Shown in pieces: positions 1-64,000 of a stretch of DNA of 64,000 nt (position 1 is the stretch's first letter; the number at the start of each line of letters is the position of its first letter). The notes beneath the pieces are model-generated. The model searched no databases. It was not told where the DNA came from and saw nothing but the letters and a program-made list of their open reading frames with translations. Origin of the DNA: Anthoceros angustus (taxonomy: Eukaryota > Plantae > Anthocerotophyta); contig VJWM01000179.1 of NCBI GenBank assembly GCA_010909165.1, positions 372,001 through 436,000 of the forward strand, in the 5' to 3' direction. Both the position numbers and the translations under genes were made by a program.

Positions 1-2
1 TA

Positions 3-350
3 AGACTTTGGTTGCGTTTCCGAGGCCGTTGCGATTCGTCGAATCGCAACAGGCGACGCGTGGCCCAGTCGGACTTGGCGGCGGACAAAAGAGAAAAGGG
101 GGTCCTTGTTGCTTTCGTCACCCTTAGCTCCAGGCATAAATAATCGGGAAATAATCGTGGGCGACTCCTGCATCTCCATAGTATATGGAAAAACGTCGGT
201 GGTTTTGTGAGGCGGAGGCGGAGGCGGGGGCGGAGGCGGTGGCGGTGGCACCGGCACCGGCACCAGCAACGGTAACGGTGACGGGATTCTGGGTAGGGAA
301 GGAAAGAAGAAGAAGAAGAAGAAGAAGAGGAAAAAAAGGAAAGGCTGCAT
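3..350 (-). CDS. Open frame running off the left edge: Phe-rich hydrophobic N-terminus then poly-Pro; possible first exon of a host gene
   Basis: ATG at 350 (minus) reads MQPFLFFLFFFFFFFFPSLPRIPSPLPLLVPVPV-P13-HKTTDVFPY... with no stop to position 3. It is absent from the ORF track, probably because there is no stop in the window. It is built partly from (GAA)n and GCGGAG repeats, so it could be a chance frame. Confidence 0.3.
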   Translation of the reverse strand, partial: MQPFLFFLFFFFFFFFPSLPRIPSPLPLLVPVPVPPPPPPPPPPPPPHKTTDVFPYTMEMQESPTIISRLFMPGAKGDESNKDPLFSFVRRQVRLGHASPVAIRRIATASETQPKS

Positions 351-3300
351 TTCCCGAGTCCCCTTGGGAGCCCTTGGCCTTCTTTCAAGGCGGAATGACG
401 GGAGTGCGGGCCCTTCCGTTCCGTTATGCCGCGACCTGCTCTCATCCGATTCCGGGAGAATGCAACGCAAGGGTCCAGAGGCGGCCACGTCCTACCGGAA
501 GCCCCACAACTGAGCGCAGCCTATGATGGGCCGGATTGCCGGGATTCCGGTAAGCTCCAAGCCAGCACCAGGTGATTTTTCTTCCTCTTTTCCTCTGCTC
601 TTAACTGGGCCTGGGCCGCGCGGCGCTGCGGGTGTTATGTGTGGGGTGGAAGCAGCGAGGAAACGGCTCGCCTCCCGCCTTTCTTTATCCAACGTCACCA
701 CAAAGTCGCCACAAACGAATTCATTACTCTCGCTTCTTCTGGGCCTGGACAGCCAGCCTTCACATTATTGGCGTTTCGCGGCCGCGAATGGGAGGTCCGG
801 GGCAGCCTTTTGCTGTCACAGCCTATCACGTATGCCCGCAGCCAGGCCCAGCTACGAGGTGGGACCCGCCGGGCTTCGCCTCCGCAAAGTGGATGTGTTA
901 GATCAAGCGGCAAGCGGCAAAGCGGCAAGCACATGTTCTCCAGACTCCAGACATTCCCTGCGATGTTCTGTCTTAAAACGAGTTCCCCTTTTAAAATGAA
1001 AGATTCACTCCAGATGCAGAATCTGCATTTCAGATTGACCGGCAACTCTATCGGTCTCTCGGTCCCGGGGACCGGCCACTTTCGAACTGACCTGGCCTCA
1101 CATTACATACACAATCGTGTTAACCAATGAGATTACATAGAATATCGTGTTCCATTAATGAGCCATGGACATGGATAGGGGAACGTCGGTCCGGCAATGG
1201 GCATCCTTCTCGCTGGGCACACGTTTATTCCGTGTCAGGAAGTGAGGATAGCAGGGATATGCGGCTTCAATGCGTCACCAAGGATGGCGCGGAGCTGGCA
1301 TCCATGCCTGCGATGGGTGCGCGTCATCCCCATACAGGATATGTCCCATGCGCTTCAATTGCAGTAAATATCCAGACAAGTCCCTTTGGCTCGCCGCTGT
1401 CATCAGCTAGGTCTGCACTACCTACAGGCCCGCCTAGGCATTCGGAAAATTGGAAAGCCCGGCGCAGCAGTAGTGAATCAGACAATCCAAGGCAAGCATC
1501 CCCGGCCCAGTGATGAGACAAGGTACCCACCTACTTACGCCTACCAGCACTCTGGCGCCCTGAGGCCTGTCTAATTAATGCTGCTGCAGCGTGAGCCGTG
1601 CTCCTGATGCGGCAGACTACCAGAGGCCCACAGCCAGACTGTACTTAGGGGGCCGTCTTAAACCACAGCACGCAAGAGCTGCGAATGTCACTGGGCCTCA
1701 CGTACAAGTACAAGTACCGGCAGTGGGCGGCTTCAAGGCTAGGCTTCCAATGCCACTTGTGGGTGCATTCGTTCTTGAATTGGAGCTGCCGCTTCATAAG
1801 GACATGAATTTGACATCCCCGCGGGACCAGGCCGGCATCGCGCGCAGCGTCTGGACACCAGTTCAACTGAAGGCGTCCCTTGGCGATCCGGATCCGGAAC
1901 TGTAGCTGGTTCAGAGTCGCTTACAGAAAGGTTTGTCTGAATTGAATCCAGGAGCCTGGAGCCCGGAGCCTGGAGCAGCGTTAATTGGGCGGGTCCGAAG
2001 TCGCCCTCAGCTGCCAGTACCAGCATGGCAGCGGTAGAATATGTAAGTGCCGGCGTCGCCATCGCCCTGTGACGGTGAAATGTAGTTACTCCTTCAGATA
2101 GGCGCGTGGGACGTGCGAATAACGTCAACTCCTGGGCAGCTCGCGAATCTGAGCGAGCGCACGCGGGCCATGGGTGAAAGCAACCTCGTGCTCATCCTGC
2201 CATGTCGTTGCCTGGCACTGGCAGTCCCACTCCCCCGCCTCGCCCCAGTCCTCGCTCGCTTGCGTCCAGCTTCAGCCCAGCATACAATATTCAACAGGAC
2301 AGCAAATCATGGTAGGCCTAGGCCGGGCCTCGGCCCTGGAGCAGCCGGTAGAGGAAGGGGGGCGGCAGGCAGCTCAGGTGCCACTGCCGTCGCCTTCACC
2401 CTGGGGCTTCAACACCATCCCTCCCCTGGCCAGCTCACTGGAAAATCCCTCCTCCCCTCAGCCTACTCCTTTGCCTTCGTTAGCTCACTTGCGCTGTCAC
2501 ACCCAGCTACCGGGTAAGCTGACTTTAAGCTTATTACTTTATTTTGATTTGTGTAATCGAGTGTGCTGCAGCCCTTTCTAAAGACCGGTTTACCAAGCAT
2601 ATAAGCCGCAAGAATTCATCATACTTGTTCCGCAAGAGTACGCCGGCCTTTGTTGAAAACATATCAAAGATATGTATTTATTTTAAGATTTTCATATAAT
2701 ATATTTATTATCTATATATTAATTTATTACAATATATGCAAGGGTTATGTTTTGGCACAACCATTGTGTCCAAAAGACCAAAGTTGGGTGTGCGCTCACC
2801 ACCAAAGTACTAGTGTCATGTATAGCGAGGAGAAAGCATCACTCACATTTCAAAGTCCACAACCAAAGTTGGTCGTGCACCAACCGCCAAAGTGCTACGG
2901 CAGAGCGACAGCATCACTTAGATTTCAAAGACTGGAAGACAGCCTTCGTACTTAAAACTGGACAACTGGGTACACGATAGGTACCTTCCTTTATATGTCA
3001 TGTTTTTACTCAATCATTGTGTTCGAAGGACCAAAGACAGGGGTATGTCCCGACCGCCAAAGTGCTACGACAACGGAAGCATTACTAGATTTGGAAGTAC
3101 AGGGGACTGCTTGCAAATCAATGAGACTAAAGAATTGGATACAAAAGGTACTTGCGTAACTGACTCGTCTTGCTCACAATCATTGTGTCCAAAATCCAAG
3201 GTTGGTACCTAAGTACGAGGCTTTTCCATGTCCATTCAGCCTGTCATTCTCACCTCATCTTGGCCAACTTGGAATGTGGTTGCCATTTGCATTGGTACTC

Positions 3301-4899
3301 TTCCCAATGATTTTGTACGTATGATTTGGTATTCTGCACCAATGATTTTTTGATTGATTGGACGTGCGTCACCACGAGCAGAAACGTACTTGAAAAACCT
3401 TTCTTGAAAGTGAGGTGCCGAGGGGTTGGTAATATTCGTGCACACACACAAGCTAGCTAGAAAGCGAGGTCAGTAACTTTCACGACGTTCATGTAATGCC
3501 TTATATGTACGATGTTCATGTGTTGGATATTGCTAACATTTCAATGAGTACAAATGCCATATGTGTTTTTGGTATGTATGTACATCGATTATGTGTTTGG
3601 GATGGATGGACCCTCCAAGATTTGGAACCGTGTTGAAACCATACTAATAATAGCTTCTCAGTAGTGGAGTTTTTTTTAGTGCAATAGAAGTAGAATTTGC
3701 AGCGGGATCGAAGATGTAAAATATTTATAAAAAAAAACTAAATTTGAAAATCACTGTTCTTTGATTAAGTTTTGTGCCCATTGTGCCATTGGACAATACC
3801 ATCATCTCTTCAAAAACCACAAGTTAGCCCTTCCATCTAATTAGGTATGCTCGTGACGAAAAAGGTTATTTAAAGCTTAACATTATAATATATATTTTAA
3901 GTAATGAATAAAAAACATTAGTTAATGTTATGGGATGAGGTCGAGCCAGCGTGTCACTGGTGCGTTCTTGATATATTTCCAGGTTACGAGTACAAAGGCG
4001 ACTGGTGACCGTGGCGGCCTCATTGCAACATTCTCGAAAGCCAGCTTGCTGCGATTCCGTCTACTTCCCCCAGCTGCCTCCTCATTGCGTGTCTGACCAG
4101 TTCCTCTCTGGGCTGAGTTGCACAGTTCCCTTATTCTTCGCACCTACCCTCTTGTGGAGACCTCGTCCCGGTGATCGATAATGATCATCATCAAAAGCGA
4201 CTCTACAACCTTTGCTTTGCTGCTGTGAATGATGCCGTTGCGCCTCGTTTGAGGCAAGGAGTGACTTGGGAAATCTCTATTCATGCGCTCTGTGAAGAGG
4301 GGCTTCCCAGATCTCTCATCTTTCATCTGTAACGCGTGAAAGATCGTGGAAACATGTCCTTCTAAGCTCTAACTCGATATTGTCGTGACTCATGTGTAAT
4401 GGCTTCACTCCACTGAGCTCGTGGATAGACTTTGGTGGAAGAGCGGTTTCTCAGATCCCTTATTGCACAACGTGGATAGCTTGTGAGTGAGAGCTTGGTC
4501 GCCAAGTATATGTGTTCTTACAGTGGGTCTCTTCTTGTTGGAACATGGTAATATTTGAAGGGGCTGAATATACATCAAGCAGCTTCATAGGCCAATATAC
4601 GCTGAACAGGGTTTGTGATGGGTATCAAATCGGTTCTATGCTACATAGATAGCGGAAAACACTAAAAAATTATGGTGTACAACATGTGGATCATAGGATC
4701 CATGGTTGGGACAAGAATGGTTTGCACGCCGACACAATACATGATTCGACGAGAATGGAGACCCATGCCTGACTGTGAAAGATGAAGAGTTGTTTACTGT
4801 TCTGATGAGGAATATGAGCACAGCATGTAAGAATTTGAAGGATGTTCAGGTCGGCGAGCCAGAAATACGCTCTGGAATATCATTTTGTCGCCGGGTCTG

Positions 4900-5183
4900 G
4901 ATGACCATTTGATTCCAACACTGGCCAAGCACATTGGTGTGAGTCGCAAGGCATCCGATCTGCAGTGAAATTGCGGGGTCGGAAGGATTGTCGGGGCCAA
5001 GGTATGTGGTGCGGGTCCGGAAGGAAGCTTAGGTCTGATGTGATTTCGGATGATGTGAAAGCGGCGTTACGCAGTGCAGGAGCTCGCCTCTCGACCTTCC
5101 TCCAACACAAAGGACACAAGTGCCTACGTACCGGACCAAACACTTTTGACCAGCACATCATCCACTTCTTGGATACTTCACAG
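4900..5183 (+). pseudogene. Sola2-like transposase A, N-terminal exon
   Basis: ORF 4965-5192 contains RKLRSDVISDDVK...HIIHFLDTSQ. The HIIHFLDTS end is shared with the minus-strand copy at 32483-32818, and it is followed by a CAG|GTGAGA donor. Confidence 0.7.
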
Positions 5184-5948
5184 GTGAGATGAATATGTGG
5201 TCCCTGGATTCCATGCTTGTGTTGTGAGTGGAAACCTTCATTTGTGCTACTCCCCTTACCTTCCATGCTTGTCTGTACTGCACGGTGTGCGTTATATGCT
5301 AGCACTACCTTCCAAATTCTGTGTATGACTCTTGGGCATGATGGTATTGGGGTCAGTAAGGGTGTTCACGTAGGCTTCACATAGGCATGCTGGTGTTGTG
5401 ATTTAGGGACCGGTGATATGGGGTGGACAGATTGGTGTTCAGCAGAAGGGCTATGTGATGCCTTGTATGGCCTTGTGATGGTTTGGGCTGATTGGTGATG
5501 CTGATTCCTGCAGCCTGTTATGTTTGGGCCGGCAAGTGCCAGGTTCCACGGTTTGGTGTGGGGAGGACGGCGGGTGTTGTGGTTGCCGCCCGCGTGATTG
5601 GGTGGTCGCCTGGGTGATTTTAGTGGACGCGTGGATGATGTCTTGGGACGGTGGTGATGTGGTGGTCCGCTATCTTGTTGATTGATCGTTGGTGATGTGG
5701 ATGATGGCATGGTGATAAGGTGGACGGATTGGTGATGTCATGGAGTAGGTGGTGCTACATTTGCAGCCTTAGTGATGTGGTGGATGTGTTGGTGTTGTGG
5801 ATGATGGAATGGTGATCACACATGCGGTTTGGTGATGTTTTGGAGTTGTTCCATTTTAGTTGGCATCGCTTGGTGACCTCGAGTCCATCGTTGGAAGTGT
5901 GTTGCACGTTTTGATATTGGCCATCCCATCGGTTATACCAGTTTGCAG
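5184..5948 (+). other. Putative spliceosomal intron in transposase A containing GGTGAT-rich simple repeats
   Basis: Donor cag|GTGAGA at 5184 and acceptor tttgcAG|gagctatat at 5948. Coding similarity stops at the donor and resumes after the acceptor. Confidence 0.55.
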
Positions 5949-6335
5949 GAGCTATATGTAATGAAATCGCCTGTTCGTGATGTGTGCGCATGCACTTACC
6001 GCGGTTCGCCAAGAGCATCCTGACATTTCAGTTGGGCAGCGAACTTTTGAGAAATTGAAGCCGTATTTTGTGAAGAACTTGCAGGAACGGAACTTGTGCT
6101 GTTGCCGTTATCATGTGGAAATGGCCTTTCTCAAGGACGCTTTCAATGCTATGCGCGGTTGTCTTCCAAGTGTGCATCCCAGAGGACAATGTCGCTGTCT
6201 GTGTGACATTTGTGCTCCCCAAGAAGGTGACAAGCTTGTTCAAGAGTGTAGTGCAGGCAACACATGTGTTGTATCTGTAAGGATGTTGTGCGAAAGTGCT
6301 TTGCGTGAGAAGGAGGCAAATGCTGGATGGCACAA
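5949..6335 (+). pseudogene. Sola2-like transposase A, Cys-rich segment
   Basis: HPDISVGQRTFEKLKPYFVKNLQERNLCCCRYHVEMAFL...WH. The same motif occurs at 31205-31690 (minus). It ends exactly at the ACAA target site of the inserted element. Confidence 0.8.
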
Positions 6336-6412
6336 AACATCATAATTTTTGAAGGGGGTGAATAATCTCAAGGGGTTTTCAGAATAATCTCCTCAAGGGG
6401 TTTTGATGGGCC

Positions 6413-7500
6413 CTAAAACAGCTTTTTAAGGCATTCCGGAAAACATCTCAAAAAAAGGGTGTCACCCACTAAAGTTCCTACTTTCCATCCAGCAATGTTT
6501 CTGTCAAATGGTGCTTGCAAACTCGAACAAATGGGATTAATGCAAAGTAGGAACGGTAAGGAAGGTTCTACCGGGATGTAAAAATTCGATTTTGGGATGG
6601 AAATGTGGTTTAGTAAGGACACAACAAAAGCCACGAGGTATTTCCAAAACACGAACATGGAACTTACAACATTCACTCTGGGACCCAAACGTGATTTGAT
6701 TTCACTCATCACGAGTTCAATCCATCGTCATCACTTGGTCCGACTTCTCATTGTCATCACTATCTTCGCACTTTGACTCGCAGTTGTATGAAGCCACGCA
6801 ACTCATGAGCTTATCCCTTATCGCTTTTTGTCCACCGATACACATGTTTCCGCATGCTCAACACAAACCCATAATGAGGATGGTGTTTCATTCACAAAAC
6901 ACCTCTGTATGTTTTTGGTAATGGACCTTATTCCCTTTTTCCTCGGCATTGGACGGATGGGTTACCACTCGGCGGACTATGTATTCACATATCTCCCTTC
7001 ATACGCATCTGTGCTCGGTCCGATACGTGGATAAGAAAGTGAGGTCGTGGTGCATCTAGCTTCGTCAATGACCTCCCAATCCGTAATGGCCTGTTATGCG
7101 TGTCCATAGTGCGGCACGCGAAACATCCCTTCGGATTTCCATTATGTCCCCATTCATCCGCCATTTCCAGTTGCCTTCCGCATTTTGATATGCACATATC
7201 ACGCGTGGAGGTCCCTCAATAATGCCTCATCTAGCAAAGCTTCATCCGCACTTGAAGTGGTCAGTATGATCCACTTCGCACGTGAAAACCACTTCCAAGG
7301 ACGTAGCACTAGCCCAATGTTATTCTCCACAATGATAGCAATCTCCTTCCGGTCCACCCAAAAGGCTTCCCACCACTTGTACTCTTCAATCACCTATGGA
7401 CGCAAATCTTTTAACCCTTCCCGCAAATGGGCCACACCTTCCATCGGTGATAGGATACACGTTCCTTCTTGTCCCCCTAGCTTCACCCGCATGCACTGTG
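6413..7500 (-). pseudogene. C-terminal remnant of a DUF7869-type transposase within element B
   Basis: EEYKWWEAFW...LRPWKWFSR and AYEGRY align by eye with ADKIWWNGFW...IPWQWYNR and AFEGRY of the transposase at 9833-10840. In copy 2 (58900-58960), FVNETTILRHGFVL aligns with LAETFILSYGFAL. Confidence 0.65.
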
Positions 7501-7845
7501 GTGCTAAGGGAGGCGCCGGCCGCGCCTCCCTAGCACACCGCCCATGGGCGGCCGGCGCCTCCCCTAACACACCGCCCATGGGCGCCGGCGCCCGCCCAAC
7601 ACGCCACCTTGCCCATGGGCGCCGGCCGCGCCTCCCCTAACACACCACGCCCATGGGCGCGGCCGCCTCCCCTAGCACACCGCCCATGGGCGGCCGGCGC
7701 CCCCCAACACGCCCGCCCATGGGCGCCGGCCGCCGGCGCCTCCCTAGCACACCGCCCATGGGCGGCCGGCGCCCCCCAACACGCCCGCCCGCCCATGGGG
7801 CCGGCCGGCGCCTCCCCTAACACACCTGCCTACCCATGGGCGCAT
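7500..7845. repeat. GC-rich array of CCCATGGG / GGCGCC / GCCGGC palindromes in the centre of element B
   Basis: Repeated units such as gcccatgggcggccggcgcctcccctaacacacc. Confidence 0.85.
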
Positions 7846-8710
7846 GGGCTCCTCCATGTCTTTAAGAAAATAAATATTTAGCGCCTCAAAAGTCTTCAAC
7901 TTGGGATTGTTGGTCAAGTGTTTGGGAAATAAGTGTAGTAATGAATAGGTTTGTGTTCAAAACCGTATCTTCTTATAACTCAATTTTGTTGATTTTAAGG
8001 ATGCTTGCATGGGCGCATGGGCAACTAACTTTGTTCATTTTAAGGACGTTGGCATTGCCTTAAAGCCCAAGTGGTTGCATTGAGTGCCGAAGGTTGAAGA
8101 CCACATTGGCGACCTTTTGGATGAGGGTCGCAGACCAGATAGATGTGGTGGCGCCGACACCGCCGGACGGGCCCAAGAATGATACTATTGAAGACGAGCA
8201 AGCAATGGAGGAGAACGACAACTTTGAGGCGGAGGATATGGACCGCCTCCGGAATATGGCGGTGGTACTTGACTCAGTTTCGGCGCAAGGCATGGATGAG
8301 TCGTTAGGCCGCACTCTTGAATGACTATTGTCGATGTTGATGACCACTTCCTCCTTTAGCAGTTGTTTGTTGCAATGTTCTCATGACCATTGAAATGAGA
8401 CTCCCGCTAGTACAGGATTGTTTTCATTGTGTTCCACCACTTGAAAGTAAAAGTTTTCGGTTGTAATAAACATATGAAAATGGCAGCCCTCTGTGCATTC
8501 TACAAAAACTCAGACGGGCCCACACCCTACTGTGCTCCAATTCTCGGGTGTAGACTTGAAAGTGCAGTCTTTTATCAAAGGAATGACCTCAAAAAGTGTG
8601 TGCGCATTATCAAAGTAGGGCAAATATATTGGTGAAGGTGTACATCGTGACAAGGGGTGTCATCTCGAGAAGGGGTTACTATATTCCCCCCCTTCAAAAA
8701 TTATCATGTT

Positions 8711-9068
8711 ACAACCTCGCATATCCGTAGGGGGCACTTGTGGCTGTGTGGGGAAATTGTCGGTCCCACGAGTCATCGAATGACATGCTTCTCATCTCGT
8801 GGCGCTTTCAATACCAAGTCGTTGGTTCTAACCATGATGGGCATGAGAAGAAGCGGATCAAACTTGTTTTCATGGAGACTCATCCAGCTGATTTCGTCCT
8901 GTACTTGAAAGAAAAATTGAAAGAGTTCATCCTGCACGATTTTGTACAACGATGGCAAGGGTTGGAATTTCGTCAGTGCTTGGAGTGGTTCCGGACTGAT
9001 GTTGTCGTCTCTGTCATGGACTTTAGTCAGAACTATGCGTTTGGTGTTCAAAACGAAATTCAATCTAT
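8711..9068 (+). pseudogene. Sola2-like transposase A, first catalytic Asp region
   Basis: KLKEFILHDFVQRWQGLEFRQCLEWFRTDVVVSVMDFSQNYAFGVQNEIQS matches the DF(A/S)ENY...Q.EIQS motif. Confidence 0.85.
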
Positions 9069-9103
9069 AACAGCGTCTGGGTAGAAAGGGGTTTCTCCGG
9101 TAA
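9069..9103 (+). repeat. Left TIR of the MTase-carrying element
   Basis: aacagcgtctgggtagaaaggggtttctccggtaa. Confidence 0.92.
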
Positions 9104-9548
9104 TAAGGGGTTTAGGCAAAAAGTCCGTCTTTTCTTAGGCAAAAACGCCCCGGCGGGATGTTTTCCTGGTTTTCAGCATGTGCACTTGACTTGGAATACA
9201 GTGATGTATTCCAGGGTGCCCGGCTCTGCATGTTTTGGCCCCACCGTACCTCCATTTAGGCAGTGAAAGAGCCATTTAAGAAGGTGTAAATGAAATTAAA
9301 TATGTGTTTTGCTAGGTTTTTTAGCATGTCTTCATGTCATCCGTAACGGGGTTTGCTCGGCGGCTTGCATCCAGATATGAGTGCGCGCACAAGCGCGCAC
9401 TCAACGCCTCATGCATGCAATTATATATTGGGTCTATATCCGAGAATGATTAACATATGAAATTATTGGATGATGAAGTTTGCAAATCAACCGCAATGCA
9501 AAATCGCTATTATTCCAATGTAGGTGATACTCAATGGTGTGCGGAAGA

Positions 9549-12500
9549 TCATCTCTTCCATCTACCATGAGGGATCGCAATTCTGAGGACAAACATGGTC
9601 ATTACGCTGCCCGTTTTTCCTTCTAGTCCGTCGGACGCTGGTTGGGAGCTATCTTCAAACATGCCTTCAAAACCCCGTGGGGTTAGGATCTCCATTACCT
9701 CGTCCGCGTGTCCGTCTCGCAATTGGTCCAACTAATGCTTTGGCGGCATGGACTCGCTGGATCATCCTCAACTCGAACATGGTCTTGGGTTTTAATATCA
9801 TTGACCATGATGGTGAAACGTTTCTCCTCGCCTCAAGGTGGTGGGTGAGCCCTTGTCGTTATTCCATTTCCGATTTGCATATGGTGGAGTTCAAATAGCT
9901 TGGTCTTTATGAGCTCTTGGGTTCTCACATAAAGCGTGCTCTCTCGCGTCAGGGCAAACCCATATGAAAGAATAAAGGTCTCCGCCAGCACAAGGCGATC
10001 GAGATGCTTCGGACGCTTCCGCCTTTGACGTAGAGCATTCTTGTCCGCACAGTTCGGTGGCAAAATCTCTTCGGGTATATAACGGCCTTCAAATGCATTG
10101 CTGTTCTCCGTAACCCACCATTGCACGACCAGTGCAGTTCGTCATCGAAATCTAGGTTCTCCACCGCAACCCAAAAGGCTGTTTTGGTCATCCGCCTCAC
10201 ATGCAACGGCAATCATATGGCCACGGATCTCGATCACATCTCCCTAACTGCACTTTCCCTTGCCCTTGCGCCTTGGGATATAATTACCAAGGTACATGCC
10301 TTGGCCCTACGCTCCATCGACCGAGAGAAGCAGAACATCCGGCACAAGGATGGTATCGCTATTTCGCTCAGCCTCTACCCGATTGTACCACTGCCATGGT
10401 ATCTCTAGCTCATGGTCGACGCCACTGGAGATTTTCGTACAGATCAGCGCTTGTGACTCCCAAAAGCCGTTCCACCATATCTTGTCGGCACTGGTAAGGT
10501 ACTTCTGCATCGGCTCTTCGAGTGCCTTCCTGATGCCATCCAATGATCTATGAGGGTTGGGATCTGGAGCTTTCCCATGTACTTGTAGTGCACACAGAGG
10601 TGCCCCACAGATGGGGGTTTCTGGGATGAGGCGAAGAAACTCAAGTCCCTCGTCGGGTTCCCAGTGAGGTGTGGTTGATAAATATTTGCCAAGCACTACA
10701 ACCATGGCCCCGCCTGCGCGTTCTTCCCTCGTGATTTTAAATTGATGTTGATAACTATGGTTGTTCAAACGTCCAAGCAGCATCCGTGCCCCTTTTACCC
10801 ATCCCAGAAGGCCATACATACCTGCTGAAATCCGCAACACCGGTAATCACTTTCACTTCTGGATTTGGGGTATACGCTTGTTCAATAAGCGTCATCAGAG
10901 TTGGTAGCGACATTGCCTTCTTATGTCTTAGACTTTTTGAAAAACAAGAGAACATTTGATCCACTAAATCATGGGTGTGCCCGACAAGAAGGAATCCAAC
11001 TTTAACCTTCTCGAATACCCGCTTCTTCACCAGCATACTCAGATATGCAAACAACAGCATATTCTTGTTCTCCCGCGCGGTGTTGTCCAATTGAAGGTAA
11101 AAGGTCTTTGGCAAGACACCGTCATAGTTGAGTATAATATTTTGAATAATATGTATCTTCAGGTTGGCATCATTGCGGATGTTCAGTTAGTTGACATACA
11201 CCTTCGTCTTCATCACATTATTGTATACCAAACAACCAACAACATGAACACGAATTAACCCATCGAAATCTTTGGAGGCCCCAGATATTATTTTAAAAGC
11301 GGGCCGACTTGGACATTCGGAAGTGCATCTTCCATAATGCGCAAAATGAGAGTGAGATACGTTTGACATCCCCGCTGCGTTCTTCCCTCGTGATTTTAAA
11401 TTGATGTTGATAACTATGGTTGTTCAAGCGTCCAAGCAGCATCCGTGCCCCTTTTACCCATCCAAGGCCATACATACCTTGAAATCCATAACACGGTAAT
11501 CACTTTCACTTGGATTTGGGGTATACGCTTGTTCAATAAGCGTCATCGAGTTAGTAGCGACATTGCCTTCTTATGTCTTAGACTTTTTGAAAAACAAGAG
11601 AACATTTGATCCACGAATCATGGGTGTGCCCGACAAGAAGGAATCCAACTTTAACCTTCTCGAATACCCGCTTCTTCACCAGCATACTCGGATATGCAAA
11701 CAACGATATTCTTGTTCTCTCGCGGTGTTGTCCAATTGAAGGTAAAGGTCTTTGGCAAGACACCGTCATAGTTGAGTATAATATCTTGAATAATATGTAT
11801 CGTCAGTTGGCATCATTGCGGATGTTCGGGTAGTTGACATACACCTTCGTCTTCATCACATTATTGTATACCAAACAACCAACAACATGAACACGAATTA
11901 ACCCATCGAAATCTTTGGAGCACATTTTGCGGGCTCGGATCTTGACATTCGAAGTGCATCTTCCATAATGCGCAAAATGAGAGTGAGATCGTTTGACATC
12001 CCCGCCTGCCACCTCCCGCTTGTAGTCTTGGAAGATCTCGCCTCAGATAGGAGTCGCAGTTGAACACCGCAACATTTGGCATGCGCTCCGCAGTTATCTT
12101 ACAAAATTGGTCCATCCAAGCAATGCATTCTAGCACATGGTCTTGCTTTGGACGGGCTTGGACCTTAATTTCTGATGACCATGGTGTGTTCCGGAGAACC
12201 CTGTTCGTCAGATCGTGATACCGTCTCCATCCAATGCAGAACACCTTGCGAAAACTTCAAACACAACATTGCGTTCTCCGGTCTCCGGAAAGGTAGTTGA
12301 TCACCTTTGTTGTGTCGGGATAGACTTGGACTGCCTCAAGCAGACTTTCCAAATACAGTTCCTGTTGCTCTCGACCCATTCCCAAGAAGCGATACCTGAG
12401 GTTTTCTATATGTTTCCTTCCAACTTTCAGCAAACACCCTTTGCTACAACAATGCGACGACCATGCACTCTGAACCTGCTCAGTAGAACACAACCTTTGC

Positions 12501-12940
12501 GCACGCTTCCACCGTCTGCTGGGATATTGCCGACGTTTTTGAGGGCTGGCCTGCACGAAAGTCTCCGACAAAGCTTTGGGATTGAAGTTTGCTCAAGTCC
12601 TCCAAAACCACCGTCAATGATGTCGCAATCTTCCGATGGAATGTGGAAACGCTCGTCTGCCGCATCGAGAATAGCCTGCCCCGAGAGCATCTTCTCGGCT
12701 GCGAGATCCACGCCCCGCCACTTCCTTGTTCCATGTCACAAAAGATTAGGCCTTGGGAAAGAAGAACTTCGTCATTCTCTAATGGAGTCGATCCATGACC
12801 ATTACCCGTTTTGGAATAGAAGCATCGCGTCGATCCATAATGAACCCGCGCGATGTCTCGATGCCCACTCTCCCGAGGCGATTTGAAACCGCTCCTACAA
12901 CTGTCTTCTACATTCCGCCGCCCGCAATCGAATGCCATGC
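9549..12940 (-). pseudogene. DUF7869-type (Sola1-like) DDD transposase, frameshifted, with an internal tandem duplication
   Basis: Core TFYLQLDNTARENKN...KVKVGFLLVGHTHDLVDQMFS (10755-11114). Upstream are VHVVGCLVY, AWM..F....ERMP and the HCCSKGCL Cys motif; a C-terminal extension follows. Confidence 0.85.
10708..12009. repeat. Tandem duplication, 2 x ~650 bp
   Basis: Units 10708-11370 and 11370-12009 are bounded by ccccgc(c)tgc at 10708, 11370 and 12000. The copies differ mostly by short indels. Confidence 0.9.
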
Positions 12941-13399
12941 CGCCTCGATTTTGCCATATGTTTCAAGGGCTCTGCAGATGCTGGATGAAGGTACCCACAC
13001 GGTATGAGACAAGAATGTGAAAAAGGATAGTGGCCCCGTAATCCGAACGTTCAAATTAGGGGACTTCATGGTTGGACATGATGACAGCCGCCACAAAATA
13101 AACTCTCGCAACGGCAACCCGACGCCGACAAAGTTTAGTAAATCCCAGGTTACTTAACCCTTGGTTAAACAAGTCAGGGTTCAAGCCTAGTTAATTAACC
13201 ATGGTTCCATCTTAACCGAGGGCATCCTAAAAAACCGGAAGAGCCCGTTTTTAGGGTTTGCTCCACAGTTTTGGTGCGCAGCCATTTTATATCACCGTTT
13301 GCATCCAGGATTTGGGATTGTCTGGCGGCATGTACCAAGCGATTGGAGGCAAGGATCGGTGGTGGGGAGTGAGCCGACAAGCGCCCGAATCTCGGTGAG

Positions 13400-14090
13400 C
13401 CTAATCTCGAGAGGCGTGGCCTGGGCGCGCCCAAGGCCCCGCCATGGCTGCGCCCAAGGCGCGCCACGGCCATGGCGCGCCTGGCGTGCATGGCGCGCCC
13501 AAGGGCGGCCATGGCGCCATGGCGGCCATGGGCGCCATGGGCCACCATGGGCGCGCCCAAGGGCGCCATGCGCCATGGGCGCCCAGGGGGTGCCCCTGCA
13601 TGCGCCATGGCGCCAAGGGCGCGCCCAGGCGTGCCTCGGGCGTGCCCAGGCGCCCATGGCGCCTGGCGCCCATGGCGCCCAGCGCCCAGGGGGTGCCCCT
13701 GGGCGCCAGGCGCCCATGGCTGGTCATGGGCGCGCCAAGGGCGCCATGGCGCCTGGCGCCCAGGGGCGCCCAGGCGCCCATGGCGCCTGGGCCTGGGCGC
13801 GCCCAGGGTGCCATGGGCGCGCCTGGGCGCGCCTGGCGCGCCCAGGCGTGCCAGGCATGCCGCGCGCCTGGGCGCCATGGCTCGCCATGGGCCATGGGCG
13901 TGCCCAAGGGCGTGCCCATGGCTGGTCATGGGCGCGCCCAAGGGGCTGCCATGGCCAAGGCGCGGCCTACAGCGCGCCTGGTCGGCTCAAGGGCGCCCAA
14001 TGGCGCCAAGGGCGTGCCCATGGCGCCCAAGGCGTGCCCTTGGGCTTCCACAAGCGCGCCCAAGGGCATGCCGAAGGATTCGGTGTTCAT
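13400..14090. repeat. ~700-bp GC-rich array of CCATGG / GGCGCC / GCGCGC palindromes between the divergent transposase and MTase genes
   Basis: Units like ggcgcccatggcgcgcccaagg. The array generates the overlapping junk ORFs at 13195-14105. Confidence 0.9.
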
Positions 14091-14311
14091 AATCTGATAC
14101 AATGAAAATGTTTTGGTGATTTGCAGGAAACAGGGTGGAGGCTCTCCCTCGAGAGTCTCTGAAACGTGTGTTCTCGCAGGATTCTGCAAGAATCATCACC
14201 GACCTTCTCGAGAATGCGAAATAGCAGGTTGGTGCCCCTTAAATTGTATTCTCTACGGACAGTTGCTAACATGTGGCCGATTTTCATTCCTGCGTGTTTT
14301 TGATTCCAGAT

Positions 14312-15005
14312 ATGTCAAGTAGTGGGAGAAAAGTCCGTGAAGCACGCCAACGTAGTGGACCATCCTCCCGAACCTCCTCAAGCGAACGATGCATGTGCCG
14401 AGGCAAGGGGCTGGAAACGGGAAGGCAGGGGGTGATGGCATGGTGGTGCAGAAACCCAAGGCTGTGGAATCACAAGCAGATTGCACATGGGCACTCACAA
14501 GGGAAGAGTGGAGCGTCCCAAGGGGCTTCAGAAGGGAAGAAGAGGTTGGGGAAGGGAGCATCTGGGTTAGCTGAAGATAGTACCCAGACATTGTTTGACG
14601 AATTAGGCATTGTTCTAGGCACTACGCTCGAGAACCCTTTCACTTCGCGAGAAAGGACTGCCTTGAAGGAGATATGCGTGCATCTTCCTGAACAGGGTCT
14701 ACTTGACAAGGAATGGTGCATCCATGAAGAAGGTACTGATTCCACTGTGCCAACTTTGATCCAATCCTGTTATGGGTCAATGGATACATGGACGTGTTGA
14801 AGACACAAGATAGTGGTGGGCTACATTCTATGGGCTTGAAGTGCAAGTCGATCAAATGTGAGAGTGAAGCTTTTGATCCGCACTATGAAAGAGAAGTTTT
14901 ACATGAAGACTTCTAATTGTCATCGGATGCTTGTCTTGAGCGCGGACAAGTTGATTGCGAGACGACACACGACCGAGAGGACTTGACGCTCTTACACTAG
15001 ACAAG
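14312..15005 (+). pseudogene. Probable first coding exon of the ParB-like/MTase gene
   Basis: ATG at 14312 follows an acceptor-like ttttgattccAG. The segment ends at donor aag|GTGAGC (15006). ...LDALTLDK joins in phase 0 to TFVNALTFL... after the acceptor at 15577. Confidence 0.45.
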
Positions 15006-15577
15006 GTGAGCTTGTTTCTATGTTTTCGTTCTAACTGAGTGGTTTGAAGGATGAGTTGTCAGTTACCTCCTCAATGACCTGTACACGTGGACTGGTGCGC
15101 GCACCGCCTCCCGGGGCCCATGGTGCGCGCGCGCACCGCCTCCCTCCCGCCTCCCGGGGCCCATGGTGCGCGCATGTGCGCGCACTGCTCCTCCCTCCCG
15201 CCTGGTGCGCGCAGCCAGCCTGAGGCGCACAAGTGCGCGCACCAAGCTCATGGTGCGCGCGGTGCGCATGGTGCGCGCGCGCGCACCCCTCTCGCGCACA
15301 TGTGCGCGCGGTGCGCGCGCGCGCACCGCCATCCCGCCTCCGGCGCTGGTGCGCGCGCGCGCGCACCAAGCCCCCCAGACAGTGCGCGCACAAGTGCGCG
15401 CACCGCCTCTACCCTCCCTTGGCTCAGAGGGGCGGTGCGCGCGCACGCGCGCACCATGCCCCTACAGCGGCTGCGCTCATGTGCGCGCACCTGGCCGCCG
15501 GCCGGTGCTTGTGAAGTTGTCTTCCATTGTTCAATTTTTGCCGGGATGGTAATCCTCTTCTGGTTTTTTCTTCACAG
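15006..15577 (+). other. Putative intron filled with GCGCGCAC repeats
   Basis: GT at 15006, ttttttcttcacAG at 15577, and a (GCGC)-rich array at ~15095-15490. Confidence 0.55.
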
Positions 15578-18500
15578 ACGTTTGTGAATGCCCTGACGTT
15601 TCTCCGCAAAGAGATCGTAGTTGGCTTAATTATGACAAAGATGGCCGACGAAGCAGTGGGTGGTCAACCTATTGTGGAGAAGGCGGAAGGAAGACTACCG
15701 CAATTTGCAACATTTGCTAAGCCGCCGTCTGCAAATGCTATGGAGGAAGAACTATCGAGAAGACTCCATGGACCAAGATACCGAAGGTATGAAGCGCCCG
15801 GATAGAGAGGTTGAGGATGAAGCAGATCGTGGGGATCGCGAAGAGGGGGGAGCAGATGATGAGGAGGCGGATGTTGAAGCCGTGGGTTTGAACGCCCAAG
15901 CTGAGATGAATAGGAATGAGGAGACCCAAAGTGAGGGACTATCCAAACGGTCCTCAAATGCATCCAAAAATCAGTTGTTTTTGCCATCAGCTAAACAAAT
16001 ATTGAAGAGTCTAGAAAACATCCGCCAGGTATCTGAAGGCGAAAGAGCAAAGGGATATATCGTCGAAAGAGAAGAAGGCAGGAAGAAAGGCCAGAACAGA
16101 ACCCAAGACGAGGACACAGAGGAGGATCTTCAGGAAATTGTTCGAGACTCGCCTGTGAAAAAGAAAGGCAAGGGCAACAGCGTGAAGAGGGCTACGCATA
16201 CCGACGTGGACAATAGTCCGGCAACTGGGCGAGTGATTACAAAAGCAGTGATGACAGACAACGATAGAGTGGAGCGGGCGCAGCAGAACAGGGATCCTCT
16301 CAACCAAATCCGGGAGTCAGCACACAAGAAGAGATGCATCCCTCACACGGACATGGTTGCCATCACCAAGCTGAGAAGCGCTGATTATTTAACCCGAGAT
16401 GCTCAAATCAAGAGTAGATGAGTCTTGGGAAAACATCTTCTCCGAGAAATAAAAAGGGACCAAAGGCAAGAAGGAGTACTTCCTCCTTTGTATGATAGAC
16501 CCAAGAGAGTGCCCAAGATCACTACGATAAGGATAAGTCAAGAAACAACAATACACTATGGGAGTGTTAGGAGGAAATCACGCTTCTATGCTTTCCGAGA
16601 CTATATGCCGAGGACGGAGAATTCGCACTACCAATATATGGAAGCCCATATCTATGCCGGGTTGACGAAGCCGAGATGAGATGTTTGGCAAGCGGATCAC
16701 AATGTAAAGGCCCAGTGAAGCGGATGTCCTTCATCGAGCAAGTTCGATACATCCACGATGAGATGAAGATTGCGGCTGCGGATGGCGTTAACATTACTAT
16801 GGACTGGAAATACTGCGGGGATGCTCGGCGTGATCGGGGATGCCGCATCGTGAAGATATGCAGTTGGTAGACCGAAACTGCGTGCTCGTGCAGTCTCCGG
16901 CGCATGTCTGGGATAGGGTGGATGAAGTATTCGACCTTTGGGAGAAAGGCGAGCTACCGGAGCAGGGAAACCGCAAAAAAGGCAGCAAAAGAGGAAAATC
17001 CAAACGTGGCGGCCCTGAACCTGAACCAGCAGTGCGAGATCCGAATCTTATTGTAAAGCCAATGCATGCGACGAACTGGCGGGTGTTCCAGGGAATGCCT
17101 CCGGGAGAGGCTGGCGAACGGATTATGCTATCAGCACTGGAGAAAGTAATTCAGGGAGAGTTAAGCGTGAGCGGCATGAAGACGTGGATCATAAAGGCAA
17201 AAAAGTTAAATGTGATACAAACATTGCTCGGGTTTACGGTGTCGTCATTTGCGAGAGGTTGAGAGAGTACCCACGGCACGGGGCGGATGATATCGCAAAG
17301 TTTCAACCGGTTTTCGACCACATCGTAAGTTATTCTCGCTACATCGGCATTATGGATTAGGTGCGCGCACTTGTTTGCGCATCCCCATCATTGTCAAATT
17401 TCACAATGCTTTTTTGGTACTCGCACACTTTGAAGCAGGCAGAAGAGTACAAAGAAAAAGTCATTCCAGATAGCTTCAAAGAGCATATCAACGCAGCAAG
17501 GAACTGGAAGAGGGTGGAAGACCTTCAGAGAGAATTAGCAGAGGAGGACAATGATGCTAAACTATCCACGTTCCAAGTCCCAAAAAGCAAACAGAAAGTC
17601 AGGTACCAAGTAATTACTGGTGATATTCGCGAAATGGCCGGCTATCTTGGAAAGCGGGAATACAAACTGCTGGTTGTTGATTTGCCAAGAGGGAATGTGT
17701 AATCGGATCGAGATGACATCCAAGATTATGAAAAATCATGGATGGGTTCATGACGAACGGCCGCAAAACCTTTCGAGTGGTATTCATGCATGGTCCGGAT
17801 CGATGCAGACGTTCGAATGCGCCTGAAATGGTGTGCGCGGGGGGGTGTGTATACCATGGTGTGGGAGAAAGATAATTTAATTGCAGATGAAGGTCTATAT
17901 GAGAATTGTGAATATTTTACAGTAGGGTATGGTGTCCACCCTACCGTCGAAGATATGAGGAAATGCAGTGCGCTGTGCAACAGTGCATCAGGGGAGATTG
18001 GAGCCATGCCCGCTTTCATTAGACACAGCGCCGTCGTGAAGAAACTTTTGAATGTGTCAAACGATGGACATGTTGTAAACCCTTACCAGAAACCAATAGG
18101 GCTTATGGTTCTGCTTTATGACCTTTTCACGGAGAGAGGGGAGTGGGTAATAGATGGGTGCTCCAGGAGCGGCAGTGGTATACAGATTATTGGAAGGCCG
18201 CAATTGCATCGCCATCGACTGTGAGCAAAGAAGCACCATTTTCATTGATCGGATAATGGGGCATGAGGTTTTCCGATGAGGAAGAAGACAACCAAGCCAC
18301 ATAAGCGAGGGCATCCGGTTTTCGCAAAGGAGTTAGCAGCGGAAGGTCTATCAAGTCGAGGCGCTTCTTCATTTAACTCATGGCACTTCCGCTCCCATCG
18401 ATCTTGATTTGAGTCAATCCCAGGGACCACAGAAGAAAAAGGAGAAAGCAACAACGAAAGAATCAAAAACACCAAAGAAGCGAGTCGATGAGCAAGAAAC

Positions 18501-18678
18501 AGCCCCAGCGGTGAAGGATCCCACTTGGGACATTCAGCATTTACAGACGTTTGGCATGGGCGGATTTATAGGGGCAAACCCAACAGATCAAAATCTTGCG
18601 GTTCACGATCCTCGCCTACAGTCTATCAACGATGACATTATTGTCCCGAGATCAGAAACACAAACGTTTGAGGAGTAA
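15578..18678 (+). pseudogene. ParB/Sulfiredoxin-like domain + beta-class amino (N4C/N6A) DNA methyltransferase, frameshifted
   Basis: ParB-like: DAQI...EGVLP, VLGGNH (16564-16581, alternative frame), YMEAHIYAGLT, MSFIEQVR. MTase: YKLLVVDLPRG (motif IV position, D at 17679), NPYQKPIGLM (18078), GEWVIDGCSRSGSG (motif I, 18153), then GRNCIAID (18196-18219, after a frameshift). The order IV...X-I is the beta class, compare HPTQKP...GDLVLDPFAGSGTT...GRRFIGIE. Confidence 0.8.
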
Positions 18679-20131
18679 CCTGATTGAGAATGTGAACATA
18701 AATTAGGGTTTGGCGGTGTAGGCGGCGCATGTTTGCGCATTTAACCGTAATATTTTTCCTGATATACACAAGTCCACAAGGTGGACTACGGTTTCATGCT
18801 GTCATTATTGCTGTGCATTTCAATAACACACATTATGTGAAAGCAACTGCTTCTTCGTTATAGGGAAAACACGAGGGTTTGCTACATAATAGCCGATTTG
18901 TGTTCGGATTTTGCATGGCGCAAAAAGGAGTCCATCCTTAGACATGTGCAAGAAGGGGTTACTGGAGAAACCCCTTTCTACCCAGACGCTGTTCTATGCA
19001 TTGGCATAATGACCAGGTTTCGATTTTTTGTCCTGGTGTTCTATAGGAGGATGGGTCCAATTGATGCACAGGATCCGGCTGCTAACATCGACAAATACTA
19101 TCACTTCTACATCAGTGATGATATGGTCCACGATACATTGTTTGTACAGCACTGCCTCATGTTGCATTGGCAGTGGATGCTTGATTCTGGGTTTCCTGTG
19201 CCCCGGGAACATTGGTGTTGGTCGGATTGGGCAGCTAGTCAATTTAAAGCTTGTAGGCTTTCTTACTTTGTTGCTCGTTACCCTAGCTTGACTGGGGTTG
19301 CAAGATGCTATGGTCGTTTTTGGCTAAGGGGCATGGCAAAGGCGAACATGACGAGCAGTGCAATCTTGAAAAGGGCATTGCGGTCGCAGAGTCCTCTCCG
19401 AGATCGAAACACAAACGCTTGAGGAGTAACGATTGAGAATGTGAACATAAATTAGGGTTTGGCGGTGGCGCGTACATGTTTTTCGCCGTAATATTTTTCC
19501 GATATACACAAGTCCACAAGGTGGACTACGGTTTCATCTTGTCATTATTGCTGTACATTTCAATAACACACATTATGTGAAAGCAATCGCTTCTTCGTTA
19601 TAGGAAAACACGAGGGTTTGCTACATAATAGCCGATTTGTGTTCGGATTTTGCATGGCGCAAAAGGGTCCATCCTTAGACATGTGCAAGAAGGGGTTCTT
19701 GGAGAAACCCTTTCTACCCAGATTCTATGCATTGGCATAATGACCAGGTTTCGATTTTTTGTCCCGTGTTCTATAGGAGGATGGGTCCAATTGATGCACG
19801 GATCCGGCTAACATCGACAAATACTATCACTTCTACATCGGTGATGATATGGTCCACGATACATTGTTTGTACAGCACCGCCTCATGTACTGGCGATGCG
19901 GATGCTTGATTCTGGGTTTCCTGTGCCCCGGGAACATTGGTGTTGGTCGGATTGGGCAGCTAGTCAATTTAAAGCTTGTAGGCTTTCTTACTTTGTTGCT
20001 CGTTACCCTAGCTTGACTGGGGGTTGCAAGATGCTATGGTCGTTTTTTGGCAGTGGGCATGGCAAAGGCGAACATGACGGAGCAGGTGCAATCTTGAAAA
20101 GGGCATTGCGGGCTGCAGAGTCCTCTCCGAA
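18648..20131. repeat. Tandem duplication, 2 x ~750 bp, spanning the right TIR and flanking transposase A
   Basis: Copies start at ~18648 and ~19400 (aaacacaaacg.ttgaggagtaac). The second copy has a degraded TIR at ~19690-19725. Confidence 0.9.
18959..18993 (-). repeat. Right TIR of the MTase-carrying element
   Basis: ttactggagaaacccctttctacccagacgctgtt. Confidence 0.92.
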
Positions 20132-20800
20132 TGCTCCTTGATTGCAGTCTGCCTCTGATGTTGTCACTTAAGAGAGAACATCTCAGCCGATGCAACGTTG
20201 TGCAGGAGTGGAGAGCATGCTGTCCATAGGAGCTCACGATTGGGAAACCGAGGTGAGCAGGAGGAACAAGTTTAATTGTGACCCAACACGGGTCAAAAAA
20301 TGCATAGCATATATGGTTTCAGCATGCATCTAACTCAATCTGAAAATGCGCATGTTGGAGACAGCTCGTGTCTTGATCGTCAAGCATTCTCTATGTGAAA
20401 CTATCGCCCATGCAGGGATCTGGAGACTCGTATCCGTTAGAGCACATGGTCAACCCACGGGAGGAGCCCGTACTCGGAGAAGAGGCTGGGAGCCATAAGC
20501 TCACCGAGTTCTCCATGTTCGGGCTTGTAGCGTCATCCCCATCGGCCTCGCTGGCAGTCTGATCATATTTCCCAGCTGTGAACTGCGGGGTGACGTTCCC
20601 TTCTGGGCGGAGGCGTTCGACTCCAACTCGGTCGTCGTGAAAGACTCTGATGCATCCACACGCCGCTACCGCCCGGCAGGGTCTTGGCCATCCGCGGTGG
20701 GTCACTGAGAAGCGCCGTGCTCCAATGCAATGAGAAACTGGGGACATCGGCCTGCGAGTCCATGTTTGGCGAAACAAAGCGGTAGACGGAAAGAACTGTG
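18994..20800 (+). pseudogene. Sola2-like transposase A, catalytic core and C-terminus (partly duplicated)
   Basis: MHWHNDQV...YHFYISDDMVHDTLFVQHC...WCWSDWAASQFK...WSFFGSGHGKGEHDGAGAILKRAL. Confidence 0.85.
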
Positions 20801-22556
20801 GGTGTAGGTACATAGGTATACCACATTTTGTGACATATGCAAATGTGCACTATGTACGATATACTGAAGTTTTGATTATCCAATATTTATATAGTTTGAA
20901 GTTAAGTCAAATTTGGAGCGTGAACATGTCATGTACAATTTGAACTTGGGAACCGAAGTACGGCTCGGGCGTGAAGGTGTTTCGACTTCAGGGGAGCTCT
21001 GAGGCCATGCCACACCATCGCCATTTGGAGTGTTCAGGAGGAAGGGGAGGAGGGTGCCCAGCTCATCCACAATGAGGTCCCCACGGTTAGAGGCCAGGCA
21101 GGCGCGGCGGAAGGGAGATCGGGCCAGCGCCGCCGGGGAGGACAGCCAAGTTCGGAGCCACCAATCTGCGAGGTGCGAGGTCGCCTGAGCTGCAATTGCT
21201 GGGGTTCGGGGCTTGCGTTCTTGCCATGACCCCGCCTCGACAGATCTGCCCATCAGGAAACGCCCACCTAGGAGCTCGGCCGTGATGACGGCCTGTATGA
21301 TTGCATGTTTGGAAAGTTTAGGGTGCGATTGGGTGAGGTGGTGATCGTCAAGTGCAAGGCCTCACGCCCAAGGTGGGAGGCACCTCTAAGCTCATGTCCC
21401 GAGACCCGGCTTGTGGAGCCCTCCTCGAGCCCAGCCGTGGTTTGGGGCTAGGACATGGGCCTGCTTTGCACGGCGAGAGCTGCGGATGGCGGAGGACAAG
21501 GGGCGGCCGCGATGGGGACTTGGCCGGCTCGGCGGGGCCAGCTCGGCGTGCTCGAGTGCTTTGATGCTGCAGATGTGGATGGTGCTCATGCCCGCCCCAA
21601 CTGGTAACTTAACAGGGTCCTTGATGTGGGTTGTGTGCGGAGGAATTCATCTAAGGGCAGACGTCCGGAGCTTGAAGAAAGCGAGGACGCCAGAGATGTG
21701 GAAGACCACACTCAGGAGGGGAGCTCTGGGCACTCATCCGCAGAGTGAGACTGGAGGTGAGGTGGAAGCGACCTCACCTGAGGTGCCCAAGCGCCGAAGT
21801 GGCAGATCCATGGAATCCAAAAGTAGGGCAGCGGAAAGCGGAGCCGGAAGGGAAGGAGCGCCGGAAGAGAAGAGGCGCTTGGAGGGAATATGGCGAGCGA
21901 AAGAGCCCATGGCAAGATGGACATGGAGGGCGATGGCGTGATCCGTTGTCTGGGTGGATGTCAAAGACTTGGGGCTCGCAAATGGACCGAGGGAAATGTT
22001 GGGGAATGAGGAGGTGGAGAAGCTTTTGGCCCCCGCTTTAACGAGGGCATGGTTGGCGGGAACCTGCCTCAAGAAGAATGGAGGAAATTGATGTTCTTGT
22101 TTATGGCATGTACGAGTTGAGGCCCGCTTGGGAGAAGCGGATCCCTAGGCTTATGGCCCTTGGGATTGCGTTGGAGAAACTTCTGGCGTTGAGGTGAACG
22201 GAGGGTGTTTCACGAGAAGACCCAATCCGGAAGGAATAAGAAACGAAATACGAGAGGAAAGCGGGCGGTGAAGGCTGCAGGAGTCAAGGAGGAAGAGCCC
22301 CTACTCATTGTAGGGAAGCCCACAGACATGAGCAGCCACCTCATGGTAGGATGTGCTTGTTTTTATTTTGTCTCTCAAGGTTGTCTAACATGCATTTATC
22401 TTCCTGCTCCGCATGCAGTCGCTAAGTCCTCTAGACTACCTAGTATCCTCTAAGGAGCACCTGTGATGGCCCTCCTTGTCATCAACCTTTTGACATAGTG
22501 TAGGCTCATGTGAAGTGCACCATGCACTAGCTTATCCCGGTGAATCGGACTGGTTG

Positions 22557-25500
22557 TTGAGCGACATGTGCGCCGCACCTAGTCATGTCTTTGTTTCTCA
22601 TCCGCTTGGTGTGTCCAATGTCATTTTTCCGCTCATTTGTTCCACCTATGTGTACAAGGCCACTTTGCGCACTCGTCCACTGCCACATGCGTTGCACCAT
22701 TTGCTATGTGTCTGCTTTCCACTTCCTGTGCCCAATGTCTTGCTCATTTGTTCCACTGTGTGCACAATGCCACTTTGCATGCAATTCGGTCCACTGCCAC
22801 ATGTGCGTTGCACCGTCATTTACTCGTATGCATCTTCCACTTCGTGCCCAATGTCATTTTTCCGCTCATTTGTTCCACTGTGCACAATGCCACTTTGCAT
22901 GCAATTCGGTCCACTCCACATGTGCGTTGCACCGTCATTTACTCGTCTTCCACTTCCTGTGCCCAATGTCATTTTTCCGCTCATTTGTTCCACTGTGCAC
23001 AATGCCACTTTGCCCGCACGGTCCACTCGCCACATGTGCGTTGCACCGTCATTTACTCGTATGCATCTTCCACTTCCGTGCCCAATGTCATTTTTCCCGC
23101 ACATTTGTTCCACCTGTGTGCACAATGCCACTTTGCATGCAATTGTCCACTCACATGTGCGTTGCACCGTCATTTACTCGTATGCATCTTCCACTTCATG
23201 CCCAAGGCCACTTTTCCTAGGCTCGATATTGGTTCTACGGTGGCACAATGCCACTTTGCATGCAATAATGTTCCTTTGGAAGGGTGGATGAGTAACTCGG
23301 TGATGATCGTGAGGGCAGACGAAGGAAGAGCAAGGTGGCTACCATCCTCGGACCACGATCCAGACGCTGGGAGTTGGCGGATGTGAATCGCAACTTGACA
23401 AGGTGGATGCCACGCAAAGGAGGTGAAGCAAGCATTGGTGGTGAAAACAGAGACTTGGGGAGGTGGCGTTCGACATCCGCAAGTGTTCTCAAGAAATGGA
23501 GATGGTGCGAAGAGCATTGACGAGGACGAGACTTTTGAGGACATTCAAGGGCAGATCCCTAATCGCCCACCTTCGGGCCGACTTCAAGCCTTGTACACTG
23601 GAGAAAAGCCTGTACCTTGGGTTGAGGAGTTAGCGACAGAGGCCGCGCCAACATGAGCTTGCGAGGCTTGCGTTGTTGACCGAAAGGAGGCGGATGTTCA
23701 ACATCCTCAAGTCTCTTGCAGTCATGGATGTTGAAGTGGAAGGGAGGCTGTCGCACCAACTTCCTTCCAGCGCCATTGAGCGACATGTGCGCACCCTAGT
23801 CATGTCTTTGTTTCTCATCCGCTTGGTGTGTCCAATGTCGGTTTATCTGCTTTGTTCCACCTATGTGTACAAGGCCACTTTGCATGCAATTCGTCCACTC
23901 CACATGTGCGTTGCATCATTTGCTATGTCTGTCTTCCACTTCCTGTGCCCAATGTCATTTTTCCGCTCATTTGTTCCACTGTGCACAATGCCACTTTGCC
24001 CGCACGGTCCACTCGCCACATGTGCGTTGCACCGTCATTTACTCGTATGCATCTTCCACTTCCGTGCCCAATGTCATTTTTCCCGCACATTTGTTCCACC
24101 TGTGTGCACAATGCCACTTTGCATGCAATTGTCCACTCACATGTGCGTTGCACCGTCATTTACTCGTATGCATCTTCCACTTCATGCCCAAGGCCACTTT
24201 TCCTAGGGCATATTGGTTCTGGTGGCACAATGCCACTTTGCATGCAATAATGTTCCCGGAAGGGTGGATGAGTAACTTCGGTGATGATCGTGAGGGCAGA
24301 CGAAGGAAGAGCAAGGTGGCTACCATCCTCGGCGACCACACGATCCGTATCGGCTGGGAGTTGGCGGATGTGAATGCAACTTGACAAGGTGGATGCCACT
24401 GCAAAGGAGGTGAAGCAAGCATTGACTGGTGAAAAACAGAGACTTGGGGAGGTGGCGTTCGACATCCGCAAGTGTTCTCAAGAAATGGAGATGGTGCAGA
24501 AGAGCATTGACGAGGACGAGACTTTTGAGGACATTCAAGGGCACATATCCCTAATCAGCCACCTTTCGGGCCAGCTTCAAGCCTTGTACACTCTGGAGAA
24601 AAGCCTGTACCTTGGGTTGAGGAGTTAGCGACAGAGGCCGCGCCAACATGAGCTTGCGAGGCTTGCGTTGTTGACCGAAAGGAGGCGGATGTTCAACATC
24701 CTCAAGTCTCTTGCAGTCATGGATGTTGAAGTGGAAGGGAGGCTGTCGCACCAACTTCCTTCCAGCGCCATTGAGCGACATGTCGCACCCTAGTCATGTC
24801 TTTGTTTCTCATCCGCTTGGTGTGTCCAATGTCGGTTTATCTGCTTTGTTCCACCTATGTGTACAAGGCCACTTTGCATGCAATTCGTCCACTCCACATG
24901 TGCGTTGCATCATTTGCTATGTCTGTCTTCCACTTCCTGTGCCCAATGTCATTTTTCCGCTCATTTGTTCCACTGTGCACAATGCCACTTTGCCCGCACG
25001 GTCCACTCGCCACATGTGCGTTGCACCGTCATTTACTCGTATGCATCTTCCACTTCCGTGCCCAATGTCATTTTTCCCGCACATTTGTTCCACCTGTGTG
25101 CACAATGCCACTTTGCCTGCAATTCTGGTCCACTCTGCCACATGTGCGTTGCACCGTCATTTACTCGTATGCATCTTCCACTTCATGCCCAAGGCCACTT
25201 TTCCTAGGGCATATTGGTTCTGGTGGCACAATGCCACTTTGCATGCAATAATGTTCCCGGAAGGGTGGATGAGTAACTTCGGTGATGATCGTGAGGGCAG
25301 ACGAAGGAAGAGCAAGGTGGCTACCATCCTCGGCGACCACACGATCCGTATCGGCTGGGAGTTGGCGGATGTGAATGCAACTTGACAAGGTGGATGCCAC
25401 GCTGCAAAGGAGGTGAAGCAAGCATTGGTGGTGAAAAGCAGAGACTTGGGGAGGTGGCGTTCGACATCCGCAAGTGTTCTCAAGAAATGGAGATGGTGCG

Positions 25501-25760
25501 AAGAGCATTGACGAGGACGAGACTTTTGAGGACATTCAAGGGCACATCCCTAATCGGCCACCTTCGGGCCCAAGCCTTGTACACTGGAGAAAAGCCTGTA
25601 CCTTGGGTTGAGGAGTTAGCGGAGGCCGCCAACATGAGCTTGAGGCTTGCGTTGTTGACCGAAGGCGGATGTTCAACATCCTCAAGTCTCTTGCAGCAGT
25701 CATGGATGTTGAAGTGGAAGGGAGGCCTGGTCGCACCAACTTCCTTCCAGCGCCATTGGA
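22557..25760. repeat. Three tandem ~1.0-1.2 kb units, each a satellite block plus a coiled-coil coding segment
   Basis: Units begin ttgagcgacatgt at 22557, ~23777 and ~24771; the last ends ccattggagcggac at ~25760. Confidence 0.9.
22620..23190. repeat. ~118-120-bp tandem satellite (also at ~23870-24185 and ~24860-25190)
   Basis: Recurring ccactgtgcacaatgccactttgcatgcaatt...cacatgtgcgttgcaccgtcatttactcgtatgcatcttccactt...cccaatgtcattttt. Confidence 0.9.
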
Positions 25761-26060
25761 GCGGACGACCGGGCCAACAATTGCTGTGAATGCTTGCCCT
25801 ATATGCGCAAGGTATTCTTTCGGTGTACTGTGCGGATCTGTTTTCTTGTCTCGAACTGGTGTCCACCTTGTTTCTCATTGAGTGCGTGTCATTGCAGGTG
25901 GTTTGGCTGCAATGAGCAGGTTTTGCTCTCGTGCGGGCATATGTACCATGAATTTTGCCTTTTTTTCCCATTTGCAGACCAACAAGACATGTGCCAAGAC
26001 TGCAGATGGATGTGGACACCGGTGGTATGTCGCAAAGGTTGGGACCTTCAGGAACAGCAT
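25200..26060 (+). pseudogene. Coiled-coil segment followed by a RING-like zinc finger
   Basis: AKEVKQALTGEKQRLGEVAFDIRKCSQEMEMVQKSIDED (clearest in the copy at 24374). Then CPIC...CNEQVLLSCGHMYHEFCL..HLQTNKTC...CG across frames at 25790-26010, which has RING C/H spacing. Confidence 0.55.
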
Positions 26061-26689
26061 TGTAGGCGCAGGTGGAAGCTCAAGGAGTGGAAATCGAGTA
26101 CCTTGAGTGGTAAAGGATCCGGATGCATTGTTGTCCCGCCTTGAGAAGATCCGCCGTAGCCACCGCCGACACATGCGCAGCATCTCCAGTGTGTGTAGAG
26201 GTGTGTGCCGAGGAATAGGGTTCTCCTTTGCACTGTTGCTTTCCTCCAAAGTCTAATGCTATCATCGCGTTTTTTCTGACTGCTATGAAAAGTCGCCACG
26301 TGCGATGTCTGCCGTGTTCCCATTCGAACACGGCCACTGCTTGCCACCGGGCGCGCTCACGGCTCGTGCGGGTCGCAGAGGGGTGCTTGGACCCGCCTCG
26401 GTGAAAAAAACGACTCCAATGCAAGGGGTCAACTGTAGGCCTCGAGAAGGTTGCAACAATGGAATTGCTGCAGTTGATGACACCACGCGGAGCGGATCAC
26501 AGAAGACCCGTACGTGGAACGAGGTGCGGTGTGGGGAGGCATCAGAGGTTCATGGAGGTGATGACGTGGTTGGCGGCTTAGTGGACGACATCCAACCCCA
26601 AGCACTTGATGACTTTTTACATGATGCAGAAGTTTGGGACAACTTTGCAACAACGCCCACACCTGAGGAAGCGACGCCCAATGCGGAGG

Positions 26690-27090
26690 TGGAGAATGAG
26701 CCACATGAGGTGAAGAAGGCCACATCTGAGCGGGAAAAGGCCACACTTATAGTGGAGAATGCCACATTTGAGGTGGACAAGGACACACATGAGGTGGAGG
26801 GGAGCTACGAGGTGAAGGCCACACCGGGCGTAAAAGTGCCACACATGAGGTGGAGAATGACATAGCTCAGTTGAGAAGGCCACACTAGAGGTGGACAAGG
26901 ACACGCTTGAGGTGGACATGGAGGGGCATCGTAGAGAAGGCCACACCGACTGCACAATGCCACACATGAGGTGGAGAATGACACACTTGAGGTTGAGAAG
27001 GCCCCACTTGAGGTGGATAGGGACACACCGAGGTGGAGAATGAGGACACATCTCATGAGGCGAAGGATGATGGACCAAGTGGACAAGGAC
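26690..27090 (+). repeat. Degenerate 21-bp coding repeat (acidic heptads EVEKATL / EVENDTL / EVDKDTH)
   Basis: gaggtggagaatgacacactt gaggttgagaaggccccactt gaggtggatagggacacaccg; ORFs 26305-26865 and 26971-27219. Confidence 0.75.
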
Positions 27091-27239
27091 ACATGTCGTG
27101 GAGCAGTGGGGTGGAGGTGTCGCCGAACTGTCGAGGCTGGAAATGTGAGTGGGGTGGGCAGTTTGGTGCAAGATGGTAATAGTGAGGCCGCCGAGGGATG
27201 GGGACCCGCCTGGGAGTAGAGGCAGGCGGAAGGCTCCAA

Positions 27240-27620
27240 AGACGACCAAACCAAGCATTCATCAAGACCAAGACTAGTCACTTGTCTGGAGAGAGTTGGA
27301 GCCCGGAGACAACTATATGGTACGTGAGCCGTGCAATGAACGTTAAATTCTACCTCGTGTGTGTCGAGGGTGTTCGCAGGCTCGAGGCACGATGAAGACA
27401 AGTTTTGGAAGGGTCGCCCAATTCGCACGCGAGGTTGTTGAAGGTAATTATTATGTGGAAGTAGGGCCCGGCTATACCACCGAACAAGGGAAGCTTGGGC
27501 AACTGTCTCGTCAAGGCATCACGGCTTGTGCCAAAGTCGAGATGCCGGAGGTGACAGCCGGATCCCCACAACAAGAAGGACAAGCCCAAGTATTGGGTAA
27601 GCCCCTACGGCCACGCTAGA
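27240..27620 (+). pseudogene. Remnant similar to the C-terminal domain of the Sola2-like transposases
   Basis: ELEPGDNYMV...KFYLVCV...EVVEGNYYVEVG resembles LELGDNFVV...NFYLAKC...KVVV at 28750-28870 (minus). Confidence 0.5.
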
Positions 27621-28002
27621 GGAAGCCCTAGAGGCACATGTCAAACGAATCAGAGGTGGCTAGACAACCGGACAATGGAGAGACTAGAAAAGACACCGCT
27701 TGACATACTTGATAGAATCTTTGGACAATTTTGAAGTGCTTCAATTGAGAAACAATAGCGCCTCCGCATGTACAGGAGAGCCTTCCTTCCAACACACACC
27801 ACGCCTAAACACGCAAGAACAAACATGGGCGGGAATAACGAACTTCTCCCAAACACTAGATGGCCCTTTTCTTGGTCCCTTCTTAGAGACTAGCTTGACT
27901 TCGCGATTGTGTATCCTCGCCTCATCCTCCGGTGGGCCACCGACGCGTGATCACCGACGCCACCGGGCCGTGGCGACCCTTTCCGACAGCCATTGGATCT
28001 GC

Positions 28003-30115
28003 GTGATCACCACCAAATGACTACGCAAGTCTTCCGGACACTTGCCCGAGGCTGCCCGAGCCATGAATGGTCTCCGCCTACCATCCGCGCATCGCCATCG
28101 CACCGACACCGCGCCGCCATCGCACCGACACCGCCGCCATCGCCGACCGCTGCCATCGCACGCCATCGCGACACCGCGCGCCATCGCACCGACACCGCGC
28201 CGCCATCGCGACACCGCGCCGCCATCGCCGACACCCGACGTCGTGGCCATGACTCACTTGCATCAATCTTTGGCTCTTCCAAGGTCTTCCACGAGATGGG
28301 GTTTTAAAAGGCGCTTAAGTTGGGCATTGTCACCCGCAAGGTCGCAAGTCAAGCAAAGTGCTCCGGATCCCAAGCGGAGTGGAGCGGGTCATCACAGTGT
28401 GAATATGGCCACATCTTGAGCAACGGACCATGGTATTTACAAGTTCGTCAAGGTCATTTCAATTGTTGGCATATGTACAATTGAGGCCTTAGAGTCGACT
28501 ACGAAAACACAAATGGGTTCTGGTTTCCCTCCCTCACAAGCTCCTTAAAGGACTCGACCGTGTCCGAGTCAAGCACATACACTAGTCGGCCTCCTTCCAC
28601 GCGTTCCAAAAGTGGGAACTTGCAGGTCTCCACGTAGGATGAAAGAAGGGTGACCTCCGTAGCCTCATGATCCAAAGTGTACACACAACCATCCGGCTCA
28701 ACCCGAGTAATCCCACAACCACCTTATCCACAGGAAATTTTGTCCGCCCGAGTGTAATGTGCTCCGTGGTCACATGCAGCAACTGCACTTTGCCAAATAA
28801 AAGTTGAACCTTCGCCTCGGATCCGTGACGCACCACAAAGTTGTCTCCAAGCTCCAAGAGGTGCAATTTCGAGACATCTTCACTAGCAACACCATTAGCG
28901 CAGGATATCCGGACCAACCGCATGTAGCGACAATGGTGCGGTCACGGTCCGAATTCACCAACGCCCTCTCGTCCGCCTCGAGTAATCAATGCCATATGCC
29001 CGTATAGGGCATCTCACATGCTCCATGGTCACCCCATGCACACAAGACAAAAACACGCAAGATGCCGCATCACCACCAAATGACTACGCAAGTCTTCCGG
29101 ACACTTGCCCGGTGCAGAGCCATGAATGGTCTCCGCTACCATCGCGCCATCGCACCGACACCGCGCCGCCATCGCGCCGCCATCGCACCGACACCGCGCG
29201 CATCGCCGCCATCGCACACGCGCACCGCCGCCATCGCACCGACACCGCGCCGCCATCGCACCGACACCCGCGACGTCGTGGCCATGGCTCACTTGCATCA
29301 ATCTTGGGCTCTTCCAAGGTCTTCCACGAGATGGGGTTTTAAAAAGGCGCTTAAGTTGGACATTGTCACCCGCAAGGTCGCAAGTCAAGCAAAGTGCTCC
29401 AGATCCCAAGCGGAGTGGAGCGGGTCATCACAGTGTGTGAATCTGGCCACATCTTGTGCAACCAGACCATGGTATTTACAAGTTCGTCAAGGTCATTTCA
29501 ATTTCAGGTTTGGCATATGTACAATTGAGGCCTTAGAGACTACGAAAACACAAATGGGTTCTGGTTTCCCTCCCTCACAAGCTCCTTAAAGGACTCGACC
29601 GTGTCCGAGTCAAGCACATACACTAGTCGGCCTCCTTCCACGCGTTCCAAAAGTGGGAACTTGCACGTCTCCACGTAGGATGAAAGAAGGGTGACCTCAG
29701 ACCTCATGATCCAAAGTGTACACACAACCATCCTCCAACCCGAGTAGTCTTGGCCCACAACCACCTTACAGGAAATTTTGTCCGCTCAGGACGTAATGTG
29801 CTCCGTGGTCACATGCACAGCAGTGCACTTTGCCAAATAAAAGTTGAACCTTCGTCACAGGATGCACGCACCACAAAGTTGTCTCCAAGCTCCAAGAGGT
29901 GCAATTTCGAGACATCTTCACTAGCAACACCATTAGCGGGATCGGTGGCCCATGGACCAACCGCATGTAGCGACAATGGTGCACTTGCCTCGGGTCGACC
30001 ACGTCCTCTCTCGTCCGCCTCAGTAATGGCCAGATGCCATATGCATGCTGTATAGGGCACCGCTCACATGCTCCATGGTCCATGTCCATGCACAGCACAA
30101 AAACACGCAAGATGC
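28003..30115. repeat. Tandem duplication, 2 x ~1.06 kb
   Basis: Copies begin atcaccaccaaatgactacgcaagtc at ~28003 and ~29072. Confidence 0.9.
28075..28250. repeat. catcgcaccgacaccgcgccgc array just downstream of transposase C (also at 29130-29280)
   Basis: Directly visible short GC-rich tandem units. Confidence 0.85.
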
Positions 30116-31077
30116 ATCTTGAGCCGAGGGTTGGTTGCATCCATCGAGTCACCATATATCGTGCATGCCTTTAGAACCCGGGATTGGTGCACACCCCCAC
30201 CGCTGCCTGCGGTTGACTTCATTCTTTCCCACCAACCAAAAACCCTTTGCACCGCCTTTCTCCACTTGCATAGGAGGATGCACATTGGATATCTTGGACC
30301 GCAGAAGTCGACAACATCCGCGGCTCTCTGCATTCGCGATGAAGGTGACTCTTGACACGTAGTGCCCTCTTTAATATGGTGCTCCCCTTTCCGTGGCTCG
30401 ACCCAAAATAGCTCCACGTGCATCCTCCGGTTAGACTTGGGTACCGCCACAAAATAGCTTGGTCCGCAAGCCTTAAATCTGCACCATCCGACCACATCCA
30501 ATGCTCGTGGACTCTTGTATCCATTTGACGAGTCCCAATGTAGCATAAGGGCATCTTTGGACAAAGAGAGTGCATGTCGCATGTCATCACTAATGTAAAA
30601 GTGGTAAAACTTGAACATTCTGTAGGGTCCTCCTCCACCACCGCCCCATCCGCATATATGTAACATGAACTAGAATAGTAACTTGATCACTATGCGATTG
30701 CATTGATTGTATCTCATTCGAACTTGAAAAGCATAGTTCGAAAAGTCCATAACAAACTATCACATCCTCGAAACCAATCAATGCACTTAAACCCGAGGCT
30801 TGCCATCTTTGGACGTAGTCATGTGAAATGAAAGTCAATTTATCCTTAAGAAATTCAATCATCGCGACGGATGGGTTTCCAGAAACTAGCTTTATTCGGA
30901 CTTGGAGGTTCCGTCCTCATTCACTCCCACCTTCCGATATTCAAGCACCGCCACTTGACTTCATCTCCAAAAATGCTTGTGAAACCTCCTTAGGACGGAG
31001 GGCTTGGAAACTCCACAGCGCCGACCAAGCAAACATTTTCGCCTATGCTCCTCATCCGGTGCTCTAGGGCATAAACA

Positions 31078-31870
31078 GAGTGCACCATCTCTGGACGGAT
31101 GAAAACATCTCCGGCGCGCGTGGCCCCTCCTCGGGTTCCTCTCCACACCCCATGTGTACACGCACACGAGGTGCACCTTTGGCAAGCTGCGTCGTGGGCG
31201 TCTTTCAAAATGCCATCTCGACATGGTACCGCAACAATGCATATTTCTCTTGCGATTTGATGAAGAAGGGCTTGTTCTCGAATGCTCGTTGGCCAATCTT
31301 GATATCCGGATTCTCCTTTTGAAAAGCGCAAAAACTCCGTCGCACATCACTCACGACAATGTATGCTCGTAACATCTCCTCTAAAAGCTGGGACACCAAG
31401 ATGTGACCAAACAAAGTAGATAGAGTGGAGCGGTCACAAAGGACAGAGCCACATGAAGTGCCCCACTCACAAAGCAGTGCACCATCTCTGACGGATGAAA
31501 ACATCTCCGGTGGCACTTGTCCCCTCCTCGGGTTCCTCTCCACACACCCAGTACACGTGCACACGAGGTGCACCTTTGGCGAGCCGTGGCAGCGTCTTTC
31601 AAAATGCCATCTCGACATGGTACCGCAAACAGACATTTCTCTCTTGCGATTTGATGAAGAAGGGCTTGTTCTCGAATGCTCGTTGGCCAATCTTGATATC
31701 CGGATTCTCCTTTTGAAAAGCGCAAAAACTCTCGCACATCACTCACGACAATGTATGCTCGAACATCTCCTCTAAAATGGGACACCAAGATGTGACCAAA
31801 CAAAGTAGATAGAGTGGAGCGGTGCACAAAGGACACAGAGCCACATGAAGTGCCCCACTCACAAAGCGGT
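31078..31870. repeat. Tandem duplication, 2 x ~400 bp
   Basis: Copies begin agtgcaccatctct(g)gacggatgaaaacatc at ~31078 and ~31477. Confidence 0.88.
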
Positions 31871-32486
31871 GAGCCTTGTATATCCTCGAGTGAACTGAGC
31901 TACAAGAATGAACATTGCACGAGCAAATGATCGAGAGCCATGGCAAAGGAGCGGAGCCGTGCCAAATGATCGAGCCGGCAAATGAGCGAGCTGTGGAACG
32001 ACTGTGAGCCGAGCGAATGAGAAGGAGCCGAGCAAATGAGCAATAGCTGTGGCAAATGACAAGGAGCGAGTAAAATGACAAGGAGCGAGCAAATGACAAG
32101 GAGCGAGCAAATGAGCGAGCAAATGAGCGGATACAAATGACCGGAGCCGAGCAAATGAGCAATAGCTGTGGCAAATGACCATGGAGCGAGCAAATGATCG
32201 AGCCCGGCAAATGACCGGAGCAAGAGCAACTAAACAAGAGCTGTGGCAAGCATGGCGCAAGCAAAGAGAGTGAAGGTCAAGCGAGCCCACACAGGAGGAA
32301 ACTCGAACATGCAGAGGATAGAAGTACAAGCTGTGGTCATCACATAGTGATGATCCCGGGCTTGAAACAAGTTAAAGGGTTAGTGGCGTGTTCAATTGCA
32401 AGAATAGACTAGCTTGCAGGCAAGGAGACGCTCACCACTGGGCGTGCGCACCGCCGGGGAAGAAAGAGAAATTGTGAATGAATCAC
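31772..32486 (-). other. Putative intron in transposase C containing GAGCAAATGA repeats
   Basis: The donor follows HFLDTS as in transposase A (cg|GTGATT at 32486); acceptor ttttAG at 31772; repeats at ~31900-32240. Confidence 0.5.
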
Positions 32487-35400
32487 CGAGAGGTATCTAG
32501 GAAATGGATGATGTGCGTGAAGACAAGAGGAGCCACCAGCCGCATCCTTGGAGTTGGAGGAAGGCCTTGACGACTCCCAAAATTGCAAAATTTCCTTAAC
32601 CCCTTGGGGCAAACAATCGAACGAGCCTTCCCCACCCACACCAGCCCTCTGGTGCACTTTGCAAATCGCGGGTTTGAAGATGGCGTGCCACAACTCTTGA
32701 CCCCAAGGACTCGGCCCAAGGCGCTCATTGCTTGCCTCACGTCGTTAGTTAGCACAATATTCATAAAGGTTTGTCTTGCCTTCAAGTGATCGACGCTTGT
32801 ACACTCCGCATTTTTCATGGCCTGATGTTTGAGCGAGGATGTGGCTTCGAGCCTTCACCCTACAAGAACGGGGGAAGAATTCCTTGAGGCCACGAAGCTG
32901 GAAAAAGCATCTAACACCTTAGCCTTGCTATCGAATGAAGTGGGCAGTTCTACAACCGAAAACGTGGCCAAGTTCTCGAGCAATACGCCCACATTGTGCA
33001 TCATCACGGCCCCATCACGACTGGGTGAGATCCCGCCCCTTTGCCGTGCACGGAATCGCCTTGACCGCCTGTGGATGAAAGAGGACGTGTTGTTCAGACT
33101 AGTTCCCTCCTCACTCATTGAGGGTTCTTGATCCGGAGAAGCGCCTCACACCCACCCTCCGCCGTATGATTATCACCGTGACAATCCTCCTCCATGCGAA
33201 GGAGCTCCCGCCTCTTGCCTAACATCCGCCACGCACAAAGATGCTCCATCTTCCACACGCAAAGATGCAACTCAATTTGCTTTTCCCTCCACCGGCCCAG
33301 CGTGTTTTGCTTTTCCTAAGTGCACCCGAGAGGGAGGCGCTGCTGAGCCATTCAATTCCCTTGCTCGCGGACGGGCTCCCTTCCCGCCTCCTCCCTCTCG
33401 CAGCTCAAGATCTGGGCACATGGTTCACACACGGGCACCGAGCGCCTGCGCAGCTGGTGAAAGGTCTCGCAGCGTGAAGATGGCGGTTATGCTCTCATTG
33501 GTGACAAGTGCACCAACATGGGTACTTACCATCTTTTGAAAATCCGCTTAGACAAAACTTTGAAATACAAACAAGTTTACACTTGTTTGTGACCATGCTT
33601 CACTTTCGGTGTTCCATGTTCACTTGACACGCTCTTGAAATTCGCAGTGGTACAACTTTGAAATTCGCTTATTCCAAACTTTGAAATTTGAACAAGTTCC
33701 AACTTTGTGACAAAGACTCACTTTTAGTGTTCTGTGTTCACTTGACGTTGCGTTGAAATTCAAATGAGCTTGGGTTGTGTGTCTTGTGCTCACTTTTTGT
33801 ATCCAAAGCTCACTTGTCCATCCATGATCAAGTAATTAAATACCAAATGCAAAATCATATCCTTAAGATCCGAGCATTTTCTGTGGACTTGTTGCCATGC
33901 TCTTAGTTTTGGGAAAAAACTTGAATCACTTGATCATTATTCTAGCGAGGAGAGTTTTTGAAGGTAAATATGTCCACATGTGGACATATTTCCACGCTGC
34001 CGCCCCCACATAATGTGGTCTACCTAACTGCAGATGCTTGCACCCGTGGTTTACACGGTGTCCAAGACTATGTACCTTCTCGCCACCATTCAACTCACTT
34101 GGTTTGGCCGCTTCGTCCACGCCACGCGAGGTGAGAACATTGAAGGTCAGCCACACGATAGAACCTGCATTGTGATGCACGACCTGTCCTATGGGGCGGT
34201 CAAGCGATCGAATAGGAGCTCACGCCCGGTAGAGGGCGTGGCGACAGTGGAAGGACGGGCCACAAGGAGGCGGCTCGTGAATCGCGTGGGGAGGCCATTG
34301 GAAGATTAGGTGCATGGTACCACCGTGCTGTGAGCACAATGTTGTGGACATTTAGTACGCGGATATATGCTTAATGGCATTCAAATTTTGAACACTTGGC
34401 AGTGGTGGTAGGAGATCACAGGCGTGAACATGGATATGCAAGCGCGGGACTGAGCACTGACAACATCGCACACCGGTCAAGCTTGGAAGAGGTGGAGTGG
34501 CGAATGGCTTGGATGAAGGAAACCACTGCGAAGGTGGTGTCCGCGGCGGCCGCGATGGAGGCGGCGAGGGAACACGGACTCACCATCGGCAGGAGCGGCT
34601 GGGCGACGGCGAGAGCACAGAGGCCAGCTAGATTGCCGCAAATTGCTTGTGACGTAATGGCGCCGCTGGCTGAGGCGTGACCACGCCATTGGCGGACGAG
34701 GATCGCCCGTAGCGGATGGCGGGCTTGCAGACGAAGAAGGGCATATGGACGGCTGGTGCCTAGCGGAAAGTCATCGAGTCTCAACTCGGGGCAAGGTGTG
34801 ATGATGAAGTCGCCCTGCTCGGCGAGATCTTATGTGGCGGGAAGCATGGGCGGAGGCGGGAGGTAGCCGGTGGGGAAGAAGAGCAGGAGGAGAGGAGGCG
34901 AGTTGGAGCCCTCAGTGAGCCGAGAGGGCTCCTTTGTCGAGGAGGTAGAAGGCCCATTTCAGCGAATTTTGACATCAGGTGGGGTGAGAGGGTTGGTACT
35001 TGAGGCGTTCTCGGAAGAACACACATGGCGAGGGTGCTTGGATGCACCTCCAGTGAGAGTTGAGTTAGAGCGTTCTCGCCGAGGAGGGCTCACCCACTTT
35101 GAGTGGCGCGGGGTGTTGAACATGGTGCACCAACTAGTGCAAGCGGACATGGACATTGCGATCTTTGGAGGCTGTGGAGGACAAGAAAGAAGAGCTGCGG
35201 CGGAAAAATGCATTGCAGCTTATCAAGTGGGAGGTGAACAAGCAATTGGTCGATTAGATCTCGGATCTGCCGGTGTGGGAAAAATGCAAGAGCACTTGTG
35301 ATCAACAAAAGGCAGCAGCGGAGGCGGAGAAGCAAGCGCATGCCTCCCAACATTACAAAGGATGTATGGGTGAAGTGCGTACAAGAGGAAGAGGCAAGGT

Positions 35401-36919
35401 ATGCATGAGTGGGCGGTGGTCTTAGGGCAGCGCCGACAAGCCATAGGCTGCCGCCTTTGTCGAGCGGGAAGGGGGGAACCAATGGACCCAACCCATCTGG
35501 CGAGACAAGGCGAGAGGATCTTGTGCCAAGTTTGGAAGTGCTGGGAAGACATCAACATGGGCGGAAAGTGGGGTTCCGGGCAGCGTAGAAAACATGCAGG
35601 AGCTTTGGGCAAGTACTTTTGGAATTGGGTAAGGTGGTTTGCGTGTTATCCGCGAAATATGGGCCAGTGGTTGGGCGGTGGAAAATGGCGCCGAGGCGGC
35701 TTCGTGCACATGGATTGCACATAGATTGAGAATAGTATTGCCTTTGCAATTGCCTTTGCCATGTGTAGAATCTAACCGGGATGATGTTATACGAGCCTGA
35801 TGGAGGAAGGAGGTATGGAGAAGTGGGAAGGAGGGTGGAGAGGACGTGCGGAAGCCCCAAATCGAAGCGGGTGGACATGGCTGGAAAGTCCGTCTTTGCT
35901 TGAGAGGATGGAGATGGCTCGACCCAGCATATCTCGCTACTGAGGAGGGCGCTCAGTTATGAGGATGGCGGGGAGGCAAACATAGGGCATGGGCGTGTGC
36001 GGAGAGGTGATGCACTAAAGCCACTATCAGCGGTGTGGGAAGCAAAGCCGAGAGGATGAGGTGAGGGCGGCCGGGATATGCCGCATCACATGTTTTTCTG
36101 ACTTTGAAATTGATTCTTGCGGTGCGAAATTGCAGGAGACTTGAGAAACATCGCATCATCGAAGAAGAGCAATGGTCTCGGTCTTGTGGAAGTCAATTCT
36201 TGAGGAATCTGCGGAAAGGCGGCGGAAGCATCGGAAGGCTGCCGATGGGGCGGAGAAAAGGCGGTGCCACGAAGAGCGAAGAACAAAGGAAAGGGAAGCA
36301 CTACAGCCAAGGCACACACCCGTTCATGGAATTATTGGTGCTGCGATTTCAATGTCGTGGTATGGAGTGTACATTTGAATAGGGGCGTAGATGGGGGCGA
36401 AAAGTAGGCCCAGTCCGGCGCATAGGCGCATATCCCGCCACACCTCATGGCGCACCTCGGGCCCTTGCGTGGAGCGACAATGCCTCGGTTACATTATATA
36501 TCGGAGAGGACAATGGACCAAACATGTGTGTGGCCGAAATGGAAGGGTATATCTAGTAATAACATATTACTAATCGGAATGACGAACAATTGAAAACTAC
36601 CTTATTAATGAAGTGTTTTAAATATAGATCGAAATTAATGAAGGAAAGCATCATTATGGCATCCGTCGGAGGCATGTCTGATCATGACAGTACACCCGAC
36701 ATGTGGCGCTCTTCGAACAGGACTATAAACCCATGGGGGAAAAGCAGGTGGATACCAAGTGGGCGCTGCATGCAGGAAATATGCGTGCAGGAGATATGGA
36801 CATGTGAGTATGGGGATGAAAAATGAGGCGCAGCGGCGTGATGGGGCGTGGCTGCTCGGGCGGGGAGAGGAAGCCAAGTGGCGGCCACAGAGCTCACGGG
36901 AAGGGGCCAGTTAAGCTCT

Positions 36920-37101
36920 AACCAAAGGTTACATCCGTTACAAAATCGCTCGGTGCGATAATGTAGCAGCGTGGGTAACATTCTACTCTCAAACCCGCTC
37001 ACGGTTTATTGCCGACAATAACGTTACAAGCAAAGCATTGTTACAAAGCGGGGAATATCGTTACTACAAAGCGTTACAACATCGCCTACTATGGTGTAGT
37101 G
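36920..37101. mobile_element. Orphan CACTA-like terminus with cgttac subterminal repeats
   Basis: Ends tatggtgtagtg (reverse complement CACTACACCATA), with several cgttac(a) motifs upstream. No partner end was found. Confidence 0.4.
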
Positions 37102-39299
37102 TCAGTCTAAACCGAACAGTACCTCCGGATACTCAAACATAAATAGCTTACCTGGAGGCATGGGAGGCGGGTGTGATAGCGGTGGTCTTGATGATCGGGC
37201 CATGGCCTTCCTTCCTCGTTGCCTGTTGTTTTTGTCCAAAGATTTACGGATTTCGGAAGTTTCGAACTCTTCGTTGCCATCTCTGTCTTGCGACTACGAA
37301 TGGAGTCAATAGCGATGGCATAACGATGCGGCCCGAAAGATTTGCGTCAAATGCATAGTCCGATGACCTCAGATTCATCGTTCTTTGTGGGTGTGTAACA
37401 TCTTTCCCCAGCGTGCTTGGAAGAGCACAAGAACCATGACACAAGAGCTTGTTTTCCAAGACTAGGACCAAGGCTATAGCCACACTTGTATCACTTAAAG
37501 CCACAAGGTCCAAGTGACATTGGCGTGATATGATCGGCAAGGCTTAAGCAGCATACATGATTGAGCACACAAACTTTGGACATCGGAAGGCACACATCAC
37601 AATGTTCATAAAGGGTGTAGTTTCCTCGGTCCTCGGTGTGTGTTATATTGGGGACTTTAAATTGGATTATTTCCTTGGATATGCCATAATGCACACCAAT
37701 TTAGGGTAAGCCTTGTTGGAACATCTATCGCACCCCTCATGTTACGGTGTGGCGTAATTGAGGCGTTCAGGCGGGTTTCCTCGTCTTCAAGCTTGAGGAT
37801 TTTTGGTAGCGAGGAGTTCGGTCTTTGTCAGTGTCGTCGCGAGGCAAGGAGGGCCCGTATGCGTCTGGGCGCTAGCACCTCCCAAATTAGAAATCTTGTA
37901 TGCGCCGAGGTTGGTGTTCTATCTTGTGTTGTGGTTCTTATTGGTTGCTCTTGCTCTTGCTCTTATGATCTTGTGTTATGGCTGCTCTTATCACCAGCAA
38001 CATGGGCCAGACGTATGACAAGAAGACTTGCCAAAAGGGCCCTTGTAGCTCGAGATCATGGGAAGCCGAAGAAGCAAAAGAAAAGAAAACCCAAGAAGAT
38101 TCAACAAGCGGCGGTGAGGTGCGCGACAAGATACCGACCCGCGTCTGCGGAGGCAATCCCTCCGCAACCTTGTTCTACCGGTGGCGCGGGATCCGGGGAA
38201 AGCAGCGTCGATTGGAGTGCAGCGAGCTCGGCAAGGCCCTTGTTGCTGGCGGGAGAAAGCGGGTGTTCCCTAAACCCCCTAGGTCGAAGGCGGTGGGAAC
38301 CCAATCCCTCGTCTTATTCATATGAGTGCCATGATGATTGCGCCACACTCATCGAGGTTGAAGAAAGCGATTACATTGGAGAAAGAATGGTTCTTCACCA
38401 GGCTAAAAACGGTGAGAATGTTGTGTGGACTCAATGCCTAAAAGTTGTGGATATATGGCCATATGCGGGCTACACTCTGCCAAACCAAAGTGAGAAATTG
38501 GATGGGTGGTGTGACAGCTGCTGACTGATGAAGCGAGGACCCGAGTTATTTTGCTTCATTTGAGCATGACACTCGTCCATGAGATGAAAATGGGTGTTTG
38601 CATTGAGTGCTAGTCATGAATGCCGGAAGTCAAAACCCGGTCACTAAGAAATTTGTTTTGGAAGTTCACCCAATTAGTATGTAGTCACATGTATAGTATA
38701 TATTTGGCCTTACCAAATGTAGTCTCGCCTTATTGAATCAAAGGGCTACGTAGCGCGACTTTACGTGCGGCCGAGCGCACAATCCGGAAATGTCGTTGTA
38801 GGAAGAGTCCGTTCCCAAGGAATGATAGGCTCCGTTTGCAGCGTTGGTGATTCTTACCTCACTGCGTCGACTCTCAGCGACATTCATCGTTCTAACTACC
38901 ATAGCGTTCGCAGGCCCGGTGTGGCCAAAGCGTTTAGGGACCCGTTCGCGTCCGTCGTTCACGTTAATCGCACTTTCTCTGGTCCTCTCTCCTCACTACA
39001 CTCCGGTCTTAGGAAGCGGGCTACGGTCCGGACCTCCTCGTCGTTCTGGGCCTCTCCGTCCGGGCTCTACGCCCTCCGGGTTCCTCGGCTCCACGTTCGG
39101 TCCGTTCGTGCTGGGCGGCTCGGGCGAACCGGGTCCCGATCACCCTTCCTGCACACACCACAACACGTTAGGTCCGTCACGACCAGTCAATCTCCGGGGT
39201 TCGTGCACCTTTCGGTGACTCGGGACTCACGTTAGAAGACACACAAAGCAGAGCAGCGGCATCAACACCAAGAGAAGATGATTTGGCGACCTCGGCCCT

Positions 39300-39305
39300 C
39301 TTATA
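39300..39305 (-). promoter_or_regulatory. Candidate LTR TATA box (also at 49588-49593)
   Basis: Minus-strand gagTATAAGagggccg is conserved in both LTRs, ~550 bp from the LTR 3' end. Confidence 0.5.
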
Positions 39306-39759
39306 CTCGCCAGTCGGCGCCTTTATTACACCCTATTACGGCGTGGCCATTTCGGCCCTAATCGGCGCCTACCATCCTATTCCCTCCTATCTCCTTGTCG
39401 GTGGTGGGAAGGTCCGGGTTCGCCTCGGGATTGGTGGTCAATCTCCCGACGGCATTGCGGGCGCGCAATCGGATGATCCGAGGACCCCTTCCTCTTCCGG
39501 AATCACATCGGGTTGGGCTCGGCGGTCGGCGAGGTCGTTTTCAGTTCCCCATGGGTCCCCTCGGTGGGGCCGCATTGTCTGCTCCCCAGCGTAAGTCGAG
39601 GGACTCCTCCTTCAGTCCGGACCTCGGGGTCCGGTCCTCTCAGTCGGAACCTCGAGTCCTCCTTACAGTCGGTCTGAGTCGGTCTCATCTCTGAGGTTCG
39701 GACCTCGGTCCGAACTTGTCTGGGAGTCCAGGTCGGGACCTGGACCTCTTCGCTGGGTC

Positions 39760-42600
39760 CTCATCCCTTCCACCCTTGTCTTGGGTCTTGGCTCCTCCTT
39801 CCACTCCCCTTCGGGCCCCCTCTATCTCCGGCGGGTTGCGGGGACTTACCACAGTGGTCGTTGTCGCGTCTGCTCCTCTGATGCTCTTCTCCCTCCGTCG
39901 TCTCCAAGCAGGCCACTAGAGTCCCCGTCTTGTCCCATGCCCCTTCATCCCAGGCCTTCCGAGTCCGTCTAGCGGTGGGCGGGGCTTGATGAGCTCGGTG
40001 TGGTAATAGGCAAAGTCGAATCAACTTGATTGCCTCTTCCACGTGTGCGGGCACCGATACTCCCTTCGCCATAGGTGCTCGGGTGGCGTCTTTGCCCGGC
40101 TTGTTGGACCACCTCCTCCGAGTTTGGCGGTGGGCGGGCCGCTTGAGGCTGAGGCGGCCTCGGTCTGCAACCTTGCTGTTGCTCACTGCTCCTCCGTCGT
40201 TTCGCTCCGGCTGCTTACCGCCATAGCGCGGCGTTCCCTTCGCCTTTCTCCTGGACCAGCGGCTTCTTTTGCGTCCGGTGCCCTCGCTCCTCGTTCATAC
40301 GGCGTCTCCGCCATCTCCCTCTCGGGGCGGTGGCACTCTGCCCGTGAGCCGAGTCCTTCTCCATTTGGCGGCGTCCTGCTCCTGTTCCGCCGCCCGTCCT
40401 CCGTCCGCCAGCAGGCTGGGCGCTCTATTTCGTTGTTCGCGATCACGCCTGCGAACTACCATTCCTCTCAATGGTAGTTTGGGCTGACTCAAGGTCTCCT
40501 TGCGGTCTTCCATCTCCACCGCCGCTCCACCTCCTTGTGGCCGGAGATCCTCCATCTCCTTGCGCGTGCTTCCTCCTCCTCGGCATGGTGGCGCACTCTG
40601 CTTGCCTCACCTCCTTCTTGAGTTGGCTTGTCCCCGTCTCCCTCCACCGGTTCGATCACCGATAGTGATCGTCGATCTTGCGTGACTTCCGCCTCCCTTC
40701 GCCTTCACAGGCTTGCCCATTTGGCGGTCGGTCGGGGCCGCCTCCGCCGCCCACGAGCCTTCTCCTTCGGGGCCTCCTGCCTCTGCTGCGCTTCCCCCTC
40801 CGCTGCGAGGTCCTTCAGCTTGGGCCTCCCTGCACTGCTGCTCACCGGTGAAGGAATTTAGTCGGTCCTGCGGATGGACGGACTTCCCTCTCGGCCTCCG
40901 GCGTTTCCCTTCCTCAATCGGCGAGCTTGCCTTCCTCCTTGCCTCCACAGGCCCCCTCAGCTGCTCACGGAGGAGTACCATCGCCTCGGGTGGCTTCTAC
41001 CTCACAGGTCTTCTCGGCCATCCCGAGACCCCAAAGCATCGTCCATGGCGGTAGCAGGACCCGTGTTTCTTCCACGGCCGCAGTGAGGCTCCCACAAAGT
41101 CCGTAGTGGAGGCGGGCATTTCGATCCAGGACCTCCATACCATGATCAGTAAGTCGGTGGGTTCTCGGACCTAATCGGGACCCTTAGGTCTGAGTCTTGG
41201 CTCGGAGCTTCACCCTCCTTGGCCCTCTTGGCGCGAGCTCCTTCTCGCCTCTTTTCTCACAGGGCTCGGAGGAGGTGAGGGGTCAGGAGCAAGCCCTTTG
41301 CCCCTTCACAGCCGGGGCAGGGGCCGGCTCGAGTGGCTGCCGGTGACCTCCTGCTCCTGGCGTCCCTTCTGCCCTCCTTCGCCTCTTGCTTCCCACTCGT
41401 GGGCGGGGGGTAAGAATCTTGGAGTCTGCGTTGGTGGCTGGTCTTGCGCTCTTGGTTCCCTTGGTCGTGAGGCTCTGGGTGTTGGTGGGGGCTGCAGTGC
41501 TCGTTCCCTCTGTGGTTGCTTGGGGGGCACCGGAGGAGGAGGCGGGGTTCTTCCCATACTTCCACAGGTGGTGAGGGGTCCGTTCGACGTATGGAGTCAG
41601 GAATCCTCGATCGTCCTCCTCCGGTCCGTTTGGCCTTGTGCCTCCCACCTCGGCGCCCACGCTCCACTTCGCGGGGCCTCCGGTCCCGGGCGCCGCTCAG
41701 CTCTCCCTCCTTGAGGAGCTCGAAATGTCCCCATACATGGATCGGTATGGGGCGGCCAGATAAGGCTTCTCGCTCCTGCTTGCGGCCTCTGGCCCAGGCG
41801 AAGATAATCCAGTCCGCCCTCTTCCCCAGCGCATGCGGGAATACCAGATTATCACCAAGGTGATCCACCTTGGTGGTGAGTTCAATGGACAATGATCCGG
41901 GCTACTCGCCTTATCCGGGTCGGATATCAACCCGTTGGTGGTCCTGCGTCGAGCCCTCGCGCTTGCGGCCCTATCTTCCTTCGCCTTGAGGGGCTCGCTC
42001 CCCTTCTTCCTCCTTTGGGCGGTTGTAGGCGCCCTCGGGACCTCAAGGTCCATCGCCTGGGTCCTCCGGAGGTTCTTGGACCGCACCTCCCTGAGCCAGC
42101 ATCTTCGCGAACTCCGGACGGTGTGGTCAAGCGTCGAACCATGGAACACATCCAAATGCCACTCCTCACCAATTCCCGCTTCCTCGGCGGGCCCAAAGTC
42201 CGGATAGCGCGGGTCACAATGTTGCGCTCCACAGGTTCCATGGCTCCCAAACTTCCAGGCTTTTGGGTGCCATCGCCTTCTTCTCCCTTGTCTTGTGGCT
42301 TGGCCGGGCGGCACGTCGCCTCTTCGCGCGTTGCTCCAACTCAGCGGTGAGCCACGCTCGAAGGTGTCCCGAGATAGCGCCCGAGCGGGTTGCGGCGCAA
42401 GGCGAAATTGTCTCGGTGCGCGTGACCTTCCCCTTGACGCGCCGGGAGTAACGGCGGGCGGGCGCCTCTTCCTGTCATGGCGCAGTGCACGCGGCTTACT
42501 CGACCTTCGCCTCCGCTTACTCGGCCTTCGCGCGCGACTGCGCGCCTCGCGCGGCGGGCGTGAATACCTGCGGGCTCGGTCCTGCATGCCGTCCTCCACT
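39760..42600 (-). pseudogene. Coding-like accessory region inside the LTR (second copy at ~49980-52950)
   Basis: ORFs 41697-42599 and 41257-41892. Peptides SIEL.TKVDHLGDN, AQHCDPRYPDFGP and GRPIPIHVWG recur in both LTRs, which is expected from DNA identity alone. No domain was securely recognised. Confidence 0.45.
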
Positions 42601-42840
42601 CGGGGCGTCCCGTGGCGTCGCCTAATCCGTCCTCAGCTCAACTTCTAAGTTACTTTCCTGGCGTACTTATCTGTTTGACCGGAGTGGGTCGGACTTATCC
42701 GTTACCCGTGGCGTACGCATAGTGTGCGTTCCTCTCCGGTATACTCGAGTCGTCCGGTGCTATCCATTCCTCCTTTTCCGCCTTTATCCTTCTCCTAAAA
42801 AACAAACCCTACCTAACCCCCGAAGTCCGTAGTCCACATA

Positions 42841-42850
42841 CTCCCCTTCT
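42841..42850 (-). other. Polypurine tract
   Basis: Minus-strand AGAAGGGGAG-ta-TGT lies just after the integrase end. Confidence 0.65.
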
Positions 42851-45800
42851 CACATTGGCGTCTCGCCAACACAGTACTTTTCACCCGCCACCCGTTCACC
42901 CAGTGGGCGGTTCACCATCCAAGCGCGGTGAGCGGACCCATTGGGTATACCTTGCCACTTGGTAAGGTCCCATCCATCGTAGGTGGAGTTTACAGGAAGT
43001 GCATATGGCGGTCATCGTAAAGGGCCAAATCTCCCTCCTTCACATACTCACGATTCCGGCGCTGTCATGCCACGGCTTGCGTTGATTACATGCGATTGCA
43101 TTGTTGCGCCTCTTCCGACCCTCAGTATCTTTGAACAAACCCTAGCAAGCGCTCGGTTGGCTCTCTTCATCCGTTAAGCGCCTTTCCATCATGACTCGGT
43201 GTTGGCACCTCAAACTCTACCGGCATAACGGGTGAGTGCCCATAGACCGAATGTCTCGGAGTTCGTTGCGTGGTTACCTTCTCTGCGTCGAGCGCCCGCG
43301 GATGGCGGCTTTGTATCGATCGTGCGCATAGTTAAAAGCTTATTGAGGATGCGGCGGATAAGTCCTCTGGTCTTCAATCCGTTGGCCTTGGTTGTAGGGG
43401 GCGTTTCGATGTGTGATGCGAAAAGTCCGTCATTGCGGTTATCACATCATTGAGGAAATGGGTTCCCCTAAACACCAGGACACCCATACCTTGTGATGAT
43501 GTTTCGTGAGGAATTTGGCCACCGTGCTTGAGTCCGTTCGGTAGCGAGCTTCACCCACAGTGCGATGTCGTTGCCACCAAGATGTACCGCTTTTGTGTGT
43601 GCCTGGGTTGGGCGTATAGGTCCAGCAGTCGATGCCCACTTCTCAAAAGGCGCTAGTGCTAGTATGGGCACTAACGGCCATTGTGTTGTGGTCGGCTTCC
43701 GATCCGACAAGCATCACACTTCTTCACAATTGGTGTGTTTCCCCATACATGGTGGGCCACGGTACCTCAAGATTTTCTTGGTGGTGACTGTATTGCATAA
43801 TGTCCACCTAGTCCTTCGTGCATCCCTTTATTACCACCTCCGTCTCACTTTGTTGGAGTACCTTCGTTCCACGTCGGCCACCTTAAAGATGCAATTATAC
43901 TAAAAGGCGGCGTAGTGCACAAAGGCACCCTGGACCGGTTCGATTCGTTTGGTAGCTCCATCTCCCATAGGTACCGTTCCAACTCCATGAGGCCGCCCCT
44001 GCGTCGCTCCCTTCTCCCGCGTGGGTCCGCTGTTCCACTTAGGGTTTGTCCATTTGCTCCTCTACCTCCTCCTCTATCGCGCCACCAATTCCTCATCCGG
44101 GAAGGCGTCCTATCTGCGGGGGCTCCGTCTTTAATGGACAAGTCGGCGTTTTGGTGTTGCCGCCCTTGCCTAGTCTCCACCTCAAATGTGAACTCACTGT
44201 AGCAGAATCCACCTCGTTAAAGGACAAGTGCCTTGTTCACCAAAGTGCTTGGTAGTGATCAACATAGAACACAAACTCATTGGGCGAAGGTAGTGTGAAT
44301 TTCTTAGCCGTATACCATTCCAATGCCTCTCGCTCCGTAGTAGTGTACCTCCGTTCCGTCGTGGTCATCTTCGTAGTAGATTGGGTGATCCCTCCGTTTA
44401 TCATCTTTTGGTGAGCACTACTCGATGGCGGTGACACATCCACATACACATGGAATCGCTTTCCCGGTCCGGTCCTTTGTCTTGGGGCCAGACAGTGGTG
44501 CAGGTCTCGAATGCCGCCTCCCTTTACGGCGTCCGGTCCATTCTTCCTCCTTCTGAGTAGCTCGTTAGCGGCCCTTTGCAAAATCTTGGATGAAAGTAAC
44601 CCACCATGCCGGGAATCCCGTAACTCCTTCAAGTTCGTTGGCGGGTGAGGGATGGATGACTTTCACCTTGTCTTGGTCCACCTCTATCCCTCCCGACACC
44701 CGGTGTCCCAACAAGATTCCCTCTGTCATGCAGTAGCATTTCTCGGATGCGAGCACGTTGAGTCTCCTACAGTTCCAAACACTTCATGTCCAGCGTGTTT
44801 GTCCTCTCTCCGTGCACAGTCGTCCAGAACACCTCCATGAAGTCCCTCGGAATTCCGGAAGGCGTTGGTCACCATCCGCATAAATGATCCGGGTGCTCTG
44901 TCATCCGAAGGCACCGTTTGTAGGCAAGCGTCCCCACTCCGTGGTGAATGTTGTCTTATCGTCAGAACTCCCTTAGGTGCGGTGGTTGTGGAGTAGCCAT
45001 CAAGAAGGAGTAGGTACTCGTCGCCACCTTGTCGATTATATGTCCACAAAGGGCATGGGAAATGGTCCTTCTCGTGGCGGCGTTAAGCTTTCTCCGATCT
45101 GGCAGACGAATACATCTGCTTCTTGACGACAACAATGGCGCCACCCACTCCTTGTTCACGATTGGGAAGATGATGTCGCCTTCGGATACTTATCCGGGAC
45201 TTCCTTGACCTTGGCGAGTGCTTGGGATTGATTTATCTTGCCTAATCCGAGCAGGCACGCTCACGGCAGATCTATCGGTGTTACTTTGTTTGAATGCCCT
45301 TCATATCGTGACCTTGAAAGCGAACACCTCGCTGAATTCCCCAACAATTGTGAGGTCTTGTTTAACTCATGGCATACCCTTGCGGAATTTAGGAATTTCC
45401 AGGCGAACCTCCACGTCTTCCACATCGTCGGGTTGGCCGTCTCTCTTTCCCTCGCTTCGCTCAAAGCCATCATCCTCCATCGGTTCATCTTCACGCATTC
45501 CCCACTCTCGGAAGAGTTCGTCGAGGTGAAGGGTTACTTCTTGAGGTCCTCCTCATCCGTGGGTTCCCCTTTTTTCTCCCAGCGCGACTTCCACTTGGAA
45601 ACAAGCTGATCACCTCGCTCCAAAGTGTCCCTCCGGTAATCCATCTCCTTCTTGGACCACGAGATTTTGGGAAAGGGTAGTCCTCATTCGTATCCTCGCG
45701 CTCATCGTCCCCACTTGTCTTGACGGAGGTGTACCCTGTGGTGCTTGGTTTCACCACAGTGTGTCCTTACTCAGTGTAATACCGTCCTTCCCTCACCTTG

Positions 45801-46300
45801 GATCCCGTCCAGCGGCAGTGTATTTCCTTCCTTCAGTGTAGTTTTGTCAGCGAGTCGGCCAGCTAGCGACCTCGTACCCCGAGGTCGCGGGTCGATGACG
45901 AAATCTAATGTATAGGGGCTCCGCTATGGTGGCTTGGACTCGGGACAACTCCCTGTGGCGCATGTCGCCATCACGAGGGTTTTGGTGGATGGCTCGAAGG
46001 TGAACCCGGCCGTCTTGCGGTGGCCTCGGTGATGAGGTTCACTCGACCCGTGTCGAGCACGTTTTAATACACACCCGCAATTTCACGAACCACTGGCGCC
46101 CGAGTCGTGAGATACTACCCTTACCTCCACGTTCTTGCCCTTAGGGCCAAGGGTTTATTGGTGTCTCCAATGGCCTCGGACTTCTGCCGATGCCGGGTTG
46201 TCTTTCGCCTAAGGGACACCAAGTGTTGTTGGTCCATCATCAAGTCGGCCACCTTGAAAGGCGTGGTGGCTCCTTTGCGTCAGCGTCGCCTTGACCTTCG
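42850..46300 (-). pseudogene. pol: pol: aspartic protease, reverse transcriptase, RNase H, integrase (frameshifted)
   Basis: RT: EWVAPL, RKLNAAT, LLDGYS, GILLGHRVS.GIEVDQDKVKVI. RNase H: FHVYVD, TTERRYTTTEREAL, EFVFYVDH. Integrase: VPILALAPFEKWGID, terminal VNGWRVKKY. The protease at ~46000-46300 is weakly visible. Confidence 0.88.
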
Positions 46301-46349
46301 GTGCTCGCCACACTCTGGTGGTCGGACCACTCAGGTCTGTCGGGTTCTT

Positions 46350-47962
46350 CTTGAAGCATCTCGGTCACTTCTCGGACCACATCCGGTGGGGCGGGTGTTG
46401 CCTTGGGTGAGTCCGCTTCTCGCGGGGTTTTTTCTTCTTGGCGGCTGCCGGTTAACTCGTCCTCTTTGGCGGGGCCTCCTTCAGTGTTCCGTCCTCCGTA
46501 TCCGTGGGACTATCCCATTTTCTTCCTCTTAAATGTCTCCTTCCTTCGCTCCTTTCGGCGACTCGGGTTGACACTTCTTCCGGTCTTCTCCTCCTTGTCT
46601 TGCCCGTACCCTCGTTCCAAGCTCCTCGGTGCCTCCTCCCACTCCATTGTGCGTCTTCAATTGTGGCGCCTTAGGGAGGGCGTGGTGTCGCGGCTCCCGG
46701 GGTGGCGCGTCCTCGGCGAGATTCGGACACAAGCTGCCATGTGCCCGCCTTACAATCTCCACAGGCGTTCAAAGTCCCGTTACCTTGCGGTGGGGTATGG
46801 GCAGCGTTGGAGTAGTGCGGGGTTCCCACAGTTCCAGACCACCGCCACGAGAATTCTGGAGGGGCTCCCATGCGTCTTGCGCCAGTCGATGCAGCGGATG
46901 GACCAGCCGTGGGGTACGTCAGGATCTGGTCCGGTGGTGCTTCTTGCACTTGGTATGCATCCTCCTTTGTTCCTCGGACTCTTCCCGTAGTCATACTCCA
47001 CGGTTCCGCAGTGCGGAGGCGTTGGCCTTGAATGCCCATGTTGGTGACACACGCACACCACAGATGAGTCCGGACCGTGGTGGCGCCTTCGCCGTTCTTT
47101 ATCCTTCACGGTTGATCGTCAACTCCTCCACCCTCTTCATTACCGTTCTAGATCTTCCCTCGGCCCGCTACTTCCTTCAAAGGAGGTGGGTCGAGGACCT
47201 CTTGCGGGCATCATGACCTCCTTCTTTTCCACCCTCACGACTCGGGCTTCTTCTTATTCTTGAGGTTCTTCTTCTTCCATGACATCCTCAGTTCTTCTTG
47301 AGTCCTCTTCCTCCTCCTCCGTGCTACCTCGGTCTCATCATCCTCCTCTTGGGGTTCTTCATCTTGATCCGACCCCGTTTCTTCTTCTTCTTCTTTCCTC
47401 CTGGAGGCGTCCTCGGCCGTCGTTGGTGCATCGATTCTTCATAGTTCTCCGCCGGACCGCCTTGCTCACATCCTTCTCTGCCAACAGCAGCACGTGCTTA
47501 GCCATTGGCTTGGATAAGCCAGCTGCGAACCAACGTCACTTTGCATGGTGTGTGTGGGTGTCGGTCCGGCGTAGAACCGTTCGATGTACGATCCCAACTT
47601 CTCCGTCTTGCCTCGCTTCAGGTTCTCGAGTTTGGACAAGACGTAGCCTTCTTGATCGATTCACGGAATCTTTCTAGAAGGCATCCTTCAATCTTGAAGG
47701 TTGCGGGGGCGTTACGGTGGCGGTACCCTCCCAGGTACCGTTGTCCCCGGGACCCCTTGGAGCAATTTGGATGGTGCGCATCGAACCTTCTCCGTTGAAG
47801 TTGCGCGACACGAAATCCTCCACGAAGGTTTGGCGTCTCTCTCCTTCTTACCTCCAAAGAGAATCGCTTGGTCGGCGTTGTTGCCATCTCGCGATCGGCA
47901 AGGGGTTGAGGAACCGCTCCCCGCGACTTGGTCTTCCTCCTCACGATCGACAACTCCACCAC
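46350..47962 (-). pseudogene. gag: gag-like region
   Basis: Lies between the PBS and the protease. MATTPTKRFS, FGGKKERD..FVEDF, LKDAFL and VLSKLENLKRGKTEKLGSYIERF are pieced across frames, with Cys/His remnants at ~46500-47100. Confidence 0.6.
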
Positions 47963-49527
47963 TTACCCGTTGGTGGTGTCCTCGCCTCGAGCTCGTCGTC
48001 TCTCACGTTACTGCGCTCGGGCGCTCGGCGATCTGGCGTCCGACTCTCTAATTCTCCTTAACTACCTCCGTCCTCACGCATCCACGCTTTTACGGGCGAT
48101 TTCATTCCCGCAGCGCCAAAATGTGCGCGACTTTCGTGAGCGGTAGCGCACAATCCGTGTCGTTGTAGGAAGAGTCCGTTCCCAAAGGAATGATAGGCTC
48201 CGTTTGCGTTTGATTCTTCTCACTTGCTCGTTCGGTCACGCACACATTCATATTCGCTAACTACTAGCGTTCGCACGGGCCGGTATGGCCAAGCGTTTGA
48301 GACCCGTTCGCGTCCGTTCGTTCGTTCGTCCTCGCACCTCGTCATCCTCTCTCCACTCCCCACACTCTCTCGGAAAAGCTACCGCGGTCCGGACCTCCTC
48401 GTCGTTCGGGCCTCTCCGTCCGGGCTCTACGCCCTCCGAGTCCTCCGGCTCACCGCGTTCCGGTCCGTTCGGCCCGGCTGACTCGGGCGACCAGTCCCGA
48501 TCACCCTTCACCGCACACCACAACACGTTAGGTCGTCACGGGACCTGATCTCTCCGGGTCGTGCACCTTGACTCGGGACTCACGTTAGCAAGAAGGCATC
48601 CTTCAATCTTGAAGGTTGCGGCGTGCAGGGTGGTATTTCCTCCGATACCAGCAGGCAGCGTCCCGGGACCCCTTGGAGCAATTTGGATGAGCTGCGCATC
48701 CGAACCTTCTCCGTTGAAGTTTGCGCGACAAAATCCTCCACGAAGGTTTGATCTCTCTCCTTCTTACCTCCAAAGAGAATCGCTTGTCGGCGTTGTTGCC
48801 ATCGCGATCGGCAAGGGTGAGGAACCGCCCTTACCACCGCGACTTGGTGCTTCCTCCTCACGATCCAACTCCACCACGCTTACATTGGTGGTGTGTCGCC
48901 TCGAGCTCGTCGTCTCTCACGTGCTGCGCGGGCGCTCGGCGCCAACGTCCGACTCTCTCGATTCGTAACTACCTCCGTCCTCACGCATCCACGCTTTTAC
49001 GGGCGATTTCATTCCCGGCAGCGGCGCCAAAATGTGGCGCGACTTTCGAGCCGGTAGGTAGCGCACAATCCGTGTCGTTGTAGGAAGAGTCCGTTCCCAA
49101 AGGAATGATAGGCTCCGTTTGCGGCGTTTGATTCTTACCTCACTTGCGTCGTTCGGTCTCACGCACACATTCTCGCTAACTACTACAACGTTCACGGGCC
49201 GGTATGGCCAAGCGTTTAAGGACCCGTTCGTCCGTTCGTTCACGTTCGTCACTCGCACCTCTTCGTTCCTCTCTCCACTCACACACTATCGGTCTTAGAA
49301 GCAGCGGGTTACGATCGGACCTCCTCGTCGTTCGGGCCTCTCCGTCCGGGCTCTGCGCCCTCCGAGTCCCTCGGCTCACCTGCGTTCCGGTCCGTTCGGC
49401 GGCGCGGCTCAGGCGAGCACGGGTCCCGATCACCCTTCCTGCACACACACACCACGTTAGGTCGTCACGGGACCAGTCAATCTCCGGGTCGTGCGCTTTC
49501 GGTGACTCGGGACTCACGTTAGCAAGA
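47675..49527. repeat. Tandem duplication, 2 x ~0.9 kb, across the gag start / PBS / LTR end
   Basis: Copies begin agaaggcatccttcaatcttgaagg at ~47675 and ~48591. It creates a second degenerate PBS at ~48106-48118. Confidence 0.9.
49013..49029 (-). other. Primer-binding site complementary to the tRNA-Asp 3' end
   Basis: Minus-strand ACA-ttt-TGGCGCCGCTGCCGGGA, similar to the Athila PBS TGGCGCCGTTGCCGGGG. Confidence 0.85.
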
Positions 49528-52500
49528 AGACACACAGTGCAGAGCGGCATCAACACCAAGAAGATGATTTATTGCGACCTCGGCCCTCTTATACTCGCCC
49601 AGTCGGCGTCTTTATTACACCCTATTACGGGCGGTGGCCATTTCGGTCCTAATCGGCCGCCTACCATCCTATTCCTCCTCCTATCTCCTTCGTCGGCGGT
49701 GGGTGGGAAGGTCCGGGTTCCGCCTCGGGATTGGTGGTCAATCTCCGGCATTGCGGCGCGCAATCGGATGATCGCGGGACCCCTTCCTCTTCCGGAATCA
49801 CAGCCGGGTTGGGCTCTGGCGGCGTCGGCGACCGCCGTTACCACGTCATCCTCCCTGGCCCCGTGGGTCCCCTCCGGTGGGGCCCATTGTCTGCTCCCCA
49901 GCGTAAGTCGAGGGGCTCCTCCTTCTGAGTCCGGACCTCGGGGTCGGTCTCGACTCGGTCGGAACCGAGTCTGCCTCTTGAGTCAGGTCTGCTGGGTCGG
50001 TCTCATCTCTGGGGTTCGGACCTCGGGGTCGAACTTATTCAGTCGGTCTCCCAACTCCGGACCCCTTACTGCGGACCTCTTCGCTGGGTCCTCATCCCTT
50101 CCCAGACCCTTGTCTTGGGTCGGTTGGTTCCTTCCCCCCAGGCCCCCTCTATCTTCCGGCGGTTCTGCGGACTTACAGGATTCGTTGTATGGCGCGTCTG
50201 CTCCTCTTGATGCTCTCTCCCCCTCGTCTCTAAGCAGGGCCACTAGGGTCCCGTCTTGTCCCCGTGCCCTTCATCCCCCGGGCCTTCCAGGGGTCGTGCA
50301 GTGGCGGGGGCTTGAGGAGCTCGGTGTGGTAATAGGCAAAGTCCAGATCAACTTGGTGCCTCTTCCATGTGCGGGCACCGATACTCCCCGCCATTGGTGC
50401 TCGGTGGGCGTCTTTGCCCGGCTTGTTGGACCACCTCCCCTGAGTTTTGGTGGGCCGGGCTCTCACGCGAGGCTCGTGCCTCGGTCACCTCCTGCGGCCT
50501 TGTTGCTCCACTCGCTGCTCCTCCGTCGTTTCGCTCGCGCTTACCGCCATAGCGCGGCGTTCCCCGCCTTCTCAAGCGGACCAGCGGCTTCTTTTCCGTC
50601 CGGTGCTCTCGCTCCTCCGTTCATTACGGCGTTAACTCCGCCATCTCCCTCTCCCGGTGAACGCTCTGCCCGTGCGGGCTCGCCAGTCCTTCTCCATTTG
50701 GCGTCTGCTCCTGTTCCGCCCGTCTCCTCCGTCCAGCAGTGGGCCGCTCTATTTCTGTTCGTGATCGCGATCACGCCCTGACTACCATTCCTCTCGGTGG
50801 TAGTTTGGGTTGACTCAAGGTCTCCTTGCGGTCTTCCATCTCACTGGCTCCACCTCCGCGGTGAGGCGGAGATCCTCCATCTCCTTGCGCGCCCTCCTCG
50901 GCATGGGCGCCCTTTTGCTCCGCCTCCATCTTGAGTTAGTGGCTATCCTGTCTCCCTCCACGGTTCCGATCACGATAGTGATCCCGGTCGATCTTAGCCT
51001 CCCTCTTCCTGCTTCGCCCATTTGGCGGCTGGTCGGTCAGGCGCCTCCGGGATCCGAGCCTTCTGCTTGGGCCTCCTCGCCTCCTGCGCTCCCTCACTGC
51101 GGAGGTCTTGCCGTGCTTGGGCCTCCAGCTGCTTGTTGCTCACCCGGTGAAGGAATTTGTCGATCTGTCGGATGGACGGACTTCCCTCTCGGCCTCCTGC
51201 GTTTCCCTTCCTCGATCGGCGAGGCTTGGCCTTCCTCCTTGCCTCCTGGGCCCCCTCAGCTGCTCACGGAGGTACCATCGCCTCGGGTGGCTTCTACCTC
51301 AGGTCTTCTCGGCCATCCGAGACCCCAAAGCATCGTCCATGGCGGTAGCGGACCCAGTGTTTCTTCCACGGCCGCCAGTGAGGCTCCCACAAAGTCCGTA
51401 GTGGGAGGCGGGCATTTCTGATCCGCAAGGACCTCCATACCATGATCCGGAGTAAGTCGGTGGGTTCTCGGACCTAATCGGGACCCTTAGGTCACGAGTC
51501 TTTGGTCAGCTTCACCCTCCTTGGCCCTCTTGGCATGAGTTCTTTGCCCTCTTTCACAGGGCTCGGAGGAGGTGAGAGTCAGGAGCAAGCCCTTTTGCCC
51601 CTTCACAGGGGCAGGCTCCGGTGCAGTGCTGCCCGGTGACCTCCCACTCCTTGCGTCCTTCGCCCTCCTTCGCCTCTTGACTTCTTGCCACTCAGGTGGC
51701 GGGGGTAGAATCTTGCACCGTCGAGTCTTTGCGTTGGTGGCATCTTGCGCCTCTTGGTTCCCTGAGTCGGGGCTCTGGTGTTCTGGTGGGCCGGGCTGTG
51801 GGGCCGCTCCTGTTCTCCTCTGCTTGGTGCTCGGAGGCACCGAGGAAGGCGATTTCCTTCCCATACTTCCACAGGTGGTGAGGGGTCCGTTCACGTATGG
51901 AGTCGGAATCCTCGATCGTCCTCCTCCGGGTCAGTTTGGCCTTGAGGTGGCCTCCCCCTCGGCGCCCTTGCGCTCCACTTGGCGGGGCCTCGGCCCCGGG
52001 CGCCGCTCACTCTCCCTCCTTGAGGCTCATGTCCCCATACATGGATCGGTATGGGGCGGCCAGTGGCGAGGCTTCGCTCCTGAGCTTGCGCCTCCCAGGC
52101 GCCGGGCGAAGATAATCCTTCCCGATCCGCCCTCTTCCCCTTGGCGCATGCGGGGAATACCAACAGTTATCACCAAGGTGATCCACCTTGGTGGCGAGTT
52201 CAATGGACAATGATCGGGCTACGCCCCCTTACGGTATCCGGCGGTCGGATATCAACCACCGTTGGTGGTCGCTGCGTTCGAGCCTCGCATCGCGGTGCGG
52301 CCCTATCTTCCCCCGCCTTGAGGGGCTCGGCACCACGCCCCTTCTTCCTCCTTTGGGCGGTTGTAGGCCTCGGACCTCAAGGTCCATCGCCTCGGGTCCT
52401 CCGGAGGTTCTTGGACCGAACCTCCTTGTTGGCCGCCACATCTTTGGGCGAACTCCGGACGGTGTGTTGTCAGCGTCGACGACAGGAACACATCCGGTGC

Positions 52501-53190
52501 CACTCCTCGACTAATTCCCGCTTCCTCCGGCCGGGCCCAAAGTCCGGATAGCGCGGGTCACAATGTTGCGCTCTAGGTTCCATGGCTCCCAAACCTTCGC
52601 GAGCTTTTGGGTGCCATCGTCTCCCTTGTAGGCTGGCAGCCGGGAGGCACGTCGCCCTCCTCGCGTTGTTTGCTCCAACCCCAGCGGTGAGCCACGCTCG
52701 AAGGTGCTTGGCGCTCAAAGAGATAGCGCCCGAGCGGGTTGCGGGCGCAAGGTGTGGTGTCTCGGTGCTGAAGCCTTCCCTTGACGCGCCTTTGAAATGC
52801 GGGAAGGCGCCTCTTCCACATTAGCGAGTGCATGGCTTTTACGACCGCGCTCGCTTACTGCGGCCTTGCGCCTACGCCCGCCGATCGCGGGCGTGAATAC
52901 ACCTGCTGCGGCCCTGGCAGGTACGGTCTGGCTGCATGCCGACCTCCACTCGGGGCCGTCCACGTGGCGCCGCCTGTCATCCTCACGACTCAACTTCTAA
53001 GTTACTTTCCTGGCGTACTTATCTGTTTGACCGGGTGGGGTCGGACTTATCCGTTAGCGTAGTCGGTGCACCGCCATAGTGGGTCGAGTCGTTGCCCTCA
53101 GTCCGGGGTATACTCCGGTCGGTCAGTGCTATCCGCTTATTCCTCCTTTTTCATTGATCCTCCGATCCTCTGAAAAAACAAAACCCTACT
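49033..53190 (-). repeat. 5' LTR, outer ~25 bp missing
   Basis: Homology to the 3' LTR ends at aaaccctac (53181-53189), about 25 bp short of the predicted TG start. No TSD can be verified. Confidence 0.7.
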
Positions 53191-53655
53191 TATTCCAAAG
53201 GGAAGTCAAGTAGCCCAGCGTGAATTTGTATGTTCGGGTTGGAAGATGCATATCTACGGTCTTGTTGAGCGCAATCTATCAAGATCCATAGGCGAAAATG
53301 TCTTACAAGAACACTACTTGGGCTTGAAGCTTTTGCACAAGGAGAGGTGGCATTTGTGGAGGATGAAGATGATAATGCGTTTGGGCCATCAGATGAAGAA
53401 GATGGGCCGGTCCCAGATATTTTGAGCCATTCAGATGATGGGGCATCTGAGCAGGAAGATGGTGAAGGCATGGTGTGGAATGGGGTTTTTGCATCCAAAG
53501 ACGCAAAGAGGCCACATTACCCTCTATGTCGTTATAGTCCTAGGATTCGATCCCAAGGGAATGGTTTTGTGTCAAGATGTTCTAAAACTATGGATTCTAG
53601 TCCTCCTACAATGGTTCCTACCCTACAAATCAACTACCATCAACCCGTGGTAAGG

Positions 53656-53892
53656 CCACCACCGTGGTGGCTCCACCACCGTGGTGGCTCCACCACCGTG
53701 GTGGCTCCACCACCGTGGTGGCTGCTTCCATGACGGTGGCGGCTCCACCACCGTGGTGGCTCCACCACCGTGGTGGCTCCACCACCGTGGTGGCTCCACC
53801 ACCGTGGTGGCTCCACCACCGTGGTGGCTCCACCACCATGGTGGCTGCTTCCATGACGGTGGCGGCTCCACCACCGTGGTGGCTCCACCACC
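53656..53892. repeat. 17-bp tandem repeat CCACCACCGTGGTGGCT, quasi-palindromic (also at ~55050-55140)
   Basis: Directly visible, with an interleaved gcttccatgacggtggcggct variant. Confidence 0.95.
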
Positions 53893-54200
53893 ACAGACCC
53901 TCCTTGGGCCACAGACCCCTCCTTGGGCCACAGACCCTCCTTGGGCCACAGACCCTCCTTGGGCCACAGACCCCTCCTTGGGCCACGGACCCCCACAGGC
54001 CACAGACCCCTCCTTGGGCCACAGACCCCTCCTTGGGCCACAGACCTCACACCACCTCACAAGATGTTCCACAGATCCTCCTCTCTCGGGCCACCAGACC
54101 TCTCTTGGGCCACAGACCCTCCTTGGGCCACCAGACCCCTCCTTGGGCCACCAGACCTCCTTGGGCCACACTCCTCCTTGGGCCACACAGACCCTCCTTG
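53891..54200. repeat. 18-19-bp tandem repeat CACAGACCC(C)TCCTTGGGC
   Basis: Directly visible and immediately abutting the 17-bp array. Confidence 0.95.
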
Positions 54201-56029
54201 GGATTAGACACAATCTGGTTAGGCAGTGGGTTGGGAAAGGAAAAAACAGTGAGTCGGCTCACAGGCGATTCGCACCCAGCGATCTCACCCGGTCCCTGAA
54301 TTTCCCTCTCCATGCATTGAGCACCCTTCACCACTAGTCACCCCAGACGGAGCTTGGTCACTCGGCTCTCGACCATCCAGGATCTCCCGGCCCTCTTGTG
54401 ACGAGAAGACACAATCGGCCGTCATCGATCGGATGTCTCCAACCAACCACGCAAATTCGACACACGGAGCTCACACAAATTGTCTAAGAGAGAGGCGAAG
54501 GGTCTCTATACATCCGTGCCGCGCCATAGCTCACTTTCCCGGTGTCTAAAGATGGCTAACCTACCTCCGGTGTCTAAGATGGCTAACCTACCACGCGCCT
54601 ACCAATTCGGGTATCTACATTCACAAGCTTCCTAGCACCTTATCCTCTAATCCAAGTGAAAGCCTCGACCTATGATGCCACTCCCCTCTAAAAATCGGGC
54701 CTCCCTGGGCCGCCTAACCCGCGCCCATGGGTGTTCCCTCGCTCTCCTACCACGCCTCGATCGGAAGATCCTCCCTTAATATCTCCACCTCACTCCCGCT
54801 TATCCGAGGTCCCTTCACTCCTCCTAGGAGGCGCCGTCTGCTCATCGCCTCGCGACGCTTTCGCCTCCTCATCCTGGACAGCCAAGCGTCGTTCCTCCAT
54901 CCACGCTCTAGCCTCCGCCTTGCTCATTTCCTCGAGCACAACTGTGAAGGTATGCCCGGCTCCTATGGACAATCCTGGCCGCTCGAACTGAGGGAGTTGC
55001 ATCCCCTCTCTGACTCCGGTGGCTTCCCCACCTTGGGTCCTTCTTCCGCGACGGTGGCGGCTCCACCACCGTGGTGGCTCCACCACCGTGGTGGCTCCAC
55101 CACCATGGTGGCTGCTTCCATGACGGTGGTGGCTCCACCACCGCAGCCCGCCTTCTTCGCCTCTCTTGACCACAGCCCTAGCCTCATCTCTCCGCTTATA
55201 CCTCTCCGCTAGCTTGAACTTCTCCGGAGGTGCAGGCGTCTCCACTTGTTCACAGGCCCCTGTTCTTTGAATGAAGGATCCCCACCTTATATAGACAATT
55301 TTATTCCTAAAAATCCCAAGGTCCAAGGACCTTCTAGCCCCGACATTCCTGTGTTCGAGGCCCAAGGACTAATTATTTGTAAAAGTAATATTGCCATGGG
55401 CCAAGGACCACTTTTAGTATAAAGGCCTTGCCTCGGACATTTCCTAAGCACCCCATCACACAAAACATAAGAAAAACAAAAAAACATTCAAACCAACAGT
55501 CGAGGGAGGGTTAGTGTACATGTGGTCTTCCACATGGCGCGAGTTGCATAGGCCTTATTCTAGGAGGAAATGGAGCGCGGCATCGCGCCCTTCGCCCCAT
55601 GAAGAAGGTGAAGAGGTGGGCGCGGCATGCATCCCAAAGCAGCGCCACCTAGCACGATGGTGCTATGCGTGAGTGAGGGGTTGGAATGCAAGAGGGGAAG
55701 GGTAGGCAGGCGGTGGGGCGCGCATCGCCGCCCGCAACAGGCGGCCGGCATGCAGCGCCCCGCCGGACTGGCCGAGGGCAAAGGCGGGCGCCGGCATGCA
55801 GTGCCCCGGGGAGGCGAAGCGGATGGGGCGGCCTGCTGCGCCTATCAAAGGCGAGGGGCGCCCAGCAGTGGCGCCCTCCACGTGATGTCGTTGAATTTGA
55901 AGATGATGGGCGCCATGGCCTAAATCACTCACCCGGACTGGCGAGAATGAATCGCCCAACCCCAAAAACGGAGGGCAACCACAAAGGAAGGCGAAAGGAA
56001 GACCAAAGCACCAAGGGTGGAAACGGGTG

Positions 56030-56361
56030 ATACACAGTCTCATGAAGGAAGCACGCAATCGGACTTCGGCGACAAAGACATCCAAACTCTTCACGTGGCC
56101 ACGGATAGCGGCGGTTGAGGCGTCGCATATGGACGAAGACTACCTCACAAATGTACGATGCCTTACTCGAAAAAAGGTGGTGCCGTGTTGGTGAAACTTG
56201 AAAATTTGAGGCTGCATTATTCTTGACCCCGATGCCCGGATCCGGAAAGTTGATGAGGCTGGGCAAACTATCTTGCGTGTCAAAAGGGAAGGATTGAAGA
56301 AGGAGTGCTTCCCTATTATGATGATTGACCTGCAGTGCACAGATGTTGAACAACTTGATTG
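56030..56361 (+). pseudogene. Degraded duplicate of the ParB-like gene fragment
   Basis: DNA copy of 58040-58385 within the 2-kb duplication. Confidence 0.6.
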
Positions 56362-57340
56362 AACACGATAATTTTTGAAGGGGTGAATAATCTCGAAGGG
56401 GTTTTCATAAATAATCTACGAAGGGGTTTTGATGGGCCCTAAAGCAGTTTGAAGGCATTCGGAAAAACACTCGAAAAAAGGTGTCACCGGAAAGTTACTA
56501 CTTTCCATGCAATGTTTGTGTCGAATGGTGGTGCATAAACTCGAACCTAGGGAATGATGCAAAGTAGGAGCGGTGAGGAAGGCCGTTCTGCCGGGCGAGA
56601 CATTGTAAACTTCGATTTTGGGATGGAAATGTGGTTTTGTTATGACACCACAAAAGCCACCGAGGTATTTCCTAACACGAAACATCGGCAGGACTTACAA
56701 CATTAACTGGGACCCGGGAAAAAGCAGATTTGATTTCACTCATCCCGAGTTCAATCCATCGTCATCACTTGGTCCGACTTCTCCTCCATTGTCATCACTA
56801 TCTTGATGACACTTTCACTCGCGGGTATGAACCACGCAACTCATGAGCTTATCCCTTATCGCTTTTTGTCCATACGGATGTTTAGTCGTTCAACACAAAC
56901 CCATGTCTGAGGATATTGTTTCATTCACAAATACCTCTGTATGTTTTTAGGTAATGGATCTTATTCCCTTTTTCCTCGGCATTGGACGGATGGGTTACCA
57001 CTCTGGCGGACTATGTTCTGCACATATCTCCTTCATACGCATCTATGTGCTCGGTCCGATACTAGTGGATAAGAAAGTGAGGTCGTGGTGCGTTTAGCTT
57101 CACGTCAATGACCTCCCAATCCGAGAATGGCTTATGCGTGTCCGTATTGCAGCCTTTGCCGAAACATCCCTCTCGGTTCCGTTATGTCCCCATTCATCGT
57201 GCCATTTCCATGATTGCCTTCCGCATTTTGATATGCCCCAAATACATATCACGCATGGGAGGTCCCTCAATAATGCCTCATCTAGCAAAGCTTCATCCGG
57301 CACTTGAAGTGGTGTGTATGATCCATACGTGAAAACCACT
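56362..57340. mobile_element. Element B, truncated copy 3
   Basis: Starts aacacgataatttttgaagggg and is colinear with 6336-7270. Confidence 0.8.
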
Positions 57341-58039
57341 TCCAAGGACCTTCTAGCTGACATTCCAGGTTCGAGGCCCAAGGACTAATTATTTGTAAAA
57401 GTAATATTGCCATGGGCCAAGGACCACTTTTAGTATAAAGGCCTTGCCTCGGACATTTCCTAAGCACTCCATCACACAAAACATAAGAAAAACAAAAAAA
57501 CATTCAAACCAACAGTCGAGGGAGGGTTAGTGTACATGTGGTCTTCCACATGGCGCAGTTAGCATAGGCCTTATTCCTAGGAGGAAATGCATCGCCGCCC
57601 CGCCCATGAAGAAGGTGAAGAGGTGGGCGCGGCATGCATCCCAAAGCAGCGCCACCCCTAGCACGATGGTGCTATGCGTGCAGTGAGGGGTTGGAATGCC
57701 CAGGGGAAGGGTAGACGAAGCGGTGGCTGCATCTGCCGGCCCGCGGCGGCGGCGGAGGGCGCCCCGCCTGGCCGAGGGCAAAGGCGGGCGCCGGCATGCA
57801 GTGCCCCGAGGGCGGCGAGATGGGGCGGCCGGCCTGCGCCCCATGTTCCAAAGCGGGCGCCGGCCGGCGCCCTCCACAGCAGACGTTGAAGTCGAAGATG
57901 ATGGGCGCCCGGCATGCGCCCTATCACTCGGCTGGCGAGAATGAATCGCCCAACCCCAAAAACGGAGGGCAACCACAAAGGAAGGCGAAAGGAAGACCAA
58001 AGCACCAAGGGTGGAAACGGGTGATACACATGTTGGCTC

Positions 58040-58385
58040 ATGAAGGAAGCACGCAATCGACTTCCGGCAAAGAATGACATCCAAACTCTTCACGTGGCCA
58101 CAGATAGCGAGCGGTTGGAGGCGTCGCATATGGACGAAGACTACCTCACAAATGTACGTCAGTCTGCTTACTCGAAAAAGGTGGTGCCCGAAACTGTGTT
58201 GGTGAAACTTGAAAATTTGAGGCCTGCATTATTCTTGACCCCTGATGCCCAGATCCGGAAAGTTGATGAGGCCTGGGCAAACTATCTTGCCCGTGTCATT
58301 GCAAAGGGAAGGATTGAAGAAGGAGTGCTTCCCCTATTATGATGATTGACCCTGCAGAGTGCACAGATATTGAACAACTTGATTG
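58040..58385 (+). pseudogene. Second, divergent ParB-like gene fragment, truncated by element B
   Basis: ERLEASHMDEDYLTNVRQSAYSKKVVPETVLVKLENLRPALFLTPDAQI...EGVLP aligns with DRVERAQQNRDPLNQIRESAHKKRCIPHTDMVAITKLRSADYLTRDAQI...EGVLP at ~16260-16485. Confidence 0.7.
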
Positions 58386-60419
58386 AACACGATAATTTTT
58401 GAAGGGGGTGAATAATCTCGAAGGGGGTTTTCTGCAAATAATCTCTGAAGGGGGTTTTTGATGGGCCCTAAAGCAGCGTTTTGAAGGCATTCGGAAAAAC
58501 GACTCGAAAAAAGGTGTCACCGGAAAGTTACTACTTTCCATCCGGCAATGTTTGTGTCGAATGGTGGTGCTCGAACCTAGGGAATGATGCAAAGTAGGAG
58601 CGGTGAGGAAGGCCGTTCTGCGGCGGGGCAGTATGGCTTCGATTTTGGGATGGAAATGTGGTTTTGTTATGACACCACAAAAGCCACGAGGTATTTCCCT
58701 AACACGAAACATCGACGGACTTACAACATTAACTGGGACCCGGGAAAAAGCAGATTTGATTTCACTCATCCCGAGTTCAATCCATCGTCATCACTTGGTC
58801 CGACTTCTCCTCCATTGTCATCACTATCTTGATGACACTTTCACTCATGAGTTGTATGAACCACGCAACTCATGAGCTTATCCCTTATTTTGTCCACGCA
58901 TACGGATGTTTTATCGTTCAACACAAACCCATGTCTGAGGATGGTTGTTTCATTCACAAATACCTCTGTATGTTTTTAGGTAATGGATCTTATTCCCTTT
59001 TTCCTCGGCATTGGACGGATGGGTTACCACTCTGGCGGACTATGTGTTCTGCACATATCTCCTTCATACGCATCTATGTGCTCGGTCCGATACTAGTGGA
59101 TAAGAAAGTGAGGTCGTGGTGCGTTTAGCTTCACGTCAATGACCTCCCAATCCGAATGGCGTATGCGTGTCCGTATTGCAGCCTTTGCCGAAACATCCCC
59201 TCGGTTCCGTTATGTCCCCATTCATCGTGCCATTTCCGATTGCCTTCCGCATTTTGATATGCCCCAAATACATATCACTGTGGGAGGTCCCTCAATAATG
59301 CCTCATCTAGCAAAGCTTCATCCGGCACTTGAAGTGGTGGTGTGTATGATCCACTTACGCGTGAAAACCACTTCCAAGACAGCACTAGCCCAATGTTATT
59401 CTCCACAATGATAGCAATCTCCTTCCGGTCCACCCAAAAGGCTTCCCACCACTTATACTCTTCAGTCACCTATGGGCGCAAATCTTTTAACCCTTCACAC
59501 AAATGGGCCACACCTTCCATCGGTGATAGGATACAGTTCCTTCTTGTCCCCCTAGCTTCACCGTATGCATAGGATGGTGCTAAGGGAGGCGCGGCCAACC
59601 GGCGCCCTCCCCAAAGATGCTCATGGGCCGGCCGGCCTCCCCTAACACACCCTACCCATGGCGGCCGTGGCCGCCACCCCGGCCTTAGTTCTCTCCACCA
59701 AGTAATGGCGCTCTTCTCCCGAGGTGGTGGGCCCCATCGCCCTTGCCTCGCGCCATGACCCATCCCATGTCCATAGCACCTGTCTAGGTGAATATACGTG
59801 TGATATACTATACCATACACGGCAACCCGTGGCGGCTGCGTCGTTCATGGCTCCGGTTTGTGGAATGGCGGTTGGGGTTCATTTTAAGCGCGAACGTGCC
59901 CTAATCGGCCGCGAATCGGACACAATCCAGTTTGTCCAAAATCAAACGTGTTCCCAACATTGGGAACGTGTATCACGACACAAGCTTGGCCGCACGCATG
60001 CCGCGATCTCTTCGTGGTGTGAGCATGAATTGCATCGGACTTTCGCTGGCGGGCGGCGTGGAGATCAGGTGGAACCAATGTGTTCAATGGAAGGCTTGTC
60101 CATCTGCATTGCCAATGGAATTGTTTCGATTTCGAGAATGGTGAGGTGAAGAGCTTGAAGGCTGTAATTTCTACGATGCTCCACGCTCACGTCTGCGGAA
60201 GATGGTGAGACACAGCAGCGGGCGCCATCCAACACTGGCTCAAGCATTCGCAAGGCTCCTTGAAGGATCTGTTTACCTCGTAACTTTGCATTCTTACGCA
60301 TATTGCAATTTCATTCATCTGAAATGGCATGACCCTTTGTGAGCAAGGATCTAAGGCTGTTATGTCTACAATCGCCCCGGACTTTGTGAGTATGGATACA
60401 TGCCCTCTGCGACTTCGAT

Positions 60420-62635
60420 TGTTGGGCATTTGAGAAGAAGATTTGATGGTTGCCCTCGAAGCCTTTGTGAAGATGGTTACTGAATGTCAAAATAGCCTCG
60501 TTTCACAGGATAGAGTGGACGATTTTCTTGCGAGAACTCTGTTCCCCACAACGCTTGTAAGGCGTAATGTCAACGGTCCACGGACCCGTGTCGTCTGCCT
60601 AATTCACCAAGCTCATATATTAAATATGAATGTGCTTACGGACCACAAGATTTTCTTACGGTGTGGAGCCTTTCATTGATGTGACAAACCGTCAAAAAGG
60701 GGAAAGGCGCGCCGTCACGCATGAAGCCGATAGGAAAAGGGGTGTAAATTCCAGTTCTTCATCGATTATTGCAATGGCGGGAATTGCAGAGAATCAATTC
60801 AATGGCACCACATAGACATGAATGGTGATTTACGCCATGGTTTGTTAGCTCTTGATGCCCTAATGTTTCTCTTGCTCTGTTTTATCTATGGCAAAGCGGA
60901 ATGGGTAAAGCACAAGCTCTTATGCCGGTGACCAATTACCAAATTATGTGTGATCATGAGGAGGATGTGTATCGCAGAAGAAGGACAACCCAAGATGCCA
61001 CTTGGTCCGGATGATTTCTTATTGCCCAAGGATATAAGAAACATACAGAGCTTGATTGCAGGACATGGAGATTGCATCATCTTGATGAGGAAAGTGTGAG
61101 AATATGGATGGACTTACACAAGCATGAGATTTTCTTTTCTTCCTTCAGCTCTAAGTCTACTGACGGGTGTCACTTTGCACTGGGTATTCAGACACCATTT
61201 CAGCACTCATGTATGTTGAGGTGGGGCCATAACTCGATTGTCTCTATGGATGCCACGTTCAGGACTAACAAATGGAAATTTCAGTTGTTTACAGTGTTGG
61301 TCTTCGATGACCACATGAACGGGCTACCAGCGGCATGGATCATTTCTGACAACGGCACTGCTGACAATATTAGTGCATGGCTGGGGGCTTTAAAGCAGAT
61401 GTTGGAGAAGTCGATCCAGTGGAAGCCCAATGCTTTCTTGGTGGGTGATTGCCAAGCCGAGATTAACGCTATCGACAAGTATTCGGCTCTAACATGTTGG
61501 TGTTTTTGTTTGTGGCATGTGCGCCGTGCTTGGTTGAGACAACTCATAAAGAAGGTGAAAAATAAAGTCGGAGGCGAGATGATGAGCACACTTGGTAAAA
61601 TTATGTATATGGAGGAGCAAGGCTGCGGTATGGAGAAAGTGCGGGCGGAGCTTGACGCATTCTACTCGACATACGCAATATGAGCCCAATTTGTGACTTA
61701 TTTTAAGCGGCAATGGGCGATTATGACTATGTGGATCAAAGCTGGAAGTCCCACATGCTGGCCAAGAGGCGCATAGAAGCCTACCACCAGCACTTGAAAT
61801 TCGGATGTCGCTAACGAAGAAGCGGCTTACGGTGAGCGTTTAGATTGGTTACTTCATATCCTTGTGGATGAAGTCAATCGGCATTTTGGTTCCAATCACA
61901 ATGCAAGTTGCTGAATATTGTTCACAACACCAAGTTGAGAGACTTGTGCACCATGCAATTACTAAGGCACTGCAAATTCCAAATGTGGATGTCACACTCC
62001 CGACAACGGATAATGCTTCAGCATACGTTAAAAGTCGAAGGCACTTAACGGGTCAGTGAGTCGAGGTGCTAAATGGTGGAAGGCGGTGGGGCTTGCAACT
62101 GCAAACAAGGATTGAATGGCTTTGTTTGCAAACATCAAGTGAAGGTTTTGCTGATGTTAAATCGAATGACAGCTACACAGATGCTTGTGCACAAACTGAT
62201 GGATATGTCGAAGGAACATGGTACTGATAATTTCAATTTGGCAAGTCAGGTCATGCACACAACAAGTTATGAGGAGCCTGCAGTGAATGTTTGCCAGGAT
62301 GGGCATGAACTACGCTGCCCCAAACAGGATGTTGTCCAAGAAGGGCCCCAAGTACCTTGCCTGAACCAGGTGTCCAGTCCATGGACGTGAGTTGGGCAGA
62401 GATTAGGGGAATGGTGGAGAAGTGGCCACAGTTAGAAAATCATGTTGCTGCCATGATGGGACAATTAGTAAGGCAGGTCCAAGGGTTGGGCGCTGATCTT
62501 CATCTTCACCAGTTGCATGAAACACCAATTCTACACCACAATCCTGCTCATACAGACAATTCTCTTAAACGGAAAAGCCTTTTGGGAAACGGGAGGAGTC
62601 GGCAGAGGAAGAACGGCCCCAAGATCAGAAAGTGA
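60420..62635 (+). pseudogene. MULE transposase with a C-terminal SWIM zinc finger, frameshifted
   Basis: FALGIQTPFQ...SIVSMDATFRTNKWKFQLFTVLVFD...GLPAAWII; AFLVGDCQAE; CLWHVRRAW; IEAYHQHLK (~61790); SWIM CNCKQGLNGFVCKHQVKV (62073 ORF). Confidence 0.88.
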
Positions 62636-62857
62636 AATTCCAGTAGGTCAAACATACAACTGCCTATAGTTCCTAGGCCTTAGCACATAGAACTGCCTAT
62701 AGCTCCGAGGCTAAGCTTAGAAAGTTGTGCGAACATGGCAGCCTAAGTTACTGAGCCTTGGAATTTTGCTCTACAGTCTTGGATGTTCTCCTCTCAGTTG
62801 TATGTTTCACCATTTTTGCCAGTCAGCGTGGAACATGAGCTATCAGAGTCACGCTCC

Positions 62858-62995
62858 GTCTGCCGATAAGAGTCCGATCCCATGCGCTCCAAGAGGTGGA
62901 GGCCCCGTCGCGTTGCCAAGCGGACGTCTGCCGATAAGAGTCCGATCCCATGCGCTCCAAGAAGAGGTGGAGGCCCCGTCGCGTTGCCAAGCGGA
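62858..62995. repeat. Two direct ~68-bp subterminal repeats in the MULE
   Basis: gtctgccgataagagtccgatcccatgcgctccaag(aag)aggtggaggccccgtcgcgttgccaagcgga occurs twice. Confidence 0.9.
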
Positions 62996-64000
62996 TTGTG
63001 TCGATTTGCGGCCGTTTAAAATGTGGCTGTTTGGCGAACTGATTAGGGCACGTTTCGCGCTTAAAATGAACCCCAACCGCCATTCCACAAACCGGAGCCA
63101 TGAGCACGCAGGCCGCTACGGGTTGCCGTGTATGGTATAGTATGCGCTCATACGTGTATTCACCTAGACAGTGCTATGGACATGGGATGGGTCATGGCGA
63201 GGCAAGGCTAGGCGATGGGGCCCACCACCTCGGGAGAAGGCGCCATTACTTTGCGGGGAGAACTAGCCTCCGGTCCCAAACGCCGCCTGGGCGGCCCGGC
63301 AGCGCCCTCCCCTAACACACCACCACCCATGGGCGGCCGTGCGTCCTCCCCCCCTGCCGCATGGGCTGGCCGGCAGCGCCCTCCTCTTAGGCTGTTTTCT
63401 AGAAAATAAATATTTAGCGCCTCAAGAGTATTACAACCATGGACAGTTGGTCTAGTGTTTGGGAAATAAGTGTTGTGACGAATAGGTTTCGTGTTCAAAT
63501 CTCATGCCTCCTCAACAATTTAATTTTGTTGATTTTAAGGATGCTTGCATGGGCGCATGGGCAACTAACTTTGTTCATTTTAAGGACGCTGGCATTGCCT
63601 TAAAGCCCAAGTGGTTGCATTGAGTGCGGAAGGTTGAAGACCACGGTGGCGACCTTTTGGATGAGGGTCGGCGGACCCTAGATCTTTGTGGCGATCGACA
63701 CGTGAGTGGGCCAAGAATGATACTATTGAAGGCGAGCAAGCAATGGAGAGAAACGACAAAGGCGGAGGATATGGACCGCCTCGAATATGGCGGTGGTACT
63801 TGACTCGATTTGGCGCAAGGCATGGATGAGTCGCCAGCCGCACTCTTGAATGACTATTGTCGATCGATGACCACTTCCTCCTTTTTGATTGTTTGTTGCA
63901 ATGTTCTCACGACCAAAATGAGACTCCGCTAGAATGCATTGTTTTCATTGTGTTCCACCACTTGAAAGTAAAAGTTTTCGGTTGTAATAAACATATGAAA

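Follow-up and report, generated by a model that had tools for sequence, protein, structure and literature searches.

A dead DUF7869 (Sola1-like) transposon from a family that appears to carry a ParB-methyltransferase accessory gene

INTRODUCTION

Few transposons bring along DNA-modifying enzymes of their own; examples are TET/JBP genes on the KDZ elements of fungi and ParB-fused enzymes on elements of algae. Through such transposons, eukaryotes could acquire prokaryotic-type DNA marks. In the brown alga Ectocarpus, the Sola1 transposon Sola1-1_Ec32 carries a ParB-methyltransferase gene on the opposite strand, and the product is proposed to bind and modify DNA of the element itself (Genome Biol 2025; PMC12477816). 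Among Plavaka/KDZ elements, accessory genes include TET/JBP in fungi and, in Bostrychia, PAG2 (N6A-methylase and SET) and PAG3 (ParB and 2OG-oxygenase), and the ParB-fused accessory genes of red-algal Plavaka lie beside inverted-repeat arrays (bioRxiv 10.1101/2025.02.11.637652). Fusions of ParB with N6_N4 methyltransferases are also known in phages and prophages (PMC12704722; PMC4738411, Iyer et al. 2016).

Here we describe an element in a 64,000-nucleotide stretch of DNA, analysed as a whole and hereafter called the window. A first, sequence-only reading knew of no description of its combination of transposase and methyltransferase cargo. The pairing was in fact published in 2025 for Ectocarpus (PMC12477816), and the window element is a new member of it.

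RESULTS

Boundaries and insertion site

The element spans 9.9 kb (9069-18993). Its left TIR, of 35 nt and starting with AACAGCG (9069-9103, plus strand), matches the right TIR (18959-18993, minus strand) at 34 of 35 positions, and a copy of CTAT flanks it on each side (9065-9068 and 18994-18997). A 30-nt terminus was found at only two places in the window, both of them element ends, with 0 expected by chance. The terminus of the window element reads AACAGCGTCTGGGTAGAAAGGGG. In the public DNA run X1, a 330-nt contig joins 8950-9068 directly to 18994-~19067 with one CTAT; this contig is an empty-site paralogue. This junction defines where the insertion begins and ends to the base, and the TIRs and 4-bp TSD noticed in the sequence-only reading hold at both junctions. 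Sola elements reportedly make 4-bp TSDs, as Bao et al. are said to have described in 2009.

According to the same reading, removal of the TSD heals a host gene. The ORF does read across the healed junction (EIQS/MHWHNDQVSIF), but it meets a frameshift about 11 codons further on and corresponds to a transposase remnant. Its left half (8731-9068, plus strand) belongs to another high-copy DUF7869-like transposon, with a depth of 49-85 in X1, and 68 of the 100 Atlas clusters nearest to its right half (18998-19422, plus strand) carry DUF7869. An ORF that is DUF7869-like, frameshifted and high-copy was rejected as a host gene. The 9069-18993 element inserted into the remnant transposase of this second DUF7869-like element, duplicating CTAT.

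The transposase gene

The minus strand holds a DUF7869 (Sola-like) transposase pseudogene (9833-12938), identified by its PF25273 match and by tblastn colinearity with L001, a JGI metagenome contig. The ORF at 10755-11114 on this strand matched PF25273 with an E-value of 2e-38, in agreement with the DUF7869-type transposase proposed earlier, and 12508-10451 ran colinear with both L001 genes on the transposase side. By analogy, the cargo shared with Sola1-1_Ec32 and the TSD length suggest a Sola1-like superfamily, a label for which the transposase itself was compared with PF25273 DUF7869.

The cargo gene is related to beta-class amino-methyltransferases

Divergent from the transposase, a plus-strand pseudogene of about 870 codons (15660-18276) combines a ParB-like part with a beta-class amino-methyltransferase part, and the family profile follows it colinearly across alternating frames. 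All the motifs listed in the sequence-only reading are in place: GGNH (16570), the motif IV-like DLPRG (17679), NPYQKP (18078), the motif I DGCSRSGSG (18153) and GRNCIAID (18196). A direct Pfam scan of seven plus-strand ORF pieces of the cargo gave no match at E<=1, to PF01555, a ParB model or any other, so the expected PF01555 assignment stands only through relatives. The piece 17754-18221 matched 14 proteins (best E-value 1.3e-11), and PF01555 scored above its gathering score in all 10 of these that were scanned. Besides, 67 of the 100 Atlas clusters nearest to the cargo are PF01555, and the family profiles matched the methyltransferase domain (17451-18276) with i-Evalues from 1e-22 to 4e-33.

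Against the PDB, the family profile retrieved DpnA (1.3e-6), MboIIA, CcrM, RsrI and N4CMT (2e-3). In an AF2 model of P0011, the relative encoded by L001, residues 523-766 aligned to residues 1-255 of CcrM with a Z of 23.4 and an rmsd of 2.8 A; the structural match to N4CMT (8s9m) had a Z of 19.8. DLPRG precedes NPYQKP and DGCSRSGSG in the window, which is the beta-class order (IV-VIII, target-recognition region, X, I-III), the fold being that modelled for P0011. The SAM-binding motif I takes the form D-x-[CF]-S-G-S-G-[TS] across the family. Relatives, profile and predicted fold together show the cargo to be a homologue of beta-class N6A/N4C DNA methyltransferases. No specific link to DN4MT1 or N4CMT was found; DN4MT1 has TSPPY, and the family profile is nearer to DpnA, MboIIA and CcrM than to bdelloid N4CMT.

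A non-canonical motif IV

Regarding motif IV, the canonical form is (D/N/S)-P-P-(Y/F/W), while the motif reads DLPRG both in the window and in the nearest relatives. The earlier reading was right on the place of the motif IV-like DLPRG, but the motif is not canonical: in the window it has neither the first proline nor the aromatic residue. In amino-methyltransferases, the aromatic residue of DPPY stacks on the flipped base. Since DLPRG replaces DPPY, methyl transfer is not assured in this subfamily, and its catalysis appears uncertain from the sequence.

One could argue that the protein of the DLPRG subfamily is an inactive pseudo-methyltransferase that kept SAM and DNA binding and became, with its ParB-like module, a structural or regulatory factor. 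Such a protein would act in end pairing, target choice or element shielding rather than in writing 6mA or 4mC. We consider this unlikely, though a contender to be taken seriously. It is favoured by the sharing of DLPRG between the window, P0001, P0002 and P0007 despite only 35-50% mutual identity, with an arginine where the base-stacking aromatic would be, and by the conservation of motif I throughout the family. It also draws on the variants found elsewhere: Ginkgo has DIPHG, and the aromatic residue is kept only in the clade of Chara and the metagenome (DFPYG; motif IV reads DFPYG or DFPCG in Chara and L001). Against it, conservation extends to the Asp and the second Pro within motif IV, to motif I and to the PYQKP helix, which fits a functional active site of altered specificity, and the overall fold is predicted to be a complete beta-class domain.

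The ParB-like module and a palindromic array

The ParB-like core of the cargo (16492-16712, plus strand) was recognized by VLGGNHAS at 16570, which matches the family motif GGGHSREAR, and also has HIYAGLT..DHN. As for the arginine-patch motif (GERRxRA), the family has GGGHSREAR and the window, at the corresponding position, GGNHAS. The fold was assessed on the relative P0011, not on the broken window copy. For a model of its residues 85-325 (pLDDT 79), nearly all of the top 40 Foldseek matches in the PDB were ParB, Noc, KorB, PadC and sulfiredoxin (best E-value 2.6e-4, prob 1.0, TM 0.3-0.65), the modest TM-scores (0.3-0.4) being due to two domains aligned at once. Among the relatives, Atlas features included ParB_N and DUF6551 clusters; in a Pfam search of their N-terminal regions, ParB_N was absent at E<=10 and DUF6551 was weak (E-values of 0.005-0.03). 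The cargo family is therefore modelled as having a ParB-like N-terminal part, with a nucleotide-binding fold and a helix-turn-helix.

Between the divergent genes, short palindromic units (GGCGCC, CCATGG, GGCGCGCC) form a GC-rich array (13400-14090), a candidate for binding sites or a promoter. Inverted-repeat arrays accompany the cargo gene in both the window and L001. To probe the idea of ParB sites we also checked L002-L004, where none was found upstream of the cargo gene.

The accessory gene recurs in an independent element

L001 contains a complete 8.85-kb element with 28-nt TIRs starting with AACAC. Its DUF7869 gene and the gene of P0011, a ParB-methyltransferase of 789 aa, are intact and lie head-to-head as in the window. 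Its TSD is ambiguous: GATAT adjoins the right TIR but is separated from the left one by 2 nt. P0011 shares 24% identity with the window cargo over the methyltransferase domain, and the ParB parts are colinear by profile. A single protein with ParB-like and amino-methyltransferase parts, opposite a transposase and within TIRs, hence recurs in two independent elements. This supports the ParB-methyltransferase gene as a family component of DUF7869 (Sola-like) elements, and the shared layout bears out the proposal of a TIR/TSD-bounded cut-and-paste element of this family with the cargo as part of it.

Could the methyltransferase gene still be a one-off capture or a nested insertion, present in the window copy only? 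Such an origin would be compatible with the single TIR-bounded copy in the window, with the Chara locus L003, where we found no DUF7869 gene within 10 kb of the paralogue, and with some X1 contigs that match the right end over its terminal ~48 bp alone and diverge beyond it, as expected of non-autonomous derivatives. Nevertheless, L001 has both genes in the same orientation within TIRs of its own, a search of the window gave no further TIR/TSD pair around the cargo, and the pairing is published for the Ectocarpus Sola1-1. We therefore regard the capture as largely refuted and very improbable, and retain the gene as a component of the family.

Paralogues of the cargo were found in Chara braunii (13, CBR_g) and Ginkgo (5). 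X1 contains many short contigs resembling the cargo and the transposase gene at 85-99%, and the family is therefore multi-copy. A first run search with the cargo gene listed no run, and a second one listed one small DNA run and no RNA run. Word-index protein searches with P0011, profile A2 and the Ginkgo protein P0004 retrieved only Chara, metagenome and Ginkgo proteins, and none from Ectocarpus, Marchantia or other plants.

Both genes of the window copy are broken

The cargo contains at least seven in-frame stops (16419, 16528, 16534, 16677, 17260, 17700 and 17751) and at least three frameshifts (16584/16617, 16712/16807 and about 18180), with a further frame change at 17316/17451. Introns were considered as the cause of these frame changes and rejected for three of the four, the gaps being too short and the alignments crossing stops. 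The transposase gene is broken as well, by a frame change near 10800 and by a stretch of about 650 bp that is duplicated in tandem within the gene (10718-11920; copies 10718-11277 and 11377-11920). The duplication comprises five colinear blocks of 97-99% identity, spaced by 643-659 nt, with 95% identity over the entire copy, gaps included, and the DUF7869 core is encoded twice. The window cargo is a pseudogene: its stops and frameshifts prevent this copy from encoding a 4mC/6mA writer, contrary to the earlier suggestion that the element does so. With both genes pseudogenes, the copy could move only if intact copies provided the proteins in trans.

That the window element still makes a functional protein, its lesions being assembly errors or unrecognised introns, is improbable in the extreme: its TIRs are nearly perfect, its TSD is intact and the frame change at 17316/17451 has space for an intron of ~130 nt, but alignments to intron-less relatives continue without a break across the stops at 17700 and 17751, there is no space for introns at 16584/16617 and 16712/16807, seven in-frame stops are atypical of assembly error, and the transposase carries the 650-bp tandem duplication.

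DISCUSSION

Taken together, the 9069-18993 element is very probably a dead DUF7869 (Sola1-like) cut-and-paste transposon whose two genes are pseudogenes, from a family that has a ParB-methyltransferase accessory gene in head-to-head orientation. The standard family layout consists of a transposase gene and one accessory gene head-to-head on the other strand. In intact members, the ParB-like part may bind the element's own DNA, possibly at the intergenic palindromic array; this binding would tether the methyltransferase domain to the element, and the tethered domain could mark the element DNA or otherwise act on it.

A bolder version, which we regard as a long shot, is that intact members in a land-plant-like genome couple a ParB-type NTP-switch clamp to an amino-methyltransferase whose active site is rewired to D-L-P-R-G. 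The clamp would load at the palindromic array of its own element and deposit a non-5mC mark, 6mA or 4mC, or act on another substrate; the mark would protect the element from host 5mC silencing or license transposition, and such elements could have delivered amino-methyltransferases to streptophytes.

Together with the paralogues in Chara and Ginkgo and the metagenomic element, the window locus places a multi-copy Sola-like ParB-methyltransferase module, of which one report exists from a brown alga, in the streptophyte lineage as well, where it carries a conserved, non-canonical catalytic motif. The window copy itself is a dead relic with no functional evidence of its own; the module provides a defined family for testing whether such proteins write 6mA or 4mC in plant-lineage genomes.

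Comparison with known systems

Marchantia DN4MT1a/b and bdelloid N4CMT are, like the cargo, eukaryotic beta-class amino-methyltransferases of prokaryotic origin. They differ in their motif IV (TSPPY/SPPY), in being host genes and in their shown 4mC activity, and the family profile lies nearer to N6A enzymes (DpnA 1e-6 vs N4CMT 2e-3). Phage and prophage fusions share with the window family an N-terminal ParB fold and a C-terminal PF01555 beta-class methyltransferase, as far as the predicted folds go, whereas they are prokaryotic or viral, have the canonical DPPY and have no tie to a eukaryotic DDD/DDE transposase. Plavaka/KDZ elements are likewise eukaryotic cut-and-paste transposons with DNA-modifying enzymes and a ParB-like module beside inverted-repeat arrays; their transposase is of another superfamily, and their ParB is fused to an oxygenase instead of a methyltransferase.

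L001 has the same DUF7869 and ParB-methyltransferase genes head to head, within TIRs that also start with AACA, although its genes are intact, its motif IV is DFPYG and its relation to the window element is only a distant one. As for Sola1-1_Ec32, it belongs to a brown alga, measures 21.5 kb and encodes a 1104-aa protein, whereas the window element lies in a streptophyte- or land-plant-like genome, measures 9.9 kb and has a cargo of ~870 codons. Unlike Sola1-1_Ec32, the window copy is a pseudogene, with the DLPRG subfamily in place of DPPY. Both are TIR DNA transposons with the same pairing (PMC12477816), a likeness drawn from the published description of Sola1-1_Ec32.

Ends and insertion site of the element

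The terminal inverted repeats (TIRs) lie at 9069-9103 and 18959-18993 and are identical at 34 of 35 positions. CTAT adjoins both of them (9065-9068 on the left, 18994-18997 on the right), and a symmetric reading of the termini (AACAGCG...CGCTGTT) gives a 4-bp target-site duplication (TSD). Within the 64-kb window, the 30-nt terminus occurs at two sites, both of them element ends, with none expected by chance. A 330-nt contig from the small public DNA run X1 joins 8950-9068 to 18994-~19067, and CTAT occurs there once. Several differences from the window show this contig to be a paralogue of the flanks that lacks the element, and it sets the insertion boundaries to the base. These data bear out the ends proposed by the sequence-only reading. 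At the right end (18945-18993), some X1 contigs match only over the terminal ~48 bp and then diverge, and others stop 12 bp short of the terminus before diverging. Both patterns suggest derivatives that are non-autonomous, or sister families sharing these termini.

The insertion had also been read as interrupting a host gene that is healed by removal of the element. Excising the element and one CTAT in silico does join an ORF across the junction (..VMDFSQNYAFGVQNEIQS followed by MHWHNDQVSIF), but its frame slips ~11 codons further on. The two parts of this ORF (8731-9068 and 18998-19422, plus strand) contain the motifs MDFSQNY and HWHNDQ. By language-model features, 68 of the 100 protein clusters nearest to the downstream part bear DUF7869, and the summed depth of the flanks in X1 is high. 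What had been taken for a host gene is, on these results, a transposase remnant of a different but related high-copy transposon, and no cellular gene was disrupted. The insertion is nested, Sola-like within Sola-like.

The cargo family is a ParB-like/methyltransferase fusion

Pieces of the cargo ORF gave no Pfam match at E≤1, so the motif-based claim of a methyltransferase needed an independent test. With the piece at 17754-18221 as query, an exhaustive HMMER search retrieved 14 proteins, the best at E 1.3e-11 and 39% identity, and all ten of those scanned contain PF01555 (N6_N4_Mtase) above the curated cut-off. Among the relatives are Ginkgo biloba Gb_37443, with four further Ginkgo paralogues, and P0011, a metagenomic protein of 789 aa with 13 paralogues in Chara braunii. 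PF01555 clusters also make up 67 of the 100 language-model neighbours of the cargo. A profile of full-length relatives, colinear with window positions 16492-18249, matches solved beta-class enzymes: DpnA/M1.HpyAVI (1.3e-6), MboIIA, M.BceJIV, CcrM, RsrI and the bdelloid N4CMT. The AlphaFold model of P0011 (pLDDT 74) superimposes on CcrM residues 1-255 with a Z of 23.4 and an rmsd of 2.8 Å.

Regarding the N-terminal region, Pfam ParB_N had no match in the relatives, and DUF6551 matched weakly. A 241-residue N-terminal segment of P0011 (85-325) was modelled alone (pLDDT 79), and the top 40 Foldseek matches are nearly all ParB, Noc, KorB, PadC or sulfiredoxin (best E 2.6e-4). The cargo family is thus a fusion of a ParB-like part and a beta-class amino-methyltransferase, as had been deduced from the window. 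A fragment homologous to the ParB-like part lies at 58040-58385 on the plus strand (..PDAQIRKVDEAWANYLARVIAKGRIEEGVLPLL..), parallel to 16380-16500 of the element; it is truncated and contains stops, and its profile match is weak (58336-58383, i-Evalue 0.25).

Conservation in the family extends to the SAM-binding motif I and to the PYQKP helix. Motif IV follows D-[FIL]-P-[YHCR]-G, being DFPYG in Chara and P0011, DIPHG in Ginkgo, and DLPRG in the window and in its nearest relatives P0001, P0002 and P0007. Since the latter three share just 35-50% mutual identity, DLPRG is a subfamily feature, and its origin by decay is ruled out. The missing first proline and, in the DLPRG subfamily, the missing aromatic residue are not known from any characterised amino-methyltransferase. 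To judge from the motif, activity, base specificity and even substrate of the DLPRG proteins could differ.

The window copy is dead

Along the cargo gene, the profile alternates between frames 1 (16492-16584, 16807-17316 and 18166-18249) and 0 (16617-16712 and 17451-18182), and plus-strand in-frame stops occur at 16419, 16528, 16534, 16677, 17260, 17700 and 17751. Introns were rejected as the source of three of the four frame changes, the gaps there being too short, and alignments to intron-less relatives pass straight through the stops. This copy is incapable of making the cargo protein.

On the minus strand, the ORF at 10755-11114 matches DUF7869 (PF25273, E 2e-38), and 12508-10451 aligns colinearly with both transposase-side genes of L001, the metagenomic element that encodes P0011. 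A tandem duplication of ~650 bp (10718-11277 repeated at 11377-11920, 97-99% identity within blocks) means that the catalytic core is encoded twice, and the frame changes near 10800. The transposase gene is damaged, and the element as a whole is a dead copy.

Pairing of the two genes is a family trait

The L001 contig (JGI metagenome, 8,915 bp) has 28-nt TIRs at 20-47 and 8844-8871, starting with AACAC versus AACAG in the window. Between them, a DUF7869 gene and an intact 789-aa ParB-methyltransferase gene lie head to head on opposite strands, a layout like that of the window. Dozens of short X1 contigs match the window element at 85-99% identity, in both of its genes, indicating several diverged copies. 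Pairing of transposase and ParB-methyltransferase is a family trait. DUF7869 was not found within 10 kb of the Chara paralogue examined, so not all copies sit in a compact element.

Palindromic arrays and possible self-binding

A probable role of the ParB-like module is to bind the element's DNA and so bring the methyltransferase domain there. Between the divergent genes, short palindromes (GGCGCC, CCATGG, GGCGCGCC, GTGCGCGCAC) form GC-rich arrays at 13400-14090 (~700 bp) and 15160-15460, which may serve as ParB-type binding sites or as a bidirectional promoter, or may be plain minisatellite. In L001, inverted repeats of 34-52 nt (CGGTTTTAAGAAAAAAGACCGATAGCGATATACG) occur four times, in both orientations, at 5676-5941, ~75 bp upstream of the intact cargo ORF, as candidate binding sites. 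In Plavaka elements of Bostrychia, tandem inverted-repeat arrays adjoin ParB-fused accessory genes, and self-binding has been proposed (bioRxiv 10.1101/2025.02.11.637652). No inverted-repeat arrays were found upstream of the cargo gene at three other loci (L002-L004), so self-binding at such arrays is still hypothetical.

Elsewhere in the window, a plus-strand ORF at 61072-61683 has two domains, MULE transposase (PF10551, E 3.5e-12) and ZSWIM RNaseH-like. The longest ORFs, at 49204-50781 (plus strand) and others of 200-525 aa at 22-52 kb, had no Pfam match at E≤0.01; this region had been read as a putative LTR element with very long LTRs.

Comparison with known systems

The link drawn earlier to Marchantia DN4MT1 and N4CMT finds no support past the common beta-class fold: the motif of DN4MT1 is TSPPY, in contrast to DLPRG in the window. 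The anatomy described from the window is correct and the feature is real, but this kind of element, thought to be undescribed, was already known. In Sola1-1_Ec32 of Ectocarpus (21.5 kb), the gene opposite the transposase encodes a protein of 1104 aa that combines a ParB-like domain with a predicted DNA methyltransferase domain of N4C/N6A type (PMC12477816). Both elements thus have the ParB-methyltransferase gene on the strand opposite the transposase, and the putative equivalence between DUF7869 and Repbase Sola1 is based on the 4-bp TSD and this shared cargo. To that description the locus adds representatives from the streptophyte and land-plant lineage (Chara, Ginkgo and the Anthoceros angustus genome) and the DLPRG variant.
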